64,000 nucleotides of DNA from Escherichia coli. GTDB taxonomy: Bacteria > Pseudomonadota > Gammaproteobacteria > Enterobacterales > Enterobacteriaceae. The notes under the pieces are model-generated. The model was not told where the DNA came from and did not search any database. It worked only from the letters and a program-made list of their open reading frames with translations. The translations under genes were made by a program, and so were the position numbers. Numbering within the stretch: the stretch's first letter is position 1; the number at the start of each line of letters is the position of its first letter. The stretch lies in NCBI RefSeq assembly GCF_003334305.1, contig NZ_QOWS01000004.1; one strand, given 5' to 3'. Shown here piece by piece: positions 1 to 64,000 of this stretch.

Positions 1-10894: not shown

Positions 10895-11443
10895 ATGCAA
10901 ACGGAACACGTCATTTTATTGAATGCACAGGGAGTTCCCACGGGTACGCTGGAAAAGTATGCCGCACACACGGCAGACACCCGCTTACATCTCGCGTTCT
11001 CCAGTTGGCTGTTTAATGCCAAAGGACAATTATTAGTTACCCGCCGCGCACTGAGCAAAAAAGCGTGGCCTGGCGTGTGGACTAACTCGGTTTGTGGGCA
11101 CCCACAACTGGGAGAAAGCAACGAAGACGCGGTGATCCGCCGTTGCCGTTATGAGCTTGGCGTGGAAATTACGCCTCCTGAATCTATCTATCCTGACTTT
11201 CGCTATCGCGCCACCGATCCGAATGGCATTGTGGAAAATGAAGTGTGTCCGGTATTTGCCGCACGCACCACCAGTGCGTTACAGATCAACGATGATGAAG
11301 TGATGGATTATCAATGGTGTGATTTAGCAGATGTATTACACGGTATTGATGCCACACCGTGGGCGTTCAGTCCGTGGATGGTGATGCAGGCAGCCAATAG
11401 TGAAGCAAGAAAATTGTTGTCTGCTTTCGCGCAGCACAATTAA
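10895..11443 (+). CDS. idi: Isopentenyl-diphosphate delta-isomerase (type 1, Nudix fold)
   Basis: 182-aa ORF matching E. coli Idi from memory ([17 protein letters not shown]...). Confidence 0.9.
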
Positions 11444-11467
11444 AAAACCCCGACATTTGCCGGGGTT
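11444..11467 (-). terminator. Hairpin terminator shared by the prfB-lysS operon (minus strand) and idi
   Basis: AACCCCG-loop-CGGGGTT stem preceded on the plus strand by AAAAAA, i.e. a T-run on the minus strand after the lysS stop. Confidence 0.65.
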
Positions 11468-11485
11468 GTGAGCATAACGTAATGC

Positions 11486-13003
11486 TTATTTTACCGGACG
11501 CATCGCCGGGAACAGAATAACGTCGCGGATGGTATGGCTGTTGGTGAACAGCATTACCATACGGTCGATGCCAATCCCCAGACCTGCTGTCGGCGGTAAG
11601 CCATGTTCCAGTGCGGTAACGTAATCTTCATCGTAGAACATCGCTTCGTCGTCACCTGCGTCTTTCGCGGCAACCTGATCCAGGAAGCGTTGCGCCTGAT
11701 CTTCCGCGTCATTCAGCTCGCTAAAGCCGTTACCGATTTCACGACCACCGATGAAGAACTCAAAGCGGTCTGTGATTTCCGGGTTAATGTCGTTACGACG
11801 CGCCAGCGGAGAAACTTCTGCCGGATATTCAGTAATGAAGGTCGGCTGAATCAGATGTGCTTCTGCCACTTCTTCGAAGATCTCGGTAACGATACGGCCC
11901 AGACCCCAGCTCTTCTCAACGTGGATACCGATAGATTCAGCAATCGCTTTCGCAGAGTCGAAGTTATCCAGATCCGCCATGTCGGTTTCCGGGCGATATT
12001 TCTTGATCGCTTCACGCATGGTCAGTTTTTCGAACGGTTTACCGAAGTCCAGCGTCACGTCGCCGTAGGTCACTTCCGTCTTACCGAGAATATCCTGTGC
12101 CAGAGTACGGAACAGCGATTCGGTCAGCTCGATCAGATCTTTGTAATCTGCGTAAGCCATGTAGAGTTCCATCATGGTGAACTCTGGGTTATGACGTACG
12201 GAGATACCTTCGTTACGGAAGTTACGGTTGATTTCGAATACACGCTCGAAGCCACCGACCACCAGACGCTTGAGGTACAGTTCCGGCGCGATACGCAGGT
12301 ACATGTCGAGATCCAGCGCGTTATGGTGGGTGATAAACGGACGCGCAGCGGCACCGCCAGGGATCACCTGCATCATCGGCGTTTCAACTTCCATAAAGCC
12401 GCGGTTCACCATGAACTGGCGAATACCAGAGAGGATCTGCGAGCGTACTTTAAAGGTGTTACGGGATTCATCGTTAGAGATGAGATCCAAATAACGCTGA
12501 CGATAGCGCGCTTCCTGATCCTGCAAGCCGTGGAATTTATCCGGCAGCGGACGCAGTGCTTTGGTCAGCAGACGCAGCTCGGTACAGTGGATAGACAGTT
12601 CGCCGGTTTTGGTTTTGAACAGTTTACCTTTCGCGCCGAGGATGTCGCCGAGGTCCCATTTTTTGAACTGCTCGTTGTAAACGCCTTCCGGCAGATCGTC
12701 ACGGGCAACGTACAGCTGAATGCGACCGCCAACGTCCTGCAGGGTAACGAAAGACGCTTTACCCATAATACGACGGGTCATCATGCGGCCAGCAACGGCG
12801 ACTTCGATGTTCAGCGCTTCCAGTTCTTCGTTCTCTTTACCGTCGAATTCTGCGTGCAATTGGTCAGAGGTATGATCGCGACGGAAATCGTTCGGGAAGG
12901 CAATCCCCTGCTCGCGCAGGTTCGCCAGCTTCTCACGACGCGTTTTCAGTTCATTGTTAAGATCGACTACCGCGTCAGCGCCCTGTGCGTGTTGTTCAGA
13001 CAT
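11486..13003 (-). CDS. lysS: Lysyl-tRNA synthetase (class II)
   Basis: 505-aa ORF matching E. coli LysS from memory; starts 10 nt downstream of the prfB stop, consistent with the prfB-lysS operon. Confidence 0.93.
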
Positions 13004-13012
13004 GTTGGTTCC

Positions 13013-14111
13013 TCATAACCCTGCTTTCAAACTTGCTTCGATAAATTGATCCAGGCTGCCGTCCAGCACGGCCTGCGTGTTGCGGGTTTCTACCCCGGTA
13101 CGCAGATCTTTAATGCGGGAGTCATCAAGGACATAAGAACGAATCTGGCTGCCCCAGCCGATGTCGGATTTGTTATCTTCCATCGCCTGTTTCTCGGCAT
13201 TTTTCTTCTGCATCTCCAGTTCATAAAGCTTCGCTTTCATCTGCTTCATGGCCTGGTCTTTGTTCTTGTGCTGGGAACGGTCGTTCTGGCATTGGGTCAC
13301 GATCCCGGTTGGGATGTGGGTAATACGCACCGCAGATTCGGTACGGTTAACGTGCTGACCGCCCGCGCCGGACGCGCGATAAACGTCAATGCGCAGATCC
13401 GCCGGGTTGATTTCGATATCAATATCATCATCAACTTCCGGGTAAACAAACGCAGAGCTGAACGATGTGTGGCGACGACCGCCGGAGTCAAACGGGCTTT
13501 TACGCACCAGGCGGTGAACGCCAGTTTCTGTACGCAGCCAGCCGTAAGCGTAATCGCCGGAGATTTTGATCGTCACGGATTTAATACCCGCCACTTCACC
13601 TTCCGACTCTTCGATGATTTCAGTTTTGAAACCACGCGATTCTGCCCAGCGCAGATACATACGCTCAAGCATGCTCGCCCAGTCCTGTGCTTCCGTACCG
13701 CCAGACCCCGCCTGAATATCGAGGTAGCAGTCGGCGCTGTCATATTCGCCAGAGAACATACGGCGGAACTCAAGCTGCGCCAGTTTTTCTTCCAGGGCGT
13801 CGAGTTCAGCAACGGCTTCGTTAAAGGTTTCTTCGTCGTCAGCTTCTACAGCCAGTTCCAGCAGACCAGAAACATCTTCCAGCCCCTGTTTCATTTGGTC
13901 GAGGGTGTCGACAACGGCTTCGAGGGAGGAACGCTCTTTACCCAGCGCCTGTGCGCGTTCGGGTTCGTTCCAGACATCCGGCTGTTCCAGCTCGGCGTTT
14001 ACTTCTTCCAGACGCTCTTTCTTGGCGTCGTAGTCAAAGATACCCCCTAAGAACGTCGGAGCGTTCCGTGAGGTCCTGAATGCGATTATTTACCGGATTA
14101 ATTTCAAACAT
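13013..14111 (-). CDS. prfB: Peptide chain release factor 2, expressed through a programmed +1 ribosomal frameshift
   Basis: ATG at 14111 opens a 25-codon frame ([25 protein letters not shown]) ending in in-frame TGA at 14036-14034. The +1 frame from 14035 continues into ORF 13013..13894, giving 365 aa in total. SPF and GGQ motifs are present. Confidence 0.93.
14028..14048 (-). other. prfB +1 frameshift site (internal SD-like AGGGGG, then CUU UGA C)
   Basis: Minus-strand sequence reads ...CTT AGG GGG TAT CTT TGA C...; this is the canonical autoregulatory RF2 recoding site. Confidence 0.9.
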
Positions 14112-14201
14112 GGTCTGATTTCTTTTATTGAGCTAGTCAAAATGCGGTGATAAGAGCGGGATTGTACCCAATCCACGCTCTTTTTTATAGAGAAGATGAC
14201 G

Positions 14202-15935
14202 CTAAATTGGCCAGATATTGTCGATGATAATTTGCAGGCTGCGGTTGCCGCGAAACTCGTTGATATCGAGCTTATAAGCCAGTTGCACTTCACGCACGCC
14301 GTTATCCGGCCAGAGGGCGGTATCGACATTAAAAGCAATACCATCCAGCAGTGGACCGCCGCCGACCGGTTCGACCATCACCTTCAAATGACGTTCGCCC
14401 ACCAGCCGCTGTTGCAGCAGACGGAAATGACCGTCAAACAGCGGCTCCGGGAACATCTGCCCCCACGGGCCAGCATCGCGCAGCAACTGCGCCACTTCCA
14501 TGGTCATTTCGGCCGGGCTTAACGGACCGTCTGACACCACTTCGCCTTGCAATAGCGAAGGGTCCAGCCACTCTGTAACCAGTTCGCCAAACCGTTGTTG
14601 AAAGAGTTCGAATTTATCCTCTTCCAGCGACAAACCCGCCGCCATCGCATGACCGCCAAACTTCAGCATCATGCCAGGGTAGAGTGTGTCTAATCGCTCC
14701 AGTGCATCACGCATATGCAGCCCCTGAATGGAGCGACCTGAACCTTTCAGCGTACCATCACCTGCTGGCGCAAAGGCGATAACCGGACGGTGAAAACGCT
14801 CTTTGATGCGCGAAGCCAGAATACCGACAACGCCCTGATGCCATTCGGGGTGGTACATTGCCAGCCCGCCGGGTAGCGTGTCGCGACTTCGCTCCAGTTT
14901 CTCGCACAGGGTCAGGGCTTCAACTTGCATTCCTTGTTCGATCTCTTTTCGCGTCTGGTTTAGCGCATCGAGTTCATTTGCCAGCACGCGCGCTTCGCCG
15001 ATGTTGTCGCACAGCAACAGCGCCACACCGACGGACATATCGTCCAGTCGCCCGGCAGCATTGAGACGTGGCCCCAGCGCAAAACCTAAATCGCTGGCGG
15101 CGAGTTTTTGCGCATCGCGATTTGCCACTTCCAGCAGCGCTTTAATCCCCGGACGGCACTTTCCGGCACGGATGCGACTCATCCCCTGCCAGGTCAGAAT
15201 GCGATTATTAGCGTCCAGCGGCACGACGTCCGCTACTGTCCCCAGCGCTACCAGATCCAGCAGTTCTGCCAGGTTAGGAATTGCGATGCCACGCTCATCA
15301 AACCAGCCCTGATCGCGCAAAAAGGTGCGCAGCGCCAGCATCAGATAAAACGCCACACCCACGCCTGCCAGTGATTTCGACGGGAAATTACAGTCGCGCA
15401 AGTTAGGGTTAATGATCGCTTCCGCCGCGGGTAATGTTTCGCCTGGCAAATGGTGATCGGTAACAATAACCGGAATGCCCAACGAGCGAGCGTGTTCAAC
15501 CCCCGCATGGGAGGAAATACCGTTATCCACCGTGACAATTAACTGCGCGCCACGGGCATGGGCCTGATCGACCACTTCCGGGCTTAAGCCGTAACCGTCT
15601 TCGAAACGGTTTGGTACCAGGTAGTCGATATTGCTGCAACCAAGCGAGCGCATCGCCAGCACGCTTAGAGCCGTGCTGGTCGCGCCGTCGGCGTCAAAAT
15701 CGCCGACCACAATAATCCGCGTTCCTTCGCGAAAAGCGTTGTAAAGGATCTCAACGGCCTTTTCGACGCCGCTCAGTTGCTGCCAGGGCAACATACCTTT
15801 AACACTGCGTTCCAGTTCTTGCGCACTGCGCACGCCCCGGCTGGCGTATAAACGGCGCAGCAAGGGAGGCAATTCAGCGGGCAAGTCTGCCGTTTCATCG
15901 ACTTCACGGCGACGAAGTTGTATCTGTTGTTTCAC
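14202..15935 (-). CDS. recJ: Single-stranded-DNA-specific 5'-3' exonuclease RecJ
   Basis: 577-aa ORF with DHH-family motifs (VTDHH, GGHAMAAG). Confidence 0.92.
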   Translation of the reverse strand: MKQQIQLRRREVDETADLPAELPPLLRRLYASRGVRSAQELERSVKGMLPWQQLSGVEKAVEILYNAFREGTRIIVVGDFDADGATSTALSVLAMRSLGCSNIDYLVPNRFEDGYGLSPEVVDQAHARGAQLIVTVDNGISSHAGVEHARSLGIPVIVTDHHLPGETLPAAEAIINPNLRDCNFPSKSLAGVGVAFYLMLALRTFLRDQGWFDERGIAIPNLAELLDLVALGTVADVVPLDANNRILTWQGMSRIRAGKCRPGIKALLEVANRDAQKLAASDLGFALGPRLNAAGRLDDMSVGVALLLCDNIGEARVLANELDALNQTRKEIEQGMQVEALTLCEKLERSRDTLPGGLAMYHPEWHQGVVGILASRIKERFHRPVIAFAPAGDGTLKGSGRSIQGLHMRDALERLDTLYPGMMLKFGGHAMAAGLSLEEDKFELFQQRFGELVTEWLDPSLLQGEVVSDGPLSPAEMTMEVAQLLRDAGPWGQMFPEPLFDGHFRLLQQRLVGERHLKVMVEPVGGGPLLDGIAFNVDTALWPDNGVREVQLAYKLDINEFRGNRSLQIIIDNIWPI

Positions 15936-15940
15936 GCGAA

Positions 15941-16651
15941 TTATTTACCGCTGGTCATTTTTTGGTGTTCGTCGAGGAATTCTTTCATCTCTTTCAGCGG
16001 CTGGTAACCCGGAACAAGTGTGCCATTGCTCAGCACAACTGCCGGAGTACCGCTAACGCCAAGCTGGACGCCAAGTGCGTAATGGTCGGCAATATCCACG
16101 TCGCAGCTGGCTGGTGCGACGCTTTTACCTGCCATCACATCATCAAACGCTTTGTTTTTATCTTTCGCACACCAGATAGCTTTCATTTCTTTCTCTGCAT
16201 CGCTGTCCAGCCCCTGGCGCGGGAAAGCAAGATAACGCACGGTGATCCCCAGCGCGTTATAGTCTGCCATTTGCTCATGCAGTTTGTGGCAGTAACCACA
16301 GGTAATATCAGTAAACACGGTGATGACGTGTTTTTCCTGCGGCGCTTTATAAACGATCATCTCTTTTTCAAGCGCATTCAACTGCTTTAACAGCATCTTA
16401 TTGGTGACATTGACCGGAGCCGTGCCGCTAACGTCATACATTGGCCCCTGAATGATATGTTTACCATCATCGGTGATGTACAACACGCCGCTGTTAGTCA
16501 GAACTGTCTTCATGCCAGCTACGGGCGCGGGCTGAATATCGCTGCTTTTGATGCCCATTTTGGCTAACGTTTGTTGAATTGCCGCGTCATCAGCCTGAGC
16601 AAAACCTGAAAACGCCGCTAACAAAGTAAACAACATAAAACCTTTCTTCAT
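15941..16651 (-). CDS. dsbC: Periplasmic disulfide isomerase DsbC
   Basis: 236-aa ORF with N-terminal signal peptide and CGYC active site (DITCGYCHKLH). Confidence 0.92.
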   Translation of the reverse strand: MKKGFMLFTLLAAFSGFAQADDAAIQQTLAKMGIKSSDIQPAPVAGMKTVLTNSGVLYITDDGKHIIQGPMYDVSGTAPVNVTNKMLLKQLNALEKEMIVYKAPQEKHVITVFTDITCGYCHKLHEQMADYNALGITVRYLAFPRQGLDSDAEKEMKAIWCAKDKNKAFDDVMAGKSVAPASCDVDIADHYALGVQLGVSGTPAVVLSNGTLVPGYQPLKEMKEFLDEHQKMTSGK

Positions 16652-16675
16652 AAATCTTCCCGTTCTTTTCAGACA

Positions 16676-17572
16676 TCACGCCCGCGGGTGATGCTGTTGA
16701 TGAAGTTGCCGCAGACGCTCGGTAGCGACATGCGTATAAATTTGCGTGGTGGAGAGGTCGCTGTGGCCCAGTAGCATCTGCACCACGCGTAAATCCGCAC
16801 CATGATTTAATAAATGGGTGGCAAAAGCGTGACGCAATACATGCGGTGACAGCTTTTCGCTGTCGATACCCGCCAGCACAGCATAATGTTTAATGCGGTG
16901 CCAGAAGGTCTGTCGCGTCATCTGCTGCGCACGCTGGCTGGGAAACAACACGTCAATTGACACACCATTCAGCAGCCACGGACGCCCATGTTCCAGATAG
17001 GTTTCCAGCCAGTAAACCGCCTCTTCACCTAACGGTACCAGGCGCTCTTTGTTGCCTTTACCAATGACCCGCACTACGCCCTGACGCAGGCTGATATCAC
17101 TCATTGTCAGTCCGACCAGTTCAGAGACACGCAGCCCGGTAGCATACAACACTTCAAGCATGGCTTTATCGCGTAGCTCCAGTGGCTGATCAATTAATGG
17201 TGCCTGTAATAAACGTTCGACCTGCGCTTCGCTTAAATCTTTTGGCAAACGCTGGGGCAATTTCGGTGAAGCGAGATGCGCACTGGGATCGTCTTCACGA
17301 AACTTTTCGCGATAAAGATACTGGAACAATCGGCGCACTGCACTCAGCAAACGCGCTGAGCTGGTGGCTTTATACCCGCCCTCCAGCCGTTCTGCCAGTA
17401 ATGCCTGCAAATCGTCACTTTGCGCCGTCGCCAGCGTCAACCCGCGGTGATGCAACCACTCCACCATCATTGACAGATCGCGACGGTAAGCGTTCAACGT
17501 ATTTTCAGCCAGATTTTTTTCCAGCCACAGAGCATCAAGAAACTGCTCGATGCGTGCCAGATCCTGTTTCAC
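16676..17572 (-). CDS. xerD: Tyrosine site-specific recombinase XerD
   Basis: 298-aa ORF with the R..HxxR..Y catalytic signature (LRHAFATHLL, TQIYTHV). Confidence 0.92.
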   Translation of the reverse strand: MKQDLARIEQFLDALWLEKNLAENTLNAYRRDLSMMVEWLHHRGLTLATAQSDDLQALLAERLEGGYKATSSARLLSAVRRLFQYLYREKFREDDPSAHLASPKLPQRLPKDLSEAQVERLLQAPLIDQPLELRDKAMLEVLYATGLRVSELVGLTMSDISLRQGVVRVIGKGNKERLVPLGEEAVYWLETYLEHGRPWLLNGVSIDVLFPSQRAQQMTRQTFWHRIKHYAVLAGIDSEKLSPHVLRHAFATHLLNHGADLRVVQMLLGHSDLSTTQIYTHVATERLRQLHQQHHPRA

Positions 17573-17683
17573 TTGCGCCCCTTATGGTCACTCATTTGAT
17601 CCATTATGCCTTATTGTGCCGTGACTAAAGCGATTCTGATACACTAGCCGCAAAAGCCACAGCAGAATCGAGAAGCTTACGTT

Positions 17684-18205
17684 ATGAATATGGGTCTTTT
17701 TTACGGTTCCAGCACCTGTTACACCGAAATGGCGGCAGAAAAAATCCGCGATATTATCGGCCCAGAACTGGTGACCTTACATAACCTCAAGGACGACTCC
17801 CCGAAATTAATGGAGCAGTACGATGTGCTCATTCTGGGTATCCCGACCTGGGATTTTGGTGAAATCCAGGAAGACTGGGAAGCCGTCTGGGATCAGCTCG
17901 ACGACCTGAACCTTGAAGGTAAAATTGTTGCGCTGTATGGGCTTGGCGATCAACTGGGATACGGCGAGTGGTTCCTCGATGCGCTCGGTATGCTGCATGA
18001 CAAACTCTCGACCAAAGGCGTGAAGTTCGTCGGCTACTGGCCAACGGAAGGATATGAATTTACCAGCCCGAAACCGGTGATTGCTGACGGGCAACTGTTC
18101 GTGGGTCTGGCGCTGGATGAAACTAACCAGTATGACCTTAGCGACGAGCGTATTCAGAGCTGGTGCGAGCAAATCCTCAACGAAATGGCAGAGCATTACG
18201 CCTGA
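17684..18205 (+). CDS. fldB: Flavodoxin 2
   Basis: 173-aa ORF with flavodoxin fold hallmarks ([15 protein letters not shown]...). Confidence 0.9.
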
Positions 18206-18244
18206 TCTCACTGACGGCTTAGCGCATATGCTTTGCCGTCATCT

Positions 18245-18911
<667 letters not shown>

Positions 18912-19141
18912 TCACGAAAATCCAGTACCCGGCTATTGTAACGTGTTTTTCGCCTTCTTTTACGGGAATATCAGTAAACACCATCGCGATCGCGAAATTA
19001 ATTCACAACAATTCAATGGCTTCATTTTTTTGGAAGTCGCCTCGCAGAAGGCACAGATCGCGTAGTGAAAGCACTTGCATTGCCTCATAGCTCTTTTACC
19101 ATTAGTCATTAATACGCCGTTAAGCAACTCAGGACTCTATT

Positions 19142-20122
19142 ATGGCTTTTACACCTTTTCCTCCCCGTCAGCCTACGGCTTCTGCCCGTTTACCGCTGAC
19201 GCTGATGACGCTTGATGACTGGGCGCTTGCCACCATTACTGGCGCGGACAGCGAAAAATATATGCAGGGTCAGGTGACAGCAGATGTCAGCCAGATGGCA
19301 GAAGATCAGCACCTGCTCGCCGCCCATTGCGACGCCAAAGGTAAAATGTGGAGCAATTTACGTCTGTTCCGCGACGGCGATGGCTTTGCATGGATTGAAC
19401 GGCGCAGCGTGCGTGAACCGCAGCTGACTGAACTGAAAAAATATGCGGTATTCTCTAAAGTGACCATCGCGCCAGACGACGAGCGTGTGCTGCTTGGTGT
19501 TGCCGGTTTTCAGGCGCGCGCCGCGCTGGCAAATCTCTTTAGCGAACTGCCTTCGAAAGAAAAACAGGTAGTCAAAGAAGGCGCGACCACTTTGCTATGG
19601 TTTGAACACCCGGCAGAACGTTTCCTGATCGTAACCGATGAAGCTACTGCTAATATGCTGACCGATAAACTGCGCGGTGAAGCGGAACTGAACAATAGCC
19701 AACAGTGGCTGGCATTAAACATTGAAGCGGGTTTCCCGGTGATTGATGCCGCCAACAGCGGGCAGTTTATCCCACAGGCGACCAATCTCCAGGCGCTGGG
19801 CGGTATCAGCTTTAAGAAAGGCTGTTATACCGGACAAGAGATGGTGGCGCGGGCCAAATTCCGCGGTGCCAACAAACGTGCGCTCTGGTTACTGGCAGGT
19901 AGCGCCAGCCGACTGCCAGAAGCAGGTGAAGACTTAGAGCTGAAAATGGGCGAAAACTGGCGTCGTACCGGTACGGTGCTGGCTGCGGTCAAACTGGAAG
20001 ATGGTCAGGTCGTGGTGCAGGTGGTGATGAATAACGATATGGAACCGGACAGCATCTTCCGCGTGCGCGACGATGCAAATACACTGCATATCGAGCCGCT
20101 GCCGTATTCGCTCGAAGAGTAA
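19142..20122 (+). CDS. ygfZ: Folate-binding protein YgfZ (GcvT-like fold; Fe-S cluster repair/tRNA modification)
   Basis: 326-aa ORF matching E. coli YgfZ from memory. Confidence 0.88.
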
Positions 20123-20131
20123 ATTTCTATA

Positions 20132-20160
20132 TCGCTTCGGGCATCTATTGCCTGAAGCGA
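20132..20160. terminator. Stem-loop between convergent ygfZ and yqfA (possible bidirectional terminator)
   Basis: CGCTTCGGGCA-loop-TGCCTGAAGCG imperfect inverted repeat; flanking U-runs are weak. Confidence 0.35.
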
Positions 20161-20198
20161 CACTGATGTGTCTTTTCATGCAGACAAAGGCACAGCAA

Positions 20199-20861
<663 letters not shown>

Positions 20862-21021
20862 TTACTCCGGAGAAACGTACACGCACATGTATACCTCTCC
20901 AGCGTAACTGAGAATAGTTCCAGTGAACACCTGTTAGCTAAAATAAATTCTGATTTGAGACTAATCTCCTAAAAATCATGAAATTAAATGCGAAATTTCA
21001 ACTAACAGGCGTGAGTTCAAT

Positions 21022-21333
21022 TTAAAGACATTTAAATTCAATCACATAAAACTGTGTCTGACCGGGATAGATGTCGGCAATGACCTTTATCAGTTCAGTC
21101 AGGGTCATATTTTCCTGCTCTGCATGTTTTTCCGTCAGCGTATCCAGCGTTACGGTTGAGGTTGCGGTGACTTCAATCGTGCAAAAATAACCGTCATCTT
21201 CAAAACGCCCGACACGAAGCACATCACCCGTTTTGAAGTGCGATTCAGACTCGTCGCGGATGGTGATGGTTTTACGCCCAGCCAGAATGTCATCCTGGAA
21301 ACGTTGAAAAAAAGTGATGTCGTTTGGCTGCAT
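21022..21333 (-). CDS. yqfB: ASCH-domain protein YqfB (N4-acetylcytidine amidohydrolase)
   Basis: 103-aa ORF matching E. coli YqfB from memory. Confidence 0.85.
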
Positions 21334-21350
21334 GGTACTATTTCCTGTAA

Positions 21351-22811
<1,461 letters not shown>

Positions 22812-22823
22812 GTCGATGAAGTA

Positions 22824-22849
22824 CCGGATGCAATACTTGTTGCATCCGG
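22824..22849. terminator. Stem-loop between convergent bglA and ygfF
   Basis: CCGGATGCAA-TACTTG-TTGCATCCGG perfect 10-bp stem; no strong U-run. Confidence 0.4.
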
Positions 22850-22867
22850 TCAGACAACTTCCCTGTT

Positions 22868-23611
22868 TTATTTCCCGCCCGCCAAATCGATAAAACTTCC
22901 CGTGACGTAAGAGGCTTTATCACTTAGTAGCCAGACAATGGCCCGCGCGACCTCTTCTGCCTGTCCACCACGCTGCATGGGGATGTTCGACTTAACGCGA
23001 TCGACGCGTCCAGGCTCGCCGCCGCTGGCGTGCATTTCGGTATAAATAAACCCTGGCCGCACGCAGTTAACGCGGATCCCCTGCGCGGCGACTTCCAGCG
23101 ATAGTCCGGTGGTTAACGTATCAATCGCCCCTTTCGATGCCGCGTAATCAACATATTCCCCTGGCGAACCCAACCGTGAGGCCACCGAAGAGACATTGAC
23201 GATAGCGCCGCCACTGCCACCATTTTTAAGCGCCATGCGTTTTACCGCCTCGCGGCAGCAGAGAAAATATCCCGTCACGTTGGTGGAAAGTACTCGGTTG
23301 ATTCGCTCTGCGGTAAGGTTTTCAACGGTGCACTGGGTAAACAAGATCCCGGCGTTATTGACCAGCGCTGCTAGCGGTTCATCGTGCTGATCGATTGCTG
23401 TAAACATCGCAACGACCTGGTTTTCGTCGCTGATATCCGCCTGGAGCACGAATGCTTTGCCACCGGCTTGCGTTATTAAGTTCATCACTTCCTGCGCCGC
23501 GTGGAGGTTTTGCTGATAATTAACCGCCACCGTATACCCTTCTTGCGCCAACAGTAATGCAGTTGCCCGCCCGATGCCGCGACTGCCACCGGTCACAAGT
23601 GCTATAGCCAT
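22868..23611 (-). CDS. ygfF: Short-chain dehydrogenase/reductase
   Basis: 247-aa ORF with SDR motifs TGGSRGIG (cofactor binding) and YAASK (catalytic). Confidence 0.88.
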   Translation of the reverse strand: MAIALVTGGSRGIGRATALLLAQEGYTVAVNYQQNLHAAQEVMNLITQAGGKAFVLQADISDENQVVAMFTAIDQHDEPLAALVNNAGILFTQCTVENLTAERINRVLSTNVTGYFLCCREAVKRMALKNGGSGGAIVNVSSVASRLGSPGEYVDYAASKGAIDTLTTGLSLEVAAQGIRVNCVRPGFIYTEMHASGGEPGRVDRVKSNIPMQRGGQAEEVARAIVWLLSDKASYVTGSFIDLAGGK

Positions 23612-23696
23612 TTGTTTTTCCGAGAAAAATTAATTCGTTGACGTATCTTTGAGATTGCTAACAAACTGGCTCAATCTTCAATGTTGGCACGCTTTT

Positions 23697-23797
23697 CCCC
23701 TCGCCCTTTCAGGGAGAGGGCCGGGGTGAGGGTAAATATTCGCGCCAGTGCCGGCCTGTTCCCCTCACCCTAACCCTCTCCCCAAAGGGGCGAGGGG
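23697..23797. repeat. GC-rich ~100-bp palindromic extragenic element
   Basis: Outer arms CCCCTCGCCC / GGGCGAGGGG; inner arms AGGGAGAGGG...CCCTCTCCCC and GGGGTGAGGG...CCCCTCACCC. Family name not assigned with confidence. Confidence 0.6.
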
Positions 23798-23832
23798 ACT
23801 GTCTGAGCACTTTTGTACTTTGTCATCTGACT

Positions 23833-23854
23833 AAAAAGGCGCCGAAGCGCCTTT
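23833..23854 (-). terminator. Rho-independent terminator of the gcvTHP operon
   Basis: AGGCGC-CGAA-GCGCCT hairpin preceded on the plus strand by AAAAA (T-run on the minus strand), about 25 nt after the gcvP stop. Confidence 0.7.
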
Positions 23855-23876
23855 AGAAAATAGTCGAATCAGTGAA

Positions 23877-46271: not shown

Positions 46272-46907
46272 CTAACTGAACAAGGCTTGTGCATGAGCAA
46301 TACCGTCTCTCGCCAGCTGCAAGGCTATAAACCACATGACACATCCCACTACCAGATTGATAATGCGCTGTGATTTTGCCGTGCGCAGGCGCGGTGCCAG
46401 CCAGGCTGCGAGAATAGCCAGCCCAAAGAACCACAGGAAAGAGGCGCTAATTGTCCCGAGCGCAAACCAACGTTTTGGTTCGACGTCAAGCTGCCCGCCA
46501 AGGCTGCCCAGTACAACAAAAGTATCCAGGTAAACATGCGGATTCAGCCAGGTCACTGCCAACATGGTGGCGATAATTTTCCATCTGCCTTGCTTCATGA
46601 CTTCGGCGCTGGCTAACTCAATATTACTGCTCATTGCTGTTTTAAAAGCGCCAAAACCATACCACAGCAAGAAGGCTACGCCGCCCCAGGTGACCAGCGC
46701 CAGCAACCACGGCGACTGCATCAATAACGCGCTGCCACCAAAAATCCCGGCGCAAATCAGGACCAAATCGCTGATAGCACAAAGTAAGGCAATCATAATG
46801 TGGTACTGACGACGTATGCCCTGATTCATCACAAAAGCATTTTGTGGGCCGAGCGGCAGAATCATAGCTGCCCCAAGAGCAAGACCTTGAAAGTAATAAG
46901 AAAACAC
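46272..46907 (-). CDS. argO: Arginine exporter ArgO (LysE family)
   Basis: 211-aa ORF encoding a hydrophobic LysE-type protein. Confidence 0.9.
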
Positions 46908-47045
46908 GTTGGATATTCCGAATTAAGTATCTGATGCAGAGACTATATCGCGGGATTGTTATTAGCGGAAATTGATAATATTAATTGGCAATCAGAATAA
47001 CTAATAAGAGAGAGGCCAGAGAGTATTATCTGGCCTCAGCGTTGA

Positions 47046-47906
<861 letters not shown>

Positions 47907-48044
47907 TCAATATTCCTTTTCAACTGACTCAAAATGGAGAAATACACTCCGCCGCCTTATGACGGGCAGTCTGACAAGGGTAAACAATAAAGCATAATTT
48001 TGCCAAATAGATCACAGATTTCTCATCTGAATCACCTTGCTTTT

Positions 48045-48071
48045 GGCGAAAAAATCCCCGCAGAGCGGGGC
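48045..48071 (-). terminator. Terminator-like hairpin (distal copy) flanking the BIME
   Basis: Minus strand reads CCCCGCTCTGCGGGG followed by ATTTTTTCGCC. Confidence 0.5.
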
Positions 48072-48100
48072 TCAGACAGATATCAATGTGCGCTTTGTCA

Positions 48101-48200
48101 TGCCGGATGCGGCGTGAACGCCTTATCCGGCCTACAAAAACCTGCAAATTCAATATATTGCAGGATACGTGTAGGCCTGATAAGCGTAGCGCATCAGGCA
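48101..48200. repeat. BIME: two REP palindromic units in inverted orientation
   Basis: TGCCGGATGCGGCGTGAACGCCTTATCCGGCCTAC (48101-48135) and GTAGGCCTGATAAGCGTAGCGCATCAGGCA (48171-48200), matching the REP consensus, with a small central hairpin. Confidence 0.85.
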
Positions 48201-48211
48201 ATTTTGCTTTT

Positions 48212-48240
48212 GGCGAAAAAAAGACCCGCAGAGCGGGCCT
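48212..48240 (-). terminator. Rho-independent terminator of fbaA
   Basis: Minus strand reads GCCCGCTCTGCGGGT followed by CTTTTTTT, about 25 nt after the fbaA stop. Confidence 0.75.
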
Positions 48241-48263
48241 TGAGATAAGCAGAAAGGAATGAC

Positions 48264-49343
48264 TTACAGAACGTCGATCGCGTTCAGTTCCTGGAATGCT
48301 TTTTCCAGACGAGCGATCATCGAAGTCTGACCGGCACGCAGCCATACGCGCGGATCGTAGTATTTCTTGTTCGGCTGATCTTCGCCTTTCGGGTTACCCA
48401 GCTGACCCTGCAGATAAGCTTCGTTCGCTTTGTAGTAGTTCAGAACGCCTTCCCAGGTTGCCCATTGGGTATCGGTATCGATGTTCATTTTCACTACGCC
48501 GTAGCTTACGGAGTCTTTGATTTCCTGAGCAGTAGAACCGGAACCACCGTGGAATACGAAGTTCAGGCTGTTGTGCGGCAGGTTGTGTTTCTTAGAAACA
48601 TATTCCTGAGAATCACGCAGGATGGTCGGAGTCAGAACCACGTTACCCGGCTTGTAAACACCGTGTACGTTACCGAAGGACGCAGCGATGGTGAAACGCG
48701 GGCTGATTTTGCTCAGCTCGGTGTATGCGTAATCAACGTCTTCCGGCTGGGTGTACAGTGCAGAAGCGTCCATGTGGCTGTTGTCCACGCCGTCTTCTTC
48801 ACCACCGGTGCAACCCAGTTCGATTTCCAGAGTCATGCCGATTTTGGACATACGCTCCAGGTATTTAGAGCAGATTTCGATGTTCTCTTGCAGAGATTCT
48901 TCAGACAGGTCGATCATGTGAGAAGAGAACAGCGGCTTACCGGTAGCTGCGAAGTGTTTTTCACCCGCGTCCAGCAGACCGTCGATCCACGGCAGCAGTT
49001 TCTTCGCGCAGTGGTCAGTGTGCAGGATAACCGGAACACCATAATGTTCAGCCATCTGGTGAACGTGATGCGCACCAGAGATCGCGCCCAGGATAGCAGC
49101 ACCCTGCGGAACGTCAGATTTCACGCCTTTACCAGCGATAAAGGAAGCACCACCGTTGGAGAACTGAACGATAACCGGCGCTTTAACTTTAGCAGCAGTT
49201 TCCAGTACGGCGTTGATGGAGTCAGTACCGACGCAGTTTACTGCTGGCAGTGCGAAGTTGTTTTCTTTTGCTACCTGGAAAACTTTCTGTACGTCATCAC
49301 CAGTGATTACGCCAGGTTTTACGAAATCAAAAATCTTAGACAT
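48264..49343 (-). CDS. fbaA: Fructose-bisphosphate aldolase class II
   Basis: ORF 48264..49427; start MSKIFDFVKPG at 49343 gives 359 aa. Confidence 0.93.
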   Translation of the reverse strand: MSKIFDFVKPGVITGDDVQKVFQVAKENNFALPAVNCVGTDSINAVLETAAKVKAPVIVQFSNGGASFIAGKGVKSDVPQGAAILGAISGAHHVHQMAEHYGVPVILHTDHCAKKLLPWIDGLLDAGEKHFAATGKPLFSSHMIDLSEESLQENIEICSKYLERMSKIGMTLEIELGCTGGEEDGVDNSHMDASALYTQPEDVDYAYTELSKISPRFTIAASFGNVHGVYKPGNVVLTPTILRDSQEYVSKKHNLPHNSLNFVFHGGSGSTAQEIKDSVSYGVVKMNIDTDTQWATWEGVLNYYKANEAYLQGQLGNPKGEDQPNKKYYDPRVWLRAGQTSMIARLEKAFQELNAIDVL

Positions 49344-49354
49344 GTCTCTTGTCC

Positions 49355-49515
49355 TGTATCGTCGGGCCTTATACTCATCATACTTCAAGTTGCATGTGCT
49401 GCGTCTGCGTTCGCTCACCCCAGTCACTTACTTATGTAAGCTCCTGGGGATTCACTCTCTTGTCGCCTTCCTGCAACTCGAATTATTTAGAGTATGAAAA
49501 AATGCGTGCTCTAAA
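49355..49515. repeat. ERIC/IRU enterobacterial intergenic repeat
   Basis: Minus-strand core GTGAATCCCCAGGAGCTTACATAAGTAAGTGACTGGGGTGAGCG (plus 49412-49455) matches the ERIC consensus; flanking arms extend the element. Outer ends are approximate. Confidence 0.75.
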
Positions 49516-49557
49516 AGCGCGCTGAAACAAGGGCAGGTTTCCCTGCCCTGTGATTTT

Positions 49558-50721
49558 TTACTTCTTAGCGCGCTCTTCGAGCATCGCTACTGCAGGCAGT
49601 ACTTTACCTTCCACGAATTCGAGGAATGCGCCGCCGCCAGTGGAGATGTAGGAGATTTTGTCAGCAATGCCGAACAGGTCGATTGCTGCCAGAGTGTCGC
49701 CGCCGCCAGCGATGGAGAACGCTTCGCTGTCTGCGATAGCGTTAGCCACGATTTCAGTACCTTTGCGGAAGTTCGGGAATTCGAACACGCCAACCGGACC
49801 GTTCCACAGAATGGTTTTCGCATTCTTCAGGATTTCAGCCAGTTCCTGAGCGGAAGCATCACCGATATCCAGGATCTGCTCGTCAGCTTTCACATCGTTA
49901 ACAGATTTCAGGGTAGCCGGTGCAGTTTCAGAGAACTCGGTTGCTACGCGAACATCAGACGGAACCGGGATGTTGCAGGTGGTCAGCAGACGTTTAGCTT
50001 CGTCAACCAGGTCAGCTTCGTACAGGGATTTACCCACATCGTGGCCTTGTGCCGCGATAAAGGTGTTAGCGATACCACCACCAACAATCAGCTGGTCAGC
50101 GATTTTAGACAAGGAGTCCAGAACGGTCAGTTTGGTAGATACTTTAGAACCACCAACGATAGCCACCATCGGGCGAGCTGGTTCTTTCAGTGCTTTACCC
50201 AGCGCGTCCAGTTCAGCTGCCAGCAGCGGGCCTGCGCACGCAACGTCAGCGAATTTACCGATACCGTGAGTAGAAGCCTGCGCGCGGTGAGCAGTACCGA
50301 ATGCGTCCATTACGAACACGTCACACAGTGCAGCGTATTTTTTGGACAGGGTTTCGTCGTCTTTCTTCTCGCCTTTGTTGAAGCGAACGTTTTCCAGAAC
50401 AACCAGTTCACCTTCAGCAACGTCAACGCCGTCGAGGTAATCTTTAACCAGGCGAACCGGGTTAGACAGTTTGTCTTTCAGGTAGTTAACAACCGGCAGC
50501 AGAGAGAATTCTTCGTTGTACTCGCCTTCGGTAGGACGACCCAGGTGGGAAGTTACCATCACTTTTGCGCCTTGTTTCAGGGCCAGTTCGATGGTCGGCA
50601 GAGAAGCACGGATACGCGCGTCGCTGGTTACTTTCCCGTCTTTTACTGGTACGTTCAGATCCGCACGGATAAATACACGTTTCCCAGCAAGATCCAGATC
50701 GGTCATCTTAATTACAGACAT
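49558..50721 (-). CDS. pgk: Phosphoglycerate kinase
   Basis: ORF 49558..50784; start [10 protein letters not shown] at 50721 gives 387 aa. Confidence 0.93.
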
Positions 50722-50770
50722 GGTGAATCCTCTCGTTGATTCTAAAAGTTTTGCAGACGCTGCTTGCGTC

Positions 50771-51790
50771 TTACCTGAAAGCAACAGTAGCCATAGCTAA
50801 CGTCGTGTCGAGCATTCGGTTAGCAAAGCCCCATTCGTTATCGCACCAGACCAACGTTTTGATCAGGTGTGCGCCACTGACCCGGGTTTGGGTGCCATCG
50901 ACAATGGCACTGTGCGGATCGTGGTTAAAATCTACAGAGACCAACGGCAATTCCGTATAGTCAACTATACCATGAAATGCACCTTGTGCTGCTTTTTGCA
51001 GCAACAGGTTGACTTCATTGGCTTTTACAGGTTTCTTCACCGTCACGCTTAAATCGATTGCCGTCACATTTATGGTTGGCACACGTACCGCAATCGCTTC
51101 AAAGCGATCGTTAAATTGCGGAAAAAATCGTGTGATACCGGCGGCCAGTTTAGTATCGACCGGAATGATCGACTGGCTGGCTGCCCGGGTGCGACGCAGG
51201 TCAGGATGGTATGCATCAATAACCTGTTGATCGTGCATGGCGGAGTGAATTGTGGTCACAGTGCCGGACTCAATACCGTACGCATCATCTAACAATTTGA
51301 TGACGGGAATTATGCAATTCGTGGTACAGGAAGCGTTAGAAACGATGCGGTGTTCCGCACGAAGTTGATCCTGATTGACGCCGTAAACAACGGTCGCGTC
51401 GAGATCGTTACTGCCAGGATGTGAAAAGAGCACTTTTTTGGCCCCGGCGGCAATATGCGCTTCGCCATGCTCGCGGGAGCCATATACGCCGGTGCAGTCG
51501 AGGACTACATCAACGCCAAGTTCACGCCAGGGGAGCGATTGCAGTGAACGTTCATGCAATACGCGGATGGCGTCATCACCAACAAAAAGTTGATCGCGTT
51601 CCTGTCGTACTTCCCATGCAAAACGGCCATGGCTGGTGTCATATTTCAACAAATGCGCCATGCCCGCAGCATCCGCCAGTTCGTTGATTGCCACCACGGT
51701 AATTTCCGCCCGGCGTCCGGATTCATACAAAGCACGAACCACATTACGCCCGATGCGACCGAAGCCATTTATCGCTACGCGTACGGTCAT
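50771..51790 (-). CDS. epd: D-erythrose-4-phosphate dehydrogenase
   Basis: ORF 50771..51874; start [15 protein letters not shown] at 51790 gives 339 aa; GAPDH-family NAD motif NGFGRIGR. Confidence 0.92.
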
Positions 51791-51911
51791 AGATCTCCTG
51801 CAAGGTTTTCCCTGAGCAAATTTGCCAGACAGAGTAATCCAGCAAATCGTCCGGGGAAACCTTACCTGTCGCAAACTGCGACTGATTGGTTAATTGTCGA
51901 ACATTTAATCG

Positions 51912-51927
51912 ACTGAAACGCTTCAGC
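51912..51927. promoter_or_regulatory. Candidate Cra (FruR) operator upstream of epd
   Basis: ACTGAAACGCTTCAGC is a near-perfect palindrome of the Cra half-site TGAAAC, about 120 bp upstream of the epd start. Confidence 0.4.
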
Positions 51928-52017
51928 TAGGATAAGCGAAACGTGGAATAAAAGGAATGATTGTCCAGTCAAAGAAAGCAATTATCTGACTTACGTCACG
52001 TTTTCAGCCCCGCCCCT

Positions 52018-52033
52018 GTGGAATTTATTCCAC
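52018..52033. promoter_or_regulatory. Perfect 16-bp palindrome in the epd / ECF-operon divergent control region
   Basis: GTGGAAT-TT-ATTCCAC; an additional GTGGAATAAAAGGAATG half-site-like repeat lies at 51943-51959. Confidence 0.35.
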
Positions 52034-52161
52034 TTTGCAGAATCACGAATAAGCGTAGCAAAATCTTTTCGTTGTGCCGTCACAAACCCTGACTTATATC
52101 AGAATATGACTGATGCAGCGTCGATATTATCCGCAATACGTCCGAGTTTCGGAGTACTCCA

Positions 52162-52593
52162 ATGATGACATTGCCCTACCCATATTCTTCCTCCGCACGC
52201 TTTTACGCACTGCGCCTCCTCCCCGGGCAGGAAGTTTTTTCCCAGCTACACGCTTTTGCACAGCAGCATCAACTTCATGCCGCCTGGATTGCAGGCTGTA
52301 CCGGTAGCCTGACTGACGTCGCCTTGCGCTATGCCGGGCAAGAAGGCACCACGCTCCTGAACGGTACATTCGAAGTGATCTCACTAAACGGCACGCTGGA
52401 ACAGAGTGGTGAGCATCTTCATCTCTGCGTTTCCGATCCACACGGCACGATGCTTGGCGGTCATATGATGCCCGGCTGTACCGTGCGGACCACGCTTGAA
52501 CTGGTGATCGGTAGCCTTGAGGAACTGGCGTTTAGCCGCCAACCTTGCGCGCTTTCTGGTTACGACGAGTTGCATATTTCCCCCGTTAAATAA
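52162..52593 (+). CDS. Small cytoplasmic protein, tentatively PPC/DUF296-like
   Basis: 143-aa ORF with GGAG RBS 8 nt upstream; no TM segments; pattern LRLxPGxEV...GSL..V.LRYAG....LNGTFEVISLNGTL...HLHL.VSD..G...GGHMMPGCTV.TTLELVI resembles the DUF296 fold. No match to a K-12 protein that I know. Confidence 0.55.
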   Translation: MMTLPYPYSSSARFYALRLLPGQEVFSQLHAFAQQHQLHAAWIAGCTGSLTDVALRYAGQEGTTLLNGTFEVISLNGTLEQSGEHLHLCVSDPHGTMLGGHMMPGCTVRTTLELVIGSLEELAFSRQPCALSGYDELHISPVK

Positions 52594-52615
52594 CTACTTT
52601 CAAAGAGGTTTTCTT

Positions 52616-53194
52616 ATGGCGCGTAGCCACTTTTCCAGTCAGGCACTGGTGTTGATCGTTATATCTATCGCCATCAATATGATCGGCGGGCAACTGGCCA
52701 GCATGGTCAAATTACCTATATTTCTCGACTCCATCGGCACACTTATTAGCGCGGTACTGCTTGGTCCGGTGATCGGAATGCTGACCGGCTTACTGACCAA
52801 TTTACTCTGGGGATTGCTGACCAACCCGATCGCCGCCGCATTTGCACCCGTCGCGATGGTCATCGGCCTGGTCGCCGGTTGCCTGGCGCGAGCGGGTTGG
52901 TTTCGCACCCTGCCAAAAGTCGTTGTCAGCGGCGTGATTATTACGCTTGCGGTAACGGTCGTCGCTGTACCGCTGCGTACTGCGCTGTTCGGCGGTGTCA
53001 CCGGTAGCGGAGCCGATTTGTTCGTTGCCTGGATGCACTCGATGGGGCAAAACCTGGTGGAGTCGGTGGCGATTACGGTGATAGGCGCGAACCTGGTCGA
53101 TAAAATTCTTACAGCGGTGATTGTCTGGCTTTTACTGCGCCAGCTGCCGATTCGCACCACGCGCCATTTTCCGGCAATGGCTGCCGTGCGCTAA
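52616..53194 (+). CDS. ECF transporter substrate-capture (S) component, substrate unknown
   Basis: ORF 52517..53194; start MARSHF at 52616 behind an AAAGAGG RBS gives 192 aa with about six hydrophobic helices; its stop overlaps the next start (TAAATG). Confidence 0.6.
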   Translation: MARSHFSSQALVLIVISIAINMIGGQLASMVKLPIFLDSIGTLISAVLLGPVIGMLTGLLTNLLWGLLTNPIAAAFAPVAMVIGLVAGCLARAGWFRTLPKVVVSGVIITLAVTVVAVPLRTALFGGVTGSGADLFVAWMHSMGQNLVESVAITVIGANLVDKILTAVIVWLLLRQLPIRTTRHFPAMAAVR

Positions 53195-53902
53195 ATGCAT
53201 CCATTTACCTCATTAACACTGTGGGCATTGGCGGCCTGCACCACGCTTATCCTGCCCGCGCAGACCATTTTGCCAATCTATAGCGCGGCGACCTTTTTCT
53301 GCCTTATTGCGCTAAAGGCCACGCGGCGGCGGGCAAAATATGTCGTCTGGCTGATGTTCTCGCTGGGAGCCGGGCTGTGGCTGGTACACGGTGGCTGGCT
53401 ACCAGAATGGCTAAGCGGCACGCCACGCTCGCCAGAACGGTGGTCGCATGCTATTACGCTCTGGTTGCGGATTCTGGCGATTGTTTCAACCTCACAGTTG
53501 TGGATGCAGTACGTCCCCGTGCAATGTTTTATTCGCGCTCTGTTTGCTTCTCGCCTGCCGCCAGGCGTCGCTTATCTGTTTGCCGGGCCGTTATTGGTCG
53601 TTGAGCAGTTAAAACGGCAATTAGCGATTATTCATGAAGCGCAGCGTGCCCGCGGCGTGCCGCTGGATGAGGGCTGGTATCAGCGTTTACGTGCGATGCC
53701 CGCGTTAATTATTCCGCTAACACACAATGCGCTTAACGATCTGGCTGTCCGTGGTGCGGCGCTGGATATGCGGGCATTTCGGATCCACAACCGACGAACA
53801 ACGTTGTGGGCACCAGCCGATAGCACCCTACAACGCGTAGCGCGTTACACCATGATCTTGCTGATGCTGACAGAATTCGGAGCGTGGATATGGTTACGTT
53901 AG
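53195..53902 (+). CDS. ECF transporter transmembrane (T) component, EcfT/CbiQ family
   Basis: 235-aa polytopic protein with two Ala-Arg-Gly coupling-helix motifs (EAQRARGVP, LAVRGAAL). Confidence 0.65.
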   Translation: MHPFTSLTLWALAACTTLILPAQTILPIYSAATFFCLIALKATRRRAKYVVWLMFSLGAGLWLVHGGWLPEWLSGTPRSPERWSHAITLWLRILAIVSTSQLWMQYVPVQCFIRALFASRLPPGVAYLFAGPLLVVEQLKRQLAIIHEAQRARGVPLDEGWYQRLRAMPALIIPLTHNALNDLAVRGAALDMRAFRIHNRRTTLWAPADSTLQRVARYTMILLMLTEFGAWIWLR

Positions 53903-54567
53903 AACAGTTCCGTTATTGCCCGACACACTCAACGCATCCTCCGTTCTGTTATGACTTTCACTATGTCAAACCGGGGATGGTCGCCATCTTTGGTGACAAC
54001 GGCAGTGGCAAAAGTACGCTGGCACAGCTGATGGCGGGCTGGTATCCGGACTTTCTGCCAGGAGAGATAACAGGCACGGGGACGCTCCTCGGTACGCCCA
54101 TTGGGCATCTCCCGCTTAATGAACAATCCGCCACCATCCAGCTCGTCCAGCAATCGCCCTATTTGCAGCTCTCCGGCTGTACCTTTAGCGTGGAAGAAGA
54201 AGTTGCCTTTGGGCCAGAAAATCTGTGTCTTGCTGAAGCAGAGATTTCGGCGCGGATTGATGCCGCCCTGACTCTGACCGAGTGCCAGCCGTTGCGCCAT
54301 CGTCACCCGGCAACACTCTCCGGTGGAGAGACACAGCGCGTGGTCATCGCCTGCGCCATCGCGATGCAGCCAAAGCTCTTAATTCTTGATGAAGCCTTTA
54401 GCCGCCTGACTCCGCAGGCCAGCGAAATGCTGTTGCAGCGCTTACAACACTGGGCGTTTGAACGTGGTTCGCTGATTATTCTTTTTGAACGTCATCGCAC
54501 ACCTTTCCTGAACTACTGCCAGCAAGCGTGGCAATTGAAAAACGGAGCGCTCCAGCCACTATGTTAA
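53884..54567 (+). CDS. ECF transporter ATPase (A) component
   Basis: 227-aa ORF with Walker A GDNGSGKST, signature LSGGETQR and Walker B LLILDEA; its start overlaps the T-component 3' end. Confidence 0.75.
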   Translation: MDMVTLEQFRYCPTHSTHPPFCYDFHYVKPGMVAIFGDNGSGKSTLAQLMAGWYPDFLPGEITGTGTLLGTPIGHLPLNEQSATIQLVQQSPYLQLSGCTFSVEEEVAFGPENLCLAEAEISARIDAALTLTECQPLRHRHPATLSGGETQRVVIACAIAMQPKLLILDEAFSRLTPQASEMLLQRLQHWAFERGSLIILFERHRTPFLNYCQQAWQLKNGALQPLC

Positions 54568-55238
54568 CGTTAAATAAGATATCTTATCGCTGGCCTGGCG
54601 CGGCAACGGATTGTCTTTGCGACATTTCTCTGCAACTCAAACAAGGTGAATGGTTGGCGCTGACCGGCGACAATGGCGCGGGAAAATCGACGCTGTTACG
54701 AGTAATGGCAGGTCTTCTTACGCCCACAGCCGGTACGGTTATGCTGCAACAACAGGCGATGAAAAACCTGAAAAACCGCCAGCGCGCGGCAAAGGTTGGC
54801 GTACTGTTTCAGGAAGCGGAAAACCAACTTTTTCACAGCACCGTCGCTGACGAGATCGCATTTGGTTTGAAACTGCAAAAATGCCCGGCGGATGAAATCA
54901 CTCAACGTACCCATGCTGCCCTGCAATGTTGTCAGTTAGCAGACACTGCCAACGCGCACCCGTTGGATCTGCATAGTGCGCAGCGACGGATGGTCGCCGT
55001 CGCCTGCCTGGAAGCACTCTCTCCGCCACTATTGCTGCTGGACGAGCCGAGTCGGGATTTTGACGAAAATTGGTTGAGCGTGTTTGAAAGCTGGCTGGAG
55101 AAGTGCCGCCAGCGAGGCACGAGCGTCGTAGCAATCAGTCATGACGCCGCATTTACCCGGCGTCATTTCTCTCGTGTGGTGCGACTGGAAGATGGTCTAA
55201 TCAGGAACGTTAATCCACCAGACGATATTCACCCGTAG
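54561..55238 (+). CDS. ECF transporter ATPase (A') component with degenerate signature motif
   Basis: ORF 54528..55238; likely start MLTLNKISYR at 54561 (ATGTTAA overlap with the upstream stop). Walker A GDNGAGKST, Walker B LLLLDEP, H-loop SHD; the signature position reads LHSAQRR instead of LSGGQ. Confidence 0.7.
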   Translation: MLTLNKISYRWPGAATDCLCDISLQLKQGEWLALTGDNGAGKSTLLRVMAGLLTPTAGTVMLQQQAMKNLKNRQRAAKVGVLFQEAENQLFHSTVADEIAFGLKLQKCPADEITQRTHAALQCCQLADTANAHPLDLHSAQRRMVAVACLEALSPPLLLLDEPSRDFDENWLSVFESWLEKCRQRGTSVVAISHDAAFTRRHFSRVVRLEDGLIRNVNPPDDIHP

Positions 55239-55923
55239 CGGTCATCATTAAGGTCAAATTTGCAGGCAGACTCTCTTCCAGCACCCGGCGAACATTCGGC
55301 CCGTCGGTACGGTCATAAAAAGCTTCTGCGTCTGCCAGCGATACCCCTCCCGCCAGCTTGCGCCCTACCAGTCGTTCCCGCAACGCAGTAGCTGGCGCGT
55401 TGATAAAGATCGAGAAATCACAAAATTGCGCAAGCTGGCACCACTTCTCGTCGTCCAGCAACAACCAGTTTCCTTCGACGATGACGAGTGGTGCGGTAAC
55501 GTGCAACGCATCTTCAACAGGATCATGCTTTTGTCGATCATACTGCGGCCACGTACAATCCCCTTCCACGACCTGGCACAGATTTTCCGCCAGTTTCGCA
55601 ACGTCAAATGTCTCTGGTGCGCCTTTGAAGGGGCGCAATTGATGCGCATCCAGCCAGCTATTGTAATGGTGAAAACCATCCATCGGGAGCGTCTGGATAG
55701 CGGGTAATTCAGGGTCTTGTTGCGCGAGATATTCCCAGAAGGTAGTTAAGGTAGATTTACCCGTCCCCGGCGGAGCGCAAAGAAAAACCACCGTACGTCG
55801 CTGCGGACTTACCGTCTGTAAGGCCGCCAGCATACGCAGCAACGGTTTATGCACGCGTTCTATCTCTTCATCATGGTACTGCACTTGCACGTTCAGCCCA
55901 TTCACCGTTAATTCAATTTTCAC
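55210..55923 (-). CDS. yggC: P-loop kinase-like protein YggC
   Basis: 237-aa ORF with Walker A APPGTGKST; its 3' end overlaps the convergent ECF A' gene by 29 bp. Confidence 0.88.
   Translation of the reverse strand: MKIELTVNGLNVQVQYHDEEIERVHKPLLRMLAALQTVSPQRRTVVFLCAPPGTGKSTLTTFWEYLAQQDPELPAIQTLPMDGFHHYNSWLDAHQLRPFKGAPETFDVAKLAENLCQVVEGDCTWPQYDRQKHDPVEDALHVTAPLVIVEGNWLLLDDEKWCQLAQFCDFSIFINAPATALRERLVGRKLAGGVSLADAEAFYDRTDGPNVRRVLEESLPANLTLMMTATGEYRLVD

Positions 55924-64000: not shown

Follow-up and report, generated by a model that had tools for sequence, protein, structure and literature searches.

How can the release factor RF2 be produced from a gene that is closed by an in-frame stop codon after only 25 codons? 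This question is raised by a locus of 1,099 bases that we located by sequence reading at 13013..14111 on the minus strand of the window, i.e., of the whole 64 kb stretch of DNA that was analysed. A mechanical list of open reading frames returns at this place only a 25-aa ORF (14034..14111) and a 293-aa ORF that begins at the ATG at 13894. The original prediction had assigned both to a single gene, prfB, which could not be read as one ORF, with 25 codons followed by an in-frame UGA in the context AGGGGG-UAU-CUU-UGA-C and by 340 further codons in the +1 frame. All of these elements are indeed present where they had been placed, and they lie on the minus strand, which the prediction had left unstated. 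Read directly from position 14111, the minus strand begins with ATG TTT GAA ATT AAT CCG GTA AAT AAT CGC ATT CAG GAC CTC ACG GAA CGC TCC GAC GTT CTT AGG GGG TAT CTT TGA C, and the locus is built as follows:

14037..14111, minus: prfB ORF0, the zero-frame part of RF2, an ATG followed by 24 further sense codons, matching residues 1-25 of 1gqe exactly
14111..14109, minus: start ATG of prfB
14043..14048, minus: internal Shine-Dalgarno-like element AGGGGG, 3 nt 5' of CUU and 6 nt 5' of the stop, a motif-defining element (PMC12421855)
14040..14042, minus: UAU (Tyr24), the spacer codon as read from the sequence, expected in the E site while CUU is in the P site
14036..14039, minus: slippery run CUUU, consisting of CUU (Leu25) and the U of UGA; the elements are read from the sequence, the re-pairing from CUU to UUU is taken from the literature
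14039..14037, minus: CTT codon of Leu25
14033..14036, minus: in-frame UGA as codon 26 (TGA at 14036..14034) followed by C (14033), a weak, RF2-specific UGA-C context
14035..14033, minus: GAC (Asp26), the first codon of the +1 frame
13016..14035, minus: prfB ORF1, 340 sense codons in the +1 frame, corresponding to RF2 residues 26-365 by translation and by the alignments to TIGR00020 and 1gqe
13892..13894, minus: internal ATG (Met73), start of the naive 293-aa ORF
13013..13015, minus: prfB stop TGA, overlapping the lysS Shine-Dalgarno sequence GAGGAA

No ATG, GTG or TTG was found in the +1 frame between its upstream stop (14092..14090) and the ATG at 13894. The 16-nt motif AGGGGGNNNCTTTGAC that makes up the site occurs a single time in the 64 kb window, even with one mismatch permitted, at an expectation of 0.05 from shuffled sequences. 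At the sequence level, the locus combines all features of a prfB recoding signal, namely a UGA near codon 26 with CUU on its 5' and C on its 3' side, AGGGGG at the corresponding spacing, and a contiguous RF2 in the +1 frame. The site is more than a chance occurrence mainly because the RF2 homology is unbroken across the junction, and in addition because it is conserved within and between species (see below). The mechanical list also contains stop-free antisense "shadow" ORFs, one of 334 aa at 13046..14050 and one of 471 aa at 11603..13018 (both on the plus strand), which are accompanied by no gene evidence.

Joining the two frames by conceptual translation yields a protein of 365 aa. An alignment of this frameshifted product to RF2 had been put forward as a check, and it bore the prediction out: the product aligns directly, from residue 1 to residue 365 and with one mismatch, to the solved structure of E. 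coli RF2 (1gqe_A), and it scores 525.9 bits against the NCBIfam model TIGR00020 for prfB (cutoff 370), in an alignment that covers residues 12-362 and passes unbroken through the 25/26 junction. Models of RF1 reached 303.8-305.7 bits on the same product, which is under their cutoffs of 400 and 423. The protein carries the tripeptide SPF, at which RF1 has PxT, together with the catalytic GGQ motif, and this combination defines RF2. The corresponding codons, and one position that varies between E. coli strains, are found in ORF1:

13490..13498, minus: SPF codons (residues 205-207), the RF2 tripeptide for stop-codon recognition, read from the sequence
13355..13363, minus: GGQ codons (residues 250-252), the motif for peptidyl-tRNA hydrolysis, read from the sequence
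13373..13375, minus: Ala246 codon (Thr246 in K-12), from sequence comparison (PMC5373646)

Ala246 is the usual form of RF2 in E. coli, while Thr246 is a peculiarity of K-12 that comes with weaker termination (PMC5373646). We conclude that 13013..14111 (minus) is almost certainly the prfB gene of E. coli, from which the full-length 365-aa RF2 is obtained only via a +1 shift at codon 25/26.

The annotation of identical sequences is in full agreement. A RefSeq record of identical sequence holds the same 1,099 bases as prfB, with a coding sequence joined from two pieces and described as a "programmed frameshift," in the gene order xerD-dsbC-recJ-prfB-lysS-idi; K-12 b2891 is annotated alike, which supports the reading as prfB with the canonical RF2 +1 recoding site and its internal Shine-Dalgarno element. 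The 1.4 kb surrounding prfB show 100% identity with many E. coli chromosomes, and the prfB region is single-copy in all complete E. coli genomes (5,426/5,426). It had also been expected that an annotation pipeline would truncate the protein to the 293-aa ORF. With naive callers this does happen: a protein identical to the 293-aa product (window 13016..13894, minus) is deposited in public collections under RF2 names, on no fewer than 1000 contigs and beside the correct 365-aa protein, and mis-annotation of prfB by such callers is therefore widespread. It does not apply to the NCBI pipeline, which treats prfB with a dedicated "exception" model. The gene needs a two-piece CDS, as RF2 is otherwise entered as a 293-aa fragment without its first 72 residues.

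Within the species, the canonical site was directly observed in 5,420 of the 5,426 complete E. coli genomes, in which a 36-nt query centred on the site is matched exactly over 28 nt or more, the site included. About 1,005 E. coli genomes differ from this query by one mismatch, which in the three genomes examined is a synonymous TAC>TAT change at Tyr27 of the +1 frame, located 3' of the site and leaving CTTAGGGGGTATCTTTGAC unchanged. In the TAC>TAT variant (~1,000 genomes; window position 14028..14036, minus) a second zero-frame TGA appears two codons on (TGA CTA TGA), and it backs up the first stop when ribosomes read through unshifted. The six non-canonical genomes were recovered by junction-specific queries and fall into three kinds:

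CTTGAC (one T fewer): O157:H7 strains SS17 (NZ_CP008805.1) and SS52 (NZ_CP010304.1); in frame, same protein
AGGGG (one G fewer): 51008369SK1, RM8995-C1 and BH100, unrelated strains; in frame, with LRGIF replacing LRGYL
AGGGGGG (one G more): A15; out of frame

The remaining accessions of these deviant genomes, which have the changes in the G run, are NZ_CP029973.1, NZ_CP031355.1, NZ_CP024650.2 and NZ_CP028759.1. The recJ gene adjoining prfB in A15 is also annotated as frameshifted, and SS52 was obtained by Ion Torrent sequencing with reference-guided assembly and manual curation (PMC4395050). Each of the six differs by a single base in a homopolymer, which is most simply read as an assembly error, and the six genomes probably represent assembly artefacts and not a natural loss of the frameshift; that SS17, SS52 and the three records with a G4 run might be genuine natural losses seems to us rather unlikely. 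The earlier remark on strains without the frameshift thus hardly holds within E. coli, where the deviating fraction (6/5,426) is more likely artefactual, while it does hold for other phyla (PMC12421855).

Conservation between species was assessed by a plain-DNA scan of species-representative genomes (~300 Gb) for the 15-base pattern AGGGGGTNTCTTTGAC, which returned at least 120 loci; being chosen by the motif, this sample speaks for the specificity of the motif for prfB and for its fixed position, and not for its frequency in prfB. The matches listed span Gamma- and Betaproteobacteria, Bacillota, Bacteroidota, Fusobacteriota, Nitrospirota and others. For 113 of the 120 matches listed, translation in the +1 frame from GAC yields a homologue of residues 26-365 of E. 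coli RF2, with identities of 26-99.7% (median 65%), and in all but one of these (112/113 among the matches listed) the alignment opens at residue 1 of both sequences, which is the post-shift GAC codon. Where the downstream ORF is complete (n = 101 among the matches listed), it counts 339-353 codons, with a mode of 340. The remainder of the 120 listed comprises five matches outside prfB and two that are cut by the locus end. The five non-prfB matches (L046, L050, L055, L077 and L109) have short +1 ORFs without RF2 homology and are consistent with chance.

The 114 motif-anchored sequences also show which frame is under selection. Information content is lowest in codon phase 2 upstream of the site (0.13 bits) and in phase 0 downstream of it (0.28 bits); the wobble phase thus moves from 2 to 0, which indicates that the frame under purifying selection changes by +1 at the site. 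The middle base of the spacer codon varies across species, with A in 72, C in 34, T in 7 and G in 1 of the 114 sequences. In a published survey, a premature stop in prfB was reported for 64% of 12,753 species genomes, and AGGGGG, CTTT, TGA and the next C were all found to be hyper-conserved (PMC12421855).

Could the interrupted frame be explained without a programmed frameshift? The in-frame stop might have arisen from faulty sequencing or assembly, or prfB might be a pseudogene in this strain. One-base homopolymer errors do hit this exact site, given that 6/5426 assemblies are off by one T or G and that one of these six also has a frameshifted recJ adjoining, but the window holds the majority sequence of 5420/5426 complete genomes, many records match it at 100% over 1.4 kb, and other phyla retain the arrangement, with both frames showing selection. 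As RF2 alone reads UGA and prfB is essential in E. coli, a pseudogene is moreover untenable. An error or a pseudogene is therefore very improbable, and both were rejected on population and cross-species conservation. Alternatively, the locus might consist of two cistrons, a leader peptide of 25 aa and a 293-aa RF2 that starts at Met73 (13894) and lacks the N-terminus. This is exactly the result of mechanical ORF calling, and the 293-aa product is widely deposited; however, the 47 codons from Asp26 (GAC) to Met73 contain no start codon, although residues 26-72 are conserved as protein, with 112 of the 113 cross-species alignments among the matches listed beginning at residue 26. In addition, codon periodicity follows the +1 frame immediately after the site, residues 1-72 are covered by both the family model and the solved full-length protein, and ribosome profiling shows that the second frame is translated from the point of the shift onward (PMC5373646). 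We rejected the combination of a leader peptide and an internal start at Met73 on the grounds that residues 26-72 are protein-conserved and startless, and we give it very little credence.

Decoding of the UGA in frame, be it by readthrough, by a suppressor tRNA or as selenocysteine, could draw on the leakiness of UGA, which exceeds that of the other stop codons, and on the weak UGA-C context. Yet the zero frame past the UGA stops after 32 codons and has no resemblance to RF2, ~1,000 E. coli genomes even carry the second zero-frame TGA two codons on (TAC>TAT), and the RF2 homology lies entirely in the +1 frame. In-frame readthrough was thus rejected, since what follows in the zero frame shows no relation to RF2 and closes after 32 codons, and its probability appears vanishingly small. 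Finally, the frame might be restored not by the ribosome but in the RNA, if transcription slips on the run of T or G. Short homopolymers are present at the site (G5 and T3), and sequence alone cannot separate shifts at the RNA level from those at the ribosome level, but these runs are far shorter than those that give efficient slippage of the polymerase. The conserved RF2-specific stop, the weak 3' context and the fixed spacing of the Shine-Dalgarno element fit a ribosomal mechanism only, and the efficiency of frameshifting responds to the release-factor genotype (PMC5373646), so that slippage in transcription can be regarded as practically negligible.

Programmed +1 frameshifting by the ribosome is thus the reading that we retain; no observation speaks against it, and the anatomy of the site matches, element for element, the mechanism established for E. 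coli prfB (PMC12421855). UGA is read by RF2 alone, and a following C makes it a weak stop; AGGGGG, located 6 nt 5' of the stop, pairs with the tail of the 16S rRNA, and tRNA-Leu on CUU can re-pair on UUU (PMC12421855). We infer the slip itself, the contribution of the pairing between Shine-Dalgarno and anti-Shine-Dalgarno sequences and the dependence on the level of RF2 from published reporter and ribosome-profiling experiments on the identical site sequence of K-12 (PMC5373646, PMC12421855). After 25 codons, the P site of the ribosome would be occupied by tRNA-Leu paired to CUU, and UGA-C would stand in the A site. When RF2 is plentiful, termination at UGA-C would follow and a 25-residue peptide would be released, whereas scarcity of RF2 would cause the ribosome to pause at UGA-C. 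During this pause AGGGGG would pair with the anti-Shine-Dalgarno tail of the 16S rRNA, the P-site tRNA-Leu would slip from CUU to the overlapping UUU, and GAC (Asp26) would enter the A site; translation in the +1 frame would then run for 340 codons and give full-length RF2. Because high RF2 would lead to termination at codon 26 and low RF2 would permit the shift, RF2 would repress its own synthesis in a negative feedback at the level of translation.

Ribosome profiling of the endogenous prfB locus gave ~28% frameshifting in K-12 and ~21% with Ala246 RF2 (PMC5373646). Ala246 is the allele in the window. In a K-12 strain without RF3, frameshifting increased to ~47%, and it rises when termination is impaired (PMC5373646). 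The prfB frameshift is a classic case of a protein that senses its own activity through recoding, and it has been surveyed in >12,000 genomes (PMC12421855).

The genes next to prfB are all encoded on the minus strand, with recJ at 14202..15935 and dsbC at 15941..16651 on the upstream side and lysS on the downstream side:

11486..13003, minus: lysS (lysine--tRNA ligase), in the same orientation as and downstream of prfB, its start 9 nt past the prfB stop (TGAGGAACCAACATG)

Termination at codon 26 would leave ~1 kb of ribosome-free RNA 5' of lysS, and effects of polarity or coupling on lysS are therefore conceivable. That the level of RF2 might also tune lysS in this way, through polarity or lost translational coupling, we nevertheless regard as doubtful. 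A consensus scan for promoters and terminators over 12900..14400 gave one match each, at or below the shuffle expectation, and yielded no usable prfB promoter or recJ terminator. An imperfect hairpin of 12-13 bp, AGAGCGGGATTG-TACC-CAATCCACGCTCT, is located in the gap that separates the recJ stop from the prfB start (window 14153..14187); it has a T run on the plus strand and, on the gene strand, an A run preceding it. This hairpin may be a terminator of recJ or a bidirectional terminator, and its score in the consensus scan is at chance level. An Rfam scan of the whole window matched no family at 13013..14111, Rfam having no model for such a short linear signal. Elsewhere in the window, gathering-level matches were obtained to 6S RNA (SsrS) at 33691..33874 and to the ES036 (CssrF) sRNA at 48136..48178, both on the plus strand, and Rfam also places two tandem Sib antitoxin RNAs at 34523..34673 and 34915..35065 (plus).

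Compared with known systems, the locus is the known RF2 recoding site itself; it is already known and adds nothing to the established picture. The prfB gene of K-12 is the founding example of autoregulatory recoding of RF2, a case known from the 1980s onward. Over 249 nt that include the start codon and the shift site (window 13930..14178), the sequence does not differ from that of K-12 prfB (b2891), which has the same gene length (1,099 nt), junction and neighbourhood and the same two-piece "programmed frameshift" annotation. Nine substitutions separate the two genes, of which eight are synonymous and one changes a residue (Ala246 here, Thr246 in K-12), so that a K-12 strain is ruled out as the origin of the window. 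A related logic is seen in eukaryotic antizyme, in which a +1 shift at an in-frame UGA likewise is the sensor of an autoregulatory circuit, but the antizyme shift senses polyamine and depends on a downstream pseudoknot and on upstream elements, with no pairing between a Shine-Dalgarno element and rRNA, and the proteins are unrelated. The dnaX gene also uses an internal Shine-Dalgarno element as a stimulator; its shift, however, is a -1 shift on a heptanucleotide, with the Shine-Dalgarno element further upstream and a hairpin downstream, and it gives two useful products and not a feedback loop. Together with prfB, E. coli dnaX (-1) and pheL (+1) are cases of ribosomal frameshifts in native genes, the one in pheL being without an established function (PMC5373646). 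Among Bacteria, Actinomycetota and Mycoplasmatota have no frameshift site in prfB (PMC12421855). In other lineages, the spacer codon of the prfB site varies (TAT, TCT, TTT), as does the length of ORF0. The sites known across Bacteria share one consensus, AGGGGG, a 3-nt spacer and CTT TGA C at about codon 25-26 (PMC12421855), and the site described here shows the same consensus and no difference in kind.

Follow-up and report, generated by a model that had tools for sequence, protein, structure and literature searches.

The window analysed here is the whole stretch of 64,000 nucleotides of Escherichia coli DNA (contig NZ_QOWS01000004.1 of assembly GCF_003334305.1), and all positions refer to it. 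The locus lies between two genes of the minus strand, gcvP (an ORF of 957 aa, 23877–26750) and ygfF (an ORF of 247 aa, 22868–23611). The window aligns at 99% with E. coli K-12 MG1655 (NC_000913.3), and the locus corresponds to 3,045.9–3,046.2 kb of that chromosome. The intrinsic terminator hairpin of gcvP (gcvTHP), AAAGGCGC-TTCG-GCGCCTTT followed by T residues, is located at 23835–23854 on the minus strand. Its stem is a perfect 8 bp, and the T run follows the stem on the minus strand. This terminator was read from the sequence together with the inverted-repeat search; the tail rule of the promoter/terminator scan skipped it. The same scan detected no promoter-like site in 23400–24000. A nested palindrome is located at 23696–23798, and the terminator stands outside it. 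The palindrome starts 36 nt past the terminator and ends 84 nt ahead of the ygfF ATG at 23611. It is therefore extragenic, between the start of ygfF (23611) and the stop of gcvP (23877). Elsewhere in the window, Rfam models match 6S RNA (ssrS) at 33691–33874 and two Sib antitoxin RNAs at 34523–34673 and 34915–35065, as expected in a K-12-like region.

In the 64-kb window, no inverted repeat other than the palindrome has arms of 25 nt or more within 120 nt of each other. According to the inverted-repeat search, the two arms of the palindrome are 40 nt each, TCCCCTCGCCCTTTCAGGGAGAGGGCCGGGGTGAGGGTAA (23696–23735) and TTCCCCTCACCCTAACCCTCTCCCCAAAGGGGCGAGGGGA (23759–23798), with 23 nt between them, and they are 83% complementary without gaps. 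Once gaps and wobble pairs are permitted, nearly the full length of 23696–23798 is paired. The three nested pairs of sub-repeats which had been proposed in the earlier note were all located: CCCCTCGCCC / GGGCGAGGGG at 23697–23706 / 23788–23797, AGGGAGAGGG / CCCTCTCCCC at 23711–23720 / 23774–23783, and GGGGTGAGGG / CCCCTCACCC at 23723–23732 / 23761–23770. Folded as RNA, the gcvP/ygfF-sense strand of 23696–23798 reaches −77.5 kcal/mol, against −46.5 ± 4.1 kcal/mol for shuffled sequences (z = −7.5), and none of the 200 shuffles folds as well. Folded as DNA, the plus strand gives −36.6 kcal/mol (z = −6.6). The 100-bp GC-rich nested palindrome that the earlier note had placed right after the gcvP terminator is thus present, it folds far beyond its shuffles, and its place beyond the terminator hairpin is as described.

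The palindrome consists of two units of a known repeat. The consensus of this repeat is 5'-CCCTCNCCC-N3-6-GGGNGAGGG-N3-GGGNGAGGG-3' (Holder et al., 2015; PMC4666352). Exactly two matches to this consensus were found, at 23698–23732 on the plus strand and at 23762–23796 on the minus strand, and none in 100 shuffles of the window. The motif was first named BoxC (Bergler, 1992; Bachellier et al., 1996) and then PIT element (Hoyne & Maher, 2000), and the same motif was renamed TMECO (PMC4666352). HPG1 and HPG2 are the BoxC family described as putative G-quadruplex motifs (Kaplan et al., 2016; PMC5100583). Table 1 of PMC4666352 contains 23 TMECO copies in MG1655. Among these, no. 10 is CCCTCGCCCTTTCAGGGAGAGGGCCGGGGTGAGGGT (type B mm, sense strand, K-12 3,045,989–3,046,024) and no. 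11 is CCCTCGCCCCTTTGGGGAGAGGGTTAGGGTGAGGGG (type A mm, antisense strand, K-12 3,046,087–3,046,052). The two arms of the palindrome are identical to no. 10 and no. 11 base for base, at the orthologous K-12 position. A second catalogue places the two arms between ygfF and gcvP as HPGQ 32 (HPG2, midpoint 3046013) and HPGQ 33 (HPG1, midpoint 3046063) (PMC5100583). These results show that the 100-bp palindrome after gcvP is a doublet of the BoxC repeat (PIT, TMECO, HPG1/HPG2). This copy is already known, since it is tabulated in both papers (PMC4666352, PMC5100583). The K-12 RefSeq record has no repeat feature in this interval, where an old BoxC annotation reportedly measured 56 bp, and the family name is taken from the literature. 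An older K-12 annotation of BoxC has 33 copies of 51–59 bp (PMC5172473), and BoxC was also recovered as a stem-loop family with a conserved predicted fold (RNAz P of 0.99) by Petrillo et al.

A 116-nt element covering the doublet was searched by blastn. It was found in 5,409 of the 5,426 complete E. coli genomes, at a median of 18 places per genome (range 1–31), and nearly all of the matches are chromosomal. The median of 18 places indicates that the element is a dispersed repeat. The REP core GCCKGATGCGNCG is absent from 23690–23811 even with up to two mismatches, and the ERIC core AAGTAAGTGACTGGGGTGAGCG is absent from the palindrome; its sole match in the window is at 49412–49433. Rfam gives no family at the gathering threshold for the palindrome. 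Long-hairpin miRNA models score 24–33 bits against thresholds of 71–97 bits, and these matches were rejected as weak chance scores which reflect the long hairpin only. The earlier note had proposed a dispersed extragenic repeat of neither REP nor ERIC consensus, and both parts agree with the copy count, the intergenic site and the core searches. It had suggested a comparison with Box C, and this is indeed the family, with the very locus catalogued. A single-copy, unconserved sequence, which would have spoken against the proposal, is not what was found, as the element is multicopy in almost every genome. The earlier note had, however, treated the 100 bp as one element. The palindrome stands, but it is not a single unit: it is made of two inverted BoxC units of about 36 nt, of subtypes B and A. 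A palindrome that arose by chance from GC-rich sequence, or a structure specific to this locus and outside any repeat family, has the general GC-richness of the element in its favour and nothing else. Against it stand the 200 shuffles, none of which folds as well, the 100 shuffles without the consensus and the tens of copies per genome; this explanation is refuted, and we give it practically no probability.

Elements of the other two families are present in the same window. An exact REP core is found at 48102–48114, within a REP/BIME cluster at 48102–48199, which overlaps an Rfam match to ES036/CssrF at 48136–48178. The match at 49412–49433 is an exact match to the ERIC2 primer and belongs to an ERIC/IRU element.

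The plus-strand unit at 23698–23733 is a BoxC/TMECO unit of type B 'mm', CCCTCGCCC-TTTCA-GGGAGAGGG-CCG-GGGTGAGGG-T. The minus-strand unit at 23761–23796 is of type A 'mm', CCCTCGCCCC-TTT-GGGGAGAGGG-TTA-GGGTGAGGGG. Each arm is composed of three 9-nt blocks, in the order C-block, loop of 3–6 nt, G-block, linker of 3 nt and second G-block. What distinguishes the two arms is the linker (CCG in type B, TTA in type A) and the first loop. The six near-identical blocks (C3TCNC3 / G3NGAG3) make up the imperfect palindrome of about 100 bp. Between the units, the central spacer AAATATTCGCGCCAGTGCCGGCCTGTT (23734–23760) forms the loop of the long hairpin. On the type-B side, the outer flank CGCTTTTC (23690–23697) is T-rich, and its C run has 4 or 5 C depending on the strain. 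On the type-A side, the outer flank is ACTGTCTGAGCAC (23798–23810). According to a comparison of five K-12 doublets, the other copies have GGGGAC-N-G-NNN-GAGCAC at this place, and the flank 23798–23810 probably belongs to the 51–59-bp BoxC unit.

Four other K-12 doublets were read directly, at hrpB-mrcB, fepB-entC, alx-sstT and lldD-trmL. The first three have the same layout as the gcvP copy, that is, type B, spacer and inverted type A. In the gcvP copy, the type-B (+) and type-A (−) units face each other over a spacer of 27–29 nt. The spacer of fepB-entC and alx-sstT (28–29 nt) is homologous to that of the gcvP-ygfF doublet, and the spacer of hrpB-mrcB is shorter and different. The K-12 doublets have in common the T-rich flank on the B side and the GGGGAC-N-G-NNN-GAGCAC flank on the A side. 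That three K-12 doublets have homologous spacers and outer flanks indicates copying of the whole doublet as one unit. In the lldD-trmL pair the arrangement is reversed, with the hairpins inward, and the spacer is 59 nt long. The pairing of A with B on opposite strands, as seen at gcvP-ygfF with CCG on the plus arm and TTA on the minus arm, is also observed in the other K-12 doublets if the linker variants CTG and TCG are allowed.

Two folds of the doublet were compared, the single long hairpin and a fold of three hairpins. In the gcvP-ygfF copy, the local hairpins between C-block and G-block contain one G·A mismatch each, which is the published 'mm' type. The three variable block positions are all Watson-Crick paired across the arms. 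This cross-arm pairing makes the single long hairpin far more stable than the three hairpins in this copy. The energies are −75 to −77 against −45 to −46 kcal/mol as RNA, and −37 to −38 against −21 kcal/mol as DNA. When G-quadruplexes were taken into account in RNA folding, the minimum-energy structure of the palindrome was still the plain hairpin.

According to megablast, the full region 23450–24050 is present in 3,026 of the 5,426 complete E. coli genomes. In the remaining genomes (about 44%, including O157:H7, ST131 and LF82), the match is restricted to the part right of about 23831, which comprises the gcvP terminator and gcvP. Together with a comparison of alleles, this defines a variable segment of about 1 kb with approximate boundaries 22835–23831, which contains ygfF and the BoxC doublet. 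Genomes lacking the segment have about 100–125 bp of unrelated sequence with a REP-like palindrome in place of ygfF and the doublet. In O157:H7 and ST131, about 165 bp with a REP-like palindrome separate bglA from the gcvP terminator, and neither ygfF nor the doublet is present. The gcvP terminator is intact in both forms. The right breakpoint of this presence/absence polymorphism is about 33 nt from the doublet, which lies just inside the edge. In some strains bearing the segment, ygfF is annotated by RefSeq as a pseudogene, owing to a frameshift (STEC383) or an internal stop (WCHEC115106); ygfF appears to be dispensable.

Among strains carrying the segment, the doublet shows 99% mean column identity across seven alleles. 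Such near-invariance indicates that the doublet is not visibly unstable on that timescale. The polymorphisms are the C-run length of 4 or 5 (23694–23700) and a C-to-T change in the outer block (23791). One lineage, NWU_4, has lost the 6 nt ACCCTA between adjacent CCCTC repeats (23765–23770). Matches from O111-type strains show the same 596-nt span as NWU_4, as far as the alignment span goes. Larger losses were observed at other doublets. In strain 7_14_50A, 64 nt of the hrpB-mrcB doublet are lost between two direct GGGAGAGGG blocks, and in strain SSGw2, 77 nt of the alx-sstT doublet are lost between two direct CCCTCTCCC blocks. Each of these deletions leaves a single clean hairpin. One hrpB-mrcB allele is without any BoxC element, and no target-site duplication is visible in it. 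More generally, no target-site duplication was evident between filled and empty alleles at gcvP-ygfF and hrpB-mrcB, where the ends of the element are fuzzy. At two independent loci, CAAAGC in the empty allele takes the place of the type-A flank of the filled allele, which ends in GAGCAC; a target preference or a deletion scar could account for this. At the alx-sstT site, strain E21 and others have a very GC-rich cassette of about 330 nt instead of the doublet, with no Rfam match at the gathering threshold. The same kind of loss was described previously as a 'palindrome effect', and TMECO loci are far more variable between strains than control intergenic regions (PMC4666352). The block-to-block deletions, and the location of the gcvP-ygfF doublet at the edge of a polymorphism, support this published link with instability.

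The distribution of the doublet outside E. coli was scanned in GTDB r220, with one genome per species, using the pattern GAGGG-N3-GGGNGAGGG, 10–40 nt, CCCTCNCCC-N3-CCCTC. This inner-doublet pattern was found at at least 120 loci. The matches listed include Hydrogenophaga, Pseudomonas, Sphingomonas, Novosphingobium, Polaromonas, Rhodoferax, Hyphomicrobiaceae, Bradyrhizobium, Azospirillum and Cellvibrio, as well as metagenome-assembled genomes (MAGs) labelled Thermoanaerobaculaceae (Acidobacteriota), Phycisphaeraceae (Planctomycetota) and Clostridium. The lineages among the matches listed are thus Alpha-, Beta- and Gammaproteobacteria, and MAGs of other labels. The outer hairpins of C-block, loop and G-block were no part of the search pattern, and they flank both sides in most of these loci. 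A Rhodoferax MAG contains many copies of a longer nested palindromic repeat (at least 230 nt) which has the doublet at its centre and gives rise to long spurious ORFs. A wide distribution of the single unit is already known from 3,610 TMECO units in 262 proteobacterial genomes (Holder et al., 2015; PMC4666352). A high copy number is seen in Enterobacter asburiae LF7a, with 143 copies. Phages almost lack the family (3 of 50,697 records), and few plasmids carry it (410 of 72,556, including many megaplasmids or mislabelled chromosomes). The Campylobacter phages MG065686.1 and MG065691.1 have three places each of about 50 nt, 92% identical to the type-A arm, which is odd for an AT-rich phage.

Among the matches listed, 80 doublets have the full consensus. 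Within their local hairpins, the variable positions form Watson-Crick pairs in 139 of 160 cases, and these pairs switch between T-A and C-G. Complementarity was observed in 77 of 80 doublets for the two innermost blocks, and in just 55 of 80 for the outermost long-range pair. These results indicate that the pairing conserved in the family as a whole is that of three adjacent hairpins, not of one long hairpin. Of the 125 doublets among the matches listed, only 4 have the same 3-nt linker in both arms. Among these matches, the combination TTR with CNG was counted 46 times against 26.9 expected, and CNG with CNG once against 12.8 expected, in counts that include multiple copies from one genome. 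The rule of type A with type B known from E. coli appears to be general, and as far as we found, the BoxC/TMECO literature searched contains no statement of the generality of the unlike-arm doublet. The unlike arms could reflect a polar REPIN-like unit, or a survivor effect from the elimination of perfect palindromes. A strand-specific test for G-U wobbles in the linkers of 129 doublets among the matches listed gave 53 ties and no clearly preferred strand.

The family was studied experimentally by others. Single strands form a triplex in vitro with a Tm of 70–82 °C according to NMR and CD, and these spectra cover type A, type B and mismatch variants; a published control oligonucleotide is the G-to-C mutant of the exact 36-mer present on the minus strand here (PMC4666352). 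In K+, G-quadruplex-like CD spectra were obtained in vitro, and Mg2+ gave alternative spectra (PMC5100583). When the complementary strand is present, the duplex is formed, and DMS footprinting in vivo showed the duplex and no triplex (PMC4666352). DNA polymerase stalls at PIT elements in vitro. These elements act neither as promoters nor as terminators, and RNA polymerase, reverse transcriptase and conjugation are unaffected by them (PMC4666352). The copies have no consistent orientation or distance to genes, and their neighbours belong to no consistent functional class (PMC4666352, PMC5100583).

Several readings of the doublet were weighed. REPINs are REP doublets mobilised by RAYT transposases, and the BoxC doublet might be a mobile element of this kind. 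The inverted pair would be replicated, an enzyme comparable to RAYT would mobilise the single-stranded hairpin in trans, and single units would be decayed halves. The architecture fits the REPIN concept, which reportedly goes back to Bertels and Rainey in 2011. K-12 has 5 doublets and 13 singlets, the copy number of 1–31 places per E. coli genome fits as well, and the homologous spacer and flanks of three K-12 doublets point to copying of the whole. The doublet of three blocks facing three blocks is spread over the at least 120 loci in Alpha-, Beta- and Gammaproteobacteria and MAGs, and its arms are systematically unlike (linkers identical in 4 of 125 among the matches listed). However, comparable filled and empty alleles show no target-site duplication, and the near absence from phages and the rarity on plasmids are unfavourable. 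In addition, the surroundings of the 120 loci among the matches listed, up to a distance of 1.5 kb, contain no recurrent transposase-like ORF. According to clustering of ORFs, the recurring neighbours of these doublets are ABC ATPases, LysR regulators and dehydrogenases only. The largest ORF cluster was rejected, because it consists of spurious ORFs through the repeats of the high-GC Rhodoferax MAG. The unlike arms, moreover, may be what is left after perfect palindromes were deleted. We therefore consider a REPIN-like mobile doublet unlikely. The more specific proposal that the doublet, and not the single unit, is a conserved, pan-bacterial polar module of REPIN type made of two unlike three-block arms is slightly less likely again. 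If it were true, a widespread enzyme or single-strand process would recognise the G3NGAG3/C3TCNC3 blocks and copy the doublet.

REP/BIME elements can act as a barrier to 3'-exonucleases or as a transcriptional insulator. By analogy, the doublet might work as RNA, where gcvP read-through or the 5' leader of ygfF would fold at −77 kcal/mol and serve as such a barrier or insulator. The gcvP/ygfF-sense strand folds into a very stable hairpin, whose site between a terminator and the next co-oriented gene would be suitable. A role in termination was presumed for CCCTCTCCC-NN(N)-GGGAGAGGG hairpins at gene 3' ends in Enterobacter sp. 638 (PMC2869309), and the conserved BoxC fold predicted with an RNAz P of 0.99 (Petrillo et al.) is in line with it. 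This role nevertheless seems improbable to us, as the doublet lies downstream of a canonical intrinsic terminator which is intact in the roughly 44% of strains without the doublet, and PIT elements had neither terminator nor promoter activity when assayed (PMC4666352). Family members also take no consistent orientation or distance to genes, and the Rfam search gave nothing above threshold, only weak chance matches to miRNA models. It was also considered that the G3-N3-G3-N3-G3-N3-G3 tract on each strand is a non-B-DNA switch, which would alternate among the duplex, hairpin, triplex and G-quadruplex forms and in this way control transcription of the neighbours. The K+-dependent G-quadruplex-like and Mg2+-dependent alternative CD spectra (PMC5100583) and the triplex seen by NMR and CD (PMC4666352) are consistent with such structures in vitro. 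Footprinting in vivo showed duplex instead of triplex (PMC4666352), the neighbouring genes have no common functional class or spacing, and the quadruplex-aware RNA fold of minimum energy is a plain hairpin. A switch of this kind is thus very unlikely.

The BoxC doublet after gcvP is probably best regarded as a structure-prone, non-autonomous and non-coding repeat with no dedicated role for gcvTHP or ygfF, and we hold this reading with moderate confidence. During replication, or if transcribed, the single-stranded doublet would fold into the long hairpin; local hairpins, a triplex or a G-quadruplex may also arise from it. With six occurrences of one 9-mer, in both orientations, the doublet invites deletion, and slipped-strand or recombinational deletion would take place between these repeats. 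The demonstrable effect would then be local genome instability, and BoxC loci would mark indel-prone intergenic sites. The link with instability is correlative; the repeats might simply gather in regions that are already variable. We infer the absence of a regulatory role from the experiments on the family as a whole and from the strains, about 44%, which are without the doublet and keep the gcvP terminator. For the window, the gcvP-ygfF copy is of little weight, because it is a catalogued repeat that has been tabulated twice. The recurrence of the blocks and of the doublet layout in very distant bacteria fits a purely neutral element poorly, and it suggests a dedicated mobilising activity or a selected property. 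As the unlike-arm doublet extends far beyond the enterobacteria, a dedicated copying mechanism is worth seeking.

Compared with known systems, the structure-prone BoxC doublet resembles REPINs in its two short imperfect palindromic units, inverted around a short spacer to give one long hairpin, in the occurrence of both singlets and doublets, and in its restriction to intergenic DNA. It differs from them in that it has no REP core, no known RAYT-like partner and none found within 1.5 kb of the doublets listed, and in that the BoxC unit has three blocks (C-G-G), whereas the REPIN unit is a simple stem-loop. With REP/BIME (PU) elements it shares a dispersed, extragenic, GC-rich and hairpin-forming character and a frequent location after the ends of operons, but it belongs to another sequence family, as seen from the missing REP core in 23690–23811. 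The partners of REP are gyrase, Pol I and IHF in BIMEs, and we know of no such protein partner for BoxC. ERIC/IRU elements (about 127 bp for ERIC) are likewise dispersed, intergenic, imperfect palindromes, although the BoxC sequence is unrelated to them. With BoxC/PIT/TMECO/HPG itself, the doublet has in common the consensus, the intergenic site, the multicopy nature and the inverted pairing of A with B, and at the level of the element the two do not differ.

Follow-up and report, generated by a model that had tools for sequence, protein, structure and literature searches.

Few repeats of enterobacterial genomes are as abundant as REPs and BIMEs, and the classical argument against transposition of BIMEs is the absence of flanking duplications. 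In the spacer between mscS and fbaA of Escherichia coli, a BIME lies between two near-identical sequences that both resemble the terminator of fbaA, which raises the question of how this terminator came to be present on both sides of the element. An earlier note on this DNA had proposed that the BIME was inserted with a duplication of the fbaA terminator resembling a target-site duplication. The mode of spread of REPs was still called unknown in 2021 (PMC8266576), and the mechanism is treated as open by Nunvar 2010, Bertels & Rainey 2011, Ton-Hoang 2012 and later literature. The locus was analyzed in a 64,000-nt stretch of E. coli DNA (contig NZ_QOWS01000004.1), referred to here as the window; coordinates are those of the window unless another sequence is named.

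Two terminator copies in the fbaA-mscS spacer

Both genes bordering the spacer are encoded on the minus strand and take their names from RefSeq annotation of identical DNA. The fbaA coding sequence (48264-49343; C-terminus ...ELNAIDVL*) owns the intrinsic terminator that is the proposed target of the insertion, while mscS (47046-47906; an open reading frame of 286 aa) lies on the far side of the feature, downstream in terms of transcription. The mscS-fbaA spacer of MG1655 measures 357 bp, as in the window, which therefore carries the K-12-type allele.

A repeat search of the window revealed an exact 18-nt repeat, TTGCTTTTGGCGAAAAAA, at 48037-48054 and 48204-48221, which runs on as AAAAAA(T/AG)(C/A)CCCGCAGAGCGGG(G/C)CT at 48049-48072 and 48217-48240. 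When the mscS-proximal copy T' (36 nt; 48037-48072) is aligned with the fbaA-proximal copy T (37 nt; 48204-48240), 33 of 37 columns match, with three mismatches and one gap, bearing out the near-identical direct repeats described in the earlier note. The similarity was not found to extend past these 36/37-nt limits, including toward the 3' end of fbaA (upstream flanks, shuffle p = 0.2-0.8).

On the minus strand each copy had been read as a hairpin followed by a U-run, and both were indeed called by a terminator scan, which found five terminator-like sites in the region versus 0.9 expected. In copy T, a stem of nine pairs (stem-loop 48221-48241) precedes a U7 tract, and the RNA folds with −14.3 kcal/mol, the same value as in the short allele described below. 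In copy T', a stem of six pairs (stem-loop 48056-48070) is followed by a run of six U (48049-48054) and the tail CGCCAAAAGCAA, with a folding energy of −11.8 kcal/mol. With a GC-rich stem-loop and a U-run 3' of a gene, both T and T' are predicted intrinsic (Rho-independent) terminators. A terminator-like 40-mer from this sequence occurs once or twice, rarely three times, per genome (9,070 places in 5,425 genomes); the surplus over one copy equals the number of genomes carrying the BIME, indicating that the terminator sequence is not a dispersed repeat.

In some E. coli strains, the mscS-proximal hairpin (48056-48070) has a perfect stem of 7 bp. In the ancestral copy (48224-48238), the plus-strand mismatch at that stem corresponds to a G-U pair in the transcript. 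Elsewhere in the region, the fbaA-pgk spacer (49375-49497, minus strand) gives a sub-threshold Rfam match to the Vibrio antisense RNA AS5 (40.2 bits versus a gathering score of 96). This match covers the full length of the model and is probably a conserved leader or spacer sequence.

Empty and filled alleles

The earlier note had called for a comparison with strains lacking the BIME. A 601-bp query spanning the region was covered in full in 3,726 of the 5,426 complete E. coli genomes analyzed; the remaining genomes matched it as two pieces spanning 434 bp. This short allele, present in ∼1,700 of the 5,426 genomes, is exactly 167 bp shorter, and a junction probe gave the same split between filled and empty alleles (3,668 filled genomes). 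Two short alleles that were inspected read ...ATCACC-TTGCTTTTGGCGAAAAAAAGACCCGCAGAGCGGGCCT-TGAGATAAG..., with a single terminator identical to T and no REP at all. Among the empty genomes is that of S88, a phylogroup B2 strain. The state that would speak against the proposal, REP-less strains with both hairpins, was not seen among the sampled alleles, all 12 short-allele rows spanning 434 bp and not 471. A synthetic query representing a junction of two terminators without BIME gave no match, even for parts of it that do exist, presumably as a result of low-complexity masking.

To establish polarity, one genome per species was scanned with the MscS protein, yielding 80 loci, 57 of which have fbaA upstream. 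In ∼50 species of Citrobacter, Klebsiella, Kluyvera, Enterobacter, Kosakonia and other genera, the spacer measures ∼155-215 bp, mostly 183-191 bp, and holds one homologous terminator. The Citrobacter sequence TTGAAATGGCAATAAAAAAGGCCCGC aligns position by position with E. coli TTGCTTTTGGCGAAAAAAAGACCCGC, so the tail of the duplicated segment is ancestral target sequence and not part of the element. Two divergent lineages labeled 'E. coli' or Escherichia (L005, L006) are likewise empty, and the sample contains no filled allele outside Escherichia. Other genera share a single-terminator spacer of equal length, which makes the empty state the ancestral one and the insertion together with the duplication derived. 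The empty alleles and the single-terminator spacers of the outgroups thus lend support to the proposal of an insertion with duplication of the fbaA terminator.

Filled alleles also occur in other members of the genus. In E. whittamii (L008), the T' hairpin has decayed (GGCCGCCAGGATAGAGGGGA; upstream of position 2501 of L008), while its U-run and tail are kept. Escherichia sp. E1V33 (L007:1997-2370) carries an array terminator-BIME-terminator-BIME-terminator, that is 2.2 copies of a 169-nt unit with 96% identity, which probably arose when the duplicated terminators underwent unequal exchange. Judged from these sequences, in which the BIME is present and diverged, the insertion is old within the genus Escherichia, and its repeats have supported unequal exchange later on. 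The empty alleles of E. coli may be either primary or precise revertants; in either case, the origin of the repeat is unaffected.

The inserted element is a BIME-1

Between T' and T lie 131 bp, consisting of a 29-nt segment, a Y-type REP, a 35-nt linker, an inverted Z-type REP and the tetranucleotide AATT, all except the linker assigned to the plus strand. The 29-nt segment CAGACAGATATCAATGTGCGCTTTGTCAT (48073-48101) is the left outer motif of the element, in a diverged form of the family left end TCAGATTGTTGACAAAGTGCGCTTTGTTCAT. It is followed by the Y REP (48102-48135), a palindromic unit with a CTAC end, identified by an exact pattern match and its inverted-repeat arms. The linker L (48136-48170) is unique in the window and conserved across loci. 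The second REP (48171-48199) starts with GTAG and is inverted with respect to the Y REP, as is evident from its repeat arms and a multi-locus alignment; its label as Z2 follows REP consensus sequences and the subtype is uncertain, Ton-Hoang et al. calling the second REP of BIME-1 z1. AATT (48200-48203) begins the right outer motif, which in the family goes on as TTGCGTTTGTCATCAGTCTCA; here it joins copy T and the last 12 nt are absent. The two inverted REPs of the earlier note thus stand, while the inserted unit is larger than that pair: it is a whole BIME-1 with conserved outer motifs.

The 29-nt segment as an exact sequence is single copy in the genome. Its interpretation as flanking sequence carried along from a donor locus was rejected, as it aligns with the left ends of other BIME-1 copies. 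Where the fbaA-mscS copy is absent from a genome, the insert finds its best matches in other copies of BIME-1, which cover its positions 9-131 or 12-131 with ∼90% identity, and an alignment of the copies at fbaA-mscS, satP-mog, fepA-entD and tsx-yajD displays conserved outer motifs on both sides. The ends of the family read 5'-(T)CAGATTGTTGACAAAGTGCGCTTTGTTCAT-[Y REP] ... [Z REP]-GGCAGTTTTGCGTTTGTCATCAGTCTC(A)-3', the two motifs forming imperfect terminal inverted repeats, and BIME-1 can be delimited as a discrete unit of ∼152 bp, 5'-(T)CAGATTGTTGAC...GTCATCAGTCTC(A)-3'. The left end of the E. whittamii orthologue is still close to this consensus. Compared with the family, the insert at fbaA-mscS is complete on its left side and 12 nt short on its right side, where it passes into copy T at TTGCTTTTG as against the element's own TTGCGTTTG. 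The two share the microhomology TTGC(G/T)TTTG, and the 9-mer of the target is already present in empty alleles.

In its parts, the element is a textbook BIME-1 (RIP/RIB) of E. coli at an ordinary and known locus. It has the composition, order and orientation of the published family (PMC3333891; PMC2817692): two REPs of different type in inverted orientation, their GTAG and CTAC ends facing a long conserved L linker with an IHF-like site, in a single extragenic unit at the 3' end of a transcription unit, here downstream of fbaA, belonging to a multicopy family with matches at no fewer than 39-40 places per genome. The element itself does not differ from published BIME-1; in the literature consulted, the conserved pair of outer motifs was not found to be treated as element ends, nor was a flanking duplication of a whole target stem-loop found.

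Within the linker, ATTCAATATATTG (48148-48160) agrees at 12 of 13 positions with the IHF consensus WATCAANNNNTTR; the resemblance is one of sequence. The stretch 48136-48178 also matches the Rfam family ES036/CssrF sRNA (47.3 bits versus a gathering score of 37.6), a family that seems to model the repeated L motif. The Y REP gives naRNA4 matches below threshold. Folded as a whole, the REP doublet can form a single long hairpin (−49.9 kcal/mol, z = −6.3).

REPs are usually considered chromosomal. Isolated REP-like matches of 31-36 nt were noted on several E. coli plasmids (for example NZ_CP044147.1, 7450-7484), and a scan of viral contigs for the L motif returned 19 matches, all in unrelated sequence.

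Hairpin duplications at other BIME-1 loci

Further BIME-1 loci were collected by scanning metagenome contigs with a pattern made up of the end of the Y REP and the linker, which gave 120 loci, followed by a profile search. Once strands and samples had been merged, 34 distinct loci remained, 16 of them with both termini. For each locus, 55 nt of left flank were locally aligned with 55 nt of right flank, and 1,122 pairings of left and right flanks from different loci were used as control (mean score 12.0, 99th percentile 19, maximum 28). Flanking direct repeats scoring above the 99th percentile were found at 9 of the 34 loci, where ∼0.3 are expected, and at 7 of the 16 loci with both termini. 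The score at fbaA-mscS was 40.

At seven canonical loci, the repeat is 19-30 nt long, lies 0-3 nt from the element ends and folds as a stem-loop with −10 to −20 kcal/mol. Including fbaA-mscS, the duplications measure 19, 20, ∼22, 23, 28, 30 and 36/37 nt and track the stem-loop of the target; the 28-nt hairpin repeat belongs to the BIME-1 copy on the agp-yccJ side (L181). The loops are the same, not complementary, in both copies (e.g., AGCAAT, GTT, TTCAC/TTCTC, AGA), so that the repeats are direct and not a by-product of palindromy. The hairpins differ between loci, as is apparent from low cross-locus scores, and hence belong to the target and not to the element. The element ends, on the other hand, agree within 1-2 nt at independent sites, which argues for a defined mobile intermediate. 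Relative to these loci, fbaA-mscS is an atypical case: there the duplication also takes in the U-tract and a 12-nt tail, while elsewhere the stem-loop alone is duplicated.

Empty alleles with one stem-loop could be matched to filled alleles with two at five independent loci, fbaA-mscS included. At satP-mog, K-12 is empty (...TTGAGATCCCCCCGCTCGGGGGGATTTTTTT...) and has one hairpin, and ExPEC XM carries hairpin-BIME-1-hairpin. Empty alleles with a single stem-loop were likewise verified at rutG-ymdF (1,734 filled genomes; size difference 174 bp), at yfeX-pbp4b (1,401 filled genomes; difference 182 bp, that is 152 + 30 bp) and at ysgA-metE (difference 171 bp), the last being filled in no E. coli genome and only in a related species. 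These five loci thus possess two properties of transposable elements, direct repeats of the target on either side and a single copy at empty sites; the length of the duplication, however, is not fixed in the way a transposase would set it.

A flanking repeat was not detected in 9 of the 16 elements with both ends, some of which are very near the consensus and several of which have a hairpin abutting one end only. In such elements the spare copy may have decayed, or there may be a second route of insertion; decay of a second copy is visible in E. whittamii and likewise at L124/L159, another BIME-1 locus. Overall, loci with repeats have higher profile scores (Mann-Whitney p = 0.004), but among elements with both ends the presence of a repeat showed no correlation with likeness to the consensus (rho = 0.07). 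Relative to replication, and judged by K-12 gene strands, the element's top strand had the same orientation at 6 of 8 loci, a bias without statistical significance.

Several loci showed peculiarities of their own. The katE-chbG spacer was considered as an empty-site case and rejected: strains without BIME-1 carry a different, unrelated spacer with its own hairpin (L116 versus L230), the mark of an allele replacement and not of an insertion or deletion. At ysgA-metE (L119), the stems of the two copies, GGC...GCC and GGT...ACC, differ by a compensatory change from C-G to T-A; here, as at fbaA-mscS, pairing is preserved or strengthened by the differences between the hairpin copies. The yfeX-pbp4b region of F5656C1 and KY 1497 also holds a copy of IS1B or IS200C. 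In L145, the palindrome GGTCAGATTGAAATCTGACC abuts the right end of BIME-1 and is made of BIME-1 terminal sequences (TCAGATTG and CAATCTGA-like); it may be the remnant of a second element that has lost its interior, or an end-joining product. In L194, which is the L117 locus, BIME-1 is broken off by unrelated sequence right after the GTAG of the second REP, suggesting an insertion or rearrangement at GTAG.

A model for BIME-1 insertion

The reading that we favor, and consider likely to be correct, is that a BIME-1 was inserted at the fbaA terminator and that the duplicated terminator is the footprint of this insertion, brought about by staggered breaks at the feet of the hairpin and subsequent fill-in. 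The insertion is read wholly from comparison of alleles; the staggered breaks, and the involvement of an enzyme, are what we infer beyond that comparison. GC-rich stem-loops, mostly terminators, would be the general target of BIME-1. Each target strand would be broken once, the two breaks lying at opposite stem feet, much as when the base of an extruded hairpin or cruciform is cut; joining of the element between them would be followed by fill-in or repair synthesis, which would copy the whole stem-loop on both sides. The duplicated target indeed coincides with the stem-loop to within ∼1-2 nt at each foot, and its length follows the target and not a fixed stagger.

Applied to fbaA-mscS, a BIME-1 would have landed on the intrinsic terminator of fbaA within the genus Escherichia, and a 36/37-bp piece of target comprising stem-loop, U-tract and 12-nt tail would have been duplicated, leaving one terminator on each side and the ancestral copy next to fbaA. 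The left junction is canonical, with the element beginning 2 nt past the stem foot. The right junction is not; here the second joining may have taken place at the 9-nt microhomology, or a later conversion from the other copy may have altered it. Such an event would have lengthened the duplication by ∼18-20 nt and shortened the element by 12 nt; the stretch replaced and the missing element end measure 12 nt each. The repeats would then have permitted unequal recombination, leading either to expansion of the unit, as in the E1V33 array, or to exact restoration of the empty site.

Candidates for the enzyme are TnpA_REP (RAYT) and a structure-specific host nuclease. TnpA_REP, whose gene lies outside the window, binds REPs in their folded form and cleaves single strands of DNA at C|T (PMC3333891), but its relatives, the HUH/Y1 transposases of the IS200/IS605 type, do not duplicate their target (PMC2817692), so that the known chemistry gives no reason to expect a duplication. 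Each 3' end of the element (...GTC|TCA and ...ATC|TGA) has a C|T dinucleotide 2-3 nt inward, yet no consistent scheme could be built from these sites; neither was C|T consistently present at the target junctions, nor was a tetra- or pentanucleotide common to the junctions found. Because the relatives make no duplication and C|T is inconsistent at the target, TnpA_REP is put forward as a candidate and not as a conclusion.

The main rival to this model needs no transposase. During replication, the polymerase would copy the terminator, jump to a BIME-1 elsewhere and return upstream at a microhomology, thereby copying the terminator a second time. The right junction at fbaA-mscS fits such template switching, as it falls on the match between element motif and target that exists in empty alleles, and the target past the hairpin (TGAGAT) resembles the left end of the element (TCAGAT). 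Duplication lengths varying from 19 to 37 nt also suit a process that no enzyme fixes. Random switching, however, should leave ragged ends, whereas the element ends at the seven other loci are the same within 1-2 nt; junctions at those loci show at most 1-3 nt of microhomology, and microhomology alone does not explain why the duplication has its limits at the base of the stem. We therefore regard template switching as rather unlikely.

The remaining explanations differ in where they place the origin of the repeat. If the filled state were ancestral, the single-terminator alleles would be deletions between direct repeats that already existed and not the trace of an insertion. Recombination of the 36/37-nt repeats would yield exactly the short allele, exchange of this kind does occur, as the tandem array of E1V33 illustrates, and the BIME is old, being filled and diverged in E. 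whittamii and E1V33. Yet all of the ∼50 species of other genera are short, with a single terminator homologous to T, and the pattern of one hairpin in empty and two in filled alleles recurs at four other loci with unrelated hairpins. Secondary loss in some lineages of E. coli is possible but would still not account for the origin of the repeat, and ancestry of the filled state seems very improbable to us. About as improbable is the notion that the terminator was tandemly duplicated by slippage and that a BIME-1 was later inserted exactly between the copies. In its favor, short segments that contain a hairpin are known to duplicate in tandem. Against it, alleles combining two terminators with the lack of a BIME were not encountered, the sampled short alleles spanning 434 bp, the extra copies of the 40-mer match the number of filled genomes with at most three per genome, and the same coincidence would be needed at several independent loci. 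Chance similarity or an assembly artefact, finally, can practically be dismissed, given an identical structure in more than 3,600 complete genomes and a flank score far above the mismatched-locus control.

Relation to known mobile elements

Inserted at a terminator as proposed here, BIME-1 shares traits with several known systems. Like REPINs mobilized by RAYTs, it is a REP doublet forming a long hairpin, present or absent between strains, with the defined ends of a non-autonomous mobile unit. Published RAYT models invoke an excised single-stranded circle or rolling-circle addition (PMC3333891); these models, like IS200/IS605, predict no target duplication (PMC2817692), unlike the variable, hairpin-sized duplication seen here. 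The absence of a duplication and the specific short target of IS200/IS605 'peel and paste', the transposition model commonly applied to REPs mobilized by RAYTs, are accordingly not what BIME-1 sites display. With MITEs and DDE insertion sequences, BIME-1 has in common terminal inverted repeats, flanking direct repeats of the target and one-copy empty sites; their duplications, however, are short, fixed and set by the enzyme at 2-14 bp, whereas those of BIME-1 are 19-37 bp and set by the secondary structure of the target. Variable duplications, and at fbaA-mscS one precise junction combined with a truncated one at microhomology, recall target-primed insertion of LINEs and SINEs, but BIME-1 gives no sign of an RNA intermediate or reverse transcriptase, and the similarity is one of resemblance, not of membership.

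In Pseudomonas fluorescens SBW25, REPINs occur in ordered tandem clusters in which flanking sequence is repeated along with the REPIN (Bertels & Rainey, PMC3116915). The E1V33 array is of the same kind; its repeated flank, however, is traceable to a duplication of the target and subsequent unequal exchange, a link absent from PMC3116915. Touzain et al. 2010 go no further than to state that ∼10% of small variable segments have repeats on their flanks. Duplication of a target hairpin or terminator by BIMEs or REPINs is not described in Nunvar 2010, Bertels & Rainey 2011, Ton-Hoang 2012, Di Nocera 2013, Corneloup 2021, Park et al. 2021, Touzain 2010, Delihas 2011 or a 2024 mobilome preprint; the footprint may have been described earlier, in the BIME papers of the 1990s. 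That BIME-1 can be present or absent between strains has been reported, and Bachellier et al. 1997 (Genetics 145:551) reportedly spoke of 'excisions of a whole BIME-1'. Should the older literature already contain the footprint, the present result would be a clean genome-scale confirmation of it.

Implications for the spread of BIMEs

A footprint in which a whole stem-loop is duplicated, with precise element ends and empty sites that can be checked, bears on the open mechanism by which BIMEs spread. It predicts that terminator hairpins are preferred as targets, and it predicts the geometry of the breaks. More tentatively, and as a possibility on which we would not yet rely, BIME-1 and perhaps REPINs generally may integrate in a structure-directed manner into any GC-rich stem-loop, typically a terminator, that is broken at the opposite feet of the hairpin and wholly duplicated. 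If so, the length of a target-site duplication would be set by the secondary structure of the target and not by the enzyme, and the position of BIME-1 at the 3' ends of transcription units would be explained. Each such insertion would, as far as the sequences tell, turn one terminator into two with an IHF-site-like element between them. The spare terminator would be free to drift or to compensate, and the direct repeats made by the insertion would permit exact reversion or tandem growth.

Follow-up and report, generated by a model that had tools for sequence, protein, structure and literature searches.

[quoted passage not shown] The family, also named IRU, was reportedly described by Sharples and Lloyd in 1990, by Hulton, Higgins and Sharp in 1991 and by Wilson and Sharp in 2006. 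REP/BIME stem-loops are said to act as intercistronic or 3' mRNA stabilisers, for example at malE-malF, in work attributed to Higgins et al. in 1982 and Newbury et al. in 1987.

According to reviews, the ERICs of Escherichia coli have been catalogued genome-wide, with about 30 copies in K-12 and additional strain-specific ones. Yersinia ERICs that are co-transcribed at the 3' ends of genes are reported to lower the level of the upstream transcript (De Gregorio et al., 2005; PMC2229807, PMC3184786, PMC10969869). In the model outlined in the reviews, ribosomes block folding of the element and unmask an RNase E site in its 3' terminal repeat; the effect is described there as orientation-dependent and as needing an ERIC that overlaps or abuts the upstream stop codon. 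The Correia/NEMIS elements of Neisseria are reported to be cleaved by RNase III (De Gregorio et al., 2003; PMC10969869); no report of RNase III cleavage of ERIC RNA was found in the literature searched.

Here, we analyzed an ERIC element predicted between pgk and fbaA in a stretch of 64,000 nucleotides of the E. coli chromosome (hereafter the window, to which all positions refer). Compared with the ERIC/IRU family, this copy shows nothing unusual of substance: it has the length of 127 bp, the exact core 44-mer, terminal inverted repeats, a hairpin fold and a distal TA flank, and it is an intergenic, apparently transcribed element beside highly expressed genes and present in multiple copies per genome. 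The only departures are a presumed proximal TA copy that reads CA and a rare T at position 49377. Like the ERICs of Yersinia enterocolitica, it appears to be co-transcribed with both neighbours and has a long terminal-repeat hairpin. In a crude, ORF-based survey of independent copies, its orientation was that of 13 of the 16 stop-adjacent copies. Unlike the Yersinia elements, it lies 61 nt downstream of the stop codon and should stay folded. With REP/BIME sequences it shares the character of a repeated extragenic palindrome in an operon transcript, which could block 3'-to-5' exonucleases and give unequal segment stability, and a REP pair also follows fbaA in this operon; however, ERIC is a separate repeat family, a TA-targeting MITE with a much longer imperfect hairpin. 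The Correia/NEMIS elements belong to an unrelated sequence family, but they are likewise MITEs whose terminal repeats form a long mRNA duplex, and they offer a plausible model for processing of an ERIC stem.

Identity and extent of the element

The region of the window around the element matches the yggE-argO-mscS-fbaA-pgk-epd segment of MG1655, where all these genes are annotated on the minus strand. The downstream gene, fbaA (48264-49343, minus strand), encodes class II fructose-bisphosphate aldolase and is supported by the ORF list, the MG1655 annotation and an exact protein match to ALF_ECOLI. The upstream gene, pgk (49558-50721, minus strand; 1164 nt), encodes phosphoglycerate kinase according to the ORF list and the MG1655 annotation, with its stop codon at 49558-49560; the corresponding ORF in the list reaches further upstream, to 50784. 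The two genes are separated by a spacer of 214 nt (49344-49557, minus strand; 3,071,245-3,071,458 in MG1655).

The original prediction, based on the core 44-mer, placed an ERIC on the minus strand inside this spacer. The core (GTGAATCCCCAGGAGCTTACATAAGTAAGTGACTGGGGTGAGCG) was indeed found as an exact match at 49412-49455 on the minus strand; no second site turned up in the window when up to three mismatches were allowed, and none was seen in 100 shuffles that preserved dinucleotide composition. This central 44-nt segment is an imperfect palindrome that covers the ERIC1R and ERIC2 primer sites, and an inverted-repeat search placed its inner repeat at 49418-49431 and 49436-49449. Identity, strand and location of the predicted element were thus all correct. 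The span proposed for it, 49355-49515, contains the ERIC and proved slightly too wide. Boundaries set from filled and empty sites in other genera, together with alignment to the family consensus, put the full-length element at 49370-49496 on the minus strand (127 nt including the flanking dinucleotides; 3,071,271-3,071,397 in MG1655 coordinates). The body of the element occupies 49372-49494 (minus strand), the promoter-distal flank is a TA at 49370-49371 and the promoter-proximal dinucleotide at 49495-49496 now reads CA.

Terminal inverted repeats were identified by inverted-repeat search at 49472-49495 (5' side in the mRNA, AUACUCUAAAUAAUUCGAGUUGCA) and, also in the predicted fold, at 49371-49394 (3' side in the mRNA, UGCAACUUGAAGUAUGAUGAGUAU), both given as on the minus strand. 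The two arms are 24 nt long and 79% complementary, and they pair with each other in the minimum-free-energy fold. With its flanking TA, the element ends 26 nt upstream of the fbaA AUG, and on its upstream side 61 nt containing two hairpins separate it from the pgk stop codon.

Family membership was judged on independently collected copies and not on a remembered consensus. Two copies came from unrelated places in Yersinia and Hafnia loci, and 120 metagenome stretches with the ERIC2 22-mer provided about 50 distinct flank contexts. The consensus was built from 39 unlinked loci, leaving out composite, truncated and chimeric copies as well as all pgk-fbaA copies. The window ERIC aligned to this consensus over 127 of 127 columns without gaps at 87% identity, compared with the level of at least about 70% over the full element that had been proposed for a genuine ERIC; outside the 22-mer used to fish the copies, identity was 85%. 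It was identical to the E. coli-type subfamily consensus (seven unlinked copies) at 124 of 127 positions (98%) and 76-78% identical to the Yersinia and Hafnia copies. Further copies were present elsewhere: metagenome contigs yielded at least seven unlinked loci of the E. coli type and over 30 others, and megablast placed the element at a median of 5 and up to 10 sites per complete E. coli genome. That the similarity reflects chance, or a degenerate fragment and not a real ERIC, has a vanishingly small probability: this reading is refuted by the exact 44-mer with its zero expectation, the full-length gapless alignment to independent copies and the clean filled and empty sites described below. 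The pgk-fbaA element is an ordinary full-length member of the ERIC/IRU family.

Several additional observations were made on individual copies. At position 49377, the window ERIC has a minus-strand T (in GATGAG), which is a rare allele: the base is C in MG1655, in eight other complete E. coli genomes and in the subfamily consensus, G in E. albertii, and C in all sampled metagenome copies except one (L127) that is identical to the window. The whole spacer was matched at 100% by at least four complete E. coli genomes among those listed. Five matches in viral contigs had near-identical ERIC copies and scores and possibly represent one locus; they were not used alone for the consensus. In three metagenome contigs (L109, L111 and L180), a pgk-fbaA flank lies on one side of the repeat and the flank of an unrelated ERIC locus on the other. 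These are assembly chimeras across the repeat, and they call for caution with metagenome contigs around ERICs. In seven others (L092, L100, L107, L108, L117, L132 and L200), a half-ERIC was joined to another GC-rich palindromic repeat (…GAACGCTGC…GCAGCGGCCCCGAAGGGG…); such composite copies may correspond to the long ERIC variants known to bear insertions, or to nesting of repeats. A further metagenome pgk-ERIC-fbaA segment (L118:4601-5977) showed differences to the window at third codon positions of 3.5% on the pgk side and 17% on the fbaA side, and is either a recombinant or an assembly chimera.

Insertion site and occurrence in related genera

To compare filled and empty sites, the fbaA locus was fetched from 80 species and the length of the pgk-fbaA spacer was taken in each. 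An empty spacer of about 83-110 nt is the state of most Enterobacteriaceae, including Citrobacter werkmanii, Pseudocitrobacter, Kluyvera, Enterobacter cloacae, Pluralibacter, Phytobacter, Superficieibacter and Mangrovibacter (83-110 nt) and Klebsiella pneumoniae (97 nt). Occupied spacers were found in E. coli (214 nt, full-length ERIC), in three strains of E. albertii (142 nt, ERIC with a 72-nt internal deletion), in Citrobacter sp. FP75 (214 nt, ERIC of another subfamily) and in the soil metagenome-assembled genome CTSoil_132 (201 nt, divergent ERIC-like element).

The ancestral spacer consists of four parts: a GC-rich hairpin after the pgk stop codon, a more variable second hairpin, a T-rich tail and the fbaA leader. 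The first hairpin, AGGGCAGG-GAAA-CCUGCCCU followed by UGUUUC, is a perfect 8-bp inverted repeat that lies 8 nt past the pgk stop codon (49530-49549, minus strand). It is kept in 11 Enterobacteriaceae spacers, with compensatory changes on both sides at three of its eight pairs, and it predates the ERIC insertion. Its sequence suggests a weak terminator or a stem-loop that protects 3' ends; a terminator scan flagged it for the plus strand alone, on which there is no converging gene, and on the mRNA strand it would be a weak terminator at best because its tail is UGUUUC. The second, imperfect hairpin (AGCGCGC-UUUUAGA-GCACGC; 49496-49523, minus strand), identified from the sequence and the minimum-free-energy fold, is followed by a U tract (AUUUUUUC) that runs straight into the ERIC. 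This hairpin is a putative terminator, and an equivalent one with a T-run was found in most related genera. Directly downstream of the ERIC, the leader and ribosome-binding region of fbaA (GGCCCGACGAUACAGGACAAGAGAC; 49344-49369, minus strand) is the most conserved block of the spacer. The comparison across genera revealed a strongly conserved leader, GGCCGAAGATACAGGAC, preceding the fbaA ATG, in which the GGCCGAAGATACAGG block is near-invariant.

In E. coli, the T-rich tail and the conserved fbaA leader are separated precisely by the extra 127 nt. The junction of the filled site in E. coli reads TTTTTTCA|TAC...GTA|TAAGGCCC, whereas the empty site in Phytobacter reads TTTTTTAAGGCCCGACG, and the empty sites in relatives read ...TTTTC TA ACGGCC or ...TTTTT TA AGGCCC. 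The TA and CA flanks are consistent with a TA-targeted MITE insertion with duplication of the TA, followed by one substitution in the proximal TA. The comparison shows that the ERIC entered the spacer, probably at a TA, with the T-rich end of the post-pgk hairpins on one side and the fbaA leader on the other.

Within E. coli, the spacer was present at 80% or higher coverage in at least 5418 of 5426 complete genomes, with 97-100% identity in the sampled matches. When an artificial empty-site sequence was used as a query, every top-ranked match was split by a 123-nt insert, and neither an empty E. coli spacer nor an E. albertii-type allele in E. coli occurred among the top-ranked genomes. Judged from these genomes, the ERIC at pgk-fbaA is shown to be now fixed in E. 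coli. In the E. albertii spacers (L073:3859-4000; L208 and L209:1859-2000), the ERIC has lost its central 72 nt, and both terminal repeats survive the deletion and still pair, with a predicted mini-hairpin of -13.2 kcal/mol. Since this remnant is common to the three E. albertii strains, the alignments show an insertion older than the divergence of E. coli and E. albertii.

The elements of Citrobacter sp. FP75 (L003:3848-3974) and CTSoil_132 (L013:3847-3975) match the E. coli ERIC in their position relative to the leader and in their orientation, and the site is empty in C. werkmanii, which is related to FP75, and in most genera. The FP75 copy is 85-86% identical to unlinked copies of a different subfamily versus 76% to the same-site copy of E. 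coli. The latter value is close to the neutral expectation for the two genomes (third-codon identity of 73-78% and spacer identity of 69-74%). The same-site elements may thus represent either independent hot-spot insertions, or one old insertion with losses and within-genome homogenisation. A further reading is that the spacer is a site of repeated ERIC capture or retention, in E. coli with E. albertii, in FP75 and in the soil Enterobacteriaceae lineage, by elements of different subfamilies that share position and orientation, and hence a case of convergent MITE domestication. We consider this unlikely; if true, it would mean that a strong hairpin upstream of the fbaA leader is selectively useful and uncouples the decay of two glycolytic cistrons. 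The recurrent same-site, same-orientation occupancy, together with the retained stem of E. albertii, is the only residue of the analysis that is of mild interest.

The spacer on the other side of fbaA was also inspected. In the fbaA-mscS spacer (48056-48241, minus strand), a terminator hairpin with the tail TTTTTTTCGCCAAAAGCAA follows fbaA. Downstream of it are two REP-like palindromes (a BIME-like pair) and then a second, about 85% identical copy of the terminator and tail; the hairpins of the two terminator copies lie at 48221-48241 and 48056-48070. From this arrangement, it looks as if the fbaA terminator had been duplicated around the REP pair. An Rfam match to ES036/CssrF at 48136-48178 (plus strand) falls on these REP sequences. 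Elsewhere in the window, above-threshold Rfam matches at 33691-33874, 34523-34673 and 34915-35065 (plus strand) correspond to 6S RNA (ssrS) and two Sib antitoxin RNAs, as expected for this region of E. coli.

Transcription and predicted folding of the spacer

The original prediction also held that the element is part of a co-transcribed operon, and published transcription start mapping supports this. A 5'RACE experiment aimed at the '214-nucleotide intergenic region' found no promoter or transcription start, and the authors attributed fbaA transcription to promoters lying upstream of epd and pgk (PMC2759082). Our consensus scan revealed no sigma-70-like site on the mRNA (minus) strand of the spacer, and the epd promoter is the only listing for the operon in the RpoD SELEX catalogue. 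On the basis of these three lines of evidence, we infer that the ERIC is transcribed within the pgk-fbaA read-through mRNA.

The same data bear on the idea that the ERIC supplies a promoter, or is itself a gene for a small or antisense RNA. Rfam returned nothing at gathering thresholds in the pgk-fbaA spacer. In a search with relaxed E-value, the whole 129-position model of RF02818 (V_AS5, Vibrio RNA AS5), a Vibrio antisense RNA family, aligned end to end with 49375-49497 (minus strand; 40.2 bits, E = 1e-7), sharing with the E. coli ERIC the outer stem and the GUGAAU...GUGACUGGGGUG core. ERIC-like copies can thus be detected as discrete RNAs elsewhere. However, the score is far below the gathering threshold of 96 bits, and the window ERIC has no membership in this family; to judge from the alignment, V_AS5 was probably built on a Vibrio ERIC-like repeat. 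A promoter function was rejected, as no sigma-70-like site, no transcription start by 5'RACE and no RpoD SELEX peak was listed for the spacer, and we regard the whole idea of a promoter or RNA gene as highly improbable.

Structure prediction indicated strong folding of the spacer. The whole spacer folds at -77.7 kcal/mol (z = -6.8 versus shuffles), and the ERIC alone at -49.5 kcal/mol on the mRNA strand (z = -7.7) versus -37.6 kcal/mol on the opposite strand. Pairing in the stem is maintained among the 39 copies through compensatory variants, as at pair 6-122, which is CG in 26, TA in 9 and AT in 3. The outer stem of these copies, read on the mRNA strand, has 39 G.U versus 4 A.C combinations, a count that comes mostly from one fixed position. 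Better predicted folding on the mRNA strand is a property of the ERIC family. When the ERIC was deleted or inverted in silico, the unpaired probability of the fbaA Shine-Dalgarno sequence and AUG stayed at 0.54-0.55. The hairpin therefore appears autonomous, without predicted gating of fbaA translation, and masking of the ribosome-binding site by the ERIC was rejected on the basis of these deletion and inversion calculations. On the mRNA strand, the element would form a self-contained, very stable hairpin that neither occludes nor exposes the fbaA ribosome-binding site.

It was also considered whether the copy acts as a destabiliser of the Yersinia 'B-orientation' type, in which ribosomes terminating on pgk would open the hairpin and expose an RNase E site in its 3' terminal repeat, leaving less pgk than fbaA mRNA. 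The unmasking model is described in reviews (PMC2229807, PMC3184786, PMC10969869), from which the A/B naming of orientations was taken, and the crude ORF-based survey mentioned above showed that stop-abutting ERICs favour the orientation of the E. coli copy (13 versus 3, binomial p = 0.02). However, 61 nt and two hairpins separate the ERIC from the pgk stop codon, beyond the reach of a terminating ribosome, and thus ribosome unmasking as in Yersinia is not expected here. [quoted passage not shown] We consider such a destabiliser very unlikely. E. coli RNase III studies, as covered by a term search, made no mention of pgk, fbaA or ERIC.

Sequence diversity and possible effects on the operon mRNA

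Two samples were used to examine sequence diversity of the ERIC within E. coli. In the first, comprising 16 E. coli-like metagenome haplotypes, the ERIC had a pi of 0.0073 with 4 of 127 sites segregating, versus a pi of 0.020-0.024 and 40 of 400 at flanking third codon positions (Fisher p = 0.016, or p = 0.051 without the fished 22-mer). The second consisted of 10 sequences, namely eight complete genomes chosen across the range of spacer identity, a choice that should inflate spacer variation, plus the window and MG1655; here the ERIC had a pi of 0.014 and 7 of 127 segregating sites versus 50 of 467 third positions (p = 0.09). The 26-nt fbaA leader had no segregating site in either sample. Compared with third codon positions in the genes on either side, nucleotide diversity of the ERIC was lower by a factor of about two to three. 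These results suggest that the ERIC evolves no faster, and perhaps more slowly, than synonymous-like sites, although the evidence for constraint is weak and low diversity could be explained without selection, by ascertainment through the 22-mer, by gene conversion or by collapse of repeats during assembly.

The reading that we favor, with a probability of about 0.85, is that the whole explanation is a resident ERIC which is read through with pgk and fbaA, folds as an autonomous hairpin and has a modest effect at most. Between the pgk and fbaA cistrons, the element could act as a strong structural obstacle and mark a place for processing. Its hairpin could delay 3'-to-5' exonucleases that arrive from the fbaA side or, alternatively, could cap the 5' side of a processed fbaA segment; no switch would be involved. 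An effect of the hairpin on segmental mRNA stability, as raised in the original prediction, is a reasonable expectation by analogy with the Yersinia ERICs, and an ERIC that is a selectively near-neutral passenger is fully compatible with the data.

There are hints against simple neutrality, namely the lower diversity of the ERIC, the mini-hairpin of terminal repeats in E. albertii and the same-site elements in two other lineages. They may be taken to indicate a domesticated RNA element, whose hairpin is kept by selection because it determines how stable the pgk and fbaA segments are relative to each other, or how they are processed, either by giving RNase E or RNase III a point of entry or by blocking exonucleases, and which was retained or repeatedly acquired at this position. 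Such a role would fit the shared point and orientation of the elements in E. coli, FP75 and the soil lineage although sister taxa are empty, the fold architecture common to all three (-50 to -57 kcal/mol), the terminal stem retained in the E. albertii remnant and the better folding of the family consensus on the mRNA strand, with its G.U excess in the outer stem; Yersinia ERICs, moreover, are reported to change the levels of flanking transcripts (PMC2229807, PMC3184786, PMC10969869). On the other hand, the diversity contrasts are weak (p = 0.016 to 0.09) and confounded by fishing bias, possible gene conversion and repeat collapse in metagenome assemblies, most Enterobacteriaceae manage without any element in this spacer, the predicted accessibility of the ribosome-binding site is unchanged without the ERIC, and the proximity to a stop codon needed by the Yersinia mechanism is absent. 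Domestication is a possible but doubtful alternative to the favored reading of a resident, read-through ERIC.

The ERIC between pgk and fbaA is correctly recognized, ordinary and already known. Our literature searches found no paper that names this copy specifically; as it is present in K-12, it should be part of the existing ERIC catalogues published for that strain. The discovery value is thus small, and the practical value lies in correct annotation: 127 of the 214 nt of the E. coli pgk-fbaA spacer are a mobile-element hairpin and not dedicated regulatory sequence, which is relevant to engineering or modelling of the glycolytic operon. The states of the spacer, with an ERIC fixed in E. coli, internally deleted in E. 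albertii, absent from most genera and with elements of other subfamilies at its place in two lineages, provide a natural series in which the effect of an ERIC hairpin on the mRNA of this E. coli operon could be tested.

Follow-up and report, generated by a model that had tools for sequence, protein, structure and literature searches.

Control over the E. coli operon epd-pgk-fbaA by Cra (FruR) is established, and its repression by Cra was reported in a ChIP-exo study (PMC5888115), where Cra was located over both the -10 box and the transcription start site (TSS) of epd, and CRP at a class I position upstream. Both Cra repression and CRP activation of epd were confirmed there by RNA polymerase ChIP-exo, and in vivo Cra occupancy at epd is published only for K-12. 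The structure of the operon was described in PMC2759082; the epd TSS, originally from Bardey 2005, was confirmed in the same work by 5'RACE and pyrosequencing at 132 nt before the ATG, the promoter sequence is given in Table 1 as ACATTCCTTTTATTCCACGTTTCGCTTATCCTAGCTGAA, ending in ...TTATCCTAGCTGAA, and FruR and Crp are named as its regulators, the role of Cra being only minor under the glucose conditions used. The epd gene is also a CRP target by genomic SELEX (PMC3105977). In 2021 a portable Cra operator, the 18-mer AGCTGAAGCGTTTCAGTC, was derived 'from epd gene': placed directly after pBAD it made the activity 3.7-fold lower, this effect needs a promoter-proximal position, and a comparison of the wild type with a delta-cra strain was offered as evidence of active Cra repression of the engineered promoter (PMC8363753). 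The physiological effector of Cra, F1P or FBP, is disputed (PMC10760178).

Here we compare with these data the epd locus of the window, that is, of the whole 64,000-nucleotide stretch of E. coli DNA that was analyzed. The cra gene itself lies far from the epd locus in K-12 and falls outside the window. The sequence ACTGAAACGCTTCAGC occurs exactly at positions 51912-51927 on the plus strand; read along the strand of epd, its reverse complement is GCTGAAGCGTTTCAGT. The sequence is situated 122-137 bp 5' of the epd start codon (ATG, 51788-51790, minus strand). We consider this box to be the Cra (FruR) operator of the operon epd-pgk-fbaA at its promoter P0, with a probability of about 95%. The locus contains the following features.

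50771-51790, minus strand: epd (annotation of the identical record NZ_AP018808.1, ORF list and K-12 annotation)
49558-50721, minus strand: pgk, a downstream gene under epd P0 (annotation of NZ_AP018808.1)
48264-49343, minus strand: fbaA, likewise a downstream gene under epd P0 (annotation of NZ_AP018808.1)
51791-51922, minus strand: 5' leader of epd, 132 nt, its first 11 nt being the transcribed half of the Cra box
51912-51927, minus strand: very probable Cra (FruR) operator of epd P0 (motif, published 18-mer and conservation)
51911-51928, minus strand: the published 18-mer AGCTGAAGCGTTTCAGTC, exactly identical to the element of PMC8363753
51922, minus strand: TSS of epd P0, an A, mapped by identity from PMC2759082
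51929-51934, minus strand: putative -10 hexamer TATCCT, at -12 to -7 by the spacing counted from the TSS, adjoining the Cra box
51985-52000, minus strand: CRP site CGTGACGTAAGTCAGA, centred at -70.5, a class I distance, predicted from the sequence and with a putative exact assignment
51960-52011, no strand: graded boundary of the variable segment (allele comparison)
52162-55238, plus strand: variable cluster, divergent from epd, with the gene of a PPC-domain DNA-binding protein and the ECF transporter components S, T, A and A'

For pgk and fbaA, the window coordinates were obtained by applying the locus-to-window offset of 39699 to the annotated ones.

The box is a 16-base imperfect palindrome, CTGAAaCGcTTCAG, with the half-sites TGAAAC and TGAAGC and CG in the centre. 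Against the published Cra motif gcTGAAtCGaTTCAgc, to which the later motif of PMC5888115, ctgaAtCGaTtcag, is near-identical, it agrees in 10/10 positions of the high-information core and in 13/16 positions overall, with the central CG present; all three departures from the idealised 16-mer fall outside the core. It also matches the loose classical consensus RSTGAAWCSNTHHW on the plus strand without mismatch. Taken alone, the latter match is not significant, since the window holds two matches to this consensus against 0.63 expected, and two or more were reached in 12 of 100 shuffles. The 64 kb window has a single occurrence of the high-information core TGAANCGNTTCA, for which arithmetic yields a chance expectation of approximately 0.06 per window and approximately 4e-4 per 370-bp epd upstream region. 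No second operator, for instance one that could serve looping, was found in the epd operon region at 9/10 core positions or better, and elsewhere in the window sites of that quality occur only at 45296 and 4664.

The promoter sequence of PMC2759082 is unchanged in the window, and therefore the TSS of epd P0 is at position 51922 and the box (51912-51927) extends from -5 to +11. The hexamer TATCCT next to it is inferred to be the -10 element. A consensus scan of 51700-52250 revealed no canonical sigma-70 promoter and no credible -35 element at epd P0; the corresponding entry of PMC2759082 for the epd promoter is 'no predictions'. Both the empty scan and the missing -35 element are consistent with a weak, CRP-dependent promoter. 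The predicted CRP site, which in the K-12 allele is TGTGATGTGAGTCAGA, is kept as TGTGA-N6-TCAGA/TCATA across Enterobacterales. Thus the Cra operator proposed upstream of epd in the preliminary description, together with its palindromic pattern of TGAAAC type, is supported by the 10/10 core match, the identity to K-12, the published 18-mer and the placement at the mapped promoter. The curated position of the site, which we reconstructed from three secondary sources, is in agreement with this place, and the sequence is that of the published epd Cra 18-mer. Converted from the K-12 epd coordinates, the box would correspond to NC_000913.3 3073813-3073828, with its centre at +3.5.

Conservation was considered both within E. 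coli and between species. Identity to K-12 is 100% over 51698-51959, from inside epd to -37, so that in the K-12 alignment of the epd upstream region the box is identical; among 5426 complete E. coli genomes, 5374 show 100% identity over 71 nt surrounding it. Epd loci were collected from 80 species, 79 of them with usable upstream sequence. The full 10/10 core (GCTGAA-N-CGTTTCA) was found upstream of epd in 72 of these 79 loci, usually 120-210 bp before the ATG, and there was no other match to it in the 845,749 bases of the epd loci; it is absent from the loci of Vibrionaceae, Plesiomonas, Tolumonas, Budvicia, and Rosenbergiella. In the 69 loci anchored on the box, its columns are 90-100% identical except for positions 7 and 15, compared with 30-60% in the flanks. 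Position 15 is occasionally G or T, and position 7 varies freely (G, C, T, or A); the latter is the low-information position left free by the published Cra motif. The leader downstream of the box diverges between species, and the box does not. The fixed position and the conservation of the core upstream of epd are the decisive evidence against chance.

Two explanations that dispense with Cra can be weighed against these data. That the box is a chance palindrome without function would agree with the two consensus matches in the window and their recurrence in 12 of 100 shuffles, since the degenerate consensus is not rare; the retention of the box by 72 of 79 species at one fixed position, the zero background matches, the location at the promoter and the literature leave a negligible chance for it. 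Alternatively, the box could be conserved for a reason other than Cra, as an initially transcribed sequence, as the leader 5' end pairing with the Shine-Dalgarno region, or as a target of another LacI-family regulator. The 132-nt leader indeed folds far better than shuffled sequences (-47.9 kcal/mol, z = -4.5), and in the minimum free energy structure nucleotides +4 to +8 (GUUUC, within the box) pair with the GGAGA of the ribosome-binding region. Within Escherichia and Citrobacter the leader is nearly invariant. However, the consensus fold of the leaders of 18 species has no conserved structure, yet the first 11 nt are fixed, and the untranscribed half of the box (-5 to -1) is as invariant as the transcribed one. 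Variation in the box is confined to a position that is free in the Cra motif, the isolated 18-mer confers cra-dependent repression on a foreign promoter (PMC8363753), and Cra occupies this site in vivo (PMC5888115). We therefore regard such an explanation as highly unlikely. Conservation of the box as RNA was dropped on the consensus fold of the 18 leaders, and no Rfam family matched 51600-52300 at E<=1. A secondary RNA role would add to the role of the box as a Cra operator, not replace it.

The preliminary description had placed the interest of the site in its vicinity to an island junction, and the segment beside epd is indeed variable. A 551-bp query from the window spans the boundary and has 100% identity with ordinary E. 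coli chromosomes. Its coverage reached 80% or more in 3330 of 5426 complete E. coli genomes, so that the segment is present in approximately 61% and absent in approximately 39% of them; in the remaining genomes homology does not continue beyond query positions 292-312. NZ_AP018808.1, the identical record, has the cluster between epd and yggC. The S component of the ECF transporter in the cluster most resembles the CD3073-type family, with a score under the curated cutoff. An alignment of three cluster-bearing and five cluster-less alleles demonstrated that the region from -37 to the ATG is invariant in both allele types, except for one SNP in ST131. The first SNP relative to K-12 is at 51960 (-38), 33 bp from the box, and is unlinked to the presence of the cluster; cluster-linked differences begin at approximately 51999/52000 (-77/-78), which is 72 bp from the box and falls on the outermost base of the CRP site, upstream of its core, and recognisable homology to the cluster-less alleles ends at approximately 52011 (-89). 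On the other side, the 3' part of yggC is strongly diverged in the K-12-type allele, with roughly 70% identity over 55279-55456.

Presence/absence polymorphism is thus the one property of a mobile island that was observed here. The annotation of the cluster contains no integrase, transposase or tRNA target, and no pair of direct repeats brackets 51960-55456. The GC content of the cluster, 54-56%, is only mildly raised over the 50-51% or so of the flanking epd-pgk-fbaA side and stays within the local range, 56% being reached at 56500-57500. Nor is the distribution patchy: E. albertii, three Citrobacter, Superficieibacter electus and Pseudescherichia vulneris carry the cluster at this same position, the identities of the PPC protein fall with phylogenetic distance (90, 79-83, 73 and 70%), and the divergent intergenic region is alignable throughout the cluster-carrying genera. 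The same place and the alignable intergenic region across genera point to the cluster as an old resident, which was probably lost or replaced in K-12-type strains; this and the diverged 3' part of yggC suggest that the K-12-type difference is an old allelic replacement or deletion rather than a recent insertion. The polarity of the gain or loss is not fully settled, because in one Enterobacter metagenome-assembled genome (MAG) epd directly adjoins yggC.

For the regulation of epd these observations leave little room for an effect of the cluster on the operator. If acquisition of the PPC/ECF genes had displaced, rewired or created the Cra control of epd, the site would matter as an island border, and both the polymorphism among complete genomes and an allele boundary inside the epd control region (-38 to -89) speak for this. 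Against it, the two allele types do not differ in the box, the -10 hexamer, the TSS or the leader, species that lack such a cluster retain the box across the order, the cluster-linked boundary lies 72 bp from the box, and the segment is syntenic across genera and has none of the mobility hallmarks. The probability of such an event is, in our estimate, very small, and the emphasis on the island junction was not sustained. Since the variable segment leaves the operator untouched, any strain differences in the control of epd-pgk-fbaA should come from the CRP site or from further upstream.

Several sequence elements of this upstream region deserve separate mention. Cluster-bearing E. coli and E. 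albertii have the predicted epd CRP site in the form CGTGA...TCAGA; cluster-less E. coli and the majority of the other Enterobacterales sampled have TGTGA...TCAGA, the difference lying in the outer base at 52000 (-78). With the CGTGA variant, activation of epd-pgk-fbaA by CRP could be slightly weaker in approximately 60% of E. coli. In conservation across the 69 species, the repeat ATTCC-N4-ATTCC at 51945-51958 (-36 to -23 of epd P0) ranks second to the Cra box, and it occupies the place of the missing -35 element; an inverted partner of it, GTGGAATAAA, is located at 52024-52036 (-102 to -114), and GGAATAAA is retained even in the K-12-type allele.

The divergent control region between epd and the PPC gene is 371 bp long, and the Cra box is 235 bp upstream of the PPC ATG. 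On the side of the PPC gene, this region contains a second CRP-like repeat, CTGACTTATATCA, at 52089-52101, of the same repeat family as the epd CRP site, and, at 52069-52082, the perfect inverted repeat TTGTGccgtCACAA of 5 bp. Both elements (52066-52101) fall in blocks that are conserved across the cluster-carrying genera and probably serve to control the PPC/ECF operon.

A near-copy of the epd box, GCTTAACCGTTTCAGT, is present at 45296-45311, with 9/10 core positions and 14/16 positions identical to the epd box. It lies 24-39 bp upstream of the ATG of srsR/ygfI (45272, minus strand) and downstream of yggE, and is identical in K-12; by arithmetic, chance sites as close to the epd 16-mer are expected at approximately 0.03 per 64 kb. 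No link of Cra to srsR is given in the SrsR paper or in Kim 2018. It is conceivable that the Cra box and the CRP-like sites (51985-52000 and 52089-52101) tie the PPC/ECF transporter to glycolytic flux, that the TGTGA-to-CGTGA change shifts the balance between Cra and CRP at epd-pgk-fbaA in approximately 60% of E. coli, and that the srsR/ygfI near-copy is an unrecorded Cra target; taken jointly, these proposals are rather unlikely.

The operator at epd P0 suggests a simple mechanism. A Cra dimer bound to the box would overlap +1 and abut the -10 hexamer, and by this overlap and contact RNA polymerase would be excluded or stalled, or formation of the open complex blocked. At low glycolytic flux Cra would repress the operon, overriding cAMP-CRP activation from -70.5; when fructose-1-phosphate (disputedly also fructose-1,6-bisphosphate) rises, Cra would leave the DNA and the operon would be expressed. 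Occupancy, the direction of regulation and transplantability of the operator are taken from the literature; sequence, position, identity to K-12 and conservation were computed here. Cra regulation is expected to hold in the present strain too, and this extension is safe because of the 100% identity to K-12 over 51698-51959.

Overall, what was re-identified here is a regulatory site of textbook standing in central carbon metabolism: the operator is already known, has been mapped in K-12 and has served synthetic biology as a part, so the assignment is correct but ordinary. As a real operator recognized from sequence alone, the site can be used as a positive control. Its closest relative is the operator of epd P0 in K-12, which has the same sequence and position and, starting within epd and reaching to -37, flanks of 100% identity; its relation to the TSS and the -10 element agrees with the ChIP-exo description (PMC5888115), and there is no difference at the operator itself. 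Upstream of -38 the present strain differs from K-12 in having the cluster-type allele, with the CRP half-site CGTGA instead of TGTGA, and the divergent PPC/ECF cluster here replaces the yggC 3' flank. The distal and proximal operators of fruB (GCTGAATCGTTTCAA and TTGAAACGTTTCAGC; PMC10760178) and that of gapA (PMC5888115), which overlap or follow their promoters, share the TGAA-N-CG-N-TTCA core palindrome with epd, and their logic is also the same, in that a site at or downstream of the start leads to repression. In contrast to fruB with its two operators, the epd promoter has a single box, and repression at epd works against a class I CRP activator, unlike at fruB and gapA, the other repressing Cra operators named here. 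At aceBA the same protein and motif are used, but the Cra sites are upstream of the promoter and activating (PMC5888115), whereas the epd box overlaps +1; this activating geometry would be relevant to the epd box only if it also served the divergent PPC gene.

Follow-up and report, generated by a model that had tools for sequence, protein, structure and literature searches.

The inverted repeat GTGGAAT-TT-ATTCCAC (7+2+7, GTGGAATTTATTCCAC) occupies positions 52018–52033 of the 64-kb Escherichia coli window (the whole stretch of DNA analyzed here), between epd, which is encoded on the minus strand with its ATG at 51790, and a divergent plus-strand cluster of five genes. Comparison of the corresponding region across enterobacterial genomes suggests that it is ancestral epd control DNA, and that it may be one form taken by an orphan dyad of operator type, TGGAAT-N2-ATTCCA, suited to a dimeric regulator, a reading that we hold tentatively and with a confidence approaching, but not reaching, an even balance. 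The locus itself has already been characterized as OI-119/lmiA, and what is new is the conserved orphan motif, together with its dual position: with respect to published landmarks, the repeat is placed, for each of the two divergent promoters, where activators or co-regulators are commonly found. Within the literature library that could be searched, no paper contains the motif strings, and no transcription factor is known to have this motif.

The original prediction described the sequence as a perfect 16-bp palindrome, and it is indeed present at 52018–52033, but with arms of 7 bp and a TT centre that is not symmetric. Since the reverse complement of GTGGAATTTATTCCAC is GTGGAATAAATTCCAC, the element is a perfect 7-bp inverted repeat around a non-self-complementary TT spacer and not a perfect palindrome, with 14 of its 16 positions symmetric about a centre at 52025.5. 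Its end is separated by 129 bp from the lmiA ATG at 52162, in agreement with the predicted distance of about 130 bp to the first island gene, and the related repeat placed some 60 bp further upstream corresponds to GTGGAATAAAAGGAATG at 51943–51959, 59 bp upstream. Taken alone the dyad is within chance, and is weak evidence in isolation: when the 371-bp intergenic region was dinucleotide-shuffled 2000 times, 10.2% of the shuffles contained a comparable inverted repeat (arms of at least 7 bp, spacer of 0–4 nt), and 29 repeats of this kind occur in the 64-kb window. It is the context, comprising uniqueness and the cross-genus conservation of half-site and dyad, that raises the repeat above chance. 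The 16-mer GTGGAATTTATTCCAC occurs a single time in the window, even when two mismatches are allowed, while the 9-mer TGGAATAAA occurs twice in the 64 kb, both times within the epd–lmiA intergenic region (0.49 occurrences are expected for the whole window), and the 14-mer dyad TGGAATNNATTCCA was found at this position only among the 95 loci examined.

Several elements related to the repeat can be distinguished within the intergenic region. The core half-site TTTATTCCA (52024–52032, equivalent to TGGAATAAA on the minus strand), delineated by the columns of the 36-genome alignment, contains the right arm and is the sole deeply conserved portion of the repeat. The left arm GTGGAAT (52018–52024, plus strand) falls in the variable spacer between the CRP site and this conserved half-site. 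A second copy, in which TGGAATAAA is followed by GGAAT (GGAAT-AAAA-GGAAT, 51944–51958, plus strand), resides in the spacer/-35 region of epd P0 at -22 to -36, with TGGAATAAA itself spanning -22 to -30 inside the core promoter. A weaker third copy, GAATAA at 52047–52052 on the plus strand, was read from the alignment, and together with TTATTC (52025–52030) it makes up the arrangement TTATTC-N16-GAATAA, bracketing the -35 hexamer of the lmiA promoter. Reading of the same alignment in Citrobacter and Klebsiella reveals a cleaner 28-bp dyad, TTATTC-CAT-ATTC-CA-GAAT-TGC-GAATAA.

The divergent cluster consists of lmiA (PPC/DUF296, 52162–52593, plus strand) and the ECF transporter genes S, T, A and A′ (52616–55238, plus strand), as identified from the RefSeq annotation, NCBIfam matches and published work on the locus, where the cluster is known as O-island 119 of EHEC O157:H7 and z4267 as lmiA (PMC7667037). 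The second of the two ATPase genes, last in the cluster, extends over the 3′ end of yggC, which is convergent to it. The repeat-bearing epd–lmiA junction is found in 3330–3331 of 5426 complete E. coli genomes, OI-119 carriers amounting to 61%, and a 5.5-kb query across the cluster is covered to at least 80% in 3317 of the 5426. A scan of one genome per species detected the order PPC-S-T-A-A′ in 74 loci. In about 35 Enterobacteriaceae the cluster is divergent from epd, mostly with yggC beyond it, and genera showing this arrangement include Escherichia, Citrobacter, the Klebsiella oxytoca group, Kluyvera, Leclercia, Silvania, Atlantibacter, Superficieibacter, Trabulsiella, Pseudescherichia and Phytobacter; Salmonella enterica is organized in the same way. 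Thus OI-119, although described as horizontally acquired, is no recent insertion, as the cluster adjoins epd throughout the Enterobacteriaceae. Other contexts are occupied by the cluster in Proteus, Providencia, Morganella, Budvicia, Hafnia, Aeromonas and a Synergistaceae genome. The cluster upstream regions of Proteus, Providencia, Morganella, Hafnia and Aeromonas revealed no motif in common with E. coli, and in these five genera the cluster is probably under different control.

This distribution bears directly on the origin of the repeat, which had been assigned to the control region of an island, with a proposed check of whether it belongs to the inserted DNA or to the ancestral epd upstream region. 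The latter is the case, and cluster-specific sequence begins just to the right of the repeat. Neither part of the island description withstands comparison, since TTTATTCCA is also found before epd in genomes in which this locus is never occupied by the cluster, and PPC-S-T-A-A′ lies divergent from epd across the family. K-12-type genomes are without the cluster, their BLAST homology to the window ends at about 52011, and the K-12 junction carries a degenerate version of the repeat, GTGGGAAGCTTTATTCCAG. The two haplotypes differ in the last 240 nt of yggC, which are 47–70% identical, whereas the rest of yggC and fumE are 83–100% identical. A simple deletion in K-12 was rejected in view of this low identity at the end of yggC and of a 40-nt K-12 junction that has no counterpart in the cluster haplotype. 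The junction of cluster-less E. fergusonii is almost identical to that of K-12, both genomes carry TTTATTCCAG-N27-CTGGAATAAA after yggC, and the K-12 YggC allele scores 91–92% against the E. fergusonii and E. albertii proteins compared to 78–87% against most other E. coli alleles. The K-12 state is a replaced haplotype, and not the ancestral arrangement minus an insertion.

On the epd side, the P0 transcription start site (TSS) has been placed 132 nt upstream of the ATG (PMC2759082), corresponding to 51922 on the minus strand. Cra covers the P0 -10 hexamer and TSS, and CRP is a class I activator of epd (PMC5888115). In the window the Cra box GACTGAAACGCTTCAGCT (51912–51929), invariant in the alignment, lies over the -10 and the TSS, as expected from that work, and the P0 CRP site, TCTGA-N6-TCACG at 51982–52003, was assigned from consensus and conservation with its centre at 51992.5, equivalent to the class I position -70.5. 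With respect to the P0 start, the repeat has its centre at -103.5, and 33 bp separate it from the centre of the CRP site. The earlier statement that the repeat does not match a CRP or Cra consensus was correct, and both factors possess separate conserved boxes nearby.

On the opposite side, the lmiA TSS was determined in O157:H7 by primer extension as a T located 90 nt before the ATG (PMC7667037). The published promoter (52035–52072, plus strand) comprises the -35 hexamer TTGCAG at 52035–52040, the -10 element TAGCAAAAT at 52056–52064 and the TSS at 52072, and the DNase I footprint of PhoP, CTTACGTCACGTTTTCAGC at -82 to -64 of PlmiA, maps onto the window at 51990–52008 of the plus strand (PMC7667037). 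The published coordinates for TSS, -35, -10 and footprint agree with one another when transferred to the window. The promoter they define is weak, and no site passed a sigma-70 consensus scan of 51700–52300. A further lmiA start is predicted near 52137. Based on the mapped TSS, the repeat spans -54 to -39 of PlmiA with its centre at -46.5, and takes up the interval separating the -35 hexamer from the PhoP footprint (30 bp between PhoP box and -35). The footprint overlaps the right half of the epd CRP site, and the published ‘PhoP box’ coincides with this conserved element. The study of the lmiA promoter (Liu et al., mBio 2020, PMC7667037) does not mention the repeat, and its DNA pull-down found PhoP and reported no protein at the repeat. 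A sigma-70 promoter further downstream had also been proposed, and its constituent sequences are found in the window (TTGTGC at 52072–52077, 17 nt, and TATATC at 52095–52100), but a promoter role for them is unsupported, since the mapped TSS at 52072 is itself the T of TTGTGC and the -35 and -10 elements lie upstream. In the alignment, TATATC is part of the separately conserved CTGAYTTATATCAG box.

Conservation was followed in approximately 45 enterobacterial epd upstream regions and in an alignment of 36 epd–lmiA intergenic regions. Conserved blocks in the latter are the Cra box, GGAATAAAAGGAAT, the CRP site, TTATTCCA, which is the right arm of the repeat, CTGAYTTATATCAG, a TATTAT-like hexamer and ACGTCCGAG-N-CTCGGAGT. 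The columns of TTTATTCCA are invariant or nearly so in the 36 regions, and its flanks are variable. Measured from the centre of the Cra box, 44 of 45 genomes have nGGAATAAA at +24, which falls in the spacer of the epd promoter, the CRP site is centred at +72.5 in essentially all genomes, and TTTATTCCA (minus orientation) is located at +104 to +105 in about 36 genomes. Four of these (K-12, E. fergusonii, Yokenella regensburgei and [Enterobacter] lignolyticus) are cluster-less, and retain TTTATTCCA at an unchanged distance from CRP; K-12 keeps the TGGAATAAA copy as well. In Franconibacter, Cronobacter, Buttiauxella and Cedecea, which are cluster-less and have other upstream neighbours, the 9-mer is found in the opposite (plus) orientation as TGGAATAAA, at +88 from the Cra centre. 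The corresponding sequences are TGGAATAAATGCAA in Buttiauxella and TGGAATAAATGAAA in Cedecea, and full dyads are formed in Franconibacter (ATGGAATAAATTCCAT) and Cronobacter (TGGAATAAATTCCA, locus sequence TGGAATAAATTCCAC). Placement at +104 versus +88 results in dyad centres at -103.5 and -92.5, exactly 11 bp apart, on the assumption that the TSS position is constant relative to the Cra box; the distance between dyad and CRP centres is 33 bp, or 22 bp in Cronobacter-type genomes.

The presence of a second half-site was evaluated by scoring the partner half against GGAAT at spacers of 0–7 nt in 42 genomes. Enrichment was seen for the 2-nt spacer alone, with a mean score of 3.0 out of 5, a score of at least 4/5 in 14 of the 42 genomes and nine perfect partners, where one of the five positions is ‘free’ due to overlap with the conserved TTT, and where phylogenetic relatedness of the genomes causes such counts to overstate independence. 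Other spacers contributed one perfect partner half, at a spacer of 7 nt. Perfect dyads belong to four clades, Escherichia, K. grimontii together with K. michiganensis, Kluyvera georgiana, and Franconibacter together with Cronobacter, whose independence was judged from genus membership and not from a tree. Such single-spacer specificity would be hard to reach by drift. The left arm is full in Escherichia and Kluyvera georgiana, and K. grimontii and K. michiganensis keep the inner GGAAT only, so that this element is retained by two of the three species of the Klebsiella oxytoca group. It is unconserved in Citrobacter (CGCTAAATTTATTCCAT in this region), Salmonella (TGCAATTTATTCCAT), Leclercia, Silvania, Atlantibacter and others. 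A possible co-loss of both motif copies in Erwiniaceae was also examined, and gives no clean evidence for a shared factor because Erwinia and Pantoea keep degenerate versions.

Within Escherichia, 2459 of the 3331 genomes carrying the repeat region are identical over 52004–52048, including O157:H7 and Nissle. Variants changed in one arm and lacking a compensating change in the other are found in NC101 (GCGGAAT), E. whittamii (TTGGAAT) and E. albertii (ATTTCAC). The GGAAT-TT-ATTCC core is intact in the NC101 and E. whittamii variants and lost in E. albertii, and this variation neither supports nor excludes selection on the outer two base pairs. The initial impression of a dimeric transcription-factor operator is nevertheless favoured by the comparative data, in that GGAAT-N2-ATTCC recurs in four clades with a 2-nt spacer and at two positions one helical turn apart relative to CRP. 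Features that fit a dimer site are the invariant half-site, the second half recurring at one fixed spacing, the one-turn shift and the copy in the core promoter. The operator must still be termed putative, since its left arm is mostly unconserved, its one-arm variants are uncompensated and the copy in the epd promoter may be conserved merely as core promoter DNA.

If the repeat is indeed such an operator, its functional core would be the half-site TGGAATAAA, and a second half-site located 2 nt away would complete the dimer site in Escherichia and certain other lineages. The regulator dimer would then share a helix face with the CRP dimer that binds the class I site of epd P0 (-103.5 vs -70.5), and in Cronobacter-type genomes its dyad would be centred at -92.5, 22 bp from CRP. 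Both -103.5 and -92.5 are phased positions of upstream co-activators at CRP promoters. From this location the regulator would modulate CRP-dependent transcription of epd, and may cooperate with the TGGAATAAA copy located at -22 to -30, inside the core promoter of epd. In OI-119-positive E. coli, occupancy at -54 to -39 would also set transcription of lmiA and the ECF genes: the lmiA -35 hexamer is 2 bp from the repeat, so that any occupant would affect PlmiA as well, by helping or blocking RNA polymerase at the -35/alpha-CTD position, an activator possibly acting via sigma region 4 or alpha-CTD. Protein binding, dimer state and the direction of the effect are features that we infer from the DNA sequence. 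In its most comprehensive form, which we consider rather unlikely, the proposal envisages one enterobacterial regulator that would recognize both TGGAAT-N2-ATTCCA and TGGAATAAA, would find three copies of its target around the CRP site of epd, would provide a third input to epd-pgk-fbaA beside Cra and CRP, and through the same site would tie lmiA to that metabolic signal.

The deep conservation of one half of the repeat also lends itself to the main rival explanation, doubtful in our estimation, by which the 9-mer TTTATTCCA alone is the conserved unit, dyad symmetry plays no part and the Escherichia left arm is accidental. The 9-mer could then serve as a monomer or half-site contact, as an UP-like A/T patch for alpha-CTD, or as a DNA-bending element upstream of CRP. 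Such a role would agree with the variability of the left arm in most genera, the uncompensated one-arm substitutions within Escherichia, the 10% chance rate for a repeat of this type in the region, and the position of AATTTATT at -50 to -43 of PlmiA, where alpha-CTD binds. It is at odds with the enrichment of a partner half at the 2-nt spacer only and with perfect dyads in four clades, inverted and shifted in Cronobacter and Franconibacter, as well as with retention of the block at -103 of epd where no promoter lies on its other side. The UP element consensus is an A/T tract, AAAWWTWTTTT..AAAA, at -59 to -38; the repeat fits in position (-54 to -39 of PlmiA) and in its 8-nt A/T core AATTTATT, but its G/C-containing arms are mismatched. 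It is presumably a poor match to the consensus of Estrem et al. 1998. An absence of any regulatory role, with the repeat being a scar or hotspot of recombination at the junction between cluster-plus and cluster-minus haplotypes, is very unlikely. It would be in line with the end of homology between K-12-type and cluster-plus genomes near 52011, the degenerate GTGGGAAGCTTTATTCCAG at this point in K-12, the extension of the replaced segment into yggC, and the TTTATTCCAG-N27-CTGGAATAAA element found after yggC in K-12 and E. fergusonii. A scar, however, would not keep a fixed distance to the CRP site, as the half-site does in many genera and on both sides of the polymorphism, and examination of the locus found neither an integrase nor a tRNA, while the right end of the cluster lacks a direct repeat.

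Two specific candidates for the occupant of the putative operator were also considered. Binding of GalR/GalS, repressors of the LacI/GalR family, to a 16-bp operator with GTGGAAT half-sites is extremely improbable despite an extensive similarity, as the repeat matches 10 of the 12 specified positions of the consensus GTGNAANC.GNTTNCAC and shares its 16-bp geometry, and GTGGAATC half-sites are found in the galE operators (PMC5110547). All 10 matched positions are outer ones, described by GTGGAATT.TATTCCAC and corresponding to a hyphenated dyad of TG-AA half-sites (GTGNAAN-/-NTTNCAC), and the central C8 and G9 are replaced by T8 and T9 in E. coli and by A.A in Cronobacter and Franconibacter. Operator function is reported to require position 9, and the ChIP-confirmed sites all contain a central CG and include no epd/yggC peak (PMC5110547), although this ChIP-chip list was obtained in K-12, which carries only the degenerate version of the repeat. 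In addition, the half-site conserved across genera extends as TGGAATAAA, and not as a LacI-type half-site ending in C. It is equally hard to credit that the repeat is an autoregulatory site of LmiA, the DUF296 product encoded 130 bp downstream. The LmiA papers report DNA binding at LEE1, gadA and gadBC, and the repeat abuts the -35 hexamer of lmiA's own promoter, but the only footprinted site, TTAAAGTCGTTTGTTAA, does not resemble it, and the motif is found upstream of epd in species without lmiA at the locus. Autoregulation is absent from both LmiA papers, and the follow-up paper contains nothing on the lmiA promoter.

Further identities were tried and rejected. In its best register as a CRP site, TGTGG-AATTTA-TTCCA, the repeat matches 7 of 10 positions of TGTGA-N6-TCACA, its left TGTG is absent outside Escherichia and broken in NC101, and a separate CRP site lies 33 bp away. 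The Cra-type consensus is the dyad GCTGAAWC.GWTTCAGC, of which the repeat matches 8 of 16 positions, and the real Cra box is the one at 51912–51929. As for a PhoP box, the pattern (T/G)GTTTA-N5-(T/G)GTTTA does not occur in 52010–52045 on either strand, and the PhoP footprint at 51990–52008 is upstream. Comparison by eye with consensus sequences dismissed sigma-54 (TGGCAC-N5-TTGCA) and sigma-E (GGAACTT-N16-TCAAA) sites, together with NarL 7-2-7, RcsB, ARG, DnaA, NagC/Mlc, FlhDC box and Lrp sites, all of which fail in spacing or key bases. For FlhDC, a gSELEX peak has been reported about 223 bp upstream of epd (PMC9962212). The location of the repeat upstream of both mapped TSSs excludes an RNA element. 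Searching Rfam at E values up to 10 yielded no match save a chance thermometer hit on the epd side, and no terminator-like site was found. A riboswitch or leader RNA was likewise discarded, given the lack of an Rfam match and an unstructured lmiA leader, the 5′ UTR (99 nt folded) having z = +0.24, no better than shuffles.

Should a protein bind the repeat, epd-pgk-fbaA, a textbook case of a promoter under Cra/CRP antagonism, would gain an overlooked third regulator conserved across the Enterobacteriaceae, and a central glycolytic and PLP-precursor operon would receive a third input beside Cra and CRP. In OI-119-positive E. coli, LmiA, a regulator of virulence, acid resistance and biofilm, would be tied to the same metabolic signal along with the ECF transporter. 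In that event lmiA would have been wired to the regulator by placement of its -35 hexamer directly against the older epd operator. If no protein binds, the element is an ordinary short inverted repeat beside a conserved promoter-upstream block.

The arrangement described here has partial counterparts among known systems. It resembles class I CRP promoters with tandem activators in that a second site is centred 33 bp, or in other genera 22 bp, farther upstream than a class I CRP site, and differs from them in that this second site is not one for CRP, reading TGTGG-N6-TTCCA in E. coli with an unconserved TGTG. With GalR/GalS operators (GTGNAANC.GNTTNCAC) it shares the 16-bp hyphenated dyad and GTGGAAT arms identical to gal half-sites, but it is without the central CpG, and its conserved extension is AAA/TTT rather than NC. 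The operators of IclR (TGGAAATNATTTCCA) and AllR (KTTGGAAWAWTWTTCCAAC) possess identical TGGAA/TTCCA outer half-sites and an A/T-only centre, and proteins of the IclR family bind as dimers or tetramers, often to tandem sites separated by whole helical turns, an organization which the copies around epd resemble (PMC8222616). The half-sites of TGGAA-TTTA-TTCCA agree with these boxes, whereas the 5 nt between pentamers in the 15-bp IclR and 19-bp AllR boxes are replaced by 4 nt in every full dyad seen here, and no IclR-family gene is found nearby. A further comparison is with the published lmiA promoter (PMC7667037), which consists of the same DNA, its TSS, -35, -10 and PhoP footprint all lying within 60 bp of the repeat. 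That study treats the region as island DNA, whereas the present analysis assigns both the repeat and the PhoP/CRP box to the ancestral sequence upstream of epd.

Upstream of lmiA, the PPC/DUF296 gene that opens the O-island 119 cluster, a CRP/FNR-family-like site recognised by sequence resemblance (CCTGAYTTATATCAGA, 52089–52102) is kept throughout the alignment in 36 of 36 Enterobacteriaceae plus Buttiauxella, a conservation deeper than that of the published lmiA −35 and −10 elements. Comparison of repeats within the window revealed its left half to be a repeat of the left half of the CRP site serving the divergent gene epd. A conserved TATTAT (52125–52130) places a predicted lmiA start 7 nt beyond it, and since the centre of CCTGAYTTATATCAGA lies 41.5 bp upstream of this start, the region 52085–52137 is predicted to harbour a second lmiA promoter of class II type near 52137. 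The ‘TATATC −10’ of the sigma-70 promoter originally proposed here, TTGTGC-17-TATATC, is a portion of the conserved CCTGAYTTATATCAGA box.

CRP may also bear on the published promoter. The lmiA ‘PhoP box’ and footprint, GACTTACGTCACGTTTT (region 51988–52008), deviates from the PhoP consensus at three positions. It coincides with part of the class I CRP site of epd, namely its right half, and that conserved site is also found in genomes without lmiA. Judged from this overlap, PhoP and CRP would compete or cooperate at the shared site; CRP does not enter the discussion in the lmiA promoter paper (PMC7667037).

Closer to the gene, a cross-genus alignment identified an inverted repeat, ACGTCCGAGTTTCGGAGT (52137–52154), that is nearly unchanged between genera (TCCGAG-T-CTCGGA in most) and overlaps the lmiA Shine-Dalgarno GGAG. 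It could serve the predicted proximal start as a DNA operator or, alternatively, form a hairpin that masks translation; as a hairpin its stability is no greater than that of shuffled sequences, and the compared genera offer no covariation. A longer symmetry is seen in Citrobacter and Klebsiella (L012–L023), where the sequence aligned to 52025–52052, TTATTCCATATTCCAGAAT, contains the TATTCCA heptamer twice in tandem and belongs to a 28-bp dyad (TTATTC-CAT-ATTC-CA-GAAT-TGC-GAATAA) centred at the lmiA −35 region. According to the alignment, the inner left arm has been lost from the E. coli version, which has TTTG in place of ATTC. Cluster-less Escherichia, namely K-12 (L002, 1826–1873) and E. fergusonii (L079), carry a perfect 10-bp inverted repeat, TTTATTCCAG-N27-CTGGAATAAA, immediately past the yggC stop codon, so that their 285-bp spacer contains three copies of TGGAATAAA.

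FlhDC has a reported peak in K-12 that, by our own conversion with the epd coordinates of an older K-12 assembly, presumably has its centre ~223 bp before the epd start codon and would by the same conversion fall no more than ~15 bp from the TTTATTCCA block. Genomic SELEX placed this strong peak (score 98) in the epd/yggC spacer at coordinate 3071934, and an flhD mutant had lowered epd mRNA (PMC9962212). Retention of the TTTATTCCA block in non-motile Klebsiella nonetheless argues against FlhDC as its conserved binder.

At the far end of the cluster, the cluster-plus and K-12 haplotypes share only 47–70% identity over the last 240 nt of yggC (55210–55450 versus L002 1876–2115), compared with 83–100% over the rest of the gene. 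The K-12 YggC allele is nearest to the proteins of E. fergusonii and E. albertii. Where the cluster is present, its second ATPase gene runs 29 nt into the 3′ end of yggC. Both haplotypes look old and have apparently been swapped through recombination.

Among loci L003–L076, the cluster itself (52162–55238 in the window), comprising PPC/DUF296 and ECF S, T, A and A′ genes, is syntenic with epd throughout Enterobacteriaceae, and it also occurs in Morganellaceae, Hafnia, Aeromonas and one Synergistaceae genome. Its S component matches the NCBIfam CD3073 family with a score under the family cutoff. Because the PPC gene is accompanied by an ECF transporter in every cluster locus, its product is suggested to have a function linked to the transporter's substrate, rather than that of a dedicated virulence regulator.

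Follow-up and report, generated by a model that had tools for sequence, protein, structure and literature searches.

Two adjacent genes of the Escherichia coli chromosome encode the short ATPases A and A', which, judging from their sequences, probably form the two-site heterodimer of a dedicated ECF importer, with one site that hydrolyses ATP and another that binds ATP and is impaired in hydrolyzing it. The nucleotide-binding domains (NBDs) of ABC proteins dimerize head-to-tail, such that the H-loop of one subunit and the signature of the other make up a single composite site. Because A lacks both the H-loop His and the D-loop Asp, and because the signature of A' is degenerate, all of the deviations from consensus fall in one composite site. 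The alignments thus support a pair in which the non-consensus residues of A (in its H-loop) and of A' (in its signature) would share one site, leaving the other fully consensus. A preliminary description of this DNA had predicted one consensus and one degenerate nucleotide site from the two signatures, and this was borne out at the sequence level, with the H-loop loss in A falling in the very site that contains the A' signature.

An ECF-type operon with two unlike ATPases

The window, by which we mean the whole 64,000-nucleotide stretch of E. coli chromosome that was analyzed, contains a five-gene operon encoding, in order, a PCC protein, an ECF S component, an EcfT subunit, A and A' (Table 1). 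The PCC protein matches PDB entries 2HX0 and 2NMU, each described as a "putative DNA-binding protein" (E = 4e-75), and its gene also heads this cluster where the genomic surroundings are unrelated (loci L004, L005 and L006). The S component matches PF12822 over residues 10-173 (E = 1.2e-8) and an NCBIfam model for CD3073-family putative S components, NF045596 (E = 1e-39, with 135.9 bits, under the cutoff of 180); these were its only matches among the Pfam and NCBIfam profiles, none being to CbiM or NikM. The T subunit is a weak match to PF02361 (E = 2.3e-4, residues 10-197). Two coupling motifs of the Ala-Arg-Gly type mark T components, and two xRG motifs are found in this one, ARG at residues 152-154 (nt 53648-53656) and VRG at residues 185-187 (nt 53747-53755). 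The last 13 nt of the T gene are shared with the beginning of A. No gene for a solute-binding protein (SBP) lies within the five-gene operon, and the predicted S fold, the T component, the CbiO-like ATPases and the lack of an SBP gene together fit an ECF-type (type III) ABC importer.

An Rfam search for a riboswitch as a clue to the substrate, at permissive E-values over positions 51700-55400, gave no match. A promoter and terminator scan returned counts at chance level, and sequence searches of the S and T subunits against the PDB yielded no meaningful matches. The operon of Salmonella has been reported to be activated anaerobically (PMC11481890), and a thesis cited in that paper suggests Co2+ import. 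A literature search by locus tag yielded no more than a brief reference to the Salmonella operon, made in passing, together with a thesis of 2018 on STM3071. The ATPases and the T subunit do match the cbiO and CbiQ models of the metal transporters CbiMNQO and NikMNQO, and CbiO structures are among the top fold matches; however, the S component belongs to the vitamin type of PF12822 rather than to CbiM/CbiN, and two unlike ATPases stand in place of a CbiO homodimer, so the cobalt assignment looks annotation-driven.

Table 1. Genes of the operon and motifs of its two ATPases, in positions of the window
Feature	Position	Strand	Basis or remark
PCC/PPC (DUF296, PF03479) domain protein, operon gene 1, 143 aa	52162..52593	+	RefSeq "PPC domain-containing DNA-binding protein"
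Predicted S component of an ECF transporter, its substrate-binding subunit in the membrane, 192 aa	52616..53194	+	Pfam ECF_trnsprt PF12822
EcfT-type transmembrane coupling subunit, 235 aa	53195..53902	+	Pfam CbiQ PF02361; RefSeq energy-coupling factor T component
ATPase A, 225 aa; signature and Walker A/B canonical, without H-loop His and D-loop Asp	53890..54567	+	NCBIfam, orthologue alignments, AF2 model
A Walker A GDNGSGKST, residues 35-43	53992..54018	+	N37-T43 invariant in 14 orthologues
A signature LSGGETQR, residues 143-150, consensus type	54316..54339	+	Orthologue alignments
A Walker B LLILDE (nt 54376-54393, catalytic Glu168 kept), then atypical D-loop SRLT	54376..54411	+	Orthologue alignment
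A H-loop region LFERH; Glu200-Arg201 instead of (S/T)-His	54481..54495	+	hhalign, orthologues, AF2 model
ATPase A', 225 aa; degenerate signature, other motifs canonical	54561..55238	+	NCBIfam, orthologue alignments, AF2 model
A' degenerate signature LHSAQRR, residues 137-143	54969..54989	+	Aligned to LSGGQKQ/LSGGQRQ
A' Walker B LLLLDE (nt 55029-55046) and D-loop SRDFD	55029..55064	+	L158-P163 and R165-D168 invariant
A' canonical H-loop ISHD	55134..55145	+	H194 and D195 invariant; pairs with THE/SHD of solved ABC ATPases

Motifs and lengths of A and A'

The best NCBIfam families are ECF_ATPase_1 and cbiO for A, and ECF_ATPase_2 and ECF_ATPase_1 for A'. Both AF2 models have a pLDDT of 89, and the folds they predict are complete NBDs, nearest among solved structures to ECF/CbiO ATPases and without a C-terminal domain. 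The start of A had been placed at a GTG at 53884; it is better placed at the ATG at 53890, which has a GGAG 7 nt upstream, where all orthologues begin with MVTLE and where RefSeq agrees. A' starts with the ATG at 54561 and overlaps the 3' end of A by 7 nt.

The description of A as canonical holds for its signature, in which L143, S144, G145, G146, E147, Q149 and R150 are all invariant in the orthologue alignments, but A as a whole is not fully canonical; the absence of the H-loop His and the D-loop Asp had been missed. The Q-loop Gln, the Walker A Lys and the Walker B Asp-Glu of A are all invariant, and the conservation of the Walker A stretch N37-T43 suggests that A retains nucleotide binding. 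Where a canonical D-loop reads SALD, the D-loop of A is atypical, and the whole run D167, E168, A169, F170, S171, R172, L173 and T174 is invariant in Enterobacteriaceae, with SRLS or SRIQ at the D-loop of more distant relatives. In the H-loop region, Glu200 and Arg201 are invariant. E. coli has a His at position 202, where the orthologues show H, N, T, R, E or K. A profile-profile alignment (hhalign) of the A family with the A' family pairs Arg201 of A with His194 of A', and in the model of A a predicted beta-strand spans residues 195-200, which would make Arg201 the first residue past the strand. Alternative phmmer alignments offered Glu200, or His202 with an insertion, as the counterpart of the H-loop His; these were rejected and Arg201 was chosen on the grounds of the profile-profile alignment, the lack of conservation at residue 202 and the end of the strand in the model.

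In A' the pattern is the opposite one, with a degenerate signature among otherwise canonical motifs. That LHSAQ lies at the position equivalent to LSGGQ, as initially proposed, was confirmed by hhalign of the A family against the A' family and by phmmer alignments, free of gaps, to ABCB4/ABCB1, to ArtP and to a related ATPase of an amino-acid transporter, and the whole of A' contains no other [LIVMF]SGG-like motif that could serve as a canonical LSGGQ elsewhere in the protein. A motif check of the translated sequence likewise upheld the statement that Walker A, Walker B (DE) and the H-loop (SHD) are retained. The Walker A motif of A' (GDNGAGKST, nt 54666-54692) is near-invariant from G41 to T44 in 14 orthologues, the sole exception being P0014, which has a deletion there, and Q84, D161-E162, D168 and H194-D195 are invariant in all 14. 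The degenerate signature is itself strongly conserved: L137, H138, A140, Q141, R142 and R143 do not vary among enterobacterial genera, and at 70-96% identity the pattern L-H-[STA]-A-Q-R-R holds without exception in Escherichia, Salmonella, Citrobacter, Klebsiella, Leclercia and Atlantibacter. The signature Gln and the downstream RR are thus among the residues that A' retains, and in representatives at 45-58% identity the motif reads LHAGQRR or LNSAERR.

Both ATPases were also correctly noted to be short, ending about 50 residues before solved EcfA/CbiO proteins. In A', residues 3-220 correspond to 6-223 of the EcfA1 chain 9kym_A, which has 278 aa, and residues 3-225 correspond to 7-232 of chain 8bmr_A, which has 282 aa (EcfA chains in the PDB have 278-300 aa). 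The NCBIfam ECF_ATPase_1/2 profiles were matched just to positions 223 of 269 and 231 of 279. Foldseek comparisons of the models gave TM-scores of 0.83-0.88 when normalized to query length and 0.67-0.72 when normalized to the length of the ECF ATPases of about 280 aa; per target length as a whole, the values lay at 0.65-0.73. The ends of the alignments, the profile coverage and the TM-scores per target length thus agree that the C-terminal extension of EcfA is absent from both A and A', in line with the original claim. In a relative encoded at locus L005, which has the same degenerate motifs, each of the two ATPases still ends in a C-terminal extension of about 55 aa, so a degenerate site does not by necessity entail loss of the extension.

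Pairing, fused relatives and conservation

It might be argued that A and A' do not pair at all, each forming a homodimer or serving a different transporter. Nothing specific speaks for such an arrangement beyond the homodimeric ATPases of CbiMNQO and BioMNY-type ECF systems and the presence of the CbiO dimer 5X40 among the fold matches. Against it, the overlapping A and A' genes are always adjacent and in the same order in the contexts examined, and relatives contain natural single-chain fusions of A-A' (P0242) and of T-A-A' (P0255), the former being a direct fused orthologue that carries FERH and LHAGQ. Furthermore, a homodimer of A' would have two degenerate signatures and a homodimer of A would have no switch His. 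We therefore consider a lack of pairing highly improbable; gene overlap and the two kinds of fusion support 1:1 pairing of A with A'.

Fused ATPases also provide a view of how widespread the asymmetry may be. A survey of the best 150 matches to A' itself, which are a sample of relatives and not an unbiased census of ECF ATPases, covered 141 fused ECF-type ATPases, with family identity confirmed in 6 sampled proteins. Within this set of 141, the signatures of the N- and C-terminal halves are canonical and degenerate, respectively, in 96, canonical in both halves in 31, degenerate in both in 12 and arranged in reverse in 2. The H-loop His is missing from the N-terminal half in 37/141 and from the C-terminal half in 0/141, and the Walker B Glu in 14/141 and 0/141, respectively, for the same matches. 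The C-half signatures are very diverse, including LSRGQ, LGPSR and IPPAR. This survey suggests that asymmetry is common among the relatives rather than an oddity of the E. coli pair.

A further reading would have the deviations arise from decay, with the operon a degenerating accessory element in E. coli and A' on its way to becoming a pseudogene. It has some basis in the patchy distribution of the operon, since 2095 of 5426 complete genomes (39%) lack the 3.2-kb segment at 52064-55238; at least 80% of the segment is present in 3320 genomes, and the operon occurs in 61% of complete E. coli genomes. However, dN/dS values of 0.07-0.30 in the genes of A and A' and of 0.06-0.14 in the remaining three (0.06-0.30 over all five genes), which show purifying selection, speak against decay, as do the invariance of the unusual A and A' motifs across enterobacterial genera and their presence in relatives at 45-58% identity, and the operon genes are intact and annotated in 14/14 full-length sampled genomes. 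The cluster also occupies the same epd locus in Leclercia, which argues for an ancestral locus that has been lost in some E. coli lineages. On the strength of dN/dS and motif conservation in particular, the pseudogene reading was rejected as largely refuted, and we give it next to no credence.

A proposed pair of unequal ATP sites and its precedents

Taken as two unlike NBD subunits that serve one dedicated importer of the ECF type (type III), with an S component, a T subunit and a conserved PCC partner, A and A' would sit on the T subunit as a head-to-tail heterodimer with two unequal ATP sites. Site 1 would comprise the Walker A, Q-loop, Walker B and H-loop of A' together with the LSGGE of A; all of these are consensus, and this is presumably the hydrolytic, power-stroke site. 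Site 2 would be built from the Walker A and Walker B of A and the signature of A', and it keeps the Walker A Lys, Walker B Asp-Glu and Q-loop Gln expected for Mg-ATP binding, with the switch His changed to Arg201 in A and the signature Ser-Gly-Gly changed to His-Ser/Thr/Ala-Ala/Gly in A'. Substitutions of the H-loop His and of the signature Ser or Gly strongly cut hydrolysis in MalK, HisP, HlyB and CFTR, and site 2 most likely binds ATP and hydrolyzes it slowly or not at all. Its role would then be that of a latch, structural or regulatory, which keeps the two halves of the dimer together in the manner of heterodimeric ABC exporters, and perhaps such a latch has made the C-terminal dimerization domain of EcfA-type proteins dispensable in the enterobacterial ones. 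Since A keeps the catalytic Walker B Glu168, which is lost in many classic degenerate sites, residual or altered catalysis is possible. The signature Gln and the RR retained in A' also count against this reading.

On another reading both sites would be catalytically competent, with His138 of A' and Arg201 of A making the gamma-phosphate contacts that usually fall to the signature Ser and the switch His. The invariance of the Walker A, Q-loop and catalytic Walker B Glu of A would suit such chemistry, and the substitutes are themselves invariant or conservatively replaced by polar residues that could contact phosphate (the second signature position has H or N, and A has R201). Yet the same site also loses the Walker B Glu in 14 of the 141 fused relatives, the diversity of the C-half signatures fits relaxed catalytic constraint better than specific new chemistry, and a change of the H-loop His to Arg or of the signature Gly strongly inactivates other ABC ATPases. 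Two competent sites thus seem unlikely, and a site 2 that binds ATP with impaired hydrolysis remains the preferred reading.

The closest comparison is with the group II EcfA-EcfA'-EcfT modules (L. brevis 4HUQ, L. delbrueckii 5JSZ/8BMS and T. maritima EcfAA' 4HLU/4ZIR), which likewise combine S and T subunits with two unlike CbiO-like ATPases, are among the nearest solved folds (TM-scores of 0.8-0.89 over the query), share the best sequence families (ECF_ATPase_1/2) and have a T subunit with two xRG motifs. In contrast to these, A and A' score far below the equivalog models TIGR04520/TIGR04521 (120.5 bits against a cutoff of 315 for A, and 150.3 against 330 for A'), lack the C-terminal dimerization domain of about 50 residues, and belong to a module that is dedicated in the group I style, being operon-linked to one S component. 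To our knowledge, the EcfA/EcfA' pairs that have been studied carry two consensus sites, whereas one site of the E. coli module is degenerate. The fused, or "duplicated", ECF-type ATPases of dedicated systems (P0242-P0390) come nearer in this respect: A resembles their N-terminal half, with which it has in common a Glu just before the H-loop and a conserved insertion that follows the Walker A helix, and A' resembles their C-terminal half. The polarity of the asymmetry is the same, given a degenerate C-half signature in 108/141 and an N-half without the H-loop His in 37/141 of the fused proteins among the best 150 matches to A'. Unlike the fused ATPases, the E. coli proteins are separate and shorter polypeptides, with no inter-domain linker or C-terminal extension and with a specific His at position 2 of the signature.

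Heterodimeric ABC exporters (TM287/288, TAP1/2, LmrCD, BmrCD, CFTR and MRP1) also have the H-loop deviations of one NBD and the signature deviations of the other in one composite site, with an intact second site. In these exporters the degenerate site binds ATP and hydrolyzes it poorly, and in TM287/288 degenerate sites keep the NBDs in contact (reviewed in PMC3971661); by analogy, the same consequence might be expected for A and A'. The likeness is one of mechanism, with no homology past the shared NBD fold, and the module of A and A' differs from the exporters in being a type III importer with S and T subunits and a toppling mechanism, and in retaining the Walker B Glu. That a pair of importer ATPases can have a degenerate ATP site is already known from the fused RbsA and NupO ATPases of B. 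subtilis (PMC11466899). However, those importers depend on a binding protein, and the Walker A Lys has been lost at their degenerate site, which therefore probably cannot bind ATP, whereas the Walker A of A is invariant.

Full-text literature searches turned up descriptions of degenerate sites in exporters and in RbsA/NupO, and none in ECF ATPases. The consensus/degenerate asymmetry is thus of a known kind and is undescribed for ECF importers in the literature searched, which makes this a modest finding. Work on ECF transporters has dealt almost wholly with group II modules, which have two consensus sites and a C-terminal dimerization domain, and the questions at stake are how much ATP is used per transport cycle and how the work is divided between the two sites. 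The module of E. coli and Salmonella is natural, compact and genetically tractable, and with one site predicted to be disabled it would offer a way to address the one-site question that needs no engineered mutants. More tentatively, and in our view doubtfully, asymmetry of this polarity, in which the first ATPase loses catalytic residues and the second its signature, may be a hallmark of dedicated ECF modules with two different or fused ATPases. If that were true as a general hallmark, such importers would spend one ATP per cycle, and the second site would be a permanently ATP-loaded latch of the dimer; in the enterobacterial proteins this latch would take the place of the C-terminal domain, perhaps with His138 of A' and Arg201 of A acting as a rewired phosphate-sensing pair.

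The ECF operon and its variable locus

Positions 52100-55300 of the window are E. coli chromosome (100% identity to strain A7), with epd on one side, a yggC-type nucleoside/nucleotide kinase gene on the other, and five co-directional, tightly packed genes between them (see table). From the S component, T subunit and ATPase assignments listed there, the operon can be classed as an ECF-type importer, and RefSeq labels both A and A' merely "ABC transporter ATP-binding protein". The start of A, previously placed at GTG 53884, is corrected to the ATG at 53890, which has GGAG 7 nt upstream and begins the MVTLE that opens all orthologues.

Features of the ECF operon and its surroundings (window positions)
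Feature	Position	Strand	Remarks
PCC/PPC-domain protein	52162-52593	+	operon gene 1
ECF S component	52616-53194	+	PF12822 match
EcfT-type subunit (T)	53195-53902	+	CbiQ-type, two xRG motifs
ATPase A	53890-54567	+	CbiO-like; 13-nt overlap with T
ATPase A'	54561-55238	+	CbiO-like; 7-nt overlap with A
Insertion in A	54031-54075		residues 48-62
Polymorphic segment	52064-55238		3175 bp; operon and upstream region
A'/kinase overlap	55210-55238		convergent, 29 nt; kinase gene on -

A CbiMNQO identity was rejected since the S component is not CbiM-type; its nearest model is the "CD3073 family", at a score below that model's cutoff. Rfam searches of 51700-55400 at permissive E-values returned no riboswitch upstream of the operon. 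A Salmonella study (PMC11481890) describes the operon there as anaerobically activated and relays a thesis-based suggestion of Co2+ import, which the S subunit type does not support. The PCC/PPC (DUF296) gene keeps first position in the operon, also in unrelated genomic contexts (loci L004, L005 and L006 of other genomes), and its product has a close homologue with solved structures (2HX0/2NMU) labelled "putative DNA-binding protein"; a 2018 thesis treats the Salmonella gene, STM3071, as a candidate regulator.

The operon segment is a presence/absence polymorphism in E. coli, found at a coverage of at least 80% in 3320 of 5426 complete genomes; in strain BS-04 about 51 bp of unrelated DNA take its place. 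On the right the segment breaks off exactly where the A' stop codon ends. In Leclercia the epd locus holds the same five-gene cluster, which suggests ancestral presence and loss in some E. coli lineages; elsewhere the cluster also occurs in unrelated genomic contexts. Because the last kinase codons lie within the polymorphic segment, operon-less strains must differ in the kinase C-terminus, and the BS-04 kinase gene is annotated as frameshifted.

Motif losses in A and A'

The preliminary description had proposed a heterodimer of two short ATPases, A with a canonical and A' with a degenerate signature, and the motifs it named can all be read in the sequence: LSGGETQR in A, along with GDNGSGKST and LLILDE, and in A' LHSAQRR, Walker A GDNGAGKST, Walker B LLLLDE and H-loop ISHD. 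LHSAQ falls in exactly the LSGGQ columns of ungapped phmmer alignments of A' to ABCB4/ABCB1, ArtP and a related amino-acid transporter ATPase; hhalign of the two family profiles pairs A S144/G145/G146/E147 with A' H138/S139/A140/Q141, and A' contains no other SGG-like motif. Each protein has 225 aa and ends with the core NBD. Residues 3-220 of A' align (phmmer) with residues 6-223 of an EcfA1 chain that is 278 aa long, matches to the ECF_ATPase_1/2 profiles stop at positions 223/269 and 231/279, and Foldseek TM-scores are 0.83-0.88 by query length but about 0.7 when normalised to the ECF/CbiO ATPases, which have roughly 280 aa. Compared with group II EcfA1/EcfA2, then, A and A' lack the C-terminal domain, and they score below the equivalog cutoffs.

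What that description overlooked is that A itself is not fully canonical as a partner. The region around its H-loop has the form L-(F/L)-E-R, in which Glu200 and Arg201 never change, whether among 14 orthologues or among relatives with as little as 38% identity; the residue after them is His in E. coli but unconstrained among orthologues (H, N, T, R, E or K). Arg201 is aligned by hhalign to His194 of A', and since the strand at 195-200 in the AF2 model of A (pLDDT 89) ends at 200, Arg201 is the first post-strand residue, the usual place of the switch histidine. The D-loop is SRLT rather than the canonical SALD, its Thr being invariant in Enterobacteriaceae. When ABC subunits dimerise head to tail, the signature of A' faces the Walker/H-loop side of A, so that every non-consensus residue falls in one composite site; the other, formed by A' Walker A, Q-loop, DE and SHD with A LSGGE, is consensus throughout. 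The heterodimer proposal is supported and extended.

Behind its Walker A helix A also has a conserved insertion, GWYPDFLPG (W51, Y52, P53, D54, L56, P57 and G58 invariant), which is missing in A' and which fused ECF-type ATPases share in their N-terminal halves.

Conservation, pairing and polarity

A reading of these deviations as decay is rejected. The A' motif L-H-[S/T/A]-A-Q-R-R is invariant in Escherichia, Salmonella, Citrobacter, Klebsiella, Leclercia and Atlantibacter; LHAGQRR occurs in representatives P0243 and P0244 (55-58% identity) and in the fused P0242 (42% overall, 55% across its A' half), and LNSAERR in P0255 and P0269. The ATPase genes have dN/dS values of 0.07-0.30, and the remaining three genes 0.06-0.14, when compared with their counterparts in Leclercia and in a second E. 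coli lineage. P0242 (503 aa) is a single-chain A-A' and P0255 (683 aa) a single-chain T-A-A', both keeping gene order and the FER/LER and LHAGQ/LNSAE motifs; such natural fusions, together with the overlapping reading frames, are good indirect evidence for a 1:1 A:A' heterodimer on T.

Among 50%-identity representatives, the 150 that matched A' best were mostly two-domain ECF-type ATPases, and a sample of six scored best on ECF_ATPase_1/2 and cbiO. Each domain was aligned to the A' profile and its motif columns read, leaving 141 proteins with two scorable domains, a sample of A' relatives rather than of all ECF ATPases. The signature was canonical in the N-half and degenerate in the C-half in 96, canonical in both in 31, degenerate in both in 12, and reversed in only 2. 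The H-loop His was missing from 37 N-halves and the Walker B Glu from 14, and neither from any C-half. The E. coli pair is thus a split, minimal form of an asymmetry common and strictly polarised among relatives sampled through A'; our literature search found no description of a family-wide polarity of this kind.

A candidate ATP latch

Loss of the switch His or of signature Ser/Gly strongly reduces hydrolysis in MalK, HisP, HlyB and CFTR. Such losses in A and A', with ATP-binding motifs kept, point to a hydrolytic site on A' and a hydrolysis-impaired one on A. Because the catalytic Glu is kept in A, the second site may instead be rewired but active. Under the hydrolysis-impaired reading, the site on A would serve as an ATP-binding latch, and the invariance of Walker A, Q-loop and Walker B in A indicates that its ATP binding appears under selection. 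The motifs fit a classic consensus/degenerate heterodimer; in TM287/288-type exporters the degenerate site retains nucleotide and maintains NBD contact (review PMC3971661).

The latch may make up for the absent C-terminal dimerisation domain. A relative pair at L005:4172-5819 (48-53% identity; 281 and 273 aa) has FER and LHAGQ motifs with EcfA-type C-terminal extensions still on both ATPases, which implies that degeneracy predates truncation; truncation in Enterobacteriaceae is then a secondary loss within the family.

A degenerate site has been described in the fused importer ATPases RbsA/NupO (PMC11466899); a full-text literature search found descriptions only for these and for exporters, and none for ECF ATPases. 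The consensus/degenerate principle is familiar and both genes are already annotated. The sequence evidence supports an ECF module whose ATPases are truncated and form one conservedly degenerate ATP site, a system that is convenient for experiment.

Follow-up and report, generated by a model that had tools for sequence, protein, structure and literature searches.

Two genes that run into each other tail to tail, with no DNA between them, raise the questions of whether the overlap is real, how it came about and where the two transcripts end. In the 64-kb stretch of Escherichia coli DNA analysed here (the window), the plus-strand gene A', the last of an ECF transporter cluster, meets the minus-strand gene yggC in the order pgk-epd-[PPC, S, T, A, A']-yggC-yggD(fumE)-yggF(glpX paralogue)-yggP-cmtA. 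A first-pass annotation had read this junction as an insertion abutting the end of a pre-existing gene, leaving no room for a terminator and possibly causing antisense interference between the two units. The reading that we favour, and to which we give a somewhat better than even chance, is that the junction is an ancestral, inherited tail-to-tail overlap that has been lost in K-12-type strains, and that termination of the Rho type would take place inside the opposite genes.

The overlap itself is a plain observation. In the open reading frame listing and in the sequence, the two coding sequences share 29 bp that include both stop codons; A' ends with TAG at 55236-55238 on the plus strand, and yggC with TAA at 55212-55210 on the minus strand. 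The start of A' is taken from PGAP (54561), the longest open reading frame beginning at 54528. RefSeq/PGAP annotation gives an identical pair and overlap in the 100%-identical E. coli A7, and the 29-bp overlap also in UPEC957C (a canine UPEC), ST131 JJ1886 and O157:H7, whose alleles are 95–97% identical across the junction. In model searches YggC matches NF006742 over residues 1-237 of 237, and ECF/ABC ATPase models match A' up to residue 222-224 of 225. Both open reading frames of the pair are real genes, with homology over their full length and orthologues in about seven genera. The possibility of an earlier in-frame stop, or of a shorter A' C-terminus, was also checked, and across 15 orthologous loci from about seven genera no earlier in-frame stop is found in either A' or yggC. 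We conclude that A' and yggC form a genuine convergent overlapping pair of coding sequences, so that the 29-bp overlap first described from the window alone is borne out by the reading frames, by the stops as read in the sequence and by the annotation of four further genomes. The expectation that each unit is read through into the other is likewise upheld by the geometry, which extends each mRNA at least 26–29 nt into the opposite gene and forces a sense/antisense overlap of at least 29 nt.

Features of the epd-yggC region, in coordinates of the window
Feature	Position	Strand	Basis
PCC/PPC-domain protein	52162-52593	+	annotation, model search
ECF S component	52616-53194	+	annotation, model search
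ECF T component	53195-53902	+	annotation, model search
ATPase A	53890-54567	+	annotation, model search
A', second ABC ATPase (225 aa) of the dedicated ECF transporter cluster	54561-55238	+	ORF, PGAP, homology
yggC, at the end of the cmtBA-yggP-yggF-yggD(fumE)-yggC unit, encoding a 237-aa protein of the nucleoside/nucleotide kinase family	55210-55923	-	ORF, PGAP, homology
Convergent overlap of coding sequences, 29 bp, encoding the A' tail (V)NPPDDIHP and the YggC tail GEYRLVD, each followed by its stop	55210-55238	both	
Stem-loop inside A' (perfect 9-bp stem, 8-nt loop), candidate protective 3'-end structure of the yggC transcript	55141-55166	-	folding, conservation
Candidate rut region, C-rich and G-poor, that follows the stem-loop directly in yggC-sense RNA	55032-55149	-	C/G profile
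C-rich, G-poor stretch past the A' stop in A'-sense RNA, antisense to yggC, candidate Rho-dependent zone	55279-55416	+	C/G 1.6-1.8
3' third of yggC, haplotype-specific in E. coli and linked to the cluster	55210-55455	-	nucleotide identity to K-12 of about 59% here and 93% in the 5' part
Approximate segment in whose place K-12-type E. coli has some 280 bp of unrelated or divergent sequence	52036-55455		alignment, scars

Overlaps of this kind are an ordinary class of feature, not a rare one. For the E. coli reference genome 75 convergent overlapping pairs have been reported (PMC4161906), and the A'/yggC pair resembles them in having genes on opposite strands with a 3' overlap of a few tens of bases, in the movement of stop codons that makes or alters the overlap, and in the poorly conserved protein tails that it covers. 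There is no difference in kind; the pair is missing from K-12, and hence from those catalogues. The tail of A' comes after the last conserved strand of the NBD (…VVRLEDGLIRN) and varies widely between genera. Within the YggC tail the G-x-Y motif is kept also in species without the cluster, and the shared bases are for this reason probably dictated by YggC. The few substitutions that separate Escherichia alleles within the overlap are non-synonymous in three of three cases for A' and in two of three for yggC. From these mostly non-synonymous changes, and from the variation of A' between genera, both tails appear to be under weak constraint.

The first gene of the cluster encodes a PCC/DUF296-domain protein (Pfam PF03479, E 8e-29), and the S component lies nearest to the uncharacterised 'CD3073 family' (NF045596, below cut-off), with a weak match to PF12822. 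Literature searches on yggC with ECF, on the gene neighbourhood and on CD3073/DUF296 found nothing on the cluster, the junction or its substrate. The two ATPases, each of 225 aa, lack the usual C-terminal domain of EcfA, as judged from their translations and from model coverage. In the translation of A, a Glu replaces the H-loop His (…LIILFERH), and in that of A' the signature LSGGQ is replaced by LHSAQ. Functional asymmetric ABC dimers have their degenerate motifs grouped in one composite ATP site. Both degenerate motifs of A and A' fall in the same composite site, and the dimer would therefore probably combine one catalytic with one degenerate ATP site.

The cluster has a GC content of 0.53–0.59, like that of the adjacent ygg genes. 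The annotation holds no mobility gene (integrase) and no tRNA at the cluster, and a search for flanking direct or inverted repeats that might mark an insertion gave short pairs at chance level only. One 14-nt inverted repeat (55032-55045 / 55451-55464, 93% complementary) has its right arm at the boundary of divergence from K-12. It was set aside as an insertion mark, being probably coincidental: A' and YggC encode similar P-loop protein motifs, LLLLDE (Walker B) and LLLDDE respectively, on opposite strands.

Among complete E. coli genomes the cluster is present in 3318 of 5426 and absent from K-12, a presence/absence ratio of 61% to 39%. The type of yggC 3' end seen in the window occurs in 3320 of the 5426, in strict linkage to the cluster. 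The genomes that match only the first 481 bases of the query include E. coli PS3Tanimalfeces2 (NZ_CP180597.1), whose annotated features at the match are epd and cmtA. A larger deletion, with both the cluster and yggC-yggP gone, is suggested for genomes of this type.

Beyond E. coli, a scan for YggC in one genome per species gave 67 loci, at which the neighbouring proteins were placed by tblastn. The five genes of the cluster are found at the same site, between epd and yggC, in E. albertii, E. whittamii, Silvania, two Superficieibacter, Phytobacter and an Enterobacteriaceae MAG, as well as in at least seven Citrobacter species, C. freundii, C. werkmanii and C. koseri among them. In every one of the 15 cluster-bearing loci examined A' overlaps yggC, by 11–92 bp. 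The shortest overlap, of 11 bp, is that of Phytobacter and the longest, of 92 bp, that of the MAG; between them come Silvania (26 bp), Escherichia (29), Superficieibacter (41), the C. freundii group (44) and C. koseri (68). The span from the start of yggC to the start of A' is 1350, 1362, 1374 or 1398 bp. Since these spans all differ by multiples of three, the alignments show a fixed scaffold in which the length of the overlap drifts by in-frame insertions and deletions and by shifts of the stop codons. The present comparison documents that the A'/yggC overlap is conserved between genera while its length drifts. The 3' end of the window-type yggC diverges at the same pace as the remainder of the gene, tracking the species phylogeny; nucleotide identities of the 5' and 3' parts are 90 and 93% for E. 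albertii, 86 and 88% for E. whittamii, and about 72 and 70% for Citrobacter.

A different arrangement is seen in Buttiauxella sp. B2, where the PPC and S genes of the cluster (L052:1-884, minus strand; 73–82% amino acid identity) are located upstream of cmtA in divergent orientation, instead of downstream of yggC. Linkage of the cluster to the cmt-ygg operon in two architectures suggests a functional relation or a shared pathway, and its position at the other, divergent end of the operon suggests that the convergent arrangement is not essential to that link. One 4.5-kb contig binned in a Citrobacter MAG (L004) carries an Escherichia-type yggC/ECF junction, with 93–97% amino acid identity to the window, and the same MAG holds a second yggC locus (L019) that is of Citrobacter type and cluster-less; the contig is probably mis-binned Escherichia DNA.

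Comparison with the K-12 epd-yggC junction had been proposed as the way to locate the boundary of an insertion, and it reverses the polarity of the event. The alignment shows near identity from epd to about 51960-52035, and high identity resumes at about 55455, some 245 bp inside yggC, so that divergence begins within the gene and not at its end. Over the 5' two-thirds of yggC the K-12 and window alleles are 93% identical, whereas over the last 240 nt they share about 59% of nucleotides and 64% of amino acids, both proteins having 237 residues. The K-12-type 3' end has 56–64% identity to all alleles except that of one E. coli-like species representative, and among the 67 loci no donor closer than 67% in amino acids was found, bar one E. 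coli-like species representative at 87%. The K-12 3' third (L002:1876-2120) comprises the last 79 codons and has about 59% nucleotide and 64% amino acid identity to the other Enterobacteriaceae alleles sampled. Codons 11-30 of K-12 yggC form a second divergent patch, of smaller size. On its pattern of identities K-12 yggC is a mosaic gene, and the comparison shows the K-12 state to be a derived one, a deletion and replacement that introduced some 280 bp of DNA, either foreign or highly diverged. As placed by the alignment, one crossover of this replacement falls within the conserved central part of yggC, and the second is upstream of epd.

Remnants of the cluster are found in two Escherichia species that lack it, MOD1-EC7003 and E1V33 (loci L003 and L007), yet have the window-type yggC. 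At both scars the last 210–250 bp or so of A' are joined to the first 24–90 bp of the PPC gene, with window positions 55209-54990/55000 and 52185/52249-51600 retained. The deletion junctions differ, which indicates that the two deletions were independent. In E1V33 the deletion left an intact in-frame reading frame of 98 aa (L007:6686-6982, minus strand), made of the first 22 codons of PPC and the last 76 of A', and this fusion still overlaps yggC by 29 bp. Two scars are too few to establish selection for retention of the A' 3' end.

The presence of the cluster in several genera, the scars, the boundary inside yggC, the phylogeny of the yggC 3' end and the lack of island hallmarks together show, as judged by comparison of genomes, that the cluster and its overlap with yggC are ancestral; they predate the divergence of Escherichia, Citrobacter and related genera and have been inherited vertically, and the polymorphism within E. 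coli reflects loss of the cluster, not gain. The first-pass interpretation, in which a horizontally acquired island landed against the end of yggC and the overlap is accidental, draws some support from the absence of the cluster from K-12 and from about 39% of complete E. coli genomes, and from its form as a compact 3.1-kb unit. It is contradicted by the comparisons made here, and we consider it very improbable. The cluster is not absent from the site in sister species and outgroups (E. albertii, E. whittamii, Citrobacter, Silvania, Superficieibacter, Phytobacter), its position and overlap being common to about seven genera; cluster-less Escherichia species carry deletion scars; the boundary of the empty site is not at the end of yggC, and it is the K-12 3' end that is the phylogenetic outlier; and integrase, tRNA, flanking repeats and deviant GC are all lacking. 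A recent transfer of an E. coli-type block to the outgroups fits poorly with identities of 70–90% that track species divergence. The cluster is like E. coli genomic islands and strain-specific insertions in its presence/absence polymorphism. It differs from them in being ancestral in the genus and repeatedly lost, and in having no mobility genes or attachment repeats and a typical GC content; one of its boundaries, moreover, falls within a conserved gene, a sign of homologous replacement. Marginally less probable still is an artefact of annotation, or a decaying A' whose true end lies earlier or which belongs to an array of pseudogenes. A and A' are indeed short, without the C-terminal domain of a typical EcfA, and the signature motif of A' is degenerate; but the first in-frame stop of A' comes only at 55236, with the ABC models aligning almost to it, the five cluster reading frames are intact in thousands of genomes (95–100% identity) and in other genera, and the degenerate H-loop of A and signature of A' belong to one composite ATP site. 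The main value of the analysis is in this correction, namely that the ECF cluster between epd and yggC is ancestral in Escherichia, that K-12 has deleted and partly replaced it, and that an island insertion is therefore the wrong reading of the locus. The results leave current understanding unchallenged.

With no intergenic DNA between the two units, the termination signals of each are probably embedded in the opposing gene. The view that the junction leaves no room for a terminator is right as regards intergenic space, of which there is none, and too strict as regards the opposite coding sequence, which holds candidate termination signals in the form of a conserved stem-loop and a C-rich tract. 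A consensus scan of 51500-56500 for canonical intrinsic terminators gave no hit in the 400 nt or so around either stop. Windows of 90–146 nt across the overlap itself were not more structured than shuffled sequences (z +0.5 to +1.8), and a scan of 54700-55700 against Rfam at permissive thresholds gave no match. The sole structural signal is a hairpin further inside A', conserved and lacking a U-run, accompanied by the C-rich tract.

This stem-loop is situated 43 nt past the yggC stop in yggC-sense RNA and 72 nt before the A' stop. Its predicted stability is -17.7 to -18.2 kcal/mol (z = -4.7 against shuffles). Counting this one, the window has about 11 perfect hairpins of the kind, where about two are expected by shuffling. 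In the yggC sense no U-run follows it, the next sequence being GACUGAUUGCUAC; on the plus strand it is followed by the U-rich tail UUUCUCUC. The tract beyond it in yggC-sense RNA (55149-55032) has a C/G ratio of 1.6–2.2, in the 95th to 99th percentile of the window. A'-sense RNA has no notable hairpin in its own C-rich stretch downstream of the A' stop (about 55279-55416). C-richness is a general property of antisense RNA of E. coli genes.

The stem-loop and the tract next to it have the sequence features of a Rho-dependent 3' end, being a stable structure downstream of the stop codon that is followed by C-rich, G-poor RNA without a U-run. Rho-dependent mRNA 3' ends in E. coli have been described as a stable stem-loop with no U-tract and with a rut site immediately downstream (Dar & Sorek 2018, PMC6061677), and the candidate resembles these in the stability of its hairpin (-17.7 kcal/mol), the missing U-run, the tract of C>G on its 3' side, its position downstream of the stop and its location in untranslated RNA. 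It differs in that the whole candidate module lies opposite a protein-coding gene, on its antisense strand.

Conservation of the stem-loop can be followed across 18 loci, where 88.9% of cells are paired and three pairs are changed on both sides. One of these compensatory changes, between Escherichia and Citrobacter, exchanges C-G for U-A (CCG/CGG to CUG/CAG) at the cost of an R to Q substitution in A'. Wobble (G·U) cells that pair in one sense only number 23 for yggC-sense RNA and 5 for A'-sense RNA, counts that are not phylogenetically independent and correspond to about 6–7 events; the stem-loop pairs better in yggC-sense RNA. At the MOD1 scar, where the A' remnant is frameshifted, the stems are conserved at 18 of 18 positions, the spacer at 24 of 43 and the loop at 5 of 8. 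The stem-loop is weak or absent in Superficieibacter and Phytobacter. Part of its conservation may simply be inherited among close relatives (Escherichia, Citrobacter) or may be related to coding, the peptide HDAAFTxRH being conserved, and the open in-frame fusion formed by the A' remnant of E1V33 may impose a coding constraint on the stem-loop there.

If the tail-to-tail overlap is served by termination of the Rho type, the yggC unit would be ended by Rho acting on untranslated antisense RNA at the C-rich tract past the stem-loop, and exonucleases would then trim the mRNA back to the hairpin, which would protect it. The ECF unit would be ended by Rho on C-rich RNA antisense to yggC, at about 55280-55416. 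A bolder version of this proposal, which we put forward only tentatively, is that the last 100–220 bp of A' also provide the cmtBA-yggPFDC operon with its 3' UTR and with a module for Rho-dependent termination, that the stem-loop is selected for its antisense role and has been kept after deletion destroyed the gene around it, and that the overlap couples expression of the uncharacterised ECF transporter to that of a sugar-type PTS/ygg operon. Were this so, the transporter would be coupled to an operon that it joins in two gene orders. The proposal predicts concretely where the mRNA of the yggC operon ends, and the locus would illustrate how tightly packed convergent units place termination signals in each other's coding sequences.

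The alternatives to be weighed here concern the stem-loop and the overlap separately. The stem-loop may have no role at an RNA 3' end. It could instead result from the codons chosen for the HDA...RRH peptide, be a palindrome that a regulator binds on DNA, or act as an intrinsic attenuator in the A' sense. Its location in a conserved peptide, its perfect palindromic form on DNA, the U-rich tail on the plus strand and its absence from Phytobacter and Superficieibacter all suit such explanations, which deserve to be taken seriously while remaining on the less likely side. Superficieibacter, however, retains the HDA…RRH peptide without the hairpin, and from this it follows that the peptide does not force the stem-loop. 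The 23:5 asymmetry of wobble cells favours yggC-sense RNA, the double change CCG/CGG to CUG/CAG includes a non-synonymous one, R to Q, and the MOD1 remnant, though frameshifted, has kept both stems intact; as for an attenuator, termination 72 nt ahead of the A' stop would leave the A' mRNA truncated.

The excludon concept is reportedly that of Sesto et al. 2013. Interference of this type between the two units, as raised by the first-pass annotation, is plausible, and it is possible that they are subject to transcriptional interference or to processing of double-stranded RNA; with the hairpin as the 3' end of the yggC unit, complementary transcripts would overlap by about 100 nt when both units are active. 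A stronger statement is that the overlap is itself a selected convergent excludon, in which collision of RNA polymerases or cleavage of duplexes by RNase III makes expression of the ECF transporter and of the PTS/ygg operon mutually exclusive. The retention of the overlap in 15 of 15 loci favours this, as does the second architecture in Buttiauxella sp. B2 in so far as it suggests that the units are functionally related. Convergent excludons are also common in E. coli, with 165 in MG1655, most of them having terminators embedded in the neighbour (PMC12288877). We nevertheless regard selection for an excludon as unlikely, because neither the length nor the sequence of the overlap is conserved, the cluster of Buttiauxella sp. 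B2 at the divergent end does without convergent geometry, and frequent loss of the cluster leaves yggC intact. Compared with the convergent excludons of the ExcludonFinder map of E. coli (PMC12288877), the locus is alike in that its transcripts must overlap and its termination signals would lie inside the neighbour. Those excludons are defined by observed overlap of transcripts and reciprocal expression, whereas the arrangement described here is read from DNA, and here the coding sequences themselves overlap, not only the UTRs.

The stem-loop was also considered as a bidirectional intrinsic terminator, and rejected, its U-rich tail being on the plus strand only and the hairpin lying ahead of the A' stop. 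Terminators of that kind have reportedly been described between convergent genes by Ju, Li and Liu in 2019 (Nat Microbiol). The likeness is in the single palindromic hairpin between the functional cores of two convergent genes; the differences are that the hairpin in the window is not intergenic, and that its U-rich tail is found in the A' sense, where termination would truncate A'.
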